DNA of 64,000 nucleotides from Dictyostelium discoideum (lineage: Eukaryota), in assembly GCA_000004695.1 (NCBI GenBank), contig CM000155.2, forward strand, positions 1,312,001 through 1,376,000. The letters are read 5' to 3'. Below the pieces are notes generated by a model. It saw only the letters and a program-made list of their open reading frames with translations. It had not been told where the DNA came from and ran no database searches. Positions within the stretch are counted from its first letter, which is position 1; the number at the start of each line of letters is the position of its first letter. The translations under genes and the position numbers were made by a program. Positions 1 to 64,000 of the stretch are shown in pieces.

Positions 1-4
1 TAAA

Positions 5-51
<47 letters not shown>

Positions 52-109
52 TTTTATTAACCTCAAACTTTTTTTTATTTTTTATTTTTTATTTTTTTCT
101 TTATTATAG

Positions 110-8534
<8,425 letters not shown>

Positions 8535-9294
8535 ATTTTTTTAAAAAAAAAAAAAAAACAAATAAAAAAAACAATAAATAAAGCAAAAATTAATTCAATA
8601 AAAAAAAAAAAAATAATAAATATAATCCCCTCAACTTAATTTTTTATTTTTTTTTTTTGATTTTAAAAATTCATTTTTTTTTTTTTTTTTTTTTTTATTT
8701 ATTATTATTTTTATTTTTTGTATATTAGCCAAATCATATAAAATTGTTTGTATTAAATATTTTAATTAGTGTTTGGAAATTAAATTAAAATAGTAAGAGT
8801 TAATAGTTTATGATTTTTATTTTTATTTTTATTTTTTTTTGAAGAAAACAGTTTTAAATATGTTAGTATTTAAAATTAAAATAAATAAGAGTTAATTTTA
8901 AATTTTTTGCTTTTTTCAATATTCTATTGTAAGGTGTTACACCTTTTTTTAGATCTTCCAAATAAAAATTAATTTTTTTTTTTTTAATTTTATTCATTAA
9001 ATTAAGAATAATTCAAATAATGAAATTGTAATTGATTGGAAGAATTTGTTAAAGGTGACTCCTATGTTTGGAAGAATTTATTCTGCCATAAAATTGGCTT
9101 TATAAGTTAATTTTCTTAATTTAATTATTTTTTAGGAAATCGTTTGAATCTTTAAAATTTTTAAATTTTTTTCAATTTTTATACATTCTAGAATAGCTTT
9201 TGCCAACAAGTTTGTACCTTTTTCAAAGTTTAAATGTGTCAATTATAACCTTTCCAGAAACATTTTGGCATTAATCAAGAATCATTACATCTGT

Positions 9295-9327
<33 letters not shown>

Positions 9328-9392
9328 ATATTGATTAATTAAAGTTTATCCTTTAAAGGGAAAAAAAAACAATAATTAATAGTTTTATTTAG

Positions 9393-9442
<50 letters not shown>

Positions 9443-9942
9443 CTTCAATTTAATAGTTTCTATTTAGATTGTCTAAATAGAGTTTTGGTTATTTTAAAAA
9501 AAGGTATGACTACTATTGTGAGAATAATTATTATAATAAATTGGTCGAAAGAGACTAGGTTTGGGAGCACTGATTTCGGAATGCAATAGACTTTGCATGT
9601 TAAGTTTCTTAAATTAATAATTTGATTGAGGAAAAAGTTTGGATCTTTGAAGTTGTTTGAGTCTTTTGAGAGAGTAATTTTAAGGTTTTAGCTTTTTTAA
9701 TAAATTCTAAAGTGGCTAATTTATACATTTGTTGAGAAGGGTTGAGAATGATAGTTTTTCTCCTATTGATGGTTCACTATACAGTTGGTTGCAAATCCAT
9801 ACTTTATGAATTATTAATGCCATGAAATTCCTATATGCGAAGGTTCTGGAAAGGTTATAGTTTACCCATTTATAACCCCAGTAATCAATTGTATAGTGAA
9901 AAACCGTCAAAAGATGAAATTCTTTTTTCCCATATCAAGCTA

Positions 9943-9953
9943 AGAATCGAACC
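9943..9953 (-). promoter_or_regulatory. extra B box (exB, GGTTCGATTCT) about 40 bp downstream of tRNA-Val
   Basis: Reverse complement of agaatcgaacc = GGTTCGATTCT, a copy of the B-box consensus. Downstream B-box copies at about 30-40 bp are a known feature of Dictyostelium tRNA genes. Confidence 0.6.
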
Positions 9954-9992
9954 TGTGATTTATTCGATATCGGATTTAAAAATATTAGTTTG

Positions 9993-10066
9993 TATTCAGA
10001 GCGGGAATCGAACCCACGACCTAATCCGTGTTAAGGATTCGTGATAACCGACTACACCATCCGAAC
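9993..10066 (-). tRNA. tRNA-Val, anticodon AAC
   Basis: The reverse complement folds as a canonical cloverleaf: GTTCGGATGGTGTAGTCGGTTATCACGAATCCTTAACACGGATTAGGTCGTGGGTTCGATTCCCGCTCTGAATA. Acceptor GTTCGGA/TCTGAAT (two G-U pairs), U8, D-arm GTGTAGTCGGTTATCAC, anticodon stem AATCC/GGATT with loop TTAACAC (AAC at positions 34-36), T-arm GTGGG-TTCGATT-CCCGC, discriminator A. It is followed on the minus strand by a T5 run (RNA polymerase III terminator) at about 9975-9985. Confidence 0.85.
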
Positions 10067-10290
10067 TAATCGATGAAAATGGAAAAAAAATAGCTCGATT
10101 CCGTTTTCTTAATATCATTTTAATTTTTTTAATTTCACTCAGAAATAGATTTTGGATGAAATATATATAAAAAGAATAGATCAACAGTCATTTATTAATC
10201 ATTTTAATGGTTTCACTATAAATATTTTAATAATTAAGTAAATAGTAATAATAATAACAATATTAATCAATATAACAATATTAAAATAAA

Positions 10291-10336
<46 letters not shown>

Positions 10337-10782
10337 TATCATATTTAGATAATTATAATTTTTAAATTATAATTATCTATTTTTTGCAAGTAATCTTGGC
10401 AGTTTGCTTTAAAATATTTAATAATTATAAAATGATAAAAAAAAAAAAAAATTTTAATATTGTTATATTGTAAAATACAATAGGATCAACAAAGTGGTTT
10501 AATTTTATAAGAACTATTGTAATTAATTAAAAAATAAATAAAAAAAAATTAAAAAGCAGAATGAATACATCCATCTTTTTTATATTTTGTGTATTTTTGG
10601 GTGCTCTACTTTTACACATTAAATTCATATTAAAAATAAATGACATAAAAAATAAAAAAAAAAAAAAAAAAAAAGTGTAATGAAAAGTGGAAAATTACAA
10701 TCCAAAATCCAATAGAAAATAAAATATTAAAATTCAAAAAAAAAAAAAATATTTAAAAAACCAATAAACCTCTAAAACAGAT

Positions 10783-10849
<67 letters not shown>

Positions 10850-10949
10850 CTTAATAATCCAATTATATTATATTATTGTTTTTGTATTATTAATTTATTA
10901 AAATTAGTAAGAATATATATTTATAAAAATTGTCAGATTATAAGTTATC

Positions 10950-10988
<39 letters not shown>

Positions 10989-11066
10989 TAATAAAGGATT
11001 TTTTCACAAGTACATGTACTTAACACTGTTAAAAAAAATAAAAATAAAAATATTTTTTTGATTAAA

Positions 11067-11100
<34 letters not shown>

Positions 11101-11249
11101 AAAAAAAAAAAAAAAACAGTTTTATTTTTTAATTTATGTTACTGTCTTTACTTCATTATAATTTATTTTTATAAAAATAAATAAAAAAAAAAAAGTAGAA
11201 AAGAAGAAAAACAAGAAGAATTAAAAAAAAAGAACAAGAGGAAAAAAAA

Positions 11250-12581
11250 ATGATTGAAGATTTTAATGAATTAAGTCCAATCTATCGTGAAAAGTATAGA
11301 TTGACAGTTTTACCAAAATGGAGGAAGAAATTAGTAATTTTAAAAATGATTTTATTAGAAGTTATATTTTTAATTCAAGTTACCTTTAGAACTATAAAAT
11401 CAATTTTATATTATTTCTTCACACACAAGAAAGGATACCTCGTAAAAGATATTAAATATGGTCCAAATGATAGAAATCATTGTGATATTTACATACCTTC
11501 ATCTTCAAATTACCTTTTAAATAATAAAAAAGATTTACCTGTAGTTATATTTATGCATGGTGGAAGTTGGGGTTTGTATGTATATCATTAATTTTAAAAT
11601 AATATTAATCAAGATTTGAAAAAAAAACTAACAAACAAATTTTTTCCCCCACTCTTTTCTGAAAAAAAAAAAAAAAAATAAAAATAAAAATCCAAATCCA
11701 AATCCAAATTCAAATAAATTAGTGGCCATAAATTACAATATATTTTATTAGGTAAAAAATTATCAGAAAGAGGTATTGTTACAATGGTAATAAATTATAG
11801 ATTAACACCAAAAGGTAATATTGATGATATGTTAGAGGATATTGATACTGCAACATCATTTTGTTATGAAAATATTGAAAATTATGGTGGTGATAAAAAT
11901 AAAATCTATTTAATGGGTCATTCAGCAGGTGGTCATATCATTTCACAATATGTTGTTGTCAATTATTCAAAACCAATTGATAATGAACAAAAAAATAAAA
12001 AAAGAGTACCATTATCTGGTATTTTCCCATTATCAGCTCCTTTGCATATTAATGGTAAGTTTTAAAAAAAAAAAAAAATACAACTCTCACTCTCTCACTC
12101 ATTTTTCTAATAAATAATTTATTTTTATATTTATATTAATTTAATAGATCACTTTTTATTTGAAACTAAAAGAGGTGTTGAACATATTTCACCAATGAGA
12201 CCAGCAATGAAAGGACCAAAATATTTTGATGAATATTCACCAAGTGCAGTATTAGAAAAGATTAAAGATAAATCAATAAGAGATGAAAAATTATCAACTC
12301 CATTCCCATCATTTTATATTTTACATGGTGTAGATGATGCAACTGTACCATTATCATCATCAACTAAATTCTTTTCAATATTAATGAGAAAATTAGCAAA
12401 TCCAACTGCAAGAACTTTATTTTTAAAAGCATATCCAAAAATTAAACACATTGATTTTATTTTTAATGTATGTGATGATAATTTAATTATTGAAAGAAAT
12501 ATTTTTAATGGTATAGAAGATGATGATAATAATAATGCTGAATCAATTTTAAATGATATTATTAATATTATAAAATATTAA
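11250..12581 (+). CDS. Alpha/beta-hydrolase of the isoprenylcysteine alpha-carbonyl methylesterase (ICME)/arylesterase type. Three exons: about 11250..11573, 11751 (or 11767)..12054, 12148..12581.
   Basis: HGGSW oxyanion motif in exon 1, GHSAGG nucleophile elbow and YGGDKNKIYLMGHSAGGHI in exon 2, HGVDDATVP in exon 3. GTAAGT donor at 12055 and AATAG acceptor at 12146-47 (phase 1, verified). The exon 1/2 junction is ambiguous between two acceptors. Confidence 0.7.
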
Positions 12582-12679
12582 ATATATATATTTTTTTCCA
12601 AAAAAAAATAAAATAAAATAATTTTATTATCTATCTTTACTTTTGTGTTTTTTTTTTTTTTAAGTGCATTTAAAATATC

Positions 12680-12682
12680 TAT

Positions 12683-12753
<71 letters not shown>
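12680..12753. repeat. (ATTT)n microsatellite, about 18 units
   Basis: atttatttattt... seen directly in the 3' flank of the hydrolase gene. Confidence 0.9.
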
Positions 12754-12861
12754 TATCTCTCTTAATATTATTTTAAATAAATATATCAAAAATAAAAATA
12801 ATAATTTATAGATCTTAATAGATTTAATCTATATTTTTTTTTTTTTTTTTTTTTAAGCCCC

Positions 12862-12893
<32 letters not shown>

Positions 12894-13479
12894 TCGAACA
12901 AGATTTTTAATGAAATAATCAAATGTTTATATCAATTATTAATTGTTTTTATTTATTTTTTTTATTTTTTTGTTTTTTTTATTTTTTTTTAATTTTTTTT
13001 AAAAGAGGGGTAATAATTATAACTTTTAAATTTTATTGTTTGATTAACAAATCGTAAAAATGATTTTTTTTTTTTTTTTTATTTTTTTTTTTTCATAAAA
13101 AATTAAAAACAAATTACAAAAAAAAAAAAAATATATCCACATTATCGGTTAATATCGAGTTATTTAAAAGAACAATTGTTTACAACCCTTTACTTTTTTA
13201 TTATTAATTTTATGTATATAAATTTATAAAGGTATTATTAAATTTTTATTTTCAAATCTACACATACATTATATCAAAATTACCATTTTATTTATTAAAA
13301 AAATAAATATTAACAAATAATTAAAAAAAAAATAAAAAATAATAAAAAAAAAATAATAATTAATTATAAAAATAAATTAAAAACACACTATTTAAAATCC
13401 AAATATAAATTTTTTTTATTTTTGATCATTAAAAAAAAAAAATAATAATTTTTTACAATAATATAGTAAAATTAAAAAA

Positions 13480-13845
13480 ATGATGAAAAATTTACTTTTT
13501 TTAGCTTTATGCTTTGCTTTATTGTCAGTTTCAATTTGTGATATTTCAATATCAATTTCACAAATTCAAACTGGTTCCTGGGACAGTCACTCTGCATGGG
13601 AAGTGACATTAATAAATACCGGAACAAGACCAATAATTGATGCAACACTTGTAGCTGAATCAAATTTAATTCTTGATAAACCAGAAAATATTTGGTCAAT
13701 GGAATTAATTTCACCAAATAAATATCATTTCCCATCATGGATAACCCAAAATGGTGGTCTTAATAGTGGAGCAAAGCACACCTTTGGTTATATTAATAAT
13801 AGTGGCGCACCAGCTGCATTCTCAGTTTGCGATGTTAGAAATTAA
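13480..13845 (+). CDS. small secreted protein (121 aa) with a CBM49-like cellulose-binding-type domain; paralog 1 of 4
   Basis: Genuine ATG and an N-terminal signal peptide (MMKNLLFLALCFALLSVSICD). Conserved pattern shared with the other three copies: W(D/E)xHxxW(E/N)VxxxNxGxxPIxxATxxxES...IWSxE...KYHFP(S/D)W...TFGYxNxxG...FxxxDV. Single exon. Confidence 0.7.
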   Translation: MMKNLLFLALCFALLSVSICDISISISQIQTGSWDSHSAWEVTLINTGTRPIIDATLVAESNLILDKPENIWSMELISPNKYHFPSWITQNGGLNSGAKHTFGYINNSGAPAAFSVCDVRN

Positions 13846-14473
13846 TTAATTCAATTGACATTTTTAAAAAATTAAATTATAAAATAAAAGTTGTAAAAAA
13901 AAAAAAAATAATAAAAAAAAATAAAAGGATTAAATTAATAAATTAAAAAAGAAAATGTTTCCGAAATTTATTTATTCTAAACTTCATTTAAATAAGAGTG
14001 TAGTTGTGGTGATTGATTGAGAACAATCTCTTTTTCTATTTTCAATTCTTTTTAAACATTTTTTGTTTGATATCTAAAAACAAGGCTATATTGTATATTG
14101 AATATATATATAATGTATAATAATATTCAATATACAAAATTTGTATTTTGGTTGGTATTTTAATTGTAAATAAAATAATTTATTTTCATTATTTTCAAAC
14201 TTTACTATTTAAATATGAAAATTTGTTTTTACTAGTATTTTTATAAATCCATCTGATTTTTGTAATAAAATTAAGATAGTTATTGGCATAAAAATAGTTT
14301 ATATAAACTATAATCAGAAATAATACCTTTTTTTCATTTTTTTTTAATATTTTATTTATTTAAATATTTAAAAAAAAAAAAAGTTTATTTAAATAAAAAA
14401 AAACAAAATCATTTTATTTAAAATCATATCTTAGTTTATTTTAAATAAAAAAAATAAAAAAAAACTAAAAAAA

Positions 14474-14839
14474 ATGTTTAAAAAAATTCTCTTTTTAATT
14501 TTAAGTTTTGCTATTTTTTCTTTTGCTTTTGGAGATAACAGTTTAACCTTTACTCAAACAAAGGTTAAGGAATGGGATAACGGGAACCATGTTCAATGGG
14601 AAGTTGTACTGGTAAACACTGATCCTTCAAAAAGATCAATTACCGATGCATTCATAATTGGAAATGAAAATTTTAAACCAGAATCTATATGGTCCTTAGA
14701 AACTACACAAGATAATAAATATCATCTCCCATCATATATAAATCGATATGGTTTAAAATTTGGAAGTAACCTCACATTTGGATTCATTAACACCATTAAT
14801 TCTCAAGTTACATTTACAGTATCAGATATTAAATTTTGA
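14474..14839 (+). CDS. small secreted CBM49-like protein, paralog 2 of 4
   Basis: Same length and architecture as 13480..13845 (signal peptide MFKKILFLILSFAIFSFAFGD, then KEWDNGNHVQWEVVLVNTD...KYHLPSY...TFGFIN). About 35-45% identity to its neighbours. Confidence 0.7.
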   Translation: MFKKILFLILSFAIFSFAFGDNSLTFTQTKVKEWDNGNHVQWEVVLVNTDPSKRSITDAFIIGNENFKPESIWSLETTQDNKYHLPSYINRYGLKFGSNLTFGFINTINSQVTFTVSDIKF

Positions 14840-15482
14840 AAAAATAAAAAAAATTAAAATAAAATAAAATTATTTTTAGAAATCATTTAATATTATAAAA
14901 TTAAACAAAAATGTTACTTTAATAAATTTTTTATAAATGTTTTGAATTAAATTTAAATAATTTTCAATGATAAAATTTATAATAAAAAAAAATATAATAA
15001 AAATATATAATATAAATATATATATTTATATAAAGGGGGTAATAAATTAAGTGTGGGGGTGCAGTAAAGAATTTTTTTATTTCATAATATATTTTTTAAT
15101 TCAAACCCCAATTATAAAAATGATTTTAAACGGTTTTAATATTTGTATATGTAATTAAAATTACAATATTACATAAAGATTTTTTGGTCTATTTATATAA
15201 TTGTAAAAATAAACATTAATCACCACATTTTCCATTTATATTCTTAAGGTTAATTATATTATTTCTTTTAAAAAATTTATTTAAAATTATTTTATTACCT
15301 AAATATAAAAATAGCCATCAAATTATTTTATATTTAATAATTTTACTTTTTAAAAAAAAAAATAATAATAATAAAAAAAAATTATTTAAACATTTTAATT
15401 TTAAATTTTTTTTATTAATTTAAAATAATAATTTCATTTAATAATAATATCAAAAAAAACTATAATAATAATATCAGGAAAA

Positions 15483-15851
15483 ATGTTTAAAAAATTACTT
15501 TTATTTACATTAACATTTGCTATTTTTGCTTTGGCAATTTGTGATAATACATTATCAATTTCTCAATTTCAAAAAAGTGCTTGGGATGGTCACTCTGGAT
15601 GGGAAGTCACAATTTTGAACACTGATTGTTGTAACACTGTTTTTGATGCAACAATTATCCCAGAATCCAACTTTTTCCCTGAAACCATCTGGTCAATTGA
15701 ATTATTATCAGAAAATAAATATCATTTCCCAGATTTCCTTACAAAAACTGGATTAGGAATAGGAAAAAATTTTACCTTTGGTTACATTAACAAAAGTGGT
15801 ACACCTGCTATATTTAATTTTATGGATGTTAAATTCCAATCAAATAATTAA
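15483..15851 (+). CDS. small secreted CBM49-like protein, paralog 3 of 4
   Basis: MFKKLLLFTLTFAIFALAICD signal peptide, then SAWDGHSGWEVTILNTD...KYHFPDF...TFGYINKSGTPAIF. Confidence 0.7.
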   Translation: MFKKLLLFTLTFAIFALAICDNTLSISQFQKSAWDGHSGWEVTILNTDCCNTVFDATIIPESNFFPETIWSIELLSENKYHFPDFLTKTGLGIGKNFTFGYINKSGTPAIFNFMDVKFQSNN

Positions 15852-16403
15852 AAAAAATAAATAAAAAAATGAAAAAATAAATAAATAAAAAAAATTGTTA
15901 TACCCCTAATCATTTTTTTAAAAATTATATGATTATTATTATTTTATTTTTATTTTTTTTAAATTTTTTTTTTTTTTTAAATTGGTACGATTTCATCTTT
16001 TGGAAAATTATTATTTTTTATTATTATTTTTTTTTTTTTTTAAGATTTTATTTTTCAAATAAATCTAAACCAATTTACAATTAAAGTTTACAATATTGTT
16101 ATTTTTTAATTTTAATTTTTATACATCATATAAAAATTAAAAAACACACAAAAAGCGTTTATACTAAACTGATACAATATTGGTTTTCTACTAATATAAA
16201 TAAATGAAAATACAATTTTTTTATCAATTATTTTTTTTATTTATTTTTTTTAAAAAAAATAAATAATAAAAAAAAAAAAACCTATTTAAAGAAAAAATTA
16301 AAAAAGATATTAATCATTAAAAAACAAATAAAAAAACAACAACTAATCAAATAAAATTAAAAAAACTATAATTATTAATTTAAAAAAAATAATAAAAAAA
16401 AAA

Positions 16404-16772
16404 ATGTTTAAAAAATTACTTTTCTTTACTTTAACTTTTGCTCTCTTTGCTTTAGCAATTTGTGATAATTCAATTAAAATCACTCAAACATTAAGTAGTG
16501 CTTGGGAAGGACATTCAACATGGAATGTAGTAATAGAAAACATTGGAGATAAACCTATCTTTGGTGCTACCATCGTTGCCGAATCTGGTTTAAGCCTCGA
16601 AAGACCAGATAATCTTTGGTCATTAGATTCATTAGGTAATAATAGATTTGGTCTCCCATCTTGGATTACTCAAAATGGTGGTCTTAAAGCTTTCAATGGT
16701 ACTCATACATTTGGTTACACTAATGCTCAACCAACTTCAGCAGTATTCTCAGCCACTGATATTAGATATTAA
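16404..16772 (+). CDS. small secreted CBM49-like protein, paralog 4 of 4
   Basis: MFKKLLFFTLTFALFALAICD signal peptide, then SAWEGHSTWNVVIENIGDKPIFGATIVAES...TFGYTNAQ. Its signal peptide is almost identical to paralog 3, suggesting recent duplication. Confidence 0.7.
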   Translation: MFKKLLFFTLTFALFALAICDNSIKITQTLSSAWEGHSTWNVVIENIGDKPIFGATIVAESGLSLERPDNLWSLDSLGNNRFGLPSWITQNGGLKAFNGTHTFGYTNAQPTSAVFSATDIRY

Positions 16773-16950
16773 ATAAACCAAAAAAAACACTAAAAAAATC
16801 CCCAAAAACTATTTAAAATTACTTTATTAATTAATTAATTAAATATTTACAAAAAAAAAAAAAAAAAAAAACTAAAACCCCACTCCCCCCCATTTCTATA
16901 TTCTTTTTATTTATTTATTTATTTGTTTTTTTTTTTTTTTTTTATTTATT

Positions 16951-16985
<35 letters not shown>

Positions 16986-16995
16986 TTATTTTTTT

Positions 16996-18055
<1,060 letters not shown>

Positions 18056-18072
18056 TTATTTTTAATTATGTG

Positions 18073-18106
<34 letters not shown>

Positions 18107-18580
18107 CAATAAAATAATAATAATTTAAATTATGAATTAAAATAAAACTTACTTTAAAAAAATTTTTTTTGGTTTTGATGACATTTAAATTAAAAAAAAT
18201 ATTTAGTTAATAATAAAAAAGGCCCCTTTTTTTTTTTGGGGGTTTTTTTTTTTTTTTTTTTTTTTTTTCCCAAAAAATTTTTTTTAAATTTTTTTTTTTT
18301 TTTCCCCAAAATTTAAAATTAATTAAATTTAAATTAAAAAAAAAAAAAAACGGTTGCGAAAAACTTGGATATTTTTTTAAAAAAAAAAAAAAAAAAAAAA
18401 TGATTGGAATTCTTAATTTAAGCTTTTGTTTTTTTTTTTTTTTTTTTTTTGTTAAATATAGTTTTATTTTATTATTTTTATAAATCTTTTTTTTTTTTTT
18501 TTTTTCTTTTTTCTTTTTTTTTTTTTTTTCTTTTTCTTTTTTTTTTTTTTTATAAATTATTCTATTTTGTTTTTTTTTTT

Positions 18581-20024
18581 TTAATTAAAATTACCAACTT
18601 TAAAACATAAACAAGTATTATGATCCATTTTACCAGGATATAAACTATAATCGGAAGGTAATTTTTTACTTGTATTTGTTTCCATAAAATCTCTACTTGA
18701 TTGAGTTGTATCTAAACAATGTTTTAATAGAGTATTTGAGATAAATGTTGGTTCCAATTGATTGAGAGTATTTTGATCAGAGCAAAAATGTTGATTCAAC
18801 CATCTCTTTCTGTATTCATTTTTTGCGTTTTCAGAATCAATTGGGAAACTTATGGCAGCTTTATCCCATGATTCTTCATCGATACCCAATTCATTTGGTT
18901 TAATACCCAATTGTTGAGGATCCAAATTATCATGAACACCATCACTCAATAAGAGGATCAAATCTTCAGGGTCACAAAGTTTATAAAACACTTGAAGATT
19001 TCTAAGATCGGGTTCACCTTGTCTAATGTATGGACCTAACCTACCACCTGGATCACGTGCATCCGATACATTTTGACGATTACCTTTGGTTATATCACTA
19101 AAGGTGTGATCTTTTTTACTGTAGTGAAATGCTTTACAATCACCCAATGTCACACCAACAAACACCCAACTCGAAGAGGATTGATGATCTTCAATTCCAC
19201 CCACAGCATGATTATGAATATTGGACATTCTCTTTATATTTTCACTCTCTGGTTTAATCTTTGCCAGTATACCACCAATCAATGTAGTGGTTCCACTTTC
19301 AAATACTTCGGATTTCCCTGCGATAATTGATTTGTGTGCCGCTGTCATTGCTGCCAATAAAAAACTACCCGCTTTTCTAACAGTATTAACCTCTAAATGA
19401 TTCTCCATTAAAAATGATATAAATCCATTGGTTGCATTAGTTGCCGCTTCATATGGTAATCTACCCCAATTACATCCATCTGCTAAAGTAACTAATAATT
19501 TCTCTTTATACACTACAACCTTAAATCTATCACAAATTGGGTCACCAATCTAAAAAAATTATAAAATTAAAAATAAATAAATATATTATAATTTTTTTTT
19601 TTAAAAAAATAAAATAAAACAAAATAAAATAAATATTATTATTATTTATATTTACTCTTCTACCAGTGAAATGTTTTGGATATGATGATCCAGATTTTCC
19701 GCAAATCAAATCTTTATAAACTACCATATCTTCAACTAAATCTGGTTTTGGTCCAACAATTGTTGAAAGTATACATTTTTCTTCAATATTTTCATTTTCA
19801 TTTTCATTTTCATTATTTTTTTCATCATTAATAATATTATTATCAATATTATTATTATTATCATCACTATTATTATTATTATTATCAATATTATTATTAC
19901 TATTACTATCTACATTTTTATCGTTTTCCTCTTTATTTTCTATATTATTATTATTTACAATTGGTGTGGTGTTGGTGTTGGTGTTGGTATTGTTGATGGT
20001 GGTGGTTGTTGCTGCTGTTGTTGT

Positions 20025-20098
<74 letters not shown>

Positions 20099-20966
20099 GC
20101 TGTTGACTATTTTCACAATTTTGACTATTAATACTATTACTATTATTATTACTACAATTACAATTACTATTACTACAATTGATATCAATATGAATCAATG
20201 GTAATGGTGAACAATATAAATCTTCTGTAATACCAGGAAATATTGATAATACAGCACCAGATTTTAAGAAAGCTGGTTCTTTTTGATTGATTTTACCTTT
20301 GTCAAATTTAGTTCTAAATTCTGCCTTTTTACCAACGATAATTGTTTTCAAAAGTTCTTCTTCTCTCATCCATTCTGCATCGTTTGTATCTTTTTCACCT
20401 TCACGTGTAAATTCACCTTCATCAGTTGATACAACCTTTCTACGAGTTTTATTGCTTCTTTGAGTGATTAAATCTTGAAGTAATCTTTCAAGATGTTGAA
20501 TTTCTGATAAGAGTTCTCTTGAAATATCTTTTTCACTCTTTTGTTGAGATTGTTGTTGTTGTTGATTTGATGTCGTTGATGTCGAAATTATTGATGAATC
20601 CATAGTTTTAATTAAAATTGAAGAGTGTGATAAATTTCTAACTAATTTCTTATCGTTATTATTGTCTGATGATCTATTTGTTTGTTGACTTGATGATAAC
20701 CCAATACTACTACTACCACTACTATCACTATCAATACTTTTGGAAATATTTATATTATTATTATTATTATTATTATTATTGTTGTTGTTGTTGTTGTTGT
20801 TGTTAATATTATTTATATTATTATTATTTATATTATTATTATTATTGGTATTATTATTTATATTATTATTAGTATTATTATTATTAATAGAGTTTGCTTG
20901 AGTTAACTGGTTTGAGGAAGAAATATCTAGAGATGGTTTTCTATGCTTGTTCTTCCTCTTGAACAA
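18581..20966 (-). CDS. PP2C-family (PPM) protein phosphatase with a long Asn/Gln-rich N-terminal region. Exons 19656..20966 (start codon unresolved) and 18581..19549. Intron 19550..19655.
   Basis: The C-terminal exon has the PPM motifs TLADGCNWG, VGVTLGDCKAF and LLLSDGVHDNLDP. The upstream exon ends ...KHFTGRR at a GTAAAT donor and the acceptor is TTTTTTTAG. Both phases are 0 and agree with the track frames. A poly-Q tract (about 33 Q) is encoded by (TTG)n at 20010..20100. Confidence 0.7.
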
Positions 20967-21128
20967 GTGTTGTATTTTATCCAGTTTTTTAGTTTATTAT
21001 TTTTAAAATAAAATAAAAAAAAAAAAAAAAAAAAAAAATTTTATATCACAAAAATATTTAAAGGGGGAAATAAATAAATAAATAAATAAATAAAAATAAA
21101 AATAAATACAAAATTGAAAAGGTACTTT

Positions 21129-21190
<62 letters not shown>

Positions 21191-21480
21191 ATTTAATTAA
21201 TTTTTGGGGGGGTGGGGGGAAAAAAAAAAATTAAAAAAAATTAAAAAAAAAATTTTTAAAAAAGTTAAAAAAAAAAAAAAAATTTAAAAAAATAAAAAAA
21301 AAAAAAAAAAAAAAAATTTTTGCACTTAAGTGGTAACCATAAACATTTTTTATTTTTTTTTTTATTTTTAAAAATATACAATCTGACTAAATATATAAAC
21401 GATTTTTATTAAAAAAATTCAAAAAATTCGATTAAAAAAAAAAAAAAAAAAAAACAAAAAAAAAAAAACTATATATAGAA

Positions 21481-21491
21481 TTGTGTGTGGG

Positions 21492-21498
<7 letters not shown>
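21481..21498. promoter_or_regulatory. G/T-rich box (TGTGTGTGGGTGTGG), a candidate G-box/CA-element in the divergent intergenic region between the PP2C gene and the VPS26C gene
   Basis: An isolated GT-rich 15-mer in an otherwise >90% A+T intergenic region. It resembles the G-box/CAE class of Dictyostelium promoter elements. Position-based inference only. Confidence 0.3.
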
Positions 21499-21527
<29 letters not shown>

Positions 21528-21923
21528 TGATTTTAAATGGGGTCAATTTCATATTTTTAAATTCTTTTTCTTCAATTAAAAATACCACAATTTTAAATTA
21601 GCCTTTAAATAGAATTCATTTTTAGTGTGTTCTATAAAAAGAAAAAAAAAAAAAAAAAACTTTCAAATAATCAGTGTAAATTAATCCATCGAAAGATTTT
21701 TTATTTTGCTATATAAAAAATGTATTTTTATTTAAATTATTTTTAAAAAAAAATATTTCTATTAATATTTTCCATATCCATAATGATTAATCATAAATAT
21801 AATAAATAAATAAAATAAAAAATAAATAAAAAAATAAAAAAATAAAAATTTTAATAAAAACAAAAATAAAAAAAATAAAAAAAAATCATTCAATTTTTTT
21901 TTTTTTAGTTTGGCTTTGATTTT

Positions 21924-21972
<49 letters not shown>

Positions 21973-22022
21973 CAATAAATTAAATATAATAATAAAAATA
22001 AAAATAAAATAATATATATAAA

Positions 22023-23234
22023 ATGAACAATGTATTAGATTTAAAATTGAAAAAGATTGATAAAATATATAGACCTGGTGTAAGTTTTAATTAAAATAAA
22101 AATAAAAAACAATAAATAAAAAACAATAATAATAATTATAATAATACCAAAATCTCATTGTAAATATAGTATTAATTAATTATCAATTAATAATATACAT
22201 TTTAAAAAAAATGAACAATTAATGATGATGATGATGATGATGTGATGATGATGATGATGATTGATAATAATATTAATATTTTTTAGAGTAAAGTATCAGG
22301 TAATGTAGTTATAAATAGTAAAGATGATATGTCACATTCAGGAGTTACAATAGTGGTAGAGGGTACAGTTCAATTACAATTAAGTTCAAAGAGTGTTGGT
22401 TTATTTGAAGCATTTTATAATTCATTAAAACCAATTACATTGATGCATTATACAATTAGTGTCACCAATGGTGGTGGTAAATTTCAAGCAGGTATCACAG
22501 AGTTACCATTTGAATTTACATTAGAGCCATTACCAAATCAACAACTTTACGATACCTATCATGGTGTTTTCGTTAATATTCAATATTCAATAAAATGTGA
22601 TGTTAAAAGAGGTATCCTTTCAAAAGATTTATCAAAAACTATTGAATTTATAGTTGAAGTACCAGTATGTATATTATTTATTTATTTATTCGATATTAAT
22701 ATTAATATATAATTAATATATAATTAATATTAATAATTTTATAAATTATTTTAGTCACAAAATAAAGAGGTTTTAATGAAATCAACACCAGAATCACTTA
22801 TAACATTTAATATAACACCAGATTCATTGGTTAATTTTAAAAAGATATCAAAAGCAGATGTACCAACATTTAAGATATCAGGTGGATTGGTTTCAGCTAT
22901 TTGTAATATTAATGAAGCATTTCAAGGTCATATGATTATAGAATCAGCTGATACTGTGATTAAATCGGTCGAATTACAATTGGTACGTGTTGAAACATGT
23001 GGTTGTGCTGATGGATATGCTAGAGAGGTTACAGAGATTCAAAATATTCAAATTGCCGATGGTGACATTTGGAGAAATTTTAAAATTCCACTCTATATGG
23101 TTTTCCCACGTTTATTCACTTGTATCAGTACTGCTGGTAAAACTTTTAAAATCGAATTTGAAGTTAATTTAGTAATTATGTTAGAAGATGGTCATTTAAT
23201 TACTGAAAATTTCCCAATTAAATTAATAAGATAG
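22023..23234 (+). CDS. dscr3: VPS26C / DSCR3 homolog (retriever complex subunit, arrestin-like VPS26 fold). Three exons: 22023..22079, 22287..22664, 22755..23234.
   Basis: The spliced product MNNVLDLKLKKIDKIYRPG|SKVSGNVVINSKDD...EGTVQLQLSSKSVGLFEAFYNSLKPI...YDTYHGVFVNIQYSIKCDVKRGILSKDLSKTIEFIVEVP|SQNKE...SVELQLVRVETCGCADGYAREVTEIQNIQIADGD...YMVFPRLFTC...ITENFPIKLIR aligns along its length with the DSCR3 family. Donors GTAAGT at 22080 and GTATGT at 22665, all phase 0. Confidence 0.85.
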
Positions 23235-23236
23235 AC

Positions 23237-23275
<39 letters not shown>

Positions 23276-23429
23276 AAAAAATATAATAATAAAAAGAACC
23301 CAACAAACACAAAAAGTTTATAAAATATAAATCCTTCTTTTTTTTTTTTTAATTTAATTTATTTAATAATTTATCTATTTCATTTAACACTAGTCTTTTT
23401 TTTTTTTTTTTTTTAAATTATTTTTTTAA

Positions 23430-24480
23430 TTAATTCATAATTGCATCTAATAATTCAGAATAACAAATATTTGGAGTATCACTTTCAATGTCAACATCTT
23501 TATCTAATTTATACATAACAGTTAATGGAAATACAACTCTTGGAATACCACCCCATTTTATAAAAAGTGAACAATTGTATAATTTTAAAATATTTCCATA
23601 AATATCATTTTCTTTATATTTTAATTTATATAATTCATCAATTTCAACTTTTGACCATGTTGGCAATAATAATTTATTAATAAATGCATTCTTTAGCAAA
23701 AAAAATAAATAAAATAAATAATTAGAATTTAATATTAATAATAAATATAAAATATAAAATATAAATAAAGATAAATACCTTTATGAAAATTTTAAAAATT
23801 TCTAAATGATGAAATTAATAAAACAAAACATGGTGCTACATAGACAGGTGATTTCGAATCGGTTATTAATATAGTTGAATTCTTTTTCATAAGATAATGA
23901 TGAATAATTGGGTTATTTGAATCTGTAACTGATATAACATTACTACTTCTATTATTTTCATTCTCTGAAATTGGAAATATATATGTTGCAGGTGAATTAT
24001 ATGATTCATAAACTATGTTCTTTTTAGATTCTTTTAATAATCTTGATAATGAATAAATTGAGAAATAAGTTTTACCATTCCAGGATTACCAGTTATAAAA
24101 ACATTAATATTTTGTCTTGAATCATCCTCATCATTAAATGAAATTGTATTTGTTATCCTAATAAATAAATCTTTATAACTTTTTCTAATTAAAATTGATT
24201 CATTATCTTCATTAATAAGTCTAAACTTATCATTACTTTTAACATTTAAAATTTCATTTTAAATTGAAAATACTTAATCTAGTTTGAAATAATCTTTACC
24301 TATAATTCTTAAAATAAATAAATATATATATATATAATTATAAAAATTAATTAAATAATTACAAATAAAAAAATGTTTAAAAAATTATCTACTACCATAT
24401 TGAGCATTATAACATGATTTTTCTTTTTTAAATGAAAATTGGGGTGTAGTTTTTGTGGATTTTTTTTGTACAATATTTGG
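23430..24480 (-). pseudogene. Lipid-droplet-associated hydrolase (LDAH, DUF2305)-like alpha/beta hydrolase. The reading frame appears disrupted, so this is a possible pseudogene or a mis-resolved sequence.
   Basis: Minus-strand translation gives ...FRLINEDNESILIRKSYKDLFIRITNTISFNDEDDSRQNINVFITGNPGMVKLISQFIHYQ (the PGNPG motif of LDAH). A +1 frame change follows near 24030-24040. The expected GHSxG elbow reads LITDSKSPVY. The C-terminal exon is 23430..23699 (acceptor TGCTAAAG). No in-frame ATG precedes the N-terminal segment, which has an in-frame TAA immediately upstream. Confidence 0.4.
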
Positions 24481-24983
24481 TGTTTCCATTATTTGGTAAT
24501 TAAATGAAAAATCTTTATTAAATTTATTTTTTACTCTTTTTTTATTATTATTATTATTATTAATATTTTTTTTCAAATAAAATGGAAAATAATAATTATA
24601 AAAAAAAAAAAAACAAAAAAGGAATTTTTTTTTTGTTATTTAAGATTTATAAAAAAATAAAAATTTTTATTTTTTTTTTTTATTTTTTTTCTTAGTTCAG
24701 TCTATCAACCCAAATTAGTAATTACTAATTTTTTTTATAATAAATTAAAATGTATATATAAATCATTTGTGATTAATTACACTAAAAAATTTTATTTTAT
24801 TTTATTTTATTTTATTTTATTTTTTATAATTAAAGAAGTATTAATCATCTTTTTATTTTATTTTTTATTTTTTATTTTTTATTTTTATTATTAATAATTG
24901 CTTTTTTTATTTTTTATTTTTTATTTTTTTTTTTTTTTCGGTTTATTTTATTTATTTATTTATTTTTTTCCTGTTTATCTTGT

Positions 24984-25310
24984 TTATTCATCATCTTCTG
25001 GATTATGCTTTGGAGCGGTAAATTTTCTGCATAAGAAAAGGAAAACACATAAACCAGCAACGCCTAAATAGATAAAAGCTCCAACCATTGAAGCATGTTT
25101 ACCATTTTCGATTTGATCATGATTCCAAAGAGTTTGACCAGATATTTTAGTGTAATTATTGTTAATCAATGCATAAATTATAAAAAGACCAGCCATTGAA
25201 AAAAGTGAAAAGACTGTACAACAAATTGAACAACATGGTGGTGGGAATCTATAACACATACCACCTGGGAGACAAATTTCTGGCATTTTTGATGCTGCTT
25301 TTTTGGCCAT
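24984..25310 (-). CDS. small Cys-rich membrane protein (108 aa), single exon
   Basis: Genuine ATG (cat at 25308-10). MAKKAASKMPEICLPGGMCYRFPPPCCSICC followed by two hydrophobic segments. A GT-rich box (TGTGGTGAGTGGTGGTG, 25441-25460) lies about 130 bp upstream. Confidence 0.5.
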   Translation of the reverse strand: MAKKAASKMPEICLPGGMCYRFPPPCCSICCTVFSLFSMAGLFIIYALINNNYTKISGQTLWNHDQIENGKHASMVGAFIYLGVAGLCVFLFLCRKFTAPKHNPEDDE

Positions 25311-25559
25311 CTTTATATTATATATATTATTATTTATTTATTTATTACAAAAAAAAAAAAAAATTCTATAATTCTAAAATAATAAATATGAAAAAACGAA
25401 CGAAGGTTAGCAAAAATAATTTTTTAAAAAAAAAAAAAAAATTGTGGTGAGTGGTGGTGAAAAAAATAAAAAAAAAAAAAAAATAAGCAACAATGGGTTT
25501 TTATGTATGATAGATAACCATATCCCTCTTACCAAATCAATGATTAAATAAATGAACAA

Positions 25560-25597
<38 letters not shown>

Positions 25598-25833
25598 AAA
25601 AATTAATAAAGAAAAAAAAAAAAATTAAAAAATTAAAAATCCCCAGTGTGGTCCAAAATAATATTGCTTTGTTTTGTGTTTTTTTTTTTTTTTTTTATTA
25701 TTTTCACATTTAATATGAAATTTAATATTAATTATGATATATAATTGATTGAACGTATTAAATGATATGATATGATATGATATGATATTATATGATATTT
25801 AAAATAATGAATGTGAATTATTTAATTTTTTTT

Positions 25834-25865
<32 letters not shown>

Positions 25866-26276
25866 CTTTTTCTTTTTTTTTTTTTTTTTTTTTTTTAAAA
25901 CCCAATTTAGGTATAAAATTATCAAAAAACTAAAAAAGGTGGAATTTAAAATGGTATTATTTTAAAAAAAAAGAAAGGGGGGAAATAAATTTTAAAAATT
26001 AAAACCAAAATACAAAAAAAAAAACTTTCACCTTTTATAAAAATAATTTAAAATTTCCAAAAAAAAAAATTTTGTCCAATAAAAAATCCCCTTTAATATG
26101 GCCTATATGCTATATCGTAAAAAGTATGGGTGGATCTAGGTTTTATATCCAAATAAATAATAATAAATCTTTTCTTAAAACAATTATTATGTGTTTAATA
26201 TAAAGTGGACAAAAATTATTTTTAAATTTAAAAAAAAAAAAATAAAAAATAAAAATAAAAAAAAAAAATTGAAAAA

Positions 26277-26307
<31 letters not shown>

Positions 26308-27356
26308 ATGCAGGATAGTTGTGTGTCGTTAAAAGTTTTTGGTTTTTTATGCAAGAACTGTATATAAAATTTTCATAAAAAAAAAAAAAATCAAAAAAAA
26401 AAAAAAACAGGCCTGGGAAAAAATGATTAATTAAAAAAATTTATTTGTATTTATTTTTATTTATTTTTTTTTTTTAAATTAAAAATTAAACAGAAGCCGA
26501 ACAAAAGCGGTGAGCATAATTTTGGTAAGTAAATTATTGAGAAGTTGAATTTTTTTTTTTTTTTTATGAAATAAATAAAACCCACAGGGAACAAATAAAA
26601 TATTTTTCTTTATTCTTCTTTATTTAAAATTACATGTGAAAACAAATAGGAGAAAAAAATAATGACTACAATAATTGCCACCAATGCTATTAATTTCTCT
26701 CTCATCTATAAATAAATAATTATTGAAAAAAAAAATAAAATAAAATAAAATAAAATAAAAAATAAAAATTAATTGTTAGGAAATTGAGTTTCACACTTTT
26801 TTTTTTTTTTTTTTTCCAGAGTTGAGATATTTTAAAAAAAAACAATTTACTTTTTTTGAGTTCTTTTTTAGTTTAAAGTGTTTAAATGTGTTTTTTTTTG
26901 TTTTTTTTGTTTTTTTTGTGTTGTTTTTATGTTTTTTTAGTAAACAAGAGTACTATGAAGTTTTATGTTTTATCATTTAATGAGGAAGAAGAAAAAAAAA
27001 AAAAAACAAAAAAAAAAAAAAAAATAAAAAAAAATAAAAAAAAAAAATAAAAAAAAAATCATGATAGATATTCAAGTAATAATCCAAACATGTTAATAAA
27101 AAAAAAAAAAAAAATTAATTTTAATATTTCACCATAAAAATTTTTTTAACCTTACAAACAATCATTTTTTTTTTTTTCAATATTTATTTCCATAAAAATA
27201 TATTTGAAACTGGTCTTTTTGCCCAGGGGAATTTTTTTTGTTTGAGAGATTTTTCAATTTTAATTTTAGTTTTTCTCCCACACAATTTTTTTTTTTTTTT
27301 TTTTTATTTTTTATTTTTTTAACGACACAGCATAAAAATTTTTTCATATTTTTTAA

Positions 27357-27387
<31 letters not shown>

Positions 27388-27607
27388 TTTTTATTTTTTT
27401 AAAAATTATTTTTTCTGCCACTATTTATAACACATAATAATATTTTTAAAAAAAATATTATTTAATTTATAATAATACAAATTAATTTTAGAAGTAATAA
27501 TATATAGTTTTATTAATATTTTTATTTCGTAATAATCAGAATAAAAAAACATCCTATTTATTAAAAAAAAAAAAACACACACTATATATATAAAAAACTC
27601 TTATAAA

Positions 27608-27877
27608 ATGTCAAAAGTTGCAGCACTTGGTTGGGGTACATTAGTTTACTTAGGCGTTGGTTTATTATTAGCAATTTACCCACCATTTGTTACAGATAAA
27701 CCGTATGTTTATTTTTTTGTTGAAAAAAAAAAAAAAAAACCCAAACCACCCTATTAAATTTGAATTCTAACTTTTTTTTTTTTTTTTCTCTTTTATTTTC
27801 AAAATTTTCAAAAATATAGATTAGGTCGTGTTTGCTTCATTACTGCCGCAGTTTGTTTATGGCTTTTGTATGTATAA
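27608..27877 (+). CDS. small (about 50 aa) two-helix membrane protein. Two exons, 27608..27702 and 27820..27877.
   Basis: ATG at 27608, exon 1 MSKVAALGWGTLVYLGVGLLLAIYPPFVTDK(P). GTATGT donor at 27703 (phase 2) and ATATAG acceptor at 27818-19. Exon 2 LGRVCFITAAVCLWLLYV*. Not in the ORF track because each exon is under 60 aa. Confidence 0.45.
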
Positions 27878-27918
27878 ATTTAGATAAAAATAATAATCAG
27901 ATTGATTTTTCAAACCTT

Positions 27919-27960
<42 letters not shown>

Positions 27961-28261
27961 GGGATTTTTTGGATTAAAATCCCTAATTTATAAAAAAAAA
28001 ATAAATCATTTCAAAGGGATTTGTTGTTATATGTCAAAAATGAATCCAAGGGCTTACCCAAATTCAATTACCACCAGTTGCAGAATAAATAAAATAATAA
28101 TAATAATATAATACACAAGAATAATAAAATCCAAAAAAACAACAAAATACTATTTTACAACCCCTGTTACATAAACGACTAAAAAAAAAAAAATAAAAAA
28201 ATAACAATAAAAAAAACATCAACACAAAAGGATACACATCAATGTGTATTCACCATCATCT

Positions 28262-28265
28262 CACC

Positions 28266-28322
<57 letters not shown>
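28262..28322. repeat. (CAA)n microsatellite, about 20 units, in non-coding context
   Basis: caacaacaa... run seen directly. Only a 37-codon ORF spans it. Confidence 0.85.
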
Positions 28323-28324
<2 letters not shown>

Positions 28325-28608
28325 ACTTATTACCTTTTAATCAAACAATTAAAAGGAACCACAAACTCTATTTGAACGAAATAAGTAGTTATAAAAAAAA
28401 AATAAAAAAAAAACAAATAAAAAATTTTAAAAAAAAAAAATTAAAAAAAGTAATAATCCTTGGGAATATTTTTGTGTATTTCTTTTTAAATTATTTATTT
28501 TTATCTTTTGTTTTTACATTTAATGATTTCTTATATAAAGTATTTTTTTTTTTTTTTTTTAATTTTATTTCTATACATTTCTTATATGTGTATTTTTATT
28601 TTTTATAA

Positions 28609-28815
28609 TTATTCATTTGATCTTGGTTTTCTTTTCATTTTAGTTAAATCTACATCATCCTTTTTAATACCAAAGTCATTGTATTCTTTAAAATCTTCAC
28701 CAGCCATTTTCCACATCGAATAACTGTATACTGCAATTGAAAATGCTGTTAAACCTCCAAATATTAATAAATTTCCCTTTAATCTTTGTCTATGTAATGG
28801 TGTTACACCTGGCAC
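28609..28815 (-). CDS. small single-pass membrane protein; this is the C-terminal exon and the 5' exon was not found
   Basis: Track ORF starts at GTG, not ATG. ...PGVTPLHRQRLKGNLLIFGGLTAFSIAVYSYSMWKMAGEDFKEYNDFGIKKDD. A candidate upstream intron (GTAAGA at about 28893 to AACAG at about 28820) exists, but no initiator was located. Confidence 0.3.
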   Translation of the reverse strand: MPGVTPLHRQRLKGNLLIFGGLTAFSIAVYSYSMWKMAGEDFKEYNDFGIKKDDVDLTKMKRKPRSNE

Positions 28816-29039
28816 TGTTTTTTTTTGTTTTTTTTTTTGAAAATTATCGATTGTTAGATATCATTTAAATTATAAAAGATAATATTTCATTAATATATTA
28901 TAATTCTTACTTTTTCTTTTCTATTTTATTTTTTTTTTTTGTATATTGACGAAAATATTTTTTTTTTTTTAAAACTTTTAAACGAAAATGTTTTTTTTTT
29001 TTTTTTTTTTCTTTTTTATTTTTTTTTATTTTTTAATTT

Positions 29040-29078
<39 letters not shown>

Positions 29079-29874
29079 CTTGAATAAAGATTTGGTGGTA
29101 ATTATTTTCTTAAATTGGAAATAAATATCTTTTTATCTTTGAACTTTTTTTTTTTTTTTGATTTCTTTTCTTTTTTTCTTTGATTTCTTTTTTTTTTTAA
29201 CACCTCTTTTGATTAAAATGAGACATTAAAAAAAAAAAAATAATAGAAAAAAATAGAAAAAAAAAAAATAAAAAATAAAATAAATAAAATAAAGATAGTT
29301 CATTTTTTATTATTATACCATAGGAAATAAGAATAATTTATTTTTTTTTTTTTCCATCTTCCATAGATGATTTTTTTTTTTTTTTTTTTTTTTTTGTAAT
29401 AATGATTTTTAATGAAATTACTGATTTAAGAATGGTACTAGTAGTATATAAAAACTATAATAAAATATTTGGCGTTTAGTTATAATTAATAGTTTAAAAC
29501 AAAATTAATTAATTTTATGGGATTACCTTTAAATTATTTAAACAAAACCCCTTTAATAATTAATTGGGAATTAAAAAACCGGCCCCATAAAAAAAACTTG
29601 GGCTTTCTTTTGCTTTTTTCCCAAATAATAAAAAAAAAAAAAAAAATAAGGGAACCTTTTTTTAAAAAAATCCCCTTTAAAAAGTTTTTTTTTTTTATTC
29701 CAATTAAATTTAAAAATTTTTTCCGCCAAAAAAAAAAATTTTTTTTAAAAAAAATCCCTAATTTTTTTTTTTTTTAATCTTATTGTTGAAATTTCTTAGA
29801 TGAAACCTAAAATTTACCAAACAATATTTATTTTTTTTTTAAAAAAAATATTTTTTATTAATTTCAAATTTGAT

Positions 29875-29934
<60 letters not shown>

Positions 29935-29998
29935 AGAATATACATTAATTTTTCCAAGTTTTTTTTATTTCATTTTTTTATTTTTTTTTTTCTTAAAT

Positions 29999-31767
29999 TT
30001 AATTTGTTGAACTTGTTGAAATTGGTCTTGATTTGATTGTTGAATTTTGAGAATTTGATGTTGTATCGGTTGAAATATTTGTTATGGGCATTGTTGGTGA
30101 TGTATTTGATGATAATGAGATATTTGGAGATGAACTTGAGAGTGAAATATTACTTTGGTTATTATCATTATTATTATTATTATTATTACTATTATCAATT
30201 AAGTTTATATTTGTTTCAGATTTTGATAAATCATCAGATTTTTTAGAAGTTGGAAGTTTATTATTTTGAGAGATGGAATTTGATCTAATTCTTTTTGAAT
30301 TTGTAATAAGAGGTTGAAATTGTTGAAGTGTTCTTTTACTTCCAGAGATTAAAGATTTCAATTGATTAGTCAAGTCGTGGATTGATTGAATTTTATGATG
30401 TTCTAGACGTGAGATAACATTGGGATCAATAGAGGTACGAATGGTTTTAATAGTACGATCTTCTTGAGCCAAAGCAACTAGACAACGAAGTGCTTGTTCA
30501 ACCAATAGATAATCATAAGACTCTAAGAGTGTTGTGATTAATGGAATACCATTATTTTCTAATAGAGCAGAAACAATGGCAACTTCATTATGGAGAACAC
30601 TAAAGAATTTACAACATTTTGCTTTCAATGGTTCTTCAGCGGTATGAATTAATTTGACGATGGTTGTAATTAAACCAAAATCCAAAATTTGAGTGATAGT
30701 TACCTCATCTTGACTTGCAACCAAAGCTAAAAGGTCCAATGCAATCATTTTGATACTTATATTTTCCTTTACATTCAATAGTATCTTATGAATACTGCCT
30801 ACGATTTCATGTAATGTATTTTTGTGTATACCTTTGTTGGTTAATATACCCAATATTTGAATTGCATAAACACGAAGTGGGGCATCTTTTGGATCTTTAG
30901 TATCCAAATCATTACAAAATGAAAGTACACAATCATCTAAAAGACAATCATCGGTTGGTTTACCTTGAGCATGAGGTTTACCAATTACATGATCAATGGT
31001 TACAATTGGTAATGGTGCAGGTAATGGAATATCTTGACTCCATGGTGTTTTTAAATGAAATGAAATTTGACCAACTAATGATTGTTCACCCATAATAACA
31101 TCATCACCACCATGAATATGATGATGATGATGGTTATGATGATTACCACCACCACTACCACTACCACTACTACCACCACCACTATTTTGATTACCATAAA
31201 TACTATCATAAAATAATTGATATTTATTTTGTTCTTCTTTTAATTGTTGAGCATGTTGTAATTGTTGTTCTTTAAATTGTTGTTGTTCTTTTAATTGTTG
31301 TTGAATTAATTTTTGTTGTTCAGCATTGAATTTAATACGTGCTTTATCTAATTTAGTTTTATAGATTGGATAATATTGATTGGATGGATCAAGGAATGGA
31401 AAGATTGCAGACATCGATTGATTTTGAATTGCAGTTTCAAAGGTTTGACCATTCTTTGAAACAAATTCAACAACAATCTCAATGACTTGTTCAATGGTTT
31501 CAGCAGATTCAAACATTTTCAAATTGAAACCAATATCATCCATTTCATCATCCTCTTCCTCCTCCTCTTGATCAATATCACCTAATAATCTAGAATGAAG
31601 TTTAATTTCAGGATTTGATGACCAAATCTCTCTTGCAAATTCTAAATTCTCTGCATCTAAATCCATTTCTTCATCTTGTTTATTGATTGAATCTAATATT
31701 TTATAACCACCATTTTCACTCTTTAAAATATGTTTACCACCACCTCCACCACTACTACTACTATCAA

Positions 31768-31800
<33 letters not shown>

Positions 31801-32837
31801 GACGACGATTAACAATACCACGTTTTGATGATGATTGAAATGATTCAGAATTTGGAGTCATTAAAGTTTGTGCTACACCACCTACTGATGAACCACTTTG
31901 ACCATTGGATGAGTTGAGTTGTTGATTCATTACTAATGTACTACTTTTACTTTCTATATTTTGTAATAATGATTTAATTGAATGCATTTGTGAATTTAAA
32001 CGTTTATCACAAACGTGATATTTAACTAATTCCAAGAACTTAGTATTCATTGGTGGTACATTATCCCAAAGTAGTTGATTACAAAGTTCGAAATAAGAGG
32101 TGATATCATCGGTGATACTACCGACTTTTCTTTCTTTTTTTCTCTTTTCATCATCACGAAGAATATATTCAACCGATTCTTCTAATCTTCCATTTGCCAA
32201 CGGTTCAATTGCAGATAGTTTACCCAACACTCTATTCAATTTCAACTCGAGTACGGTTTTCCTAGTTTCACCCTTTAGACAGGTTTCCCTCCAATATTGA
32301 CCAAACGCATCAGAGATCTCTCGACGAGTATTTACAAAATCAACTATATAGCATGCATTCTTTCCCTTGGAAACTCTACTTAACCTACCAATAGTTTGAA
32401 CGGCACTGGCACCCTTTAAAGCTCTATCGACATACATCACGGCCAATGATGGCTCGTCGAAACCTGATGATAGCTTATCGGCAACAATGATCAATTGCAC
32501 TCTATGTTTCTTATCATTTCTCAAGATTTCCGAGATACCATTTCTCTTTGAAAAGTATTCTGCATAACTACCATTTATCTTTTCATCATATTCCGCTTTC
32601 TCTTTTTTCTTTAAACTAAACTTTGCAAATGATGCTATAATATCAAATTTTTGATTCTTTGGTAATGATTTCACCAATGATTCCAATGTTTGTTTATATA
32701 ATAAAATTTGTTCTCTACTATTTGTAACTAACATTGCTCTACAATTAAATTCATCATTATTAATTTGTTCTCTTAATTTTAAAAAATGTTTTATAATATA
32801 TGATGACTTTTCTTGAATTATTTTCTTTTTTTTAATA

Positions 32838-32880
<43 letters not shown>

Positions 32881-34442
32881 AAAATAGAATTAGTATTTTT
32901 TTATTTTTTTATTTATATTAATAATAATACATACTTTATCATTATTTGGATGTTTTAAAATATGATAAGATGATTTATTTTCATCATTAAAAAAGGTATC
33001 ACTTGTTTTATCATTTGAAACTTTGGTTAAAATTGAAACAGTTGTATAATGATCAATACAATTCATAACAATTTTATCTTGTAATGCTTTCTCTATTGAA
33101 TAAGTATGAAATGGTACTCTTAAATTACCTCTTGTATCACCAAATAATTCTAAAGCTTTTGGTTTTGGTGTACTTGTAAAACAAAAATATGTTATATTAT
33201 TCTTTTCTCTAGTTTCACCATTTAATATTGCTTTTATTTTTTTTTTTTTTTTAAATAAAATTAAATTATTAATTAGATTATTATAAATTATTAAAAATTA
33301 TTAAAAATTATATTATATTATATTATATATATATATTTACAACTAAAAGTATTTGTCATTGATCTAATATCATCAGAAATAATTGCAATTGATTTATATT
33401 TATTTGAAATATGATCAAATCCATGAGTATCAATAACTTTTGAAAACTTTTGCATTGTTGAGATTACAACTCTAGTTTTAGCTTTTGTTAAAATCTTTTC
33501 CAATAATGCAATTGTATTTGGATGTGAAATTGATGTTAAATCATTATCTTTTAAAAATTGAGTAATAATTGAACCAAGTTGATAATCTAAATGTCTTTTA
33601 TCATTAATCACTAGTATTAAATCATATTTCAATTTACCATCTTCTAATAATCTATATAAATTTGTAATTAATGATGCAATCGTATGACTTTTACCTGACC
33701 CTGCTGCATGTTGAATTAAATAATTTTTTGAATTTTTAACTGGTTTTATTACTTGACTATTATTATTTTGATTATTATTATTATTATTATTATTATTTTG
33801 ATTATTTTGATTATTATTGTTACTACCACTTGTTGAAGAATAATTACTATGATCAGAATTTGTTGATGACGGAGCAAATAATAAACCCATTGGTGATAAA
33901 GGTGTCGCTAAAGGTGTTGCTGGTGATAATGGTATTATCTTTTTTGAATCAATTTTAAATTGTTCCACAATATTTTGAATTATTTTTACACATGCATCTT
34001 TTTGATGAAATCTAGGGATAAGTCTTTTCCAACCTTCCATAACCATTTTATCTATTGCTATACTATCTACATTTTCTATATTTACAAATTTTACTCTACT
34101 ACTATTATTATTAGTATTACCGCTACTACCACTACCACTAATATTACTACTACCACTATTACTACTACTACTACTAAATACGCCTCTAGCAGTTGGTAAT
34201 GGGCTAGTTTCTTTTGGTGGTGGTGATTTCATTTCATCATCTATATTCTCTTCTTCATCCTCTAAATCATCGAAAAAGTCATCCCCATTGTCTGATCCAT
34301 CACTATCTTGTGAATCAAATTCTAACTCATGAGATGGTATCATCTCATCTTTACCTAAAAGTGATGATGTCCTTCTTCTATTTGTTTTTGGTGTACCTGT
34401 TGTAGTAGTTGTGGTTGTTGTTGTTGTCTTATTGCTATTACT

Positions 34443-34511
<69 letters not shown>

Positions 34512-35015
34512 ATTATTATTATTTGATGATGGTACATCAAAACCAATAGTTTTAGTTTTTGGTTGATTTTTAGGTGTAGGAATTGATGAAAAAGTATTAT
34601 TATTATTATTTTTTGAACCATATACTTCAGAAGCTGATTGAGGTGATGGCATTAAAAAACTATTATGTGAAGAGACAGGGGTATGAAATGAACCAGGTGG
34701 TGAAGGTCTAAGGAAAATAGATGATGATGGTTTTTGTTGGTTTCTATAGTTTGTTGGTGATGGTGATGTTGATGAAAAACTACTTGGTACACCAAATCCA
34801 CTATAATAACTATTTGGTGATTGTTTACTTAAAAATCCAGAGAAATTTGGTGATGTCGATGTTGAACTATCCGATGATGTTGACATCATTATATTTCTAC
34901 TACTACTACTAAATTGATGAGTAGTGCTATTACTACTCCCACCACCTCCACCACCACCACTATAATGAATTCTTGGTGATGACATTGAACTATTTGATGA
35001 ATATGATGCACCTAA

Positions 35016-35048
<33 letters not shown>

Positions 35049-35696
35049 GTTATTATTATTACTACCACTACTATTGCTATTGCTATTATTATTGGTAGTG
35101 GTTGGATTTGTTTTGGGTTGGTTAAATGAAGATGATAGTGGTATACCAACAGGTCTTAAGAAGCCACTATTTGTAGTTGTTATACTATTACGAGTATTAT
35201 TTGAAGCGTTACGTAGTAGATGTTGTTGTTGTTGTTGCATTCTAGATAGCATACCACCACCAAATGATGATGGGGCTGATGAAGGTTTAGTAAATCCTCC
35301 ATTATTTGGACTACTAGACATACTAACACTTGCATTTGAATTTTTTATACTTGTCGAAGAGGATGATGATATACTCGGGGTTGGTGTTGGACGTGCTGAT
35401 TGTTTAGAAATTAAACCCTTTTTAAATGAATTGTTTGCGCTATTTCCTGCACTATTGTTATTGCTATTGCTATTGCTATTATTGCCTGTACTACCAATAA
35501 TTACAGTGGTGGTTGTTGGTATTGGTATTGGGGTTGAAGTGGTTGGAGATGAAGTTGTAATTGTTGACTTTTGCTTCAATGATGAAGAAGAGGAAGAGGA
35601 AGAAGAGGAAGAAGTTGGTGATTGTTTTGAACTTGGTATATTTATTGCTGTAGATGGTGGCTTACCACCATTCTGTTTTTTATTAGATTCCATCAT
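29999..35696 (-). CDS. Large SF2 helicase/translocase resembling the R subunit (HsdR) of type I restriction enzymes, fused to a C-terminal armadillo-like repeat region. About 1825 aa. Exons 33341..35696, 32935..33230, 29999..32824.
   Basis: Genuine ATG at 35696. Exon 1 has an S/T/N-rich N-terminal region, then Walker A (YLIQHAAGSGKSHT) ...VVISTMQKFSKV ... ISDDIRS. Exon 2 has FCFTSTPKPKALELFG (motif III). Exon 3 has SSGFDEPSLAVMYVDRALKGASAVQTIGRLSRV (motifs V-VI; compare HsdR MLLTGFDxxxLxTLYVDKxLxxHxLxQAxxRxNR) and later armadillo/HEAT-like repeats (ILGILTNKG...ALDLLALVASQDEV...LLENNGIPLITTLLES...ALRCLVALAQ). Two 110-nt introns (GTAAAT donor at 33340 with AAAAG acceptor, GTATGT donor at 32934 with AAAAAAG acceptor). 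Their phases (1 and 0) were verified against the track frames. Confidence 0.8.
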
Positions 35697-36679
35697 ATTT
35701 TTTTAACTAGTTCATATATATAATTTTCTGGCGCGTCTTTTTATTGTATTTTTTTTTAATATATATATTACTATTATAATTATTTTATATGTGTGAGCTT
35801 TATATTATTTATTTGTTGTTTTTTTTGTTTTTTATTGTTTTTTTTTGTTTTTTTTTTTATTGTTTTGTTTTGTTTTTTTTTTTTTTTTTTTGTTTTTATG
35901 TGTTGTTACAATTTTTTTTATTATGCACAAAAGAAATAAACCTTATTAAAAAAATGAAATTTAATAAAAAGAAAAAAGGAAAAAGAAAGATGAAAAAATA
36001 TATAAAGAAATGAAATTGTGCGAATGTGTTTGTACAAGTAATTGAAAAAAAAAAAACAAAAAAAAAAAAAAAAATTTAATTTAATTTTTCAAATTAAAAA
36101 AAAAAAATAAAAAAAAATAAAAAAAAATAAAAAAAAAATAAAAAATAAAAAAAAATAAAATTAAAAAAAGATATTTTTTAGTGAATGTGTAATGTGAAAA
36201 AAAAAAAAAATTATATTACTTTATTTATTTATTCATTTATTTATAATTATTATTATTATTTTTTTTAATAATTAAACATAATTATGTTCATATGTTCTTT
36301 TTATTTTTTTCATATTTTGGAAATCAAATCGTTGGGGTTATTGGGGAAATATTAAAAAATAATTTGATTTTTTTTTTTAATTTTTTTTAATTATTTTTTT
36401 TTTTCCTCAAATAATATCTTATCAAAAACGTGGATGTTTTTTATTTTCCTATTTCAAAATATTTTTTTTTAAATTTATTTTGAAAATTCAAGATATTTAT
36501 TATTTTTTTTTTTTTGTTGTTTTTTTTTTTTAAAGAAAAAAACATTTAATCTCGAGAAGGTTCTTTTTTTATTTTTTTTTAAAAAAAAATAAATATAAAA
36601 GGGTTTTTTTTTTATAATCATTATCTTCACAATCAAAATAAACAAACAAATAAACAAATAGATAAATAATAAAATAATA

Positions 36680-37786
36680 ATGCCACAAAAATTTTATTTA
36701 TTAATATTAACAGTTTTTTCAATATTATTAACAAAAATTAACTGTGAATTACAATTACCTTACTTTTATTCATTTGAAAGTACTGGAAATTTTCAAGTTA
36801 TTAATGTTGAAACTAATGAAGCCGTTTTAAATAGTACACTATCGATTGATTTACAGGTTTTATTAGTTTATGGGTCAACTATTTCCACAGTTTCAAATAA
36901 ACCAATTTTTAATTTATTCGTTTCAGAAATAAATAGTAGAGTTTTCTATACAATTGATTATGATTCAGATTCCAATCAATTTAGTAATAAAAGTGTACAA
37001 TTAACGTTACCAACTACTCTTGGTTTTGAATACGACCCTTCAACATTTTTCTACAACCCAGTTACAAATTCATTCATTTTACCTTGTCACATTGATGGTT
37101 TAACTCAAAATGTTTTATCCTTTATTGAATGGGATTTTAAAAATTCAAAAATGTAATTACACTTTATATTAATTTATAAATTTAATAATTATTTATTTTT
37201 TTTTTATTAATTTTTTATTAATTTTTTTATTTATTTATTTTTTTTTTTTTTTTTTAGAAATACTTATAAAAATGTAGAAAGTTTTAAATATATGACACTT
37301 CCAATATCAGCATATAATCCATATACTGATGAATTATTTACATTTTTAACAGGTCCAAATAATGCACCATATGTTCAAATTAATATGAATAATTCATTTT
37401 CAGTTGATAATGTAAAGGTTATTAAATTCCCAAGTAAGAGTGCAACATTACCAAATATTGGCAACATATTTATAAATACACAAGGTGGGTTAGTTGGTAC
37501 TGGCTATATTGAAGGAACATCGGAATTGTTTGTTTGTGAAATTGATTTCAAAACATTATCATGTTCAATCGAATATACAACTTTAATTTCATCATTTGAT
37601 AATAATTTCTCTGTAATTTATCCATCATCAGATTTATCTTATTTAATTATATTGGTTGGAAATGGTTTCAATTGTGATACTATTGAAATTAATTATTTAA
37701 ATTTATTTACATATAAAGTAGATTATACATTTAAAATTAATAATTTCTTTAAAAATCCTCAAGATAGTCCAGTACTTTTTTTCTAA
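36680..37786 (+). CDS. secreted protein of unknown family (about 334 aa). Two exons, 36680..37152 and 37258..37786.
   Basis: ATG with an N-terminal signal peptide (MPQKFYLLILTVFSILLTKINC). GTAATT donor at 37153 (phase 2) and TTTTTAG acceptor at 37256-57. Both track ORFs join in frame. Confidence 0.6.
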
Positions 37787-38473
37787 AGTTAGTAAAAAAA
37801 ATAATTTTTTCCAAAATAAAATTTATTTTAAATATTTCCAAAAAAAAAAAATTACAAAAACAAGATTTAATTTATTTTTTTATTAGGTTTATTTTTTTTT
37901 TATTCCCATTTTACTTTTTTAGAAGTTTTAAAAAAAAAACCAGAAAGAAAAAAGATTTTAAACCAAATTATTTTATGGTAGGGATCTTCACTGAATTTTT
38001 TTTTTTTTTTTGAAATTAAGCAAAATTTAACAAAATTTTATTATAATAAAAAGAAAAAAAAAAAAATTATAAATTATAATAATAAATAAACTAATTATGA
38101 TTTGGACTATTTCATATTTTACTTGGAAATTAAAAACAGAAATTATAAAGAAGTTGAAAAATAAACTTAACTGAAATTAAATAAATTATTTCAAAGAATG
38201 AGAAAATAAAAAATTTGAAATTTTGTTAAAAATAAAAAAATAAAAAAAAAAATATTTTGGAAAAAAAAAATATCTTAAAATTACGTATTATTAATCAAAA
38301 AAAAAAAAATTGTGGGTTTTTTTTTTTTTTTTTTTTTTTTTTTGTTTTTTAAACTAAAAATAAAAATAAAAAAAAAACAAAAAAAATAAAAAAAATTAAA
38401 AAAGATTTAAATAATTAATTTTTTTTTTTATATATATAAATTCATTATAGTTATCACAACCAAATTAAATAAT

Positions 38474-39510
38474 ATGAAATTTCATTATTCAATTTTTTTA
38501 TTTTATTTTTTATTTTTTTTTAAAATTATCAAATGTGTAGATGTGGAGTCATCCGATTGTATGTTATTAATTTAATATTTTTTTTAATACCATTATTGGA
38601 ATTTAATTTTAATTTATTTTTTAATTTATTTTTGAACCCTTTTTTTTTTTTTTTTTTTTTTTAAAAAGTAACTTGTTTAAATAATTTAGGGTTAAAAACA
38701 TTCGTAGATGAATTTATTTCTCCTGATATTCAATCAAAATTTTGCACATTATCATTCAACAATTGTTTTTCAAATGGTTCAATAAGTGATTTGGTTCTTC
38801 GTCAAAATAACACTGAACTTTTATCATGGAGTGATTTCAGTTGTTTTTCATCAATTAATACACTCAGATTATATAACTCCTATATAGAATCGGATTTTAT
38901 ATATAATCCAATTTCAACAATCAAACAATTGTAATATAAATTTTAATTTAATTATAAAAATTATAATTTATATTAACTATTACTTTTTATATTTTATTTT
39001 TATATATAGATATTTATATCCAAAATCTAATATTGATTCAATTTATCAAGTGGTTCCAAAATATGATGTATTAACATTAAGCAATTTAACAAATTCATAT
39101 GTTTTAAAAGCATCATATTTAAAAAATGTTAAATTTCTGTGAGTAGAAATTGTTTTTATTAGTTTTTTTTTTTTTTTTTTTTTCTGGAACCTAATTTTTT
39201 TTTTTTTTTTTTTTTTTTTTTAGTAATATATTTGGAGGTTTTATTATATTTGATACTGAAGGAGATCAAAGTAATAGTGAATTAGAATCTTTAAGCTTCA
39301 CTTCAGATTCACTTCCAATTTTAACAGGTTTTCCAAAATTAAAACAATTATCAATATACTCTGGCCAAAATTCAATTTTCAACGAATCTTCATTAGGAAA
39401 TTTGGTACCTCTAAATAAATTAACCTCTTTAACAATTGATATAAATACACCAGATGTAGATATATTTAGCCATATAATTTCAATATCTAATTCTAGTTTG
39501 TTAAATATGT

Positions 39511-39552
<42 letters not shown>

Positions 39553-42123
39553 TTATTCTAATTGTTTTTATTTTTTTATTTTTTTAAAAAATTAAAAAGC
39601 TATTTTGGAAGTGGCATTAAAATGGGACCAGCAAAACAAAAATATGATTTTTCAATTTTTGAAAATATGACTCAAATTTCATTATTTGGAGATAATAAGT
39701 ATTTCAATTTTGAAGGACAATTTCCATTCTCTTCTTTACCACCAAAATTGACATATCTTATATTTCCAAATGGTAATTTTTCATTCCCAGATATTAAATT
39801 TTTTGAAAATTTTACAAGTGTCGGGTTCAACTCTATTTCCAGGTCAAATGTTTATGGTACACTACCAAAGTATACACTATCAAAGAAAGTTTCATTTTCA
39901 ATGAGTAATAATAAATTAACAGGAACAATTGATAAAAGTTGGTGTAATATCAATTCAGATTTTTCAAATAATCTATTTAGTGGTGAACTTCCTGAATGTT
40001 TTTATTGTTTTTTAAATGATTCAAGTGTTTCAAAGTTTTTAAAAGGAAATAGTTTTACAAATTTTAATACAAATAATCAAGATTGTGGATATTGTAAGTA
40101 GTATTTTTGTTATTTTTTTTAAAAAAATTAAAAAAAAAAAAAAATTTAATTGGTTATTAATTAACAATAATTTTAAATTTTTTTTTAATAGCCCAAATTT
40201 CAATATATAGTATTAAATTTAGTGCTTTGGGGATATCATTTAATATTTATGGTAAAAATATGGGACATTATCAAAATATAATTGCAACTCCTCCTTTAAC
40301 TTTAAGTGATAATAATCTTGATGGTTCAATTTCAGGTTATTTGTCAACACCTGTTGGAAATTTAAAAACAGTTGAATTTAGATTAAAATCACCAGGAATA
40401 AACTTTACTATTGCTGTAAAACCTGAAAATCCTACAATAGATAGTATCACTCAAAATAACAATACATTTACTATTTATGGTACTTATTTCTCATATAATC
40501 AATCATCAATCAATGTTATTATTGGAAATAATATTTGTAATGTTTTCTCATCAACATTTTATCAAATTCAATGTGAAATTGGCTATCCTGTTGTTGATAA
40601 AGGTATTATCAATCTAAAGGTAACAGTCGAAGATAAATTTTCATCAAGTAAATCATTTGAAATAACTCAAACTAATCAACCATGTCATCCAAATGATTGT
40701 AATGGAAATGGTGTTTGTGATCATGTTTATGGTGTTTGTAAATGTAATAGTAGATGGGTTACAATTGGAAATCAAATTTGTTTAATTACAAATCATTTCA
40801 TTTCATCATCTACTCAAGTTGATTCAACAACAGGTGGTAATATAACGTTATATGGTTCCTTTGGACCTGATCATCTATCATACCAATTAATAATTGATGG
40901 TTTAAATTCAACAATCTTTTTTATTGATGATAATTCAATTCTAACATCAATAGAACCGGGTACAGGTGGAAAATTAATAACATTCATTCAAAACAGTATT
41001 ACATGGAGTGGTACAGTTTATCCATACATTATTAAATCTTTCAAATGTCCAAACGATTGTGGTGGAAATGCTCAAGGTAACTGTAATACATTAAATGGTC
41101 AATGTGATTGTTTAAAGGGATATACTGGATTCGATTGTAGTCCATTACCAATTGTTAAAACAAAAGATGAACCATCATCAACAACATCGGTTGCTTCATC
41201 AGGTTTAACAACAATCTCAAATGAACAAACTGGTTATCAACTTTCAATTAACTCTGTGGTTGAAATTGATTTTAATGGTAAAGAAATTCCAAATTCTTTA
41301 ATTAAACTTTCAGGTAATTGGAAATTGGAAAGTAATCAAAACTCAATTTCAATATTTAAACAACAAGTAGAAAATACTATATTTATTTTAACTATTGAAG
41401 AGATTGAAAATTCTGATAAACAATTCTCATTTGCTGGTAATAATTTCACAGTTTCTAAAGGTGGTATTAAAATTTCTTTCTCAATTTCAAATTGGAATTA
41501 TCAAAGTAATTTAAATACACTTAGAGTAGAAATGATATCAGATATTAAAATCGATGAAAATAAAGATATAAATAGCTGTAATGATGATAATAGTCAGCCA
41601 TCATTTGAATCATCATCAAATTCTCAAAGTGATACTGGTAATTTAAATTATCTTAAATTTTCAATTAATGGTAAAATACTTCAAGGTAGATTCCAAGATA
41701 AAATGCTATCCGATGGTAGACCAACTTCAACATTTTCAAAAGTATTATCTAAAACTAATAATATGGTAACTCTTGGTTTAGATTTACCACATTGTATTGA
41801 ATGTTTATTAGATCCTGATTTTTCAGTTTTGTGTATGTATTTTTTTTTAAAAAATATTATTATTAACTATAAAAATAAAATTATACTAATCTATTTTCAT
41901 TTATAAAATTTTAGTGAGCCCAGATTTTAAATCATCAGATTCTTGTAAATCAGATGATAAAAAACCATGGTTAATTCCTGTTGTAGTTGTCATACCAGTT
42001 GTTGTAGTTGCAACCATCATTACTGTTATTATTGTATTGGCAAAGAAAAATAGTGTTAAACTTAGAATTGGTTTGAGAAATATTTCAATGGGTTCAGTCA
42101 AAAAGGATCATTCAAGAAAATAG
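38474..42123 (+). CDS. Type-I transmembrane glycoprotein with an N-terminal LRR-like region, beta-sandwich (IPT/TIG-like) segments and two EGF-like Cys modules; possibly Tgr-like. Proposed exons 38474..38558, 38669..38928, 39010..39138, 39224..39508, 39600..40093, 40192..41832, 41915..42123.
   Basis: Signal peptide MKFHYSIFLFYFLFFFKIIKC. LRR-type segments (L..L.L..N.L.G.IP..). EGF-like CHPNDCNGNGVCDHVYGVCKCNSRW and CPNDCGGNAQGNCNTLNGQCDCLKGYTGFDC. Many N-glycosylation sequons. C-terminal TM helix (WLIPVVVVIPVVVVATIITVIIVLA) with a short basic tail. The phases of exons 3-7 were verified against the track frames. Exon 2 shows an apparent frame discontinuity near 38865-38885 (see findings). Confidence 0.6.
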
Positions 42124-42214
42124 AACAGAATAAAAATAAAAATAAAAATTAAAATTAAAATAAAAATAAAAATTAAAAATAATTTTCGTTCGTTTTTTTT
42201 TTTTTTTTATGATT

Positions 42215-42247
<33 letters not shown>

Positions 42248-42448
42248 TTTCAATTTTGTTTTAAAATAGAGATTCATATATTTATATAACTTTTTAAAAA
42301 AAAAAGGGGAAGAAAAAATAAATTAAAAGTTGATTTAAATAAACCTTTACAAGGAACAGCAACAGTACAATCAAAAGAAAAAACTACATTAAAGGTAATT
42401 GATCCAATAAAGAATTTCCCAGAATTACAAAATAAACCAGAACTTGAA

Positions 42449-42640
42449 ATGGCAAAATTACTTCAAATGTCTGAAAAAGTTAATAAAGATGAATTAGAAC
42501 CAATTGAAAAATATAATATAGAAAATGGAAATAATGATGATGAAGATAATGAAGATGAAGATGATAAAATGGAAGATGAAGACGATGAAAATGATGAGAA
42601 TAAAAACAGTGAAAAGAAGATGTCACATAGAGAAAAGTAG
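42449..42640 (+). CDS. small acidic protein (63 aa, D/E-rich) of unknown function
   Basis: First in-frame ATG of an ORF open from 42290. No obvious splice partners. A K-rich ORF without ATG (…KRKLKNEVVTLKEQRKKCKK…KKKKL*) lies at about 42680..42870, in a frame that cannot be joined by the nearest GT/AG pair. Confidence 0.3.
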   Translation: MAKLLQMSEKVNKDELEPIEKYNIENGNNDDEDNEDEDDKMEDEDDENDENKNSEKKMSHREK

Positions 42641-43056
42641 ATATTTATCAATTTTTTTTTTTTTTTTTAGAAGATTTTAACTTACTAATAAATAATAATA
42701 ATAATAATAGGTTTTTATTAAAAAGAAAATTAAAAAATGAAGTAGTAACATTAAAAGAACAACGTAAAAAATGTAAAAAGACAAACTTTGTTCAAAAGAA
42801 AGAGAAGAAATCACTTTCACAAGAAATTCATGAAAAAGTAAATGCAACCTTAAAAAAGAAAAAATTGTAAATAAAAAAAATAAAAAGAAAATTTAGTAAT
42901 TCCATATGAAACTTAAAAAAGTTAAAAGATGATAGTTAGGACCTGAAACACTTTTTTTTTTTTTTTAAAAAAAATTTATAGAAAAGAGAAAACTTAAAAA
43001 ATACAAAAAGGATAAATTTAAATATACAATTATAATTTATTTAAGAGATCTACTTT

Positions 43057-43091
<35 letters not shown>

Positions 43092-43097
<6 letters not shown>

Positions 43098-46000
43098 AGT
43101 AGTAATTATAAAAGTTCTGATTTGCATTGGAGAAAAAGTAAAAACAAAACCATTTGAAGAATCTTCTTTAGTTGATGATGATGATTTATGATCATAGTTT
43201 TTACCATCAACAGTTTTCCATTTTAATCTTGATAAATTTGATAATTTTTGAACACCAGTTAAATTCATTTCAGTTGCAGAAGTGATTGTAATTGTTGAAA
43301 AGATAGTTGAAAGATCTAAAGTGATAGTTTGTGGATCTTGTGAATCTTGACCATCAATTTGATAAATATTTTCAATACGTAAAAGTATGGTATTATCTTG
43401 ATTATCTAACCATTGTAGAGTTTGAATCTTTAAACCATTTGGTAAAGGTGAGGCTGAAGTCAATGGTGAGTAAACACCTTGATATTGAGAATTCCAATCG
43501 TTTGAAGATTGTTGAGTGGTTGTAAACATTGGGAGTAATGGATGTGATAAAGAGAGTGCAGCAGGACGATAATGAGATTGAGCATAACTTGAAATATCAT
43601 GGAAAATCAATTTACTAGTTGTAACGATTTGAGTTGACTCATTCATTGGTTGACCAACACCACGACCATCATCTTTCAAAGTACGACGATGCATCATCAT
43701 ATCCAATTGACCATCTCTTAACGATGCACATCCACGACTTCTATCAGTGACAATGGTGAATTGTAATGATTGATTAGGATCTTGAATGTAGGCAATAGCA
43801 TTCACAGGTACATAATTACCACTGGTTGGTTGAACCACGGTTAAATTCCATGATGGACGATAGTTGGTTATTCTCTTTTGCATTTCCATACCTTGAGAAT
43901 CGGAATACCATGTCTGGTCAGTCACCAATGTAGTGGTATAACGTGATACAATCTCTTTACCAATTCCATCACTAATATCAATTGGACCAATGATTTCTTC
44001 AACCTCTAAATGATCAGCATTTGAATATAATCTAAAGGTTTGAACCATTTCATTTGACCAAAATCTTCTAATACTTGATGAGATTTCACCTCTAATAATC
44101 GATACACTTGGTGTGGCATTATTGTAAGGATAAGCAAAATCTTCAACAGGTCTAAAGATATAAGCACCACTACATTGAGCAGAATCATCATTACCAACAC
44201 TTGGATTATACCAAATATATTCTTGAGTAATTGATGAAGTAACCCCTGATGTTTTATTAGTAATTGAAAGTATTGAACCATCTTGAGAACTAAATTGAAC
44301 GTTAATATAATCATTCTCTAATATAATTGGATCATTATATGATACTTTTTCATTAATTTTACCACCACCTGAAACTATAATTTCATCTTGAATTATTATT
44401 GCTGGAATTGAATTTGGTTCAACAAAATCAGATGCTGTAGATGTTATAATATAGGTTGAATAACCTAATGGTGGGATTGTGGCTAAAAACTCTAGAATAA
44501 AGGTACCATTAATTTGATTAACTTGAGATGTAATTGAACCATTGGATGAGGAAGTTACTGTAACATTTGCAATTGGAATTGGAATACGAACTGGTTCATT
44601 ACGAGTCCAACTTAAACTATTATAAATTAACACTGGAACTGAGGTACCTGATGAAAGTGGATCAGTTGCTGGACAAATACTTTGATTTAATAATGGGCAG
44701 AAGGAAATGGTTGGAGTGGCAGCGGCCGATTTTGAATTACCATTGGCAGTTAGTAATGTGCCAACAACTGTATTAATAGTTTCCAATGAAGCACAATTAC
44801 CAATTGAAAGACGTTCTGCATAATCATCTGCAACATGTTGTTGTTCTGTTCCTGATACGGCATCATGATGTTGAGCAATACCCATTACCTCTCTCATTAT
44901 AACAATGTCATCAACCAATTGTTCAGATCTACTACTTGGCATAAGATTACTACTAGTTACCAACATTTGTTCAACTACATGTAATAGAGCATTATTTTGA
45001 CGAACGTAGCCTTTCAATGCTGGACGACTAACGAAATAACCAGTCCAATAACTAAATTCATTATCAGCATATGGGAAGAGATCATCAGTTTTCACTTCCC
45101 ATACTAGATTGGCATCATTTACAGCATCTATATAAATTGATGGAGTTGAATATAACAAATTTAAACCATATTTATCCGGATTTGAATTGATATGTGCGAT
45201 TAGTTTGTCAATGTTTTTGTAATACATTTGAGCGTTAAGGTAAGCGAAATCACAACCAAATGGAATTAGTACATTATTGGTACGATAATGAGTTGCATAT
45301 TCAAGTGCCACTTGAGTGAACTGTTCAGCTCTTGAGTCTACGTTATTATCGAATAAATTTGGGTCATCTTGAATTGGGTCATCACCTTGCTCAAAGTTGA
45401 AACCATCTGGAGTACAATACATTGCACGTAGTACTGATGTGAAAACTTGATTCTCTGGTGTACTTTGGGTCGATCTCCACATGAACTCCATTTGCTTATT
45501 CTCTAAACGAGCTTCGATATCTTGATAATCCATACGACCGATAATGAATGCATCGAATCCTAATTGACCAAAGATACGAGCTTGTGTTGCACTATGGCCA
45601 AATGGATCTATGTGCCAGCCTATCTTTGGCATAACTCCGAAATTCTCCCAAAGGAATTGATGGCCCAATGTCATTTGGTCAATAGTATCGTCATAGTAGG
45701 TAGTAGCCTCATCATTCATACAATACCCACCATTTATGAATTCCAATTGACCACTTTCAACCAAACCCTTAACAATATTTTGCATTGTTGTACTTTGTTC
45801 ATCCCACCATCTTTGGAAAAATGCAATTTCAACATAAATAAACTTTCTTTCTGGATTTGCCAATAAACAGGTAATGGCTGTATCCAAAGTATATTGAACA
45901 CCTGCAAATGCAATTGACATATTTGATCCATAATAATATTCATCAACTGTTTTTAACCAACCAACATCCTATTATTTTTTTATAAAAAAAAAAAAATAAA

Positions 46001-46264
46001 AAATAAAAAAAATTAAAGATTAGATTTTAGAATAAATAAATATATTTTTTTTTTTTTTTCCTTTATTTTATTTTATTTTTTTTTTTAAAAAAAAAAAATT
46101 ATACATACATCATGAGTATGAGCAACAATATGAACATTTAATAATGTTGATGATAGTTTTGGTTTTGATTTTTTAATATCATTTATTTTTGTTTTTTTTC
46201 CATTAATTTCATTGATAATTAAAAACAAACAAAAAATTAATATAAATAATTTTTTTATTACCAT
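43092..46264 (-). CDS. manA: Lysosomal alpha-mannosidase (glycoside hydrolase family 38). Two exons, 46109..46264 and 43092..45968. Conceptual product 1010 aa.
   Basis: Exon 1 encodes the signal peptide plus ...NVHIVAHTHD, with a GTATGT donor at 46108. Exon 2 starts DVGWLKTVDEYYYG... after an AATAG acceptor. This is the classic GH38 HTHDDVGWLKTVD motif. Further matches: WHIDPFGHS, the GH38 central and C-terminal domains. Phases verified. Confidence 0.9.
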
Positions 46265-46350
46265 TTTTATGTGTGTGTGGCTTTTTTTTTTTTTTTTTTT
46301 TTTTAATGATTAAGTTATTAAAAAAAAAAAATTAATTTTTTCTTTCATTT

Positions 46351-46385
<35 letters not shown>

Positions 46386-46977
46386 AAATAAAAAATAAAA
46401 AAATAAAAAAATAAAAAAATTTGGTAGGGGGTTTTAATGATTGGAACCCATTCAACCAAAGATATTTTTTTATAAAATTTCATTTATGTAAAAATCTAAT
46501 AAAATCAAAAAAAAAAAAAAAACCAGGCTAAAAATAAATAATTTATTTTAAAATTAAAAAATAAATAAAAAATTAATTAAAAAATAAAAAAATCTATAAA
46601 CGGTAAGTGATAAAATTTATATTTTATTCATTTTTTTATTATCCGAAGATATTTTCGGTTGTTTATTTTGGGAAATTTAAAAAATTTTTATAATAATATA
46701 GTTTTACTTTCTTTATTCCTTTATTTTTTTTTATTTTTATTGTTATTTTTCTAATTTCTTCCTCTTTAATTAATCTTTATTTTTTTTTTTTTTATTTATT
46801 ATTATTTTTTTAATTTCTTCTTTAATTAATTTTTATTTTTTTTTTTTTTTTGTTTTCAATTTTTTTTTTTTTATTAATTTTTTTATTTTTTCAGTTTTTT
46901 TTTTTTTTTTTTTTTAATTCCTTAAAATCAAAAAAAAAAATAACTAAACAAATAGATGTTCATTGGTAGTGATTGCG

Positions 46978-48187
46978 ATGGACAAAGAAGTTAACTATGT
47001 CATTAGAAATCTACCATGGAATTTAGAGCAAGAGAAATTTCAAGCATTAATTGCTACATCCTATTCGCCTGACACTGTCAAAATCATTGAATATAACCAA
47101 GGTAAAAAGTAATAATTATTTCCACACAATAGAACACTTTTCATTTCATTTTTTTTTATTTCATTTTTTTTTAAAAAAAAAACTAATTAAAACATCTTTT
47201 TAAATAGAACAAAAAGAGATTTCATACCAACTAGAAGTTATGTAACAGTTTTTAATAAAATAGGTACAAAGAGCAGTGATTCATTTTTAGAGTTTATGGA
47301 TAATAGACCATTTGTAAATAATAAAGGTATTGAAGAATTGGCAATTGTTGAAAGTGCACCATTTAAAATTGATACAACTCAAGTAAAAAAGAATAATAGA
47401 ATGGGTACTATTGAATCATCTGGTACTTATCAAGCTTTCTTAAAACAATTAGACGCACCAACTGATTCAGTTCAAAATTTTAATGTTCCAAAAGGTTTGT
47501 TTTAATTATTATTATTAATTTAATTATTAATTTGGTTATTAATGATTATTAACGATTATTAACAACAATTTAATTTTTTTTTTTTAGAACAAACTGAAGA
47601 AGGTAATACACCAATTGTAGATATGATATTAAAAGGAGATGGTTCAAAGAAGAAAGGTAAATCTAAAAAAGATAAAACAGCAACAGCAGCAGCAGCAGTT
47701 TCAACTACAGCAGCAACACCTACAAAGAAAAAGAGGGAAAATAGATCTAAAAAATTAAAAAAGCAACTAAGATTACAACAACAACAATTACAACAACAAC
47801 AACAAAATGTACCAACTATGATTCTTTCATCTTCAACAGTAGTATCATCAAATATTTCTCCACCAGTTATTACTCCAATTAATACAAAACAACCAATAAA
47901 CAAACAACAAGGTGTTAATAATAAAGCTCAACAACCAAAAGATAAACCACCAAGAGAAAAGAAACCAAAGAAACCAAAGGTACCAAAAAATATTAATGCT
48001 CCTACAACAACACCAACAACAACAGGTTCAAACAATACTACTGCCTCAACTGTAGGTACAACAACAACAACTACAACAACAACTACAACAACTGGTGCAC
48101 CATTAAAAGAAAAACCAATAAGAGAAAAGAGACCACCAAGGGAAAAGAAACCACCCAAAGAAAAAAAGGTTACTACATCCCTACCCC

Positions 48188-48285
<98 letters not shown>

Positions 48286-48309
48286 ACATCACCACAACCA
48301 ATTACTTAA
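46978..48309 (+). CDS. upf3: UPF3 (nonsense-mediated decay regulator, Smg4/UPF3 RRM-like domain) with a basic, Thr/Gln-rich C-terminal tail. Three exons: 46978..47108, 47208..47494, 47588..48309.
   Basis: MDKEVNYVIRNLPWNLEQEKFQALI...FLEFMDNRPFVNNKGIEELAIVESAPFKIDTTQVKKNNRMGTIESSGTYQAFLKQLD matches the UPF3 domain (compare VVIRRLPP...FLDNKGQEYPAIVEFAPFQK...VGTIDDDPEYRKFLE). GTAATA donor at 47109 (phase 2), TAAATAG acceptor, GTTTGT donor at 47495 (phase 1), TTTTTAG acceptor at 47586-87. The 3' end carries (CAA)n encoding about 40 Q. Confidence 0.8.
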
Positions 48310-48708
48310 TTTATTTGAAATCATTATTGTTTCACATAAACTCAACTTTTTAAAAAGTTTTTTTTGTATTTTTCAAATTAAACAAATACCTTTCTTACAA
48401 AGCGGCCTAGATAATATTTCTCAATTCAAAAGAAAAAAACCTCATTTAAAATATTCATTTTTGTTAGAATAGAAAAGGAATTGGTTTTTTTTTTAAAATA
48501 TGTTTAATAAATTTATTAATATTTCAAAAAAAAAGAAAAAAAAAAAAAAAGAAAAAAAAACTATTATATTCTATTTTAAATATCATTTATTTAATAAATA
48601 ATGAAAAACTAATTTTTTTATTTTATTTATTTGTTTTTTTTATTTATATTTATTTCTTTATTTTCTTTTTTAGAGAGAAGTTACAATTGGTTTTTTTATT
48701 TTATTCTT

Positions 48709-49622
48709 TTAATTAAAATTATTTTTTACAGATGGAGATACACCACTTTCATATAAAGAAACGATATCAATTTCTTCATCTTCAGCGCTATGATGAGCTT
48801 TTGATGGTGGATCAACTGGTGGGAAGAAAGGGGAATTTGAAGGTAAATTTGGAGTGATTGGAGTATTTAAAGTGATTGGGGTTGAAGGAGTTGAACCATT
48901 GGTATGATCTACTGATAAAAGTAGTGAGGAAGATGATTGTTTTAAATTGGTTTGTTCGATGGATTTCTCTAAATCACCAATTTGAGAATCAAAAGGTGCC
49001 AATAATTGTAGGGTACTAGTTAATAATTTTTCAGCGATTGGTAATAAATGTGAAAATCTTTTTTCGTTATATTCAAAACAATTTGCAACCATTAATTTAA
49101 TGGCATCAATGAATTGATTTTTAGATTTATATTCCCAATGTCTATTTCTATCTCTCATTGTTGTTAAATCGATTGGATTCTTGATGACCTTATGATAATC
49201 TGGTGCTAATTTTGGTGTAACTTTATGTCTAAATGCAATGAATTCATCATTGGTTCTAAGTTTATCCAATATTCTTTCAAAGATATTTGAAAGTTCAACA
49301 TCTGCACCACTACCATCCTTTCTAACTCTATTTCTACGTGATGATTTATCGCTACCATCAAGTGTTGTTGAACTAAGTGATGGTGATTCACTATTTGATT
49401 GATCCAATGTTCTTTTCTTTCTATTTGAACCACTTGATGATGCTGATAATGGTGTATTTAAAACTGATTGATCTTCAGTTCTATTATTACCACCATTAGT
49501 ATTATTACTATTACCACTATTACTACCATTATATCTAATTATAATACCGGATTGTGATAATGTTGGTGATTGATTTGTACTATTTGAAAGATTATTTGTA
49601 TTATTATTTTCATTATTATTAA

Positions 49623-49692
<70 letters not shown>

Positions 49693-52600
49693 ATTATTAT
49701 TAATATTATTAATATTATTATTATTATTATTATTAATATTATTAATATTATTGTTATTGTTATTATTATTATTAATATTATTATTATTATTGTTATTATT
49801 ATTATTATTGTTATTATTATTACTATTATTATTATTATTATGATTATTATTACTATTGTTATTGTTATTATTACTACTACTGCCACCATTATGATTTGAA
49901 TCTCTATTACTACTTGAATGATGTGATGAACTATGACTATCAGAACTACTACCTGTACTATTTCTATGATGAGAATCTCTATGATCACGACTACTACTAC
50001 TACTACCACTCGAACTATTTCTTGATCTTTCACTTCTATGCTCACGATGTTCTCTGTCACTTCTATGTTCTCTATCACCGCTTCTGTGTTCACGATGTTC
50101 TCTATCACTTCTGTGCTCTCTATCACCACTTCTATGTTCACTACTTCTATGTTCTCTGTCGCTTCTATGTTCTTTATCACCACTTCTATGTTCACTACTT
50201 CTATGTTCACTACTTCTATGTTCACTACTTCTATGTTCACTGCTTCTATGTTCTCTGTCGCCTCTATCACTGCTTCTATGCTCTCTATCGCCACTTCTAT
50301 GTTCACTACTTCTATGATGTGATGAGTGTTCACCACTTCTATGTTCACTACTTCTATGTTCACTACCTCTATGTTCGCTACTTCTATGTTCACTACTTCT
50401 ATGCTCACCACTTCTATGTTCACTACTTCTATGTTCTCTATCGCTACTTCTTGGATGGCCACTGCTTGATGAGGATGATGATGATGAAGATGAAGATTGG
50501 CCAATTCTAATTTTTGTACTTGAACTACTATTTGAATCAGAATTAGCTTGTTGATTTGGCATTACAATACTAATTCTTGTTTGATCTCTATCAGTATTAC
50601 TATTGTTATTACTACCACTACTACCAATACCACTACTTGAACTACGATGTGGTGGTATTGGTTTATTACTACTACTTGTATTTAAAGAGAAATTATTATT
50701 ATTATTATTATTATTATAATTATTATTATTTATATTTGATACTGGAATATTACCAGCACTAATATTAATCATATTTGAAGAACCAATTGTAGCACCAATA
50801 CTACTATTACTTGAATTCATATTGAATGAATCTTCTCTTTGATCATTCTTTTTTAATCTTCTTAATCTTTCTTGAATTCTTCTTCTTTGTTTTTTAGTTT
50901 CTTCATCCTCTTCATTTTGTTTTCCAAATTTCTTTCTATCTTGAAGGAATTGATCATGTTTCTTCTTTTGATAATCTTGAACTACCTTTGGATCACGAAT
51001 AATTTCAATTCTCTTAAATAAACTTCCATCTGGTTTTTGAAATAATGTAGTTCTCTTTACAAATACTCTATCACCTTGAGTAAGATCATCTTCTTCTGCC
51101 TTTGCTTTTGCTTTAGCTTTAGCTTCTTCTGCTTTTGCTTTAATCTCTTCCTCTTCTGCTTTTGCCTTGGCTTTAGCTTTAGATTCTTCATCTTTATTCT
51201 TTGTACCCATTAGTTTATTATATTCCTCTTCTTCATTATCTTCTTCTTCATCTGATTCATCACGAGAGAATAAACTTCTACTACGTTTACCAGTTGATTT
51301 ACTTGATGATTTATTATTATTATTATTTGATTGATTTTGATTTTGATTTTGATTTTGATTTTGATTTTGACTTTGATTACTATCACCAAATAAACTATCT
51401 TCAAGATCTTTTAATAAATCAGCATCTAAATCTTCATCATATAAATCATCACCTTTACCAGCGATTGCTTTAATTTGATTATCAAATACCAATTGACATT
51501 GTTCTTTATATTGTAAATTTTGATGATCTAAACTATATCTTGAACCTCTTGCAAATTTAGTCATTGCAGCATTACTATTTGAAGCCAATGCAGCCTCACT
51601 GGATTTCTTACGAACCAAATCAATTCTTTGCCAACGAGCCAATTTATTAATGGTTTCTTCATCTACACCCAATTCTAATAAAACTGTTTTAGAAGCTGAT
51701 AAAGAAAGTTTTCTTAAATCTGCATCTGTACCAGTGACTTGATTCTTTTGAAGAGCCAATTTAATTGCTTTTTGTTTTTGATTTACAACTTTTTGAGGCA
51801 TTTTCAAGTAAGAGTATTCATCTTCTCTACCGGTTGGATCATCACTAATGATTTGTAATCTACCTTTACCTTGCATAGCACTAAGGAAACTACCAGTTAA
51901 ATTCCAAGGTGTAATTGAGAGTTCATCCTCAACTGGTTTTATAGATTTCTTTATTGGATCCTCATCGTCAAGATTACCAAGAATCGTTGGAATTGTACCT
52001 GGTGCTGTGAAATGAATGATACCATTATCCTGAAGTCTTTGAAGACCAATGAGCATACTCTCGAATGAAACCACTGCCTCTGGTGTTACCAACTTTTGAA
52101 ACTCCTCTTCGGTAGGCAATGTAAAGTTATCTTTTACAGTCCACCAACCACTATCATCCCCACCACGTTGAAAATCTGCACAATCCTTTAAACGTTTTCT
52201 AATGGAAGTTTCAGATTGTGATGGAAAGGCAGAGCAGATATCAGTGATCTTTAAACGACGTTGTGGGTTACTCTTTTTCAAGAATTGTCTATAGATGTAT
52301 GCTTGAAGTCTACTCTTTAAAAACATATTGGCATTTCTAGAGTTTGGTGCAGGTACTTCAACCTCTGGTAAGATTTGACCAGCCGCATAGATTGGACCAA
52401 CATCACGAATATACCAACGTTTACCATCTCTAGATTTAACTAACAGGAAATCGGTATTGGCTGAATTATGTTTATGAATGGGTACTTTAAATAAATTATT
52501 TACAACGGATTGAATGGTTTGACCAGGATTGATGTCACCTAAAAATGGTGATTCTTCATTATTATCCAACATTACCAATTCACCATCTTCAAAATTTAAA

Positions 52601-53592
52601 TCCTTTGGTCCAGTATCATGAGTATTCTTTTTCTTATAATAATTTCTAATTCTTAAACCCATACCAACATTTGAAACTAATGGTGGATGTTGTTCTGTAT
52701 ATTCAATTAAAACTAAACGACCATCACGTGCTGATAAATCCGATTTATGTAATGATTTCTTTGATGATGAAGATGATGATGATGAAGACGACGACATCAT
52801 ACCACCATTAATACTACCTCTCATATTATGACCACCCATTATACTATTTGTACTACTATTTAAAAGTAAATTATTTGAACTTGAACTTAAATCACCACTT
52901 AAACTACCCTCTTTATTATAGATTATAATTCTAAATGGTACATTACTTGGGAATAGAATACGTGGACGATGTGCATAAATTAAATCTTCTTTGGTAAGAT
53001 GAGTTTTAACCAATGATAATTTAATACCAGGTAAAGAATGTTGAATTACGACTTTAGTTGAACCATTTGGTGGACGTGGTGGTGGTTTTCTAACTGGTCT
53101 ATAGAATTTATCATTTGAAAGATTGAATTTATCAATTTCTCTTTGAGATTGTTCACGTTCTTCACGTTCTTTTCTCTCATCTTCTTCTTTATCTTTTTGT
53201 AATTGTTCTTCGAATGACATAGTTTGACCATTGGCAGCTCTTGCAGCTGCTTGTGCTCTTTCCAATGCAGCTGCTTGTGCTGCTTGTGCTGCTTCCAATG
53301 CCAATTTCTTTTTAGATTTCTTTTTAACTGGTGCTTGTTGATCACCATTTGAACCTGATTCACCATTATTATGTTCTTTCTTTTCAATATGTTCTTCAAA
53401 ATACATTTCTCTATCATTTAAATCTAAAATTAACATTGAAACTTGTTGTATTTTCTCTGGTACCATTGATTCATCCCATATTATATTATCAATCCAATCA
53501 CCATTTTCTAATTCTTGATTCGATATTGGAAAAAGTGACCATTTATCAATATTACTTTTCATAATTTCATCAATTTCTTTATTATTATTTTG

Positions 53593-53630
<38 letters not shown>

Positions 53631-53979
53631 TATTATTACTATTATTATTATTATTATTGGTATTATTATTATTACCATTATTATTGGTTAAATTATTATT
53701 ATTTGTCGTACTATTTTTTTTATTATTTACAATTGTTTGAATATGTTGTTCATTTTGCGCTTTATCTTTATCTTTTTCTTTTTCTTTATCTTTTTCTTGT
53801 GATAATGGTTGTTGTAATAAATTTTGTGAATCTGTGTCCATTATTTCTTCTTTTTCACTAATATGATCTAATCCAAATAATTTACTACTATTATTTATAT
53901 TATTATTGTTATTTTTATTTTTATTTTTATTATTTCGTTGAGTTGTCGTAGATGTTGAAGTTGATGATAAAGTTGTTGC

Positions 53980-54033
<54 letters not shown>

Positions 54034-55727
54034 AGTTGTTGATGATGATGAAGTTTGTTTTGAATTTTTATTTAAATTTGGTGTTAAATCATTAATTTCA
54101 ACTGGCATTGTTATTGCCTCTTTAATTATAATATTTTGTTGTTGATTATCTGATGATAAATAAAATTGATTGAAATGATCAGACTTTTTAAATTTAATTA
54201 AACTTTCCTCATCCCAAATGATATTATCCTCCCAATTAACTTGTTGTAATGAATGATAATTTGAATCGGGTACCATATAAAACATTGTCATTATTTCTTC
54301 ATCCTCAGTCTCCCTAAGTGGTTCAGGTACATATTCTTCATCTTCTTCTGCTGCTGCTTGATATAATTGCATCGATGTTAATGTTGGTGTTGTCGTATTT
54401 GATGATGTTAATGTATCCTCTTCACCACCACCACCTGTTGAGCTAGTGATACCAGCATTTGATTTTAATAATTGTTTCGTTATACTATCAATTTCTGTTA
54501 TTGGTTTCTTTATAATTGAAGGTGGTGGTTGTTTTTTCGATGGTTGATTCCACAGTAAGAGTTCATCAGTTTCAATTGAATCATCATTTAATGTTTGTGG
54601 TGTTGAGAATCTAGTTTTACGTGATTTCTTTCTTGTTGGTTTATCTGGAAATTTGGGTGCAAATAATTGAGAAAACTTTAAAATGAAACCTTCCGATGAT
54701 TTACCACTAACAAATACTTTAAACTCTTGATCCTCTGGTGTAAACATTTCAGGTGTTTCAAGTATTGATTTTACAACTTCATATGAACCTGCTTTCATTG
54801 TTACCTTTTTCTTTGGTTTCTTTTCTTTATGACGACGACGATGACTACCACCACCGCCACCACCACCACCACCACCACCATCTGAATCTGAATCTGATCT
54901 TGAAGAAGATGATGAAATTGATGATCTTGAAGAAATTGAAGATCCTGATGATCTTGATGAATCAGACATTGAGTCGGATTCAATATCTGATGCTGACCTT
55001 GACATCGATGGTGATCTTGATGATGATGCTGATGATGATGCTGATGATGATGATAATGATGATGCTGATGAAATATCATCATCATCTTCATCTTCACTAC
55101 GAGTTGATTTTTGCTGTTGTTGTTCTTCTTCCTCATCAAAATCGAAATCATCAACTGATGGTTTCTTTTTAATTTGTAATGGTTGTTTTGAACCAACTTG
55201 TTTTCTTTGTTTTCTACGTTCCTTTTTCGATAATTGTCTTTGTTGTTGTTCTAAAAGTTTTAAACGTTGTTGTTCTTCACGCTCTTTATGTTGTTGTTGT
55301 AATCTTGCAATTGCAGCATTTGCAAGTTTATCCGCATTCAATTTATTGATTTCATTCTCTGTGGATTGAATTTCTTCAGCAACTTCATCAATATCCTCAT
55401 AATCTAATGCATTTTTATCGGGTACAATAACTGAATCTGTAACTGCATTCTTATCATCCTCATCAATACCAATTGTTTTTTTAAATGATATATGTTGACT
55501 ACTTTTTGCAAATAATTCTAAATCTTTTTTTAAATCCTATAATTAATAAATAATAATAATAATAATAATAATGTTAATATATATATATAAATATATATTA
55601 ATAAAAAAAAACATATTCATACTTTAAAAACTTGATCATTCTCTTCAACATCCAATTCACCAGACTCTTTAACATTACCAAAGAGGAAACCTGTTAAATT
55701 CCCTTTCTTTTCTTTATCTTTAGCCAT
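48709..55727 (-). CDS. taf1: Transcription initiation factor TFIID subunit 1 (TAF1). Exons 55623..55727 and 48709..55536. About 2310 aa.
   Basis: Exon 1 MAKDKEKKGNLTGFLFGNVKESGELDVEENDQVFK with a GTATGA donor. Exon 2 starts DLKKDLELFAKSS... after a TTATAG acceptor (phase 0, verified). Central DUF3591-type region (…RWYIRDVGPIYAAGQILPEVEVP…FLKSRLQAYIYRQF…GWWTVKDNFTLPTEEEFQKLVTPE…). C-terminal bromodomain (…FRHKVTPKLAPDYHKVIKNPIDLTTMRDRNRHWEYKSKNQFIDAIKLMVANCFEYN…). Extensive poly-N and acidic tracts. Confidence 0.85.
50030..50450 (-). repeat. coding 15-nt tandem repeat (about 28 units) inside TAF1, encoding (S/G)EHRS-type His/Arg/Ser-rich repeats
   Basis: Repeated units cacttctatgttcac / tctatgttcactact on the plus strand. 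Protein: SEHRSGEHRSSEHRSSEHRGSEHRSSEHRSGEH...DREHRSDREHREHRSGDREHRS. Confidence 0.6.
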
Positions 55728-55941
55728 GTTATTGTGTGTTTGTATTATTTATTTTATATATTGAATAACCATGTAAAAAGAAAATAAAATACCAATATAT
55801 TTATATACTATGAATATATGTATGGTGGTTGAGTGTTTGCGTTTTCTGTTTTTACTATTGTTCAATTATTTTTTTTATTTTTTATGTTTTTGTTTTTCTT
55901 ATTTGATTATGCACACTATTCGCGTGTGTAATATATGAAAT

Positions 55942-55974
<33 letters not shown>

Positions 55975-56597
55975 TTTATATTTTTTATTTTTTATTTTTT
56001 TATTTTATTTTCTATTTTATTTTATTTTATTTTATTTTAATTTTTATTTTTTTTTTTTTTTAATTTATTTTTATTTTTTTTTTTTTTTTCAAAAAAAAAA
56101 AATGAAATAAAAGGGATCGATCGTACAACCAATTGTTTTAATATATTAATTAATAAAAAAACTGAAAAAAAAAATTTAAAAAAAAATTAAAAAAAAATTT
56201 GAAATTTTTTTAAAAATTTGGGGGGCTTTAAAAACTTTTTTTTTTTTTTATTTTTTTTTTATTTTTTGCCTCCATTATTTTTTATTTTTTTTTTTTTATT
56301 TGAATTGTGTATCTTATTTTTTTATTATATACTTCATTTTATTGAGAGGTTGTAAAAATAAAAAAATAAAAAAAACAAAAGATAAAATAAAAATTAATTA
56401 ATAATTTTTGTTTTTTTATTTTTTGTGTGAATCCCTTTTAAAAATTTTCTCAAATAAACTACTTCAAAAGAATAATAATTAATTTTTTTTTTTTTTTTTT
56501 TAGTTTTTAATTTCTATTTTTATTTTTATTTTAGTTTTAATTTCTATTTTTGATTTTTAATAGTTTTAATTTATTTTAAAAATTTCGAACATCTATT

Positions 56598-56639
<42 letters not shown>

Positions 56640-56966
56640 TATAATAATATAACCTTTAATAAAATTTTAATAATTATTATATCAATATGGCAGAAAAAAG
56701 GATTTCAATTCGCCCCTTCCTCTTATCACTAAAAAAAGTAAAAATGAAATAATAAAAATAAAAAATTTTTGGAAAAAATTTGAAAAAATTTGAAAAAAAA
56801 AAAAAAAAAATTGAAAAAAAAAAAGTAAAAAAAAAAAAATAATTTCTTTATGTTGATCTGGCGACCTAGGATTAAATAATAATAATATAAATTTAGCGAT
56901 AAAATTCAAATATTAAATATACACACACTACACACAATATATATATATATTCATAGATAAAAAGAA

Positions 56967-58237
56967 ATGTCACAAACAGTATCACAACTTACCAGACAAC
57001 CAGAATTGGAAATTTTAGAAATTAAAAATGATAGTATAATATTCATTCTTTCAAATACAGATATCAGTGTTGCAAATGCACTAAGAAGAGTTATGATTGC
57101 AGAAGTACCAACAATGTGTATAGATTTAGTTGAATTTGAATCGAATAATTCTGTGCTTTGTGATGAATTTATAGCACATAGATTAGGGTTAATACCATTA
57201 GTTAGTGATAATATCGATAAATTTTGTTATACAAGAGTATATTTTATTTATTCATTACAATAATAATAATAATAATAGTAATAATAATAATAATAATAAA
57301 CAAAATCAATAATAATAATAATAAATTAAAATAAAATAATAACAACATAAACAATAATTCTATATAGGATTGCAGTTGTTCAGATAGATGTGATCAATGT
57401 AGTGTTGAACTAAGATTAAATGTTAAATGTACAGAAAATAGACCACGTGATGTTACAAGTTCAGATTTATTATCACAAAATAGTGCAGTAATTCCTGTAT
57501 CTTCACAAGTAACAAGTTCAAATAGTGAACAAGAAATTCCAATTGTAAAATTAAGAAGAGGACAAGAAATTAAATTAAGAGCAATCGCTAAAAAAGTAAT
57601 TAATTAATCAATCAATGTATAAAAAAAAAAAAAAAAAAAAAGAAAAAAGAAAAAGAATTTAAATATTCATATTTTTATATTATTTTTTTTGTTTGTTTTT
57701 TTTATTTTTATTTTTATTTTATTTTATTTTATTTTAGGGTGTAGGTAAAGAACATGCAAAATGGTCACCATCATGTGTTGCAACATATCAATTTCAACCA
57801 ATTATTGTATTAAATCAAAATAGAATAGATGAATTAACAGATCAACAAAAAGAGGAATGGGTTGGAAGTTGTCCAACCAAAGTTTACAGTTATAGTCCAC
57901 ATCAATCAACACAACAAGTAACAATCGAAGATCCATTAAGATGTGTTTATTGTTTGGAATGTAAAAAGAAAGCAGAATCATTTGGTAAACCTGATCTTGT
58001 ACATTTAGAACAAAAACAAGATAAATTCATTTTTACTGTAGAGGTAAGAACTTTTTTAAAATATACATACATACTCTATCTATCTATTATTTAAAACTGA
58101 TATTAATATTATTTTAATTTCATAATTTATAGAGTTCAGGTGCATTAAAACCAGAAGATATTGTTTTATATGCTATTCAAATTATTAAACGTAAATTAAC
58201 AGACATTCAAGGTCAAATGGCCGAAGGAATGCTTTAA
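56967..58237 (+). CDS. rpb3: DNA-directed RNA polymerase II subunit RPB3. Four exons: 56967..57236, 57368..57595, 57738..58043, 58133..58237. 302 aa.
   Basis: NTDISVANALRRVMIAEVPTMCIDLVEFESNNSVLCDEFIAHRLGLIPL (the RPB3/alpha-like dimerisation motif). The Cys cluster [36 protein letters not shown]. Donors GTATAT, GTAATT and GTAAGA. All exons are phase 0 with lengths 270/228/306/105. Confidence 0.85.
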
Positions 58238-58986
58238 ATAAATAAAAAAAAAAAAAAAAAAAAAAAAAACAAAAACAAAACAAAACAGAACAAAACAAAA
58301 CAAAAATATTATTGTTAAAAAAAAAAAAAAAGTCTAACCAGGGTTATGTTTGTCGTCAAAAAAAAGTATTGAGTTTGTGTATATGTAAATTAATGGTTTA
58401 AAAAAAAAAATAAAAAATAAAAAATAAAAGGAAATAAAGAATAAAAATTAAATTTATTAAAGTAGATTAAAATATTTTATTAATTTTTATTTTATTTAAT
58501 TTTTATTTTTTTGTTTGTTTTTTTTTAATTATTTATTTAAATTATTTTATTTATTTTATTTTATTTTTTTTTTTTCTAAACTATTCATAACATGTAATGC
58601 CGTTGTAAATGTTGAAATTTCAATTTAAAAAAAAAAAAAACTAACAAAAAAAAAAAACTAAATTAATTTTTAAAATTAATTATAACCAAATCAGGTAATG
58701 TGGTGGTTTGTAAACGATTTCTTTTTTTATTTTTTTTGTTTTGTTTTTTTTTATTTTTTATTTTTTTTTTTTATTTTTTTTTTATTTTTTTTATTTTTTT
58801 ATTTTTTTTTTTTTTGGTTTTTGTTTTTTTTTTTTTTTTTTTTTTATATTGTTTAATATCACACGACAACACAATTGTTTTTTTTTTTTAAAAATATTTT
58901 TTTTTAAACATCTAATCATAAACATTATATAATAAACAACTAACAAACAATAAAAAAAAAAAAAAGTAAGTCAAAAAAAAAAAAAA

Positions 58987-59204
58987 ATGGTAAAACAAAT
59001 GAAAATTGCTATAAGTAAGTGTCAATAATTTCATTATTTTTTATTTAATTGATAAGTTTGAATTTTTTTTTTTTGTCTGGTATTGAAAAAAAAAAAAAAA
59101 AAAAAGATATTTTTTGAAATTGAAAAAAATAAAAAAAAAAAAAATTCAAATTCGCTCATTTCCAATTTTTTTTTTTTTAAAATTTCCGCTTTTGGTTAAC
59201 CTTG

Positions 59205-59241
<37 letters not shown>

Positions 59242-60138
59242 CATAAATAAAAAATAAAAATATTTTTTTTTTTAGTTGTAACAGATGAAGTATTAGAATG
59301 TAAAAATAAAGGTGAATTTTATAGTTTATATGATAATTTTATAAAGAGATATGGATTAATTGATCAACATAATGAATTTGGTAATATTCAAGTTATAACA
59401 ACAAGATATAATGCAGTTCAAAAAGAATGGCCAACTAATCCATTATCATATGATGGTTACATTATCACTGGTAGTGCATCATCAGCCTATGATAATAATG
59501 AATGGATTATACTATTAAAAGAGAGAATCATTGAATTGGATAAACATGAAATGAAAATGTGTGGCATTTGTTTTGGACATCAAATTCTCGTTGAATCATT
59601 AGGTGGTAAAATCGAAAAGAATACCAAAGGTTGGGAACTTGGCCAACACTCAGTTCCACTCGATAAAGAAGTTTCAATCATTTTCGATAATATTATAAAC
59701 AATAAAAATAAAAATCAATTTGATAATGATGATAGTGCAAATAGTAGTAGAAGTAATTCACCAATTTTAAAATTAGATGGTGCTTCAACTCTAACACCAA
59801 CAATAACCAATGATGATAGTGTTTTATTAAAAGATAAAATTTCAATTTATCAAATTCATCAAGACCATGTTTCAATTTTACCAAGTGATATGATTTCAAT
59901 TGGATCCACTGAAAAATCAATTCAAGGTGTTTTAAAAGAATCAAAGAAACAGCCTGGTAATTTTTATATCATTTCATTTCAAGGTCATCCTGAATTCAGT
60001 TTTGATTTCATTCATTTGTTAATCAGTGACCTTCATCATGTCGGTCAAGAAATGAAAGATGTTTCCATTAAAACTTTACAACAAACAACTTGCCAACCTT
60101 GGTTATCAAATTTAGTTTTTAATTTCTTTAAAAACTGA
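58987..60138 (+). CDS. Class I glutamine amidotransferase-like protein. Two exons, 58987..59014 and 59276..60138.
   Basis: Exon 1 MVKQMKIAI with a GTAAGT donor (phase 1). TTTTTAG acceptor at 59274-75. Exon 2 carries the GATase1 nucleophile motif MCGICFGHQIL and the FQGHPEF His motif. Frame verified against the track ORF. Confidence 0.6.
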
Positions 60139-60307
60139 CCATTATCATCATCATCATCATTATCATCATTATCAAATAAAATCATATATAACACATATAA
60201 AATTAATAAATATATAAAATTTAATAAAGTTACTACCAAAAATACCATTTATAAAAAAAAAAACAAAAGAAAATATTTAAATTTAAACTTTATTTAGAAT
60301 TTAAAAA

Positions 60308-61349
60308 TTAAAATAAGTGATGGAAATCAATTGATTTTGGTGAATCATTAGTGGCTCTTGAAAATGATGTTGTTTTTGTTGATGTTTTTGTGGTTGTTTT
60401 GATAAGGTCTGGATTTGGTGTTTCATGTTCTCTATGATGATATTTTTTATTATTATTATTATTATTTAGATGTGGATTATTTTTAGTAATTCTCATTGAT
60501 GGAGCTTGTTGGTTATCACCAAAATATTCTTTATTTTCTAGTTCTTCTTCATTTGCAAATAAACCTTGTTCTTCTTTATTTTCATTTTCATCTTTTGGTT
60601 TAACATCCCAACATTGTGATGGTAATTGGAATTTATCATAATGTGGTTTATTTTCATATCTATAATAATTTAAAAGTGAGAAACCTAGATTTGATTTATC
60701 TTTGTTACCGAAATTGGCAGACATAAGGGTACATGTATCTTTTTGAATTAGAATACAAGATCTGGTTACATTGCATTGTTGTTTACCTTTGACAATCCAT
60801 ACATCAACATCGGTTTGACCAATTTTTGTAGTTCCTACTTTTTTGAATTTTGGAAGTTTATCTGGGAATGGGAATTGTAATTTCATTGCAACACAGCTTG
60901 AATTGTTTACAACATATTGGGTTTGATTTTTACCATAGGCATAGTATTGTCCCCATGTTGTGAAATTTTTTGCAACAATACCATAGTGGACATACATTTG
61001 TTGACCTTTAATATCAGCAGTAACAACACCACCTTCATAAAATGAAACTGGAATAACTCCATATGGTGTTGGGAACATAGTATTATAAGCAGACAAAGCA
61101 AATTCTGATATTTAAATTTAAAATAATAAAAAAAAAAAAAAAAAAAAAAAATTAATATGTTATTATTAATTTGTTTTTTTTAAAATATATTTTTATTTTA
61201 CCTGTATAATAACCAGTTAAATTTTTCCAACATTTATGATGTTCAAATCCTTCATCAGATTCCCAATGTGAATCATCAATTGAATTAATATCAAATGATT
61301 TAATTACTCCAACTAAAATTATTAAAAAAATTAATAATGAAACTTTCAT
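60308..61349 (-). CDS. secreted Cys-containing protein (about 311 aa), possibly ependymin-related. Two exons, 61202..61349 and 60308..61104.
   Basis: Exon 1 MKVSLLIFLIILVGVIKS signal peptide ...CWKNLTGYYTG with a GTAAAA donor (phase 1). AATATCAG acceptor. Exon 2 EFALSAYNTMFPTPYGV... with spaced Cys residues and an N/K-rich tail. Family assignment is weak. Confidence 0.55.
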
Positions 61350-62084
61350 TCTTATAAATTATTTTAAATTATAATGAAAAAGAAAAAAAAAATGTTAATT
61401 ATTTATATCACCAAAAATATTTTAATAATAAAAAAAAAAAAAAAAAAAAAAATTAAAATTAAATATAGTTTTGTTTGGGGTTAACATAAGTGGTTATAAA
61501 CCCCATTTTTTAGAAAAAAAAACAAAATAAATAAAAAAAAAATAATAATCATTTTTTTTTTTTAATGTTTTAATGTAACCACCATCTTATATTTTCAAAT
61601 AATAATCAGAGTTTTTTTTTTTTCCTTTTTTAAATTTTAGTATTTTTAATTGGGAAAAAAAAAAAAGGTTTGGAATGGCAAAAAAAAAAGAATAAAGTTT
61701 TTGTTAATTAAAAATTCTTTCTTACTTTATTTTTTATTTTTTAATTTACTTTCAAATATTTATTTGATAAATGCCAATTATTTCCAGAGCTTACACAAAT
61801 TAAAATTGTATTTTTTAATTTTTATTTTTTATTATTTTTGTTTTTTTTTTTTTTTTTGTTCTTTAAATTTATATATAAAATTCACTTATATTTATTAATT
61901 AATTAATTTAATATTATGAGATTTATTAAAATAATTAAGTATACATGTTAATGAATTAATAAATAATCAATAGTTATTATAAGTAATGAAAACACTTTTG
62001 AAAAATTATTTTTTTTTGTTTTTAATGTGGAATAAAATTTTTTTGCGAGGTGAGCAACCTATTTTCGATCGAAAAATATAAAAA

Positions 62085-62157
62085 GCTCGATTAGCTCAGT
62101 CGGCAGAGCGTGGTGCTAATAACGCCACGGTCGCAGGTTCGATCCCTGCATCGAGCA
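62085..62157 (+). tRNA. tRNA-Ile, anticodon AAU
   Basis: GCTCGATTAGCTCAGTCGGCAGAGCGTGGTGCTAATAACGCCACGGTCGCAGGTTCGATCCCTGCATCGAGCA. Perfect 7-bp acceptor GCTCGAT/ATCGAGC, anticodon stem TGGTG/CGCCA with loop CTAATAA (AAT), T-arm GCAGG-TTCGATC-CCTGC. T4 terminator immediately 3'. Confidence 0.9.
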
Positions 62158-62189
62158 AGCATTTTCTTAAAATTCATAAAAACATCGTT

Positions 62190-62200
62190 GGTTCGATTCC
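62190..62200 (+). promoter_or_regulatory. extra B box (exB, GGTTCGATTCC) 33 bp downstream of tRNA-Ile
   Basis: Exact B-box-like motif seen in sequence; known Dictyostelium tRNA-gene feature. Confidence 0.6.
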
Positions 62201-62346
62201 GAGAGAAAAAACTAAGAAATAAACGAGAATTTATACATATAATAAATAAATCACTGTTATATCTTCACCGCCACATTCATTCCTCTTAATTTTACCCTAT
62301 TTTTGCTCATTAAAGAAAGGGCTATCGTCCTATATACTTTTCAACA

Positions 62347-63555
62347 ATGGCTGATGATCACTCAACTGAATTACAGTTAAATCATACAGATAACAACACA
62401 ACCAATACAAATAATACCTTCACAACCTCAACAACAAAAAACAAAAGTGTAAAAATCGACACACCTAAAAAACAAACCCCAACAAACCAACTTTTACTAA
62501 ACAAAGGACTTGATAATCAATTAGATATCATTGCACCTCCATCAATCACAAGACCACTCTCTTTCTTAGAAAAAAACAATAACACCATCAACATTAAGTG
62601 TTACTTTAATCAACCACTCATCCGTGAAGAATTAACCTCAAAAGATGACACAAGAATTCAACAAATTCACAAAAACATTCACAAACTCTTCGAAGATATA
62701 CTGTCGCCATCAGCATTCAAAATAATTGGTGCAACTGCCTTCGTAAATTGCAACGTTGATAAATTAACTTCAATAATCAACCTTCAAAACCAACTTGCAC
62801 TAAATATCGACAAACTCAACTATAGATTCGATATATCATCAAATGATTATGCAATCATTAAAACATTCATTAAAACGTACTCACCCAAACATGCAAACGA
62901 TGCAATTACAAACAACCTCACTAAATTCACCAGTTGTACATCAATTGAATCATTTACTGTCACATACTCATATGCTGTTGCGTTTAAAAGCTACATTATA
63001 ACATATCATCTAATTGATCACACACACAACATTGTTGATCAAAAGATCGAACAACCATCTGGTATCACAAGATATATCAAAGCTGCAACACGTAGTGTCA
63101 CTAAACACAAAATTCAACATGCAAAAAATGCAGATATGGCAACAACTATAAAAAATGCCATCACAAACCCAAACATGAACAAAAACAATCAACCACCAAA
63201 AAACAACATTAACACCCCACCAATCAACGAAATTGCAAATTCCAATCGCAATAATAACTCACTTCAAAATAGTGGTTCAAAAGCTATACTAAATGAATCA
63301 CTTGATATTAACAATCAATCCCAAAACAATAATGAAATTTCACACAAAAGTGATTCTTCAAATAATAATAACGGGAAAAACTCATTATCAATGAGCAATC
63401 CAACCGATCCAACAATTGTACCACAAAAACCTCTACAATCTCAACCAAACAAACCAAGTGCACCAACTCCAAATACAATAAATACAAGAAGAAGCAGCAA
63501 TGCCCTGACTACACAACCAGTCAATACTGGTGCTGCCAAACCTAGTAAGGTATGA
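62347..63555 (+). CDS. retrotransposon ORF1 (402 aa, T/N/P-rich nucleic-acid-binding protein)
   Basis: Intact ORF from ATG (62347) to TGA (63553-55). Composition and codon usage are unlike host genes (more C, fewer A/T at third positions). Confidence 0.7.
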   Translation: MADDHSTELQLNHTDNNTTNTNNTFTTSTTKNKSVKIDTPKKQTPTNQLLLNKGLDNQLDIIAPPSITRPLSFLEKNNNTINIKCYFNQPLIREELTSKDDTRIQQIHKNIHKLFEDILSPSAFKIIGATAFVNCNVDKLTSIINLQNQLALNIDKLNYRFDISSNDYAIIKTFIKTYSPKHANDAITNNLTKFTSCTSIESFTVTYSYAVAFKSYIITYHLIDHTHNIVDQKIEQPSGITRYIKAATRSVTKHKIQHAKNADMATTIKNAITNPNMNKNNQPPKNNINTPPINEIANSNRNNNSLQNSGSKAILNESLDINNQSQNNNEISHKSDSSNNNNGKNSLSMSNPTDPTIVPQKPLQSQPNKPSAPTPNTINTRRSSNALTTQPVNTGAAKPSKV

Positions 63556-64000
63556 GCTCAAAAATCAACTTTATAACATGGAATTGTAGAGGATTCACTG
63601 AAAACCCAAACAATCAACACAATTCCTACCAAAAAGCTGTTGACACACTACAACTACTTATTTCAAAACTTCCACCTCGTCCAACAATCTCAATACTCAC
63701 TGAACTCAATTCATCACCATTACAACTTAAACATGATTTTCCCGATCACATCATCTCTGTCACCAAACGAGGAAATGGTGTAATCATCATTAACCATAAC
63801 CCAAACACACTCAAACTCAAACACATATCAACAATTGATGGTAGAGCTATTTTAGCAGACGTTATATTTCCAAATCAATTACCAATTGGTATTCTTGGAA
63901 TTTACGCACCAGCATCAAATAATACCATCAAAAAGAATTCATATGCAACTTCACTACAAACACTTCTCCACAACCACTCAACAAACCCAATACCAAACCA
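63552..64000 (+). CDS. retrotransposon ORF2, N-terminal apurinic-endonuclease domain (partial, runs off the window)
   Basis: The ATG at 63552 overlaps the ORF1 stop (ATGA). MSSKINFITWNCRGFTENP...GRAILADVIFPNQLPIGILGIYAPASNN are typical APE-domain motifs of non-LTR ORF2 proteins. Confidence 0.7.
   Translation, partial: MSSKINFITWNCRGFTENPNNQHNSYQKAVDTLQLLISKLPPRPTISILTELNSSPLQLKHDFPDHIISVTKRGNGVIIINHNPNTLKLKHISTIDGRAILADVIFPNQLPIGILGIYAPASNNTIKKNSYATSLQTLLHNHSTNPIPN

Follow-up and report, generated by a model that had tools for sequence, protein, structure and literature searches.

The 64-kb window, which is the whole stretch of DNA that was analysed, carries on its minus strand a three-exon gene whose features are collected in Table 1. 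An earlier note had described this gene from its letters and its core observation was confirmed. The predicted product of about 1825 aa was borne out by a coding sequence that contains no internal stop codon in its 5478 nt. The note had also claimed two canonical 110-nt introns in a truly spliced host gene, and this holds, as each intron lies at the same codon and in the same phase as an intron of the Polysphondylium violaceum orthologue L004 (between ...H and SILTGETR, phase 1, for intron 1 and between ...NDK and KIIQEK for intron 2). Both splice junctions are spanned by the homology to this orthologue, and the N-terminus (MMESNKK...IPSSK) is similar to the N-termini of the orthologues. Judged from its sequence the gene is intact, with 1825 open codons, conserved intron positions and folded domains that are 58-75% identical to those of P. 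violaceum.

Table 1. Features of the gene and of its predicted protein (window positions)
Feature	Position	Strand	Remarks
Whole gene	29999..35696	-	3 exons, 1825 codons + stop
Exons	35696-33341, 33230-32935, 32824-29999	-	CDS 5478 nt, 1825 aa
Intron 1	33231..33340	-	110 nt, GT..AG, phase 1, 2.7% GC
Intron 2	32825..32934	-	110 nt, GT..AG, phase 0, 4.5% GC
Ser/Thr/Asn-rich low-complexity N-terminal region, aa 1-540	34077..35696	-	no Pfam match at E<=1
Conserved PKTKTIGF motif within N-terminal region	34539-34562	-	
HsdR-type SF2 motor, aa 541-1175	31952..34076	-	PF18766, PF22679, TIGR00348, PADLOC REase_I, EcoR124I HsdR; spans both introns
Q motif of motor	34002-34019	-	
Host low-complexity insert in motor	33783-33926	-	
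Motif I / Walker A AGSGKS, aa 665-670	33687..33704	-	intact
Motif Ia NDKRHLD	33585..33605	-	otherwise invariant Arg replaced by Lys
Motif II remnant SDDIRS	33360..33377	-	protein alignments and DNA alignment with P. violaceum
Motif III FTSTP, aa 803-807	33166..33180	-	intact
Motif V SSGFDEP, aa 1003-1009	32450..32470	-	QTGFD or ETGFD in nearly all relatives
Motif VI QTIGRLSR, aa 1027-1034	32375..32398	-	both arginines intact
Conserved acidic-aromatic motif DLDAENLEFAREIW (post-motor FA..W), aa 1272-1285	31622..31663	-	67-70% identity to orthologues
Surp module, aa 1330-1377	31346..31489	-	PF01805 E=1.1e-8, 35.3 bits (Pfam gathering cutoff 21.1)
Long Gln/Lys/Glu-rich single helix after Surp (possible coiled coil)	31196..31372	-	AF2 models, helix at query residues 102-160
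Armadillo-repeat (ARM) domain, aa 1511-1720	30317..30946	-	~13 helices, roughly 4-5 repeats
Tail motif QFQPLITNSKRIR, basic, NLS-like	30284..30322	-	[RQ]F[QRT]P..KR[KI]R recurs in distant members
C-terminal Ser/Asn-rich low-complexity tail	30002..30283	-	

The motor is composed of a Q motif, a host low-complexity insert, RecA1, RecA2 and the start of a helical domain, and it is 71-74% identical to that of the P. violaceum orthologue. All the motifs quoted in the earlier note are present, including STMQKF at aa 746-751. It had been proposed that this is an HsdR-type motor and not an ordinary eukaryotic SF2 helicase, and profile searches agree. The TIGR00348 hsdR profile matched with E=2.9e-41, covering positions 265-671 of the 674 in the profile (the whole-protein score of 141.8 bits is below the curated cutoff of 284.55), PADLOC REase_I with E=1.3e-28, PF22679 (type I R subunit domain 3, T1R_D3-like) with E=4.3e-12 and, in the Pfam search of the window protein, PF18766 with E=1.1e-17. 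The HsdR chains of EcoR124I were the only sequence relatives in the PDB (E=2e-9) and could be aligned through motifs I-VI. The family profile is matched by 8156 library proteins; after about 30 eukaryote-like members the top of the list consists of bacterial proteins of HsdR length, which carry the annotation of type I R subunits in a word-indexed search. One close bacterial relative is encoded in an hsdM-hsdS-hsdR operon and contains HSDR_N. A DEAD-box, SNF2, RecQ or Ski2-like helicase with only superficial likeness to HsdR could be argued from a weak Pfam DEAD match (E=1.6e-5, under its cutoff) and from ResIII matches, which are generic. SNF2_N and Helicase_C gave no match in the window protein in the Pfam search. 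Such an identity is practically untenable and is refuted by the best profiles, all of them HsdR-specific, by the PDB relatives and by the word-indexed search.

Like bacterial HsdR (EcoR124I HsdR, PDB 2w00; TIGR00348), the window protein has a RecA1/RecA2 SF2 motor in the HsdR-specific layout of NYLIQH-x-x-GSGKS, TT.QKF, FT.TP, QTGFDEP...YVDK and VQT..R..R, which includes domain 3 (PF22679) and extends into the first part of the helical domain. In contrast to the bacterial protein, it does not contain the N-terminal PD-(D/E)xK nuclease. HSDR_N (PF04313), which is present in bacterial relatives, gave no match at E<=1 with Pfam profiles in the window protein, and the TIGR00348 match begins only at profile position 265. 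The Ser/Thr/Asn-rich N-terminus that was expected upstream of the motor is indeed seen, as 540 aa of low complexity that share only 28% and 16% identity with the two orthologues. The expected lack of a methyltransferase or specificity subunit also fits the data, as none of the large ORFs in the 64-kb window encodes an hsdM (N6_Mtase) or hsdS (Methylase_S) partner. Further differences from bacterial hsdR are the splicing of the gene, the host low-complexity inserts, the added Surp, ARM and NLS-like tail and, in this copy, the deletion of the DEAH box.

The C-terminal half contains several modules. An ARM/HEAT-like region of 450 aa had been predicted; the ARM fold stands, as a right-handed superhelix of three-helix repeats, but its extent does not, since it covers about 210 aa (aa 1511-1720). 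Low-complexity sequence makes up the remainder, together with the conserved FA..W motif, the Surp module and a long helix. The Arm repeat profile PF00514 matched weakly (E=0.02, 15.4 bits against a cutoff of 20.6), and the orthologue P0133 gave weak ARM_ARMC5 and ARM_PUB matches. For the ARM tails of distant members hhalign gave E=0.07-0.24, which is too weak to show homology. Counterparts of the FA..W motif occur in dictyostelids, in both long and short forms, as well as in Mastigella and in P0135 and P0019. The basic tail motif could be a nuclear localisation signal. Between the motor and the ARM domain sits the Surp module, which the earlier note had missed and which gives the strongest hint of function. 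Its closest counterpart in the PDB is SURP1 of SF3A1 (E=3e-7), deposited as a fusion with SF1 in PDB 7vh9, and the matched solved structures with Surp modules belong only to splicing factors. Surp is also found in the family members P0132, P0133 and P0137. With the Surp splicing proteins (SF3A1/Prp21, SFSWAP, SUGP1/SF4) the window protein has in common a Surp module above the Pfam cutoff. It differs from them in that Surp occurs only once and is accompanied by no further splicing-factor domain, be it G-patch, RS, ubiquitin-like or another. The combination of Surp with an HsdR-type motor was not seen in any annotated protein outside the amoebozoan HsdR-derived family.

The DNA alignment with P. 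violaceum revealed a clean 15-nt in-frame deletion which removes E-A-H-R-S of DEAHRSHG, and with it the catalytic Glu and His of the DEAH box. This loss had gone unnoticed in the earlier note. The family signature DEAHR-x-[HY]G is invariant in about 40 members, the exceptions being the window protein and one globally degenerate member. Both orthologues keep the box, and the DE.H core is kept also in bacterial HsdRs, where the relatives read DEAHSS or DEVHSS. The window protein also has the most departures unique to one sequence at near-invariant sites (5/50, against 0 in its orthologues). Degeneration arose independently in Mastigamoeba. In relative-rate tests the window lineage showed an excess of lineage-specific changes in the motor (78 vs 36, p=1e-4), and in RecA1 the excess was 4-fold (24 vs 6, p=0.001). 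The test was symmetric for RecA2 (19/16), Surp (13/17) and ARM (18/12), and the helical domain likewise has no rate excess. The possible role as a translocase that was suggested earlier is not upheld for this protein, as ATP-driven translocation becomes doubtful when motif II is deleted, motifs Ia and V are altered and RecA1 is accelerated. Davies et al. 1998, as cited in PMC4231737, report that the ATPase of EcoKI HsdR is impaired when any one of its seven DEAD-box motifs carries substitutions. The deletion is seen in one genome, compared with databases that contain no other group-4 Dictyostelium species, and it may be a peculiarity of the strain or of the assembly.

The distribution of the family, which the earlier note had missed, covers Dictyostelia, Archamoebae, Discosea and Tubulinea. 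Members were found in Polysphondylium, Tieghemostelium, Cavenderia, Acytostelium, Synstelium, Pelomyxa, Mastigella, Mastigamoeba, Entamoeba marina, Thecamoeba and Pyxidicula. One further member is located among eukaryotic genes, and in a member from a marine plankton scaffold the motor is fused to TFIIS domains in one uninterrupted ORF. The nuclease is lost in all eukaryotic members. The lineages differ in domain architecture: tails may carry ARM, Surp or TFIIS domains, and short forms occur as well. In a neighbour-joining tree, unrooted and built on an alignment guided by a eukaryote-derived HMM, 31 eukaryote-like sequences were split from 60 bacterial HsdRs in 100/100 bootstraps, and the long form (window, P. 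violaceum and T. lacteum) was also recovered in 100/100. The idea of an old acquisition is supported by this single clade and by relatives in all three major amoebozoan lineages. No published description of an HsdR-derived amoebozoan motor family was found in the literature. Eukaryotes have repeatedly domesticated ATPases of bacterial conflict systems, and restriction-system ATPases that lost their nuclease context were re-used with eukaryotic adaptor domains in nuclear processes (PMC3417536); this review does not mention an HsdR-derived family. Strawberry Notch, HARP and MORC followed the same evolutionary route (PMC3417536), but their ancestors were ATPases of the SWI2/SNF2 or GHKL type and not the type I HsdR motor.

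From the observed ancestry, architecture, distribution, motif II loss and rate asymmetry, we favour, with a probability of roughly 0.55, a nuclear motor of HsdR descent that was domesticated long ago, probably acts together with the transcription or splicing machinery and is here probably a catalytically impaired scaffold. The gene encodes the long form of a eukaryotic family descended from HsdR, the motor subunit of a bacterial type I restriction enzyme. This family has lost the N-terminal PD-(D/E)xK nuclease and probably also the methylase and specificity partners. It retains both RecA-like domains and the first part of the helical domain, and it has gained interaction modules, namely the acidic FA..W peptide motif, Surp, the armadillo-repeat domain and the basic NLS-like tail. 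The Surp would be of the kind that tethers U2-snRNP/SF1-type splicing factors. Family proteins, for which a nuclear location is predicted, could act like HsdR as ATP-driven motors that track along duplexes. They would be delivered to transcription and splicing complexes by Surp/ARM and in the marine relative by the TFIIS domains, a link that is suggested by the co-occurrence of domains. In this genome the deletion probably entailed a loss of ATPase activity, and RecA1 has evolved faster since. The DEAH box is lost and Walker A, motif VI, Surp and ARM are conserved, so that the window copy is most likely an ATP-binding but hydrolysis-impaired scaffold or adaptor rather than a translocase. Catalytically inactive helicase modules are known to serve as interaction platforms, for example the C-terminal cassette of the spliceosomal helicase Brr2. 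The proposed scaffold would share with this cassette an SF2 fold with nucleotide-binding motifs, the loss of catalytic residues and the scaffold role; Brr2 however belongs to an unrelated SF2 lineage, and the inactivity of the window protein is a prediction.

Alternatively, the window protein could still be an active ATP-dependent DNA/RNA translocase in which the D-D dipeptide that is left at motif II, together with intact Walker A and motifs III and VI, is enough for hydrolysis and the speed of RecA1 reflects adaptive retuning. Some residual ATPase activity is possible, since the Walker B Asp is now followed by a second Asp. Walker A, motif III, motif VI and the Q motif are all preserved, and the motor is still 71-74% identical to that of the orthologue. 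This is unlikely in view of the physical deletion of five residues, Glu and His among them, from an otherwise nearly invariant box, the changes in motifs Ia and V at invariant sites, the fast RecA1 and the EcoKI substitutions of Davies et al. 1998 as cited in PMC4231737. Loss of the catalytic box and acceleration of RecA1 would also be expected if the gene were decaying in this lineage, with motif II loss as the onset of pseudogenisation and no retained function. This is a very remote prospect, as the deletion preserves the reading frame, canonical splice sites remain at both introns, and the 5478-nt ORF contains no stop although stops arise easily at a genomic GC content of about 20%. There is also no excess of changes in RecA2, the helical domain, Surp or ARM, which are 58-75% identical to those of P. 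violaceum.

The family could instead keep a defence-like role in sensing or tracking foreign, viral or transposon DNA, with ARM as a sensor or partner platform and no part in splicing or transcription. Its ancestor was an anti-phage motor, domestication of conflict-system ATPases is recurrent (PMC3417536), the architecture is variable and Mastigamoeba degenerated independently. We regard such a role as improbable, as the nuclease is gone from all eukaryotic members, Surp and the TFIIS fusion point to splicing factors and to RNA polymerase II, respectively, and a comparison of dictyostelid species shows folded domains that are well conserved and give no impression of fast evolution.

Preferring the domesticated nuclear motor, we tentatively propose an ancient family, Amoebozoa-wide and possibly wider given the marine member, whose HsdR-derived motors link an ATPase that tracks along duplexes with the RNA polymerase II and U2-snRNP machinery via Surp, ARM or TFIIS modules, the window lineage having become a pseudo-helicase scaffold by deletion of the DEAH box. 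If true, the family would represent a new class of nuclear motors that stem from a restriction enzyme, with a natural 'catalytic-dead' allele beside orthologues with an intact DEAH box. Conserved adaptors next to the deletion, together with box-bearing orthologues, would provide a natural experiment on whether the cellular role depends on ATP hydrolysis. Restriction-system ATPases are thought to have seeded eukaryotic chromatin remodellers (SNF2 lineages, MORC), and the type I HsdR motor would join the list of those that seeded eukaryotic proteins. The domain grammar of Surp, ARM and TFIIS leads to testable hypotheses on a link to splicing or transcription, and the organism is probably amenable to genetics. 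For annotation, the members of the family have hitherto carried generic labels, namely 'hypothetical protein', 'helicase domain-containing protein' or 'type III restriction res subunit'.

The protein encoded by the window gene carries a motor of the HsdR type. Pfam matched it to PF18766 (E=1.1e-17) and to PF22679, 'type I restriction enzyme subunit R domain 3' (E=4.3e-12), and the ResIII and DEAD matches were weak and generic. The NCBIfam hsdR profile TIGR00348 was matched with E=2.9e-41 over profile positions 265-671 of 674, with a score of 141.8 bits that lies below the family cutoff of 284.55; as the match begins at 265, the nuclease third of HsdR is missing. HSDR_N was not found by Pfam in residues 1-540, a stretch of low complexity. 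The best PADLOC matches were type I REase models (E=1.3e-28), and the sole sequence relatives in the PDB were the HsdR chains of EcoR124I, with an alignment spanning motif I to VI. All four sources point to HsdR, as had been proposed in the earlier note, and the view that the protein is an ordinary eukaryotic SF2 helicase is thus refuted. It should be noted here that in the N-terminal low-complexity region, which is otherwise poorly conserved, the motif PKTKTIGF.VP is kept in 3/3 long-form orthologues and may be a linear docking motif.

The motor is part of a spliced gene in which two minus-strand ORFs are connected via a 296-nt middle exon. Both introns are exactly 110 nt long, run GT..AG and have a GC content of 3-5%, and the spliced CDS of 5478 nt translates into 1825 aa with no internal stop. 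The introns of the annotated Polysphondylium violaceum orthologue (KAF2069682.1, locus L004) match both of them in codon and phase, one between ...H and SILTGETR (phase 1) and the other between ...NDK and KIIQEK, and homology is unbroken through both exon junctions. This gives independent support to the gene model, and the three-exon structure suggested earlier holds. A 219-aa ORF antisense to exon 1 is Leu/Val-rich, mirroring the low-complexity codons of the sense strand, and is almost certainly not a gene. The window is AT-rich (GC 17-34%) and contains tracts of poly-Asn and poly-Gln, as is typical of dictyostelid amoebae, and its ComC-type gene is consistent with a dictyostelid origin. No methylase or specificity subunit was found among the other large ORFs of the 64-kb window, which are ordinary eukaryotic genes, in agreement with the earlier claim that the motor has no such partner.

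Positions of the features in the window and in the loci compared with it
Sequence	Feature	Position	Strand	Basis or remark
Window	2678-aa uninterrupted ORF	498-8534	+	sole Pfam signal TPR_12, sub-threshold
Window	tRNA-Val(AAC) gene	9992-10066	-	
Window	Brix-domain protein	16996-17745	-	domains
Window	HsdR-type gene, ORF downstream of middle exon	32734..29999	-	
Window	SDDIRS at motif II site	33360-33377	-	
Window	HsdR-type gene, ORF upstream of middle exon	35696..33318	-	
Window	PKTKTIGF.VP motif	34539-34562	-	aa 379-386
Window	Antisense ORF	35047-35706	+	
Window	ComC-type protein	40227-41906	+	domains (ComC supersandwich, TIG, EGF)
Window	GH38 alpha-mannosidase	43092-45920	-	domains
Window	DUF3591 (E=2e-139) and bromodomain ORF, TAF1-like (TFIID largest subunit) architecture	48709-55341	-	Pfam
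Window	tRNA-Ile(AAT) gene	62085-62157	+	
L003 (Acytostelium)	Short-form locus	7789-10672		
L004 (P. violaceum)	Stretch compared at motif II	2150-2240		
L005 (Tara Oceans scaffold)	Motor with TFIIS domains	3731-7141		single uninterrupted ORF
L006 (Aquirufa antheringensis)	Type I R-M locus	1-10012		

Word-indexed and exhaustive profile searches returned about 30 cluster representatives that outscore the bacterial HsdR plateau, and HSDR_N is missing from all of them. The named members, whose database names are generic, come only from Amoebozoa: Dictyostelia (Polysphondylium, Tieghemostelium, Cavenderia, Acytostelium, Synstelium), Archamoebae (Pelomyxa, Mastigella, Mastigamoeba, Entamoeba marina), Discosea (Thecamoeba) and Tubulinea (Pyxidicula); the other members sit on eukaryotic contigs. 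The exhaustive search revealed two paralogues in dictyostelids. The long form combines motor, FA..W, Surp and ARM and is represented by three genes, that of the window, P. violaceum CYY_009004 and T. lacteum DLAC_05281. Members of the short form (P0015, P0017, P0131, P0001, P0003 and P0016) are about 740-1030 aa long; their DEAH box is intact and FA..W is present, and Surp and ARM are lacking. Acytostelium P0001 was considered as an orthologue, which would make the Surp/ARM tail lineage-specific, and was rejected as it is a short-form paralogue. An unrooted NJ tree of 31 eukaryote-like and 60 bacterial sequences over 386 columns, built with 100 bootstraps on an alignment guided by an HMM of eukaryotic derivation, placed the eukaryotic set in a single bipartition (100%) and supported the long form (100%), the short form (100%) and the window protein with that of P. 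violaceum (93%). The mean distance within the eukaryotic set (1.10) exceeds that among the sampled bacterial HsdRs (0.79). These sequence comparisons fit a single old acquisition that took place no later than the amoebozoan radiation, and sustain the old origin proposed earlier. A close bacterial relative, from Aquirufa, has HSDR_N and lies within an hsdM-hsdS-...-hsdR operon. GmrSD-type and SLFN/AlbA_2 + Fic-like genes stand between its hsdS and hsdR, and the operon looks like a small defence island.

Downstream of the motor there first comes an acidic-aromatic motif that is conserved (DLDAENLEFAREIW), then a Surp module and a long helix rich in Q, K and E, and finally an all-helical domain of about 210 aa with a basic tail (QFQP...KRIR) behind it. 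The Surp module (PF01805, score 35.3 bits, cutoff 21.1) has SURP1 of human SF3A1 as its best solved relative (E=3e-7, PDB). The C-terminal half alone, used as a query against an index of 5.8 billion proteins, gave no match, and the long-form orthologues were reached solely via the motor profile. Between the ARM tails of dictyostelids, of Mastigella/Pelomyxa and of the GC-rich clade there was no BLASTP match, and hhalign gave E=0.07-0.24. In the protein of the Tara Oceans scaffold (P0022, with its relative P0162) the motor is joined to two TFIIS domains, the N-terminal (Med26/TND) and the central one, and the C-terminal CxxC...CxxC end is zinc-ribbon-like. TFIIS domains bind the Pol II elongation machinery. 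In the matched solved structures, Surp modules occur only in splicing factors. HsdR motors for their part track along duplex DNA at the expense of ATP (PMC3874165). Taken together, the simplest reading of the family is that of a nuclear motor, which its tail modules would bring to transcription and splicing complexes.

The D. discoideum copy departs from this scheme at motif II, which reads DEAHR-x-[HY]G throughout the family with two exceptions, the window protein and one Mastigamoeba member whose motor is degenerate as a whole, and DEAHSS or DEVHSS in the bacterial relatives. The site in the window protein reads SDDIRS. SDEAHRSHGKSM is retained in both long-form orthologues. Comparison with P. 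violaceum DNA revealed one clean in-frame 15-nt deletion (P. violaceum GAT G[AAGCCCATAGATCAC]AT GGT AAA, window GAT GAT ATT AGA), by which Glu, Ala, His, Arg and Ser were lost; in the second Asp codon of the window, G stems from the Glu codon and AT from the codon of the second His (His of HG). Restoration of DEAH by alternative splicing or a hidden exon is excluded, as the sequence is absent from exon, intron and other frames. The earlier account was right about the HsdR-type motifs of the motor and overlooked the missing motif II. In addition, Lys replaces an invariant Arg in motif Ia and SS replaces QT in motif V. At near-invariant sites the window protein shows 5/50 unique departures, the highest count, and its orthologues show none.

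Lineage-specific changes in the window protein and that of P. violaceum were counted in a relative-rate test, for which T. lacteum served as outgroup. Over the whole motor these were 78 and 36 (p=1e-4), and the excess was concentrated in RecA1 (24 and 6, p=0.001). The differences were not significant in RecA2 (19 and 16), the helical part (12 and 7), FA..W with Surp (13 and 17) and ARM (18 and 12). The pattern fits catalysis under relaxed or altered constraint, with the fold and the adaptor domains keeping their function.

Early pseudogenisation of the window gene could also account for a lost motif and a raised rate, but it does not fit the 58-75% identity with P. violaceum in the folded domains or the intact ORF and splice sites. 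The protein could instead still be an active enzyme, with its intact Walker A and motifs III and VI in favour; the translocase role suggested in the earlier note is, however, less probable than that of a scaffold, as the DEAH box is deleted and RecA1 is accelerated. A defence-type role is a further rival, in keeping with a motor of restriction-enzyme type, and the tail modules of the family point to transcription and splicing. The window protein is probably an ATP-binding, hydrolysis-impaired scaffold, into which the ancestral motor would have turned. In P0145 (Mastigamoeba balamuthi, 1634 aa) nearly all motor motifs are degenerate, with divergence in the region after the Walker A lysine, in TT.QKF and in motifs II, III and V, and it looks like an independent pseudo-ATPase inside the same family.

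A search of the open-access literature, comparative and LGT papers included, did not turn up any account of a eukaryotic family derived from HsdR or of the motor-Surp-ARM architecture; an apparent match was 'HsDrosha' and was discarded. That ATPases of restriction systems have been taken over for nuclear processes in eukaryotes is itself already known, with SNF2 lineages and MORC as examples (PMC3417536).

Follow-up and report, generated by a model that had tools for sequence, protein, structure and literature searches.

We analysed a window of 64,000 nucleotides of Dictyostelium discoideum AX4 DNA, near whose right-hand end a tRNA-Ile(AAU) gene is located at positions 62085–62157 of the + strand (called by ARAGORN and by Rfam, RF00005, 64.1 bits, E 1.3e-11). 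The internal B box of this gene, GGTTCGATCCC, was read from the sequence at 62136–62146 (+), as was a TTTT run at 62162–62165 (+), 5 nt past the 3' end of tRNA-Ile, which from general Pol III biology is likely to serve as a Pol III terminator. A pattern search located an external B box (exB), GGTTCGATTCC, at 62190–62200 of the + strand, which starts 32 nt past the tRNA-Ile 3' end; over the whole window, the pattern GGTTCRANTCC was matched three times against 0.11 matches expected. A role of exB and the B box in TRE3 targeting, as well as the orientation that TRE3 elements share with their tRNA genes, has been described (PMC5911963).

Past exB, the first 1,800 bp of a TRE3 non-LTR retrotransposon, most likely TRE3-B, extend from 62201 to 64000 (+), and the element continues past the window. 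Comparison with seven other copies delimited a 5' UTR of 146 nt (62201–62346, +), whose first 13 nt, GAGAGAAAAAACT, take the place of roughly 30 nt in the consensus 5' terminus of the family, GAAAAAACGAAAAAAAAACCGAAAAAACAAAG; the 5' end of the window copy is about 20 nt short of the longest 5' terminus of the family. The 5' UTR is followed by an intact ORF1 of 402 aa, identified by ORF calling and homology search and annotated 'gag' in GenBank (62347–63555, +), and by the N-terminus of ORF2 (149 codons, 63552–64000, +), in which the first half of an APE endonuclease domain was found by ORF reading and Pfam. The start of ORF2 overlaps the ORF1 stop in an ATGA at 63552–63555 (+). The tRNA-Ile(AAU) gene, the exB box, the intact 402-aa ORF1 and the ATGA overlap had all been proposed in an earlier note on this DNA and were recovered here at these positions, as was the contrast in base composition that it had pointed out: the sense strand of the element consists of 42.5% A, 24.3% C, 9.2% G and 24.1% T (GC 33.5%, GC skew about −0.45), whereas the adjoining intergenic DNA has a GC content of 14.6% and host exons have about 30% GC without that skew.

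The anatomy beyond the window was taken from the same locus in assembly GCA_054883475.1 (99.78% identity over 12 kb). There the element, which is 99.83% identical to that of the window over 1,800 bp, measures 5,304 bp and comprises a 402-aa ORF1, an intact ORF2 of 1,275 aa, a 3' UTR of 110 nt and a tail of 15 adenines (A15). As seen in the same-locus assembly, it has an oligo(A) tail, which lies outside the window, and a target-site duplication, and it is devoid of LTRs. The identity of the window element to other copies (Logan contigs L001–L004) was 99.5%.

Insertion boundaries and target-site duplication

The 5' boundary of the element was placed at 62200|62201, 43 bp past tRNA-Ile, and is fixed by a target-site duplication together with empty-site alleles. 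The duplication, for which the earlier note had advised a search, is 27 bp long. Its 5' copy, TCATAAAAACATCGTTGGTTCGATTCC, occupies 62174–62200 (+) and its 3' copy is found in the same-locus assembly (GCA_054883475.1), where the 27-mer recurs after the A15 tail of the element with 25 of 27 positions identical. In two other D. discoideum strains (assemblies) the insertion site is empty, and the 27-mer is present only once in both of these alleles; the empty-site alleles prove the insertion and its boundaries. The orientation of the element, which like the tRNA gene lies on the + strand, and its start just past exB had been recognized correctly in the earlier note, whereas the distance of 60–190 bp from the tRNA given there has to be corrected to 43 bp.

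Because the 27-bp duplication spans the whole of exB, the tRNA-Ile gene keeps its exB and a second copy of the box stands 3' of the poly(A) tail of the element. The duplications at five other copies are shorter (9–13 bp), and the one at the window locus carries two mismatches.

That exB might belong to the 5' end of the element itself was considered on account of a further family copy (copy 1 of L006, which contains a tandem array), in which a B-box-like motif lies between the apparent target-site duplication and the 5' end. For the window locus, this reading was rejected on the basis of the empty-site alleles.

Coding capacity and gene models

The ORF1 protein is identical at 398 of 402 positions to the D. 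discoideum gag protein AAD43056.1, and the AX4 gene model DDB_G0292260, which corresponds to the window copy, shares all four window-specific substitutions. A phmmer search of 1.84 billion representatives yielded no ORF1 homologues outside its own family, a Pfam search returned one spurious sub-threshold match only, and exact-protein look-ups of the window ORF1 and the AX4 ORF1 found no record. The AlphaFold2 single-sequence model of ORF1 reached a mean pLDDT of 33. Judged by its sequence, the ORF1 product is an orphan protein.

ORF2 opens with MSSKINFITWNCRGF and its frame remains open to the end of the window; this N-terminus is identical at 149 of 149 positions to the D. discoideum pol protein AAD43057.1. 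The APE signature that had been claimed for the start of ORF2 is present, N11 belonging to ITWNCRGF and E51 to LTELN, and the fragment matched Pfam Exo_endo_phos with an E value of 4.9e-4, under the cut-off since it is truncated, whereas a full ORF2 of the family gave 1.2e-12. In the full-length ORF2, Pfam located Exo_endo_phos at residues 8–231 and RVT_1 at 502–732, and the motifs FADD and CX2CX10HX4C were found at 684 and 1056–1075, respectively. The domain order is APE, RT and CCHC, the latter two taken from the same-locus copy and the family ORF2, and the features of the L1 clade are present (an N-terminal APE, an RT with FADD and a C-terminal CCHC). Distant matches of ORF2 were APE-RT-zf-RVT proteins with 25–27% identity. 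Reverse transcriptase, another point that the earlier note had left to be looked up, was encountered twice past the window, as RT motifs in DDB_G0292260 and within the intact 1,275-aa ORF2 of GCA_054883475.1.

ORF2 lies in the −1 frame relative to ORF1. Since this frame contains an in-frame TAA at 63546, 6 nt before the ORF2 ATG, a frameshift fusion of ORF1 and ORF2 is impossible; production of ORF2 by −1 frameshifting is excluded by this stop together with the lack of a slippery heptamer.

The AX4 gene model DDB_G0292260 covers ORF2 residues 13–912 with 896 of 900 residues identical; it is labelled 'partial' and ends at residue 912. Past that residue, ORF2 of the exact AX4 copy is presumably intact as well, as judged from the other assembly. 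The public gene models at the locus are artefacts, as one of them runs through the tRNA gene and others join ORF1 to ORF2; the 1,596-aa 'proteins' were rejected as gene-model fusions of the two ORFs. The earlier suggestion of a recent or possibly active copy is reasonably supported by the empty site in two strains, the intact ORFs and the 99.5% identity to other copies. As a separate observation, either the four amino-acid changes in ORF1 or the roughly 20 nt missing from the 5' end could impair the activity of this copy.

Family and subfamily identity

The TRE3-type identity proposed earlier agrees with the position and orientation of the element and with the 99% identity that its proteins show to deposited gag and pol proteins of D. 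discoideum. Neither of the two conditions that the earlier note had named as refuting it was observed. TRE3 is an L1-clade, tRNA-gene-targeted non-LTR retrotransposon of D. discoideum, and the element in the window is an ordinary, already catalogued one. The C-module mentioned in the earlier note does not belong to TRE3, because A/B/C modules are found in TRE5 (C-modules in TRE5-A) (PMC5633606, PMC5911963). With high confidence, we regard the element as a near-full-length TRE3, most likely TRE3-B (DDB_G0292260), inserted in the same orientation 43 bp past tRNA-Ile(AAU).

The TRE3-B label was assigned from the length, the copy number and indirect clues, the comparison having been made with published consensus lengths. 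Without its poly(A) tail, the window family measures between 5,289 bp (same-locus copy) and about 5,303 bp (L014), which is 10–24 bp off the TRE3-B consensus of 5,279 bp and 60–74 bp longer than the TRE3-A consensus of 5,229 bp. TRE3-B, a tRNA-gene-targeted retroelement of the 3' group (Szafranski et al. 1999), is represented in the published survey by 43 copies, including 9 that are full length, located 34–188 bp downstream of tRNA genes (PMC5006619, Table 1). The window copy resembles TRE3-B in its location 43 bp downstream (range 34–188 bp) in the same orientation, its two ORFs, the APE-RT-zinc finger architecture, the poly(A) tail, the duplication and a length of about 5.29 kb. It differs by the approximately 20-nt shorter 5' terminus, the four ORF1 substitutions and the long, exB-bearing 27-bp duplication, none of which is a substantive difference.

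An assignment to TRE3-A (Tdd-3) instead of TRE3-B is unlikely. With 67 copies, TRE3-A outnumbers every other TRE3 subfamily (PMC5006619), and the deposited records AAD43056.1 and AAD43057.1, to which the window proteins are 99–100% identical, are named only 'gag' and 'pol'. TRE3-A also shares with the window element the targeting to positions downstream of tRNA genes with matching orientation, the domain order of ORF2 and the poly(A) tail. Nevertheless, the 5,289–5,303 bp of the window family disagree with 5,229 bp, a length that is fitted by a second family in the genome of about 5,233 bp. In protein clusters this second family is the larger one (79 members vs 13+29 for the window family); its ORF2 is 41% identical to that of the window family and its ORF1 is unrelated (416 aa vs 402 aa). 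TRE3-A is said to depend on −1 frameshifting to make ORF2 (PMC5911963), and the second family has no ORF2 ATG beside the ORF1 stop, in agreement with such a need, whereas ORF2 of the window element has its own AUG and its family is unable to frameshift. Neither the frameshift arrangement nor the 5,229-bp length of TRE3-A was found in the window element. Moreover, a reference list dates the publication of Tdd-3 (= TRE3-A) to 1998; the paper on further TRE3 elements followed in 1999, and Tdd-3 stands apart from the 1999 deposition series.

It is very improbable that another tRNA-linked retroelement (TRE3-C, TRE3-D, TRE5 or Skipper-2) came to lie behind the tRNA gene by chance, even though tRNA genes are where each of these families clusters. 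A length of 4,734 bp has been published for the TRE3-C consensus, and TRE3-D is known as a 1,559-bp partial consensus only (PMC5006619), and the ORF2 of a candidate TRE3-C family was just 35% identical to that of the window family. TRE5 elements carry A/B/C modules and are placed about 50 bp upstream of tRNA genes, oriented opposite to them, whereas the window element lies downstream in the same orientation; TRE5-A (DRE), while belonging to the same L1-clade TRE superfamily, whose members target Pol III genes, and having the same ORF2 architecture, differs in these same respects, its A/B/C modules forming modular untranslated regions. Skipper-2 belongs to the LTR elements and has an integrase, in contrast to the APE-RT-CCHC organization, the poly(A) tail and the lack of LTRs of the window element.

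Targeting downstream of tRNA genes and the exB box

TRE3 elements overall are located about 100 bp downstream of tRNA genes, with a range of 14–305 bp (PMC5006619), and the 43-bp junction of the window copy falls within the published range. Six other copies of the family were found 25–70 bp downstream of tRNA genes called by ARAGORN, in the same orientation. The statement of the earlier note that the position fits downstream TRE3 targeting holds when measured against these six copies and the 34–188 bp published for TRE3-B. A coincidental or rearranged juxtaposition of tRNA gene and element, instead of targeted integration, is very improbable: nothing specific speaks in its favour, although TRE elements in tandem and recombination events are met with at loci of this kind, and against it stand the clean empty site in two strains, the filled allele with its 27-bp duplication and poly(A) junction, and the like placement of the six copies behind different tRNA genes.

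For targeted integration of the TRE3 element, the following course may be proposed. A bicistronic RNA would be translated into ORF1p and subsequently into ORF2p, the latter by termination-reinitiation (or other internal initiation) at the AUGA. The ribonucleoprotein would be guided to a complex of Pol III factors (TFIIIC at the B box or at exB), where the APE domain would nick the bottom strand about 16 nt past the tRNA. The poly(A) tail would then be the place where reverse transcription is primed (target-primed reverse transcription), and the top strand would be cut 27 nt further, at the 3' edge of exB. Both the TFIIIC-guided targeting and the termination-reinitiation are what we infer for TRE3. 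In SART1, a non-LTR element of Bombyx, the ORF1 stop and the ORF2 start reportedly overlap as UAAUG and are translationally coupled, as is said to have been described by Kojima et al. in 2005. The AUGA of the window element differs from UAAUG in sequence and is alike in overlapping stop and start, which suggests termination-reinitiation.

We also put forward, as a tentative and rather doubtful proposal, that the orphan exB, 5.3 kb downstream and without a tRNA gene, if still bound by TFIIIC, would renew the target with each such insertion and, separately, that ORF2 of TRE3-B would be expressed through termination-reinitiation at the AUGA and not through the −1 frameshift that is commonly cited for TREs. 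Beyond the window, a TRE3-A-like element is located about 55 bp past the second exB copy; its junction falls at the same point as the one which a TRE3-like fragment has in the strains with the empty site, and it probably predates the insertion, so that it does not count as evidence.

Taken as a whole, the finding is already known biology, the recognition of a well-described AX4 element, and matters little past annotation. With the help of the empty-site alleles, the insertion boundaries were determined at base-pair precision, and they show a TRE3 copy that is polymorphic between strains and apparently intact, and hence a candidate active element. It can be seen directly that ORF2 of the TRE3-B-like subfamily is not makeable as a frameshift fusion, and the exB inside the target-site duplication documents that the staggered cuts are able to straddle the presumed TFIIIC site. 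If true, the renewal of the exB target would help to explain TRE-TRE tandem arrays.

The tRNA-Ile locus and its filled and empty sites

The tRNA-Ile(AAT) gene (62085-62157, plus strand), called by both ARAGORN and Rfam, is followed by a TTTT run at 62162-62165 and, 32 nt past its end, by GGTTCGATTCC at 62190-62200. This sequence is a perfect motif of the B-box type and represents the external B box (exB); according to PMC5911963, D. discoideum has such a box at about 80% of its tRNA genes. A pattern search for GGTTCRANTCC returned 3 matches in the window, versus 0.11 expected by chance; the third (48887-48897) is a chance match inside a long host ORF (48709-55341, minus strand; >2,200 aa) with abundant homopolymers and simple repeats, including a SEHR-type repeat block, which has no bearing on the TRE3 finding. 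The composition shifts at about 62200: GC content, about 15% before this point, is 31-37% beyond it, where GC skew lies between −0.35 and −0.5. On the sense strand of the element, A makes up 42.5% of the bases, C 24.3% and G 9.2%, whereas host exons in the window have about 30% GC without this skew. The tRNA-Ile gene, exB, element and ORF1/ORF2 ATGA overlap described in the earlier note are all real, as established by ARAGORN, Rfam, motif and ORF reading, and the contrast in base composition that it reported was borne out.

The same locus in the sister assembly GCA_054883475.1 (L007) is 99.78% identical to window positions 52000-64000 and extends beyond the window end. There, the element measures 5,304 bp and comprises a 146-nt 5′ UTR, ORF1 (402 aa), the ATGA, an intact ORF2 of 1,275 aa (3 substitutions compared to AAD43057.1), a 110-nt 3′ UTR and an A15 tail. 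Immediately 3′ of this tail lies TCATAAAACGATCGTTGGTTCGATTCC, and immediately 5′ of the element in the window lies TCATAAAAACATCGTTGGTTCGATTCC (62174-62200). In two further D. discoideum assemblies the same tRNA-Ile is present with one copy of the 27-mer and without the element, and the single copy is followed by the sequence that adjoins the 3′ copy in L007. This textbook pair of filled and empty sites places the element start at 62201, defines a 27-bp target-site duplication at its 5′ boundary, where the earlier note had proposed to look for one (25/27 identical, with the whole exB inside), and identifies the insertion as polymorphic among D. discoideum strains. The element indeed starts just past exB in the orientation of the tRNA gene, at a distance that these sites correct from 60-190 bp to 43 bp. 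The window copy has GAGAGAAAAAACTAAGAAATAAACGAG, compared to the GAAAAAACGAAAAAAAAACCGAAAAAACAAAGAAATAAACGAG shared by the longest 5′ ends of the family, and is thus about 20 nt short of the family 5′ terminus.

L007 also harbors a TRE3-A-like element (about 2300-3790, minus strand; 5.3-6.8 kb past the window end; ORF1 MNSYADAAK…), which begins about 55 bp past the second exB copy and forms a TRE-TRE tandem. A gene lying beyond it has integrase domains and presumably belongs to an LTR element. At the junction of the TRE3-A-like element, the empty-site strains have another, truncated TRE3-like fragment, and a 38-bp additional segment (GGGGTATCTAATCCCACC…) in L007 is absent from the empty alleles.

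Open reading frames and gene models

ORF1 (62347-63555) encodes 402 aa, 398 of which are the same as in the D. discoideum 'gag' protein AAD43056.1 / Q9Y1H6. ORF2 (start MSSKINFITWNCRGF) opens with an ATG at 63552, which overlaps the ORF1 TGA as ATGA, and stays open for 149 codons to the window end; all 149 residues are the same as in 'pol' AAD43057.1 / Q9Y1H5 and in DDB_G0291958, each of 1,275 aa. Besides the APE signature noticed earlier at its start, this ORF2 fragment aligns with the N-terminal half of Pfam Exo_endo_phos (E 4.9e-4). In the ORF2 of the family this domain spans residues 8-231, together with RVT_1 at 502-732, a FADD box at residue 684 and CX2CX10HX4C at 1056-1075. The reverse transcriptase anticipated beyond the window is present, both in the intact ORF2 of L007 and in the AX4 protein DDB_G0292260; a C-module, also anticipated there, is not to be expected in an element of TRE3 type.

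No relatives of ORF1 beyond its own family were detected among 1.84 billion representative proteins, in agreement with the literature, where TRE ORF1 proteins are described as unrelated to one another. A structure predicted from its single sequence had a mean pLDDT of 33 and was uninformative. A TAA in the ORF2 frame at 63546, 6 nt upstream of the ORF2 ATG, and the absence of a slippery heptamer rule out a frameshift fusion; most likely, ORF2 would be translated by termination-reinitiation at the AUGA.

The spliced product of the neighboring host gene (60308-61349, minus strand) is identical to DDB_G0292248 of AX4. In DDB_G0292260, the RefSeq protein that comes next ('partial', 1,264 aa), all four window-specific ORF1 substitutions are present; this protein spans ORF2 residues 13-912 (896/900 identity), including the whole RT domain. 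The window is, therefore, AX4 reference sequence (part of a 3.6-Mb contig), and its element is already annotated there, if poorly. The N-terminus of this model (P0154), …SRLAQSAERGANNATVAGSIPASSKHFLKIHKNIV…, is a read-through translation of the tRNA-Ile gene and exB. In GCA_054883475.1, models of 1,596 aa (P0015 and P0146, among others) join ORF1 to ORF2 by splicing over the ATGA. These public gene models are artefacts.

Subfamily and targeting behavior

Published consensus lengths are 5,229 bp for TRE3-A, 5,279 bp for TRE3-B and 4,734 bp for TRE3-C, with 67 copies of TRE3-A and 43 of TRE3-B (PMC5006619). The window family measures 5,289-5,303 bp without poly(A), and a second family of the genome about 5,233 bp. 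The latter has an ORF2 41% identical to that of the window family, an unrelated ORF1 of 416 aa and a larger protein cluster, and in L007 a copy of it follows the same tRNA-Ile at about 98 bp (pre-insertion coordinates). No ORF2-frame ATG was found beside its ORF1 stop, as would fit the need for −1 frameshifting stated for TRE3-A (PMC5911963). Tdd-3 (= TRE3-A) was published in 1998 and a paper on further TRE3 elements one year later. Judging from lengths, cluster size, frameshift need and dates, the most economical assignment is that the window family is most likely TRE3-B and the second family TRE3-A.

We compared seven other copies of the window family (loci L005, L006 with two copies, and L011-L014). 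For six of them, ARAGORN calls a tRNA gene ahead of the element (Thr, Lys, Leu, Thr, Leu-like), with matching orientation and 25-70 bp between the tRNA and the 5′ junction; several 5′ junctions among the other copies are at or beside a B-box-like motif. Since target-site duplications at five other copies are 9-13 bp, the 27 bp at the window locus are long. This behavior matches published TRE3 biology, in which TRE3-B copies lie 34-188 bp and TRE3-A copies 14-228 bp from the tRNA gene (PMC5006619 Table 1).

Tandem TRE arrays are known from the literature, and two TRE3-B copies are arranged in this way behind tRNA-Lys in L006 (5800-5870 and 11140-11260). In copy 1, a B-box-like GGTTCAAATCCCAG separates the 5′ end from an apparent 17-bp target-site duplication, and an outer duplication, ACTATATTTTTAG, flanks the pair; this tandem may have arisen by sequential insertions or by unequal crossover. 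Extreme deletion derivatives accompany full-length copies (L005 12017-12086, L006 11175-11206, L013 3′ flank): one 'mini' element, in which some 25 nt from the TRE3-B 5′ end are joined to 14 nt from the 3′ end and to poly(A), and two stubs of independent origin, each about 15 nt long (ACACCGCTTTTAGGT with poly(A)), which resemble the 3′ tip of a different TRE family. The other tRNA gene of the window, tRNA-Val(AAC) (9992-10066, minus strand), has an exB-like GGTTCGATTCT at 9943-9953, 38 nt past the tRNA. About 128 bp downstream of this gene, in the same orientation, lies a 5′-truncated TRE3-like 3′ fragment (9397-9864, minus strand), which shares 68% identity with the 3′ end seen in the TRE3-A-like family and terminates in a 42-nt poly(A) run.

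Age and mode of insertion

A recent or active copy is favored by its absence from two other strains, its 99.5% identity to other copies, an intact ORF1 and an ORF2 intact in the sister assembly. Against this, or uncertain, are the two duplication mismatches, the shortened 5′ terminus, the four ORF1 substitutions and the 'partial' AX4 gene model. Inside the element, the window differs from the sister assembly only at 62420, 62493 and 62495, where it has T and both the sister assembly and the family consensus have C. All three (S25F, a third-position change and S50L) fall in one 76-bp stretch of ORF1 and could be true C-to-T mutations or reference errors.

Given the observed anatomy, insertion, target-site duplication, and position and orientation relative to tRNA-Ile, established target-primed reverse transcription would involve a bottom-strand nick between +16 and +17 past the tRNA, cDNA synthesis primed on the poly(A) tail, and a top-strand cut between +43 and +44, at the exB 3′ edge, yielding the 27-bp duplication. 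By analogy with TRE5-A, and in view of published discussion of B-box dependence, the TFIIIC/Pol III complex may guide this process. The earlier observation and its interpretation were essentially correct, with the subfamily likely refined to TRE3-B; both the element and the kind of site that it occupies in this reference genome are already known.
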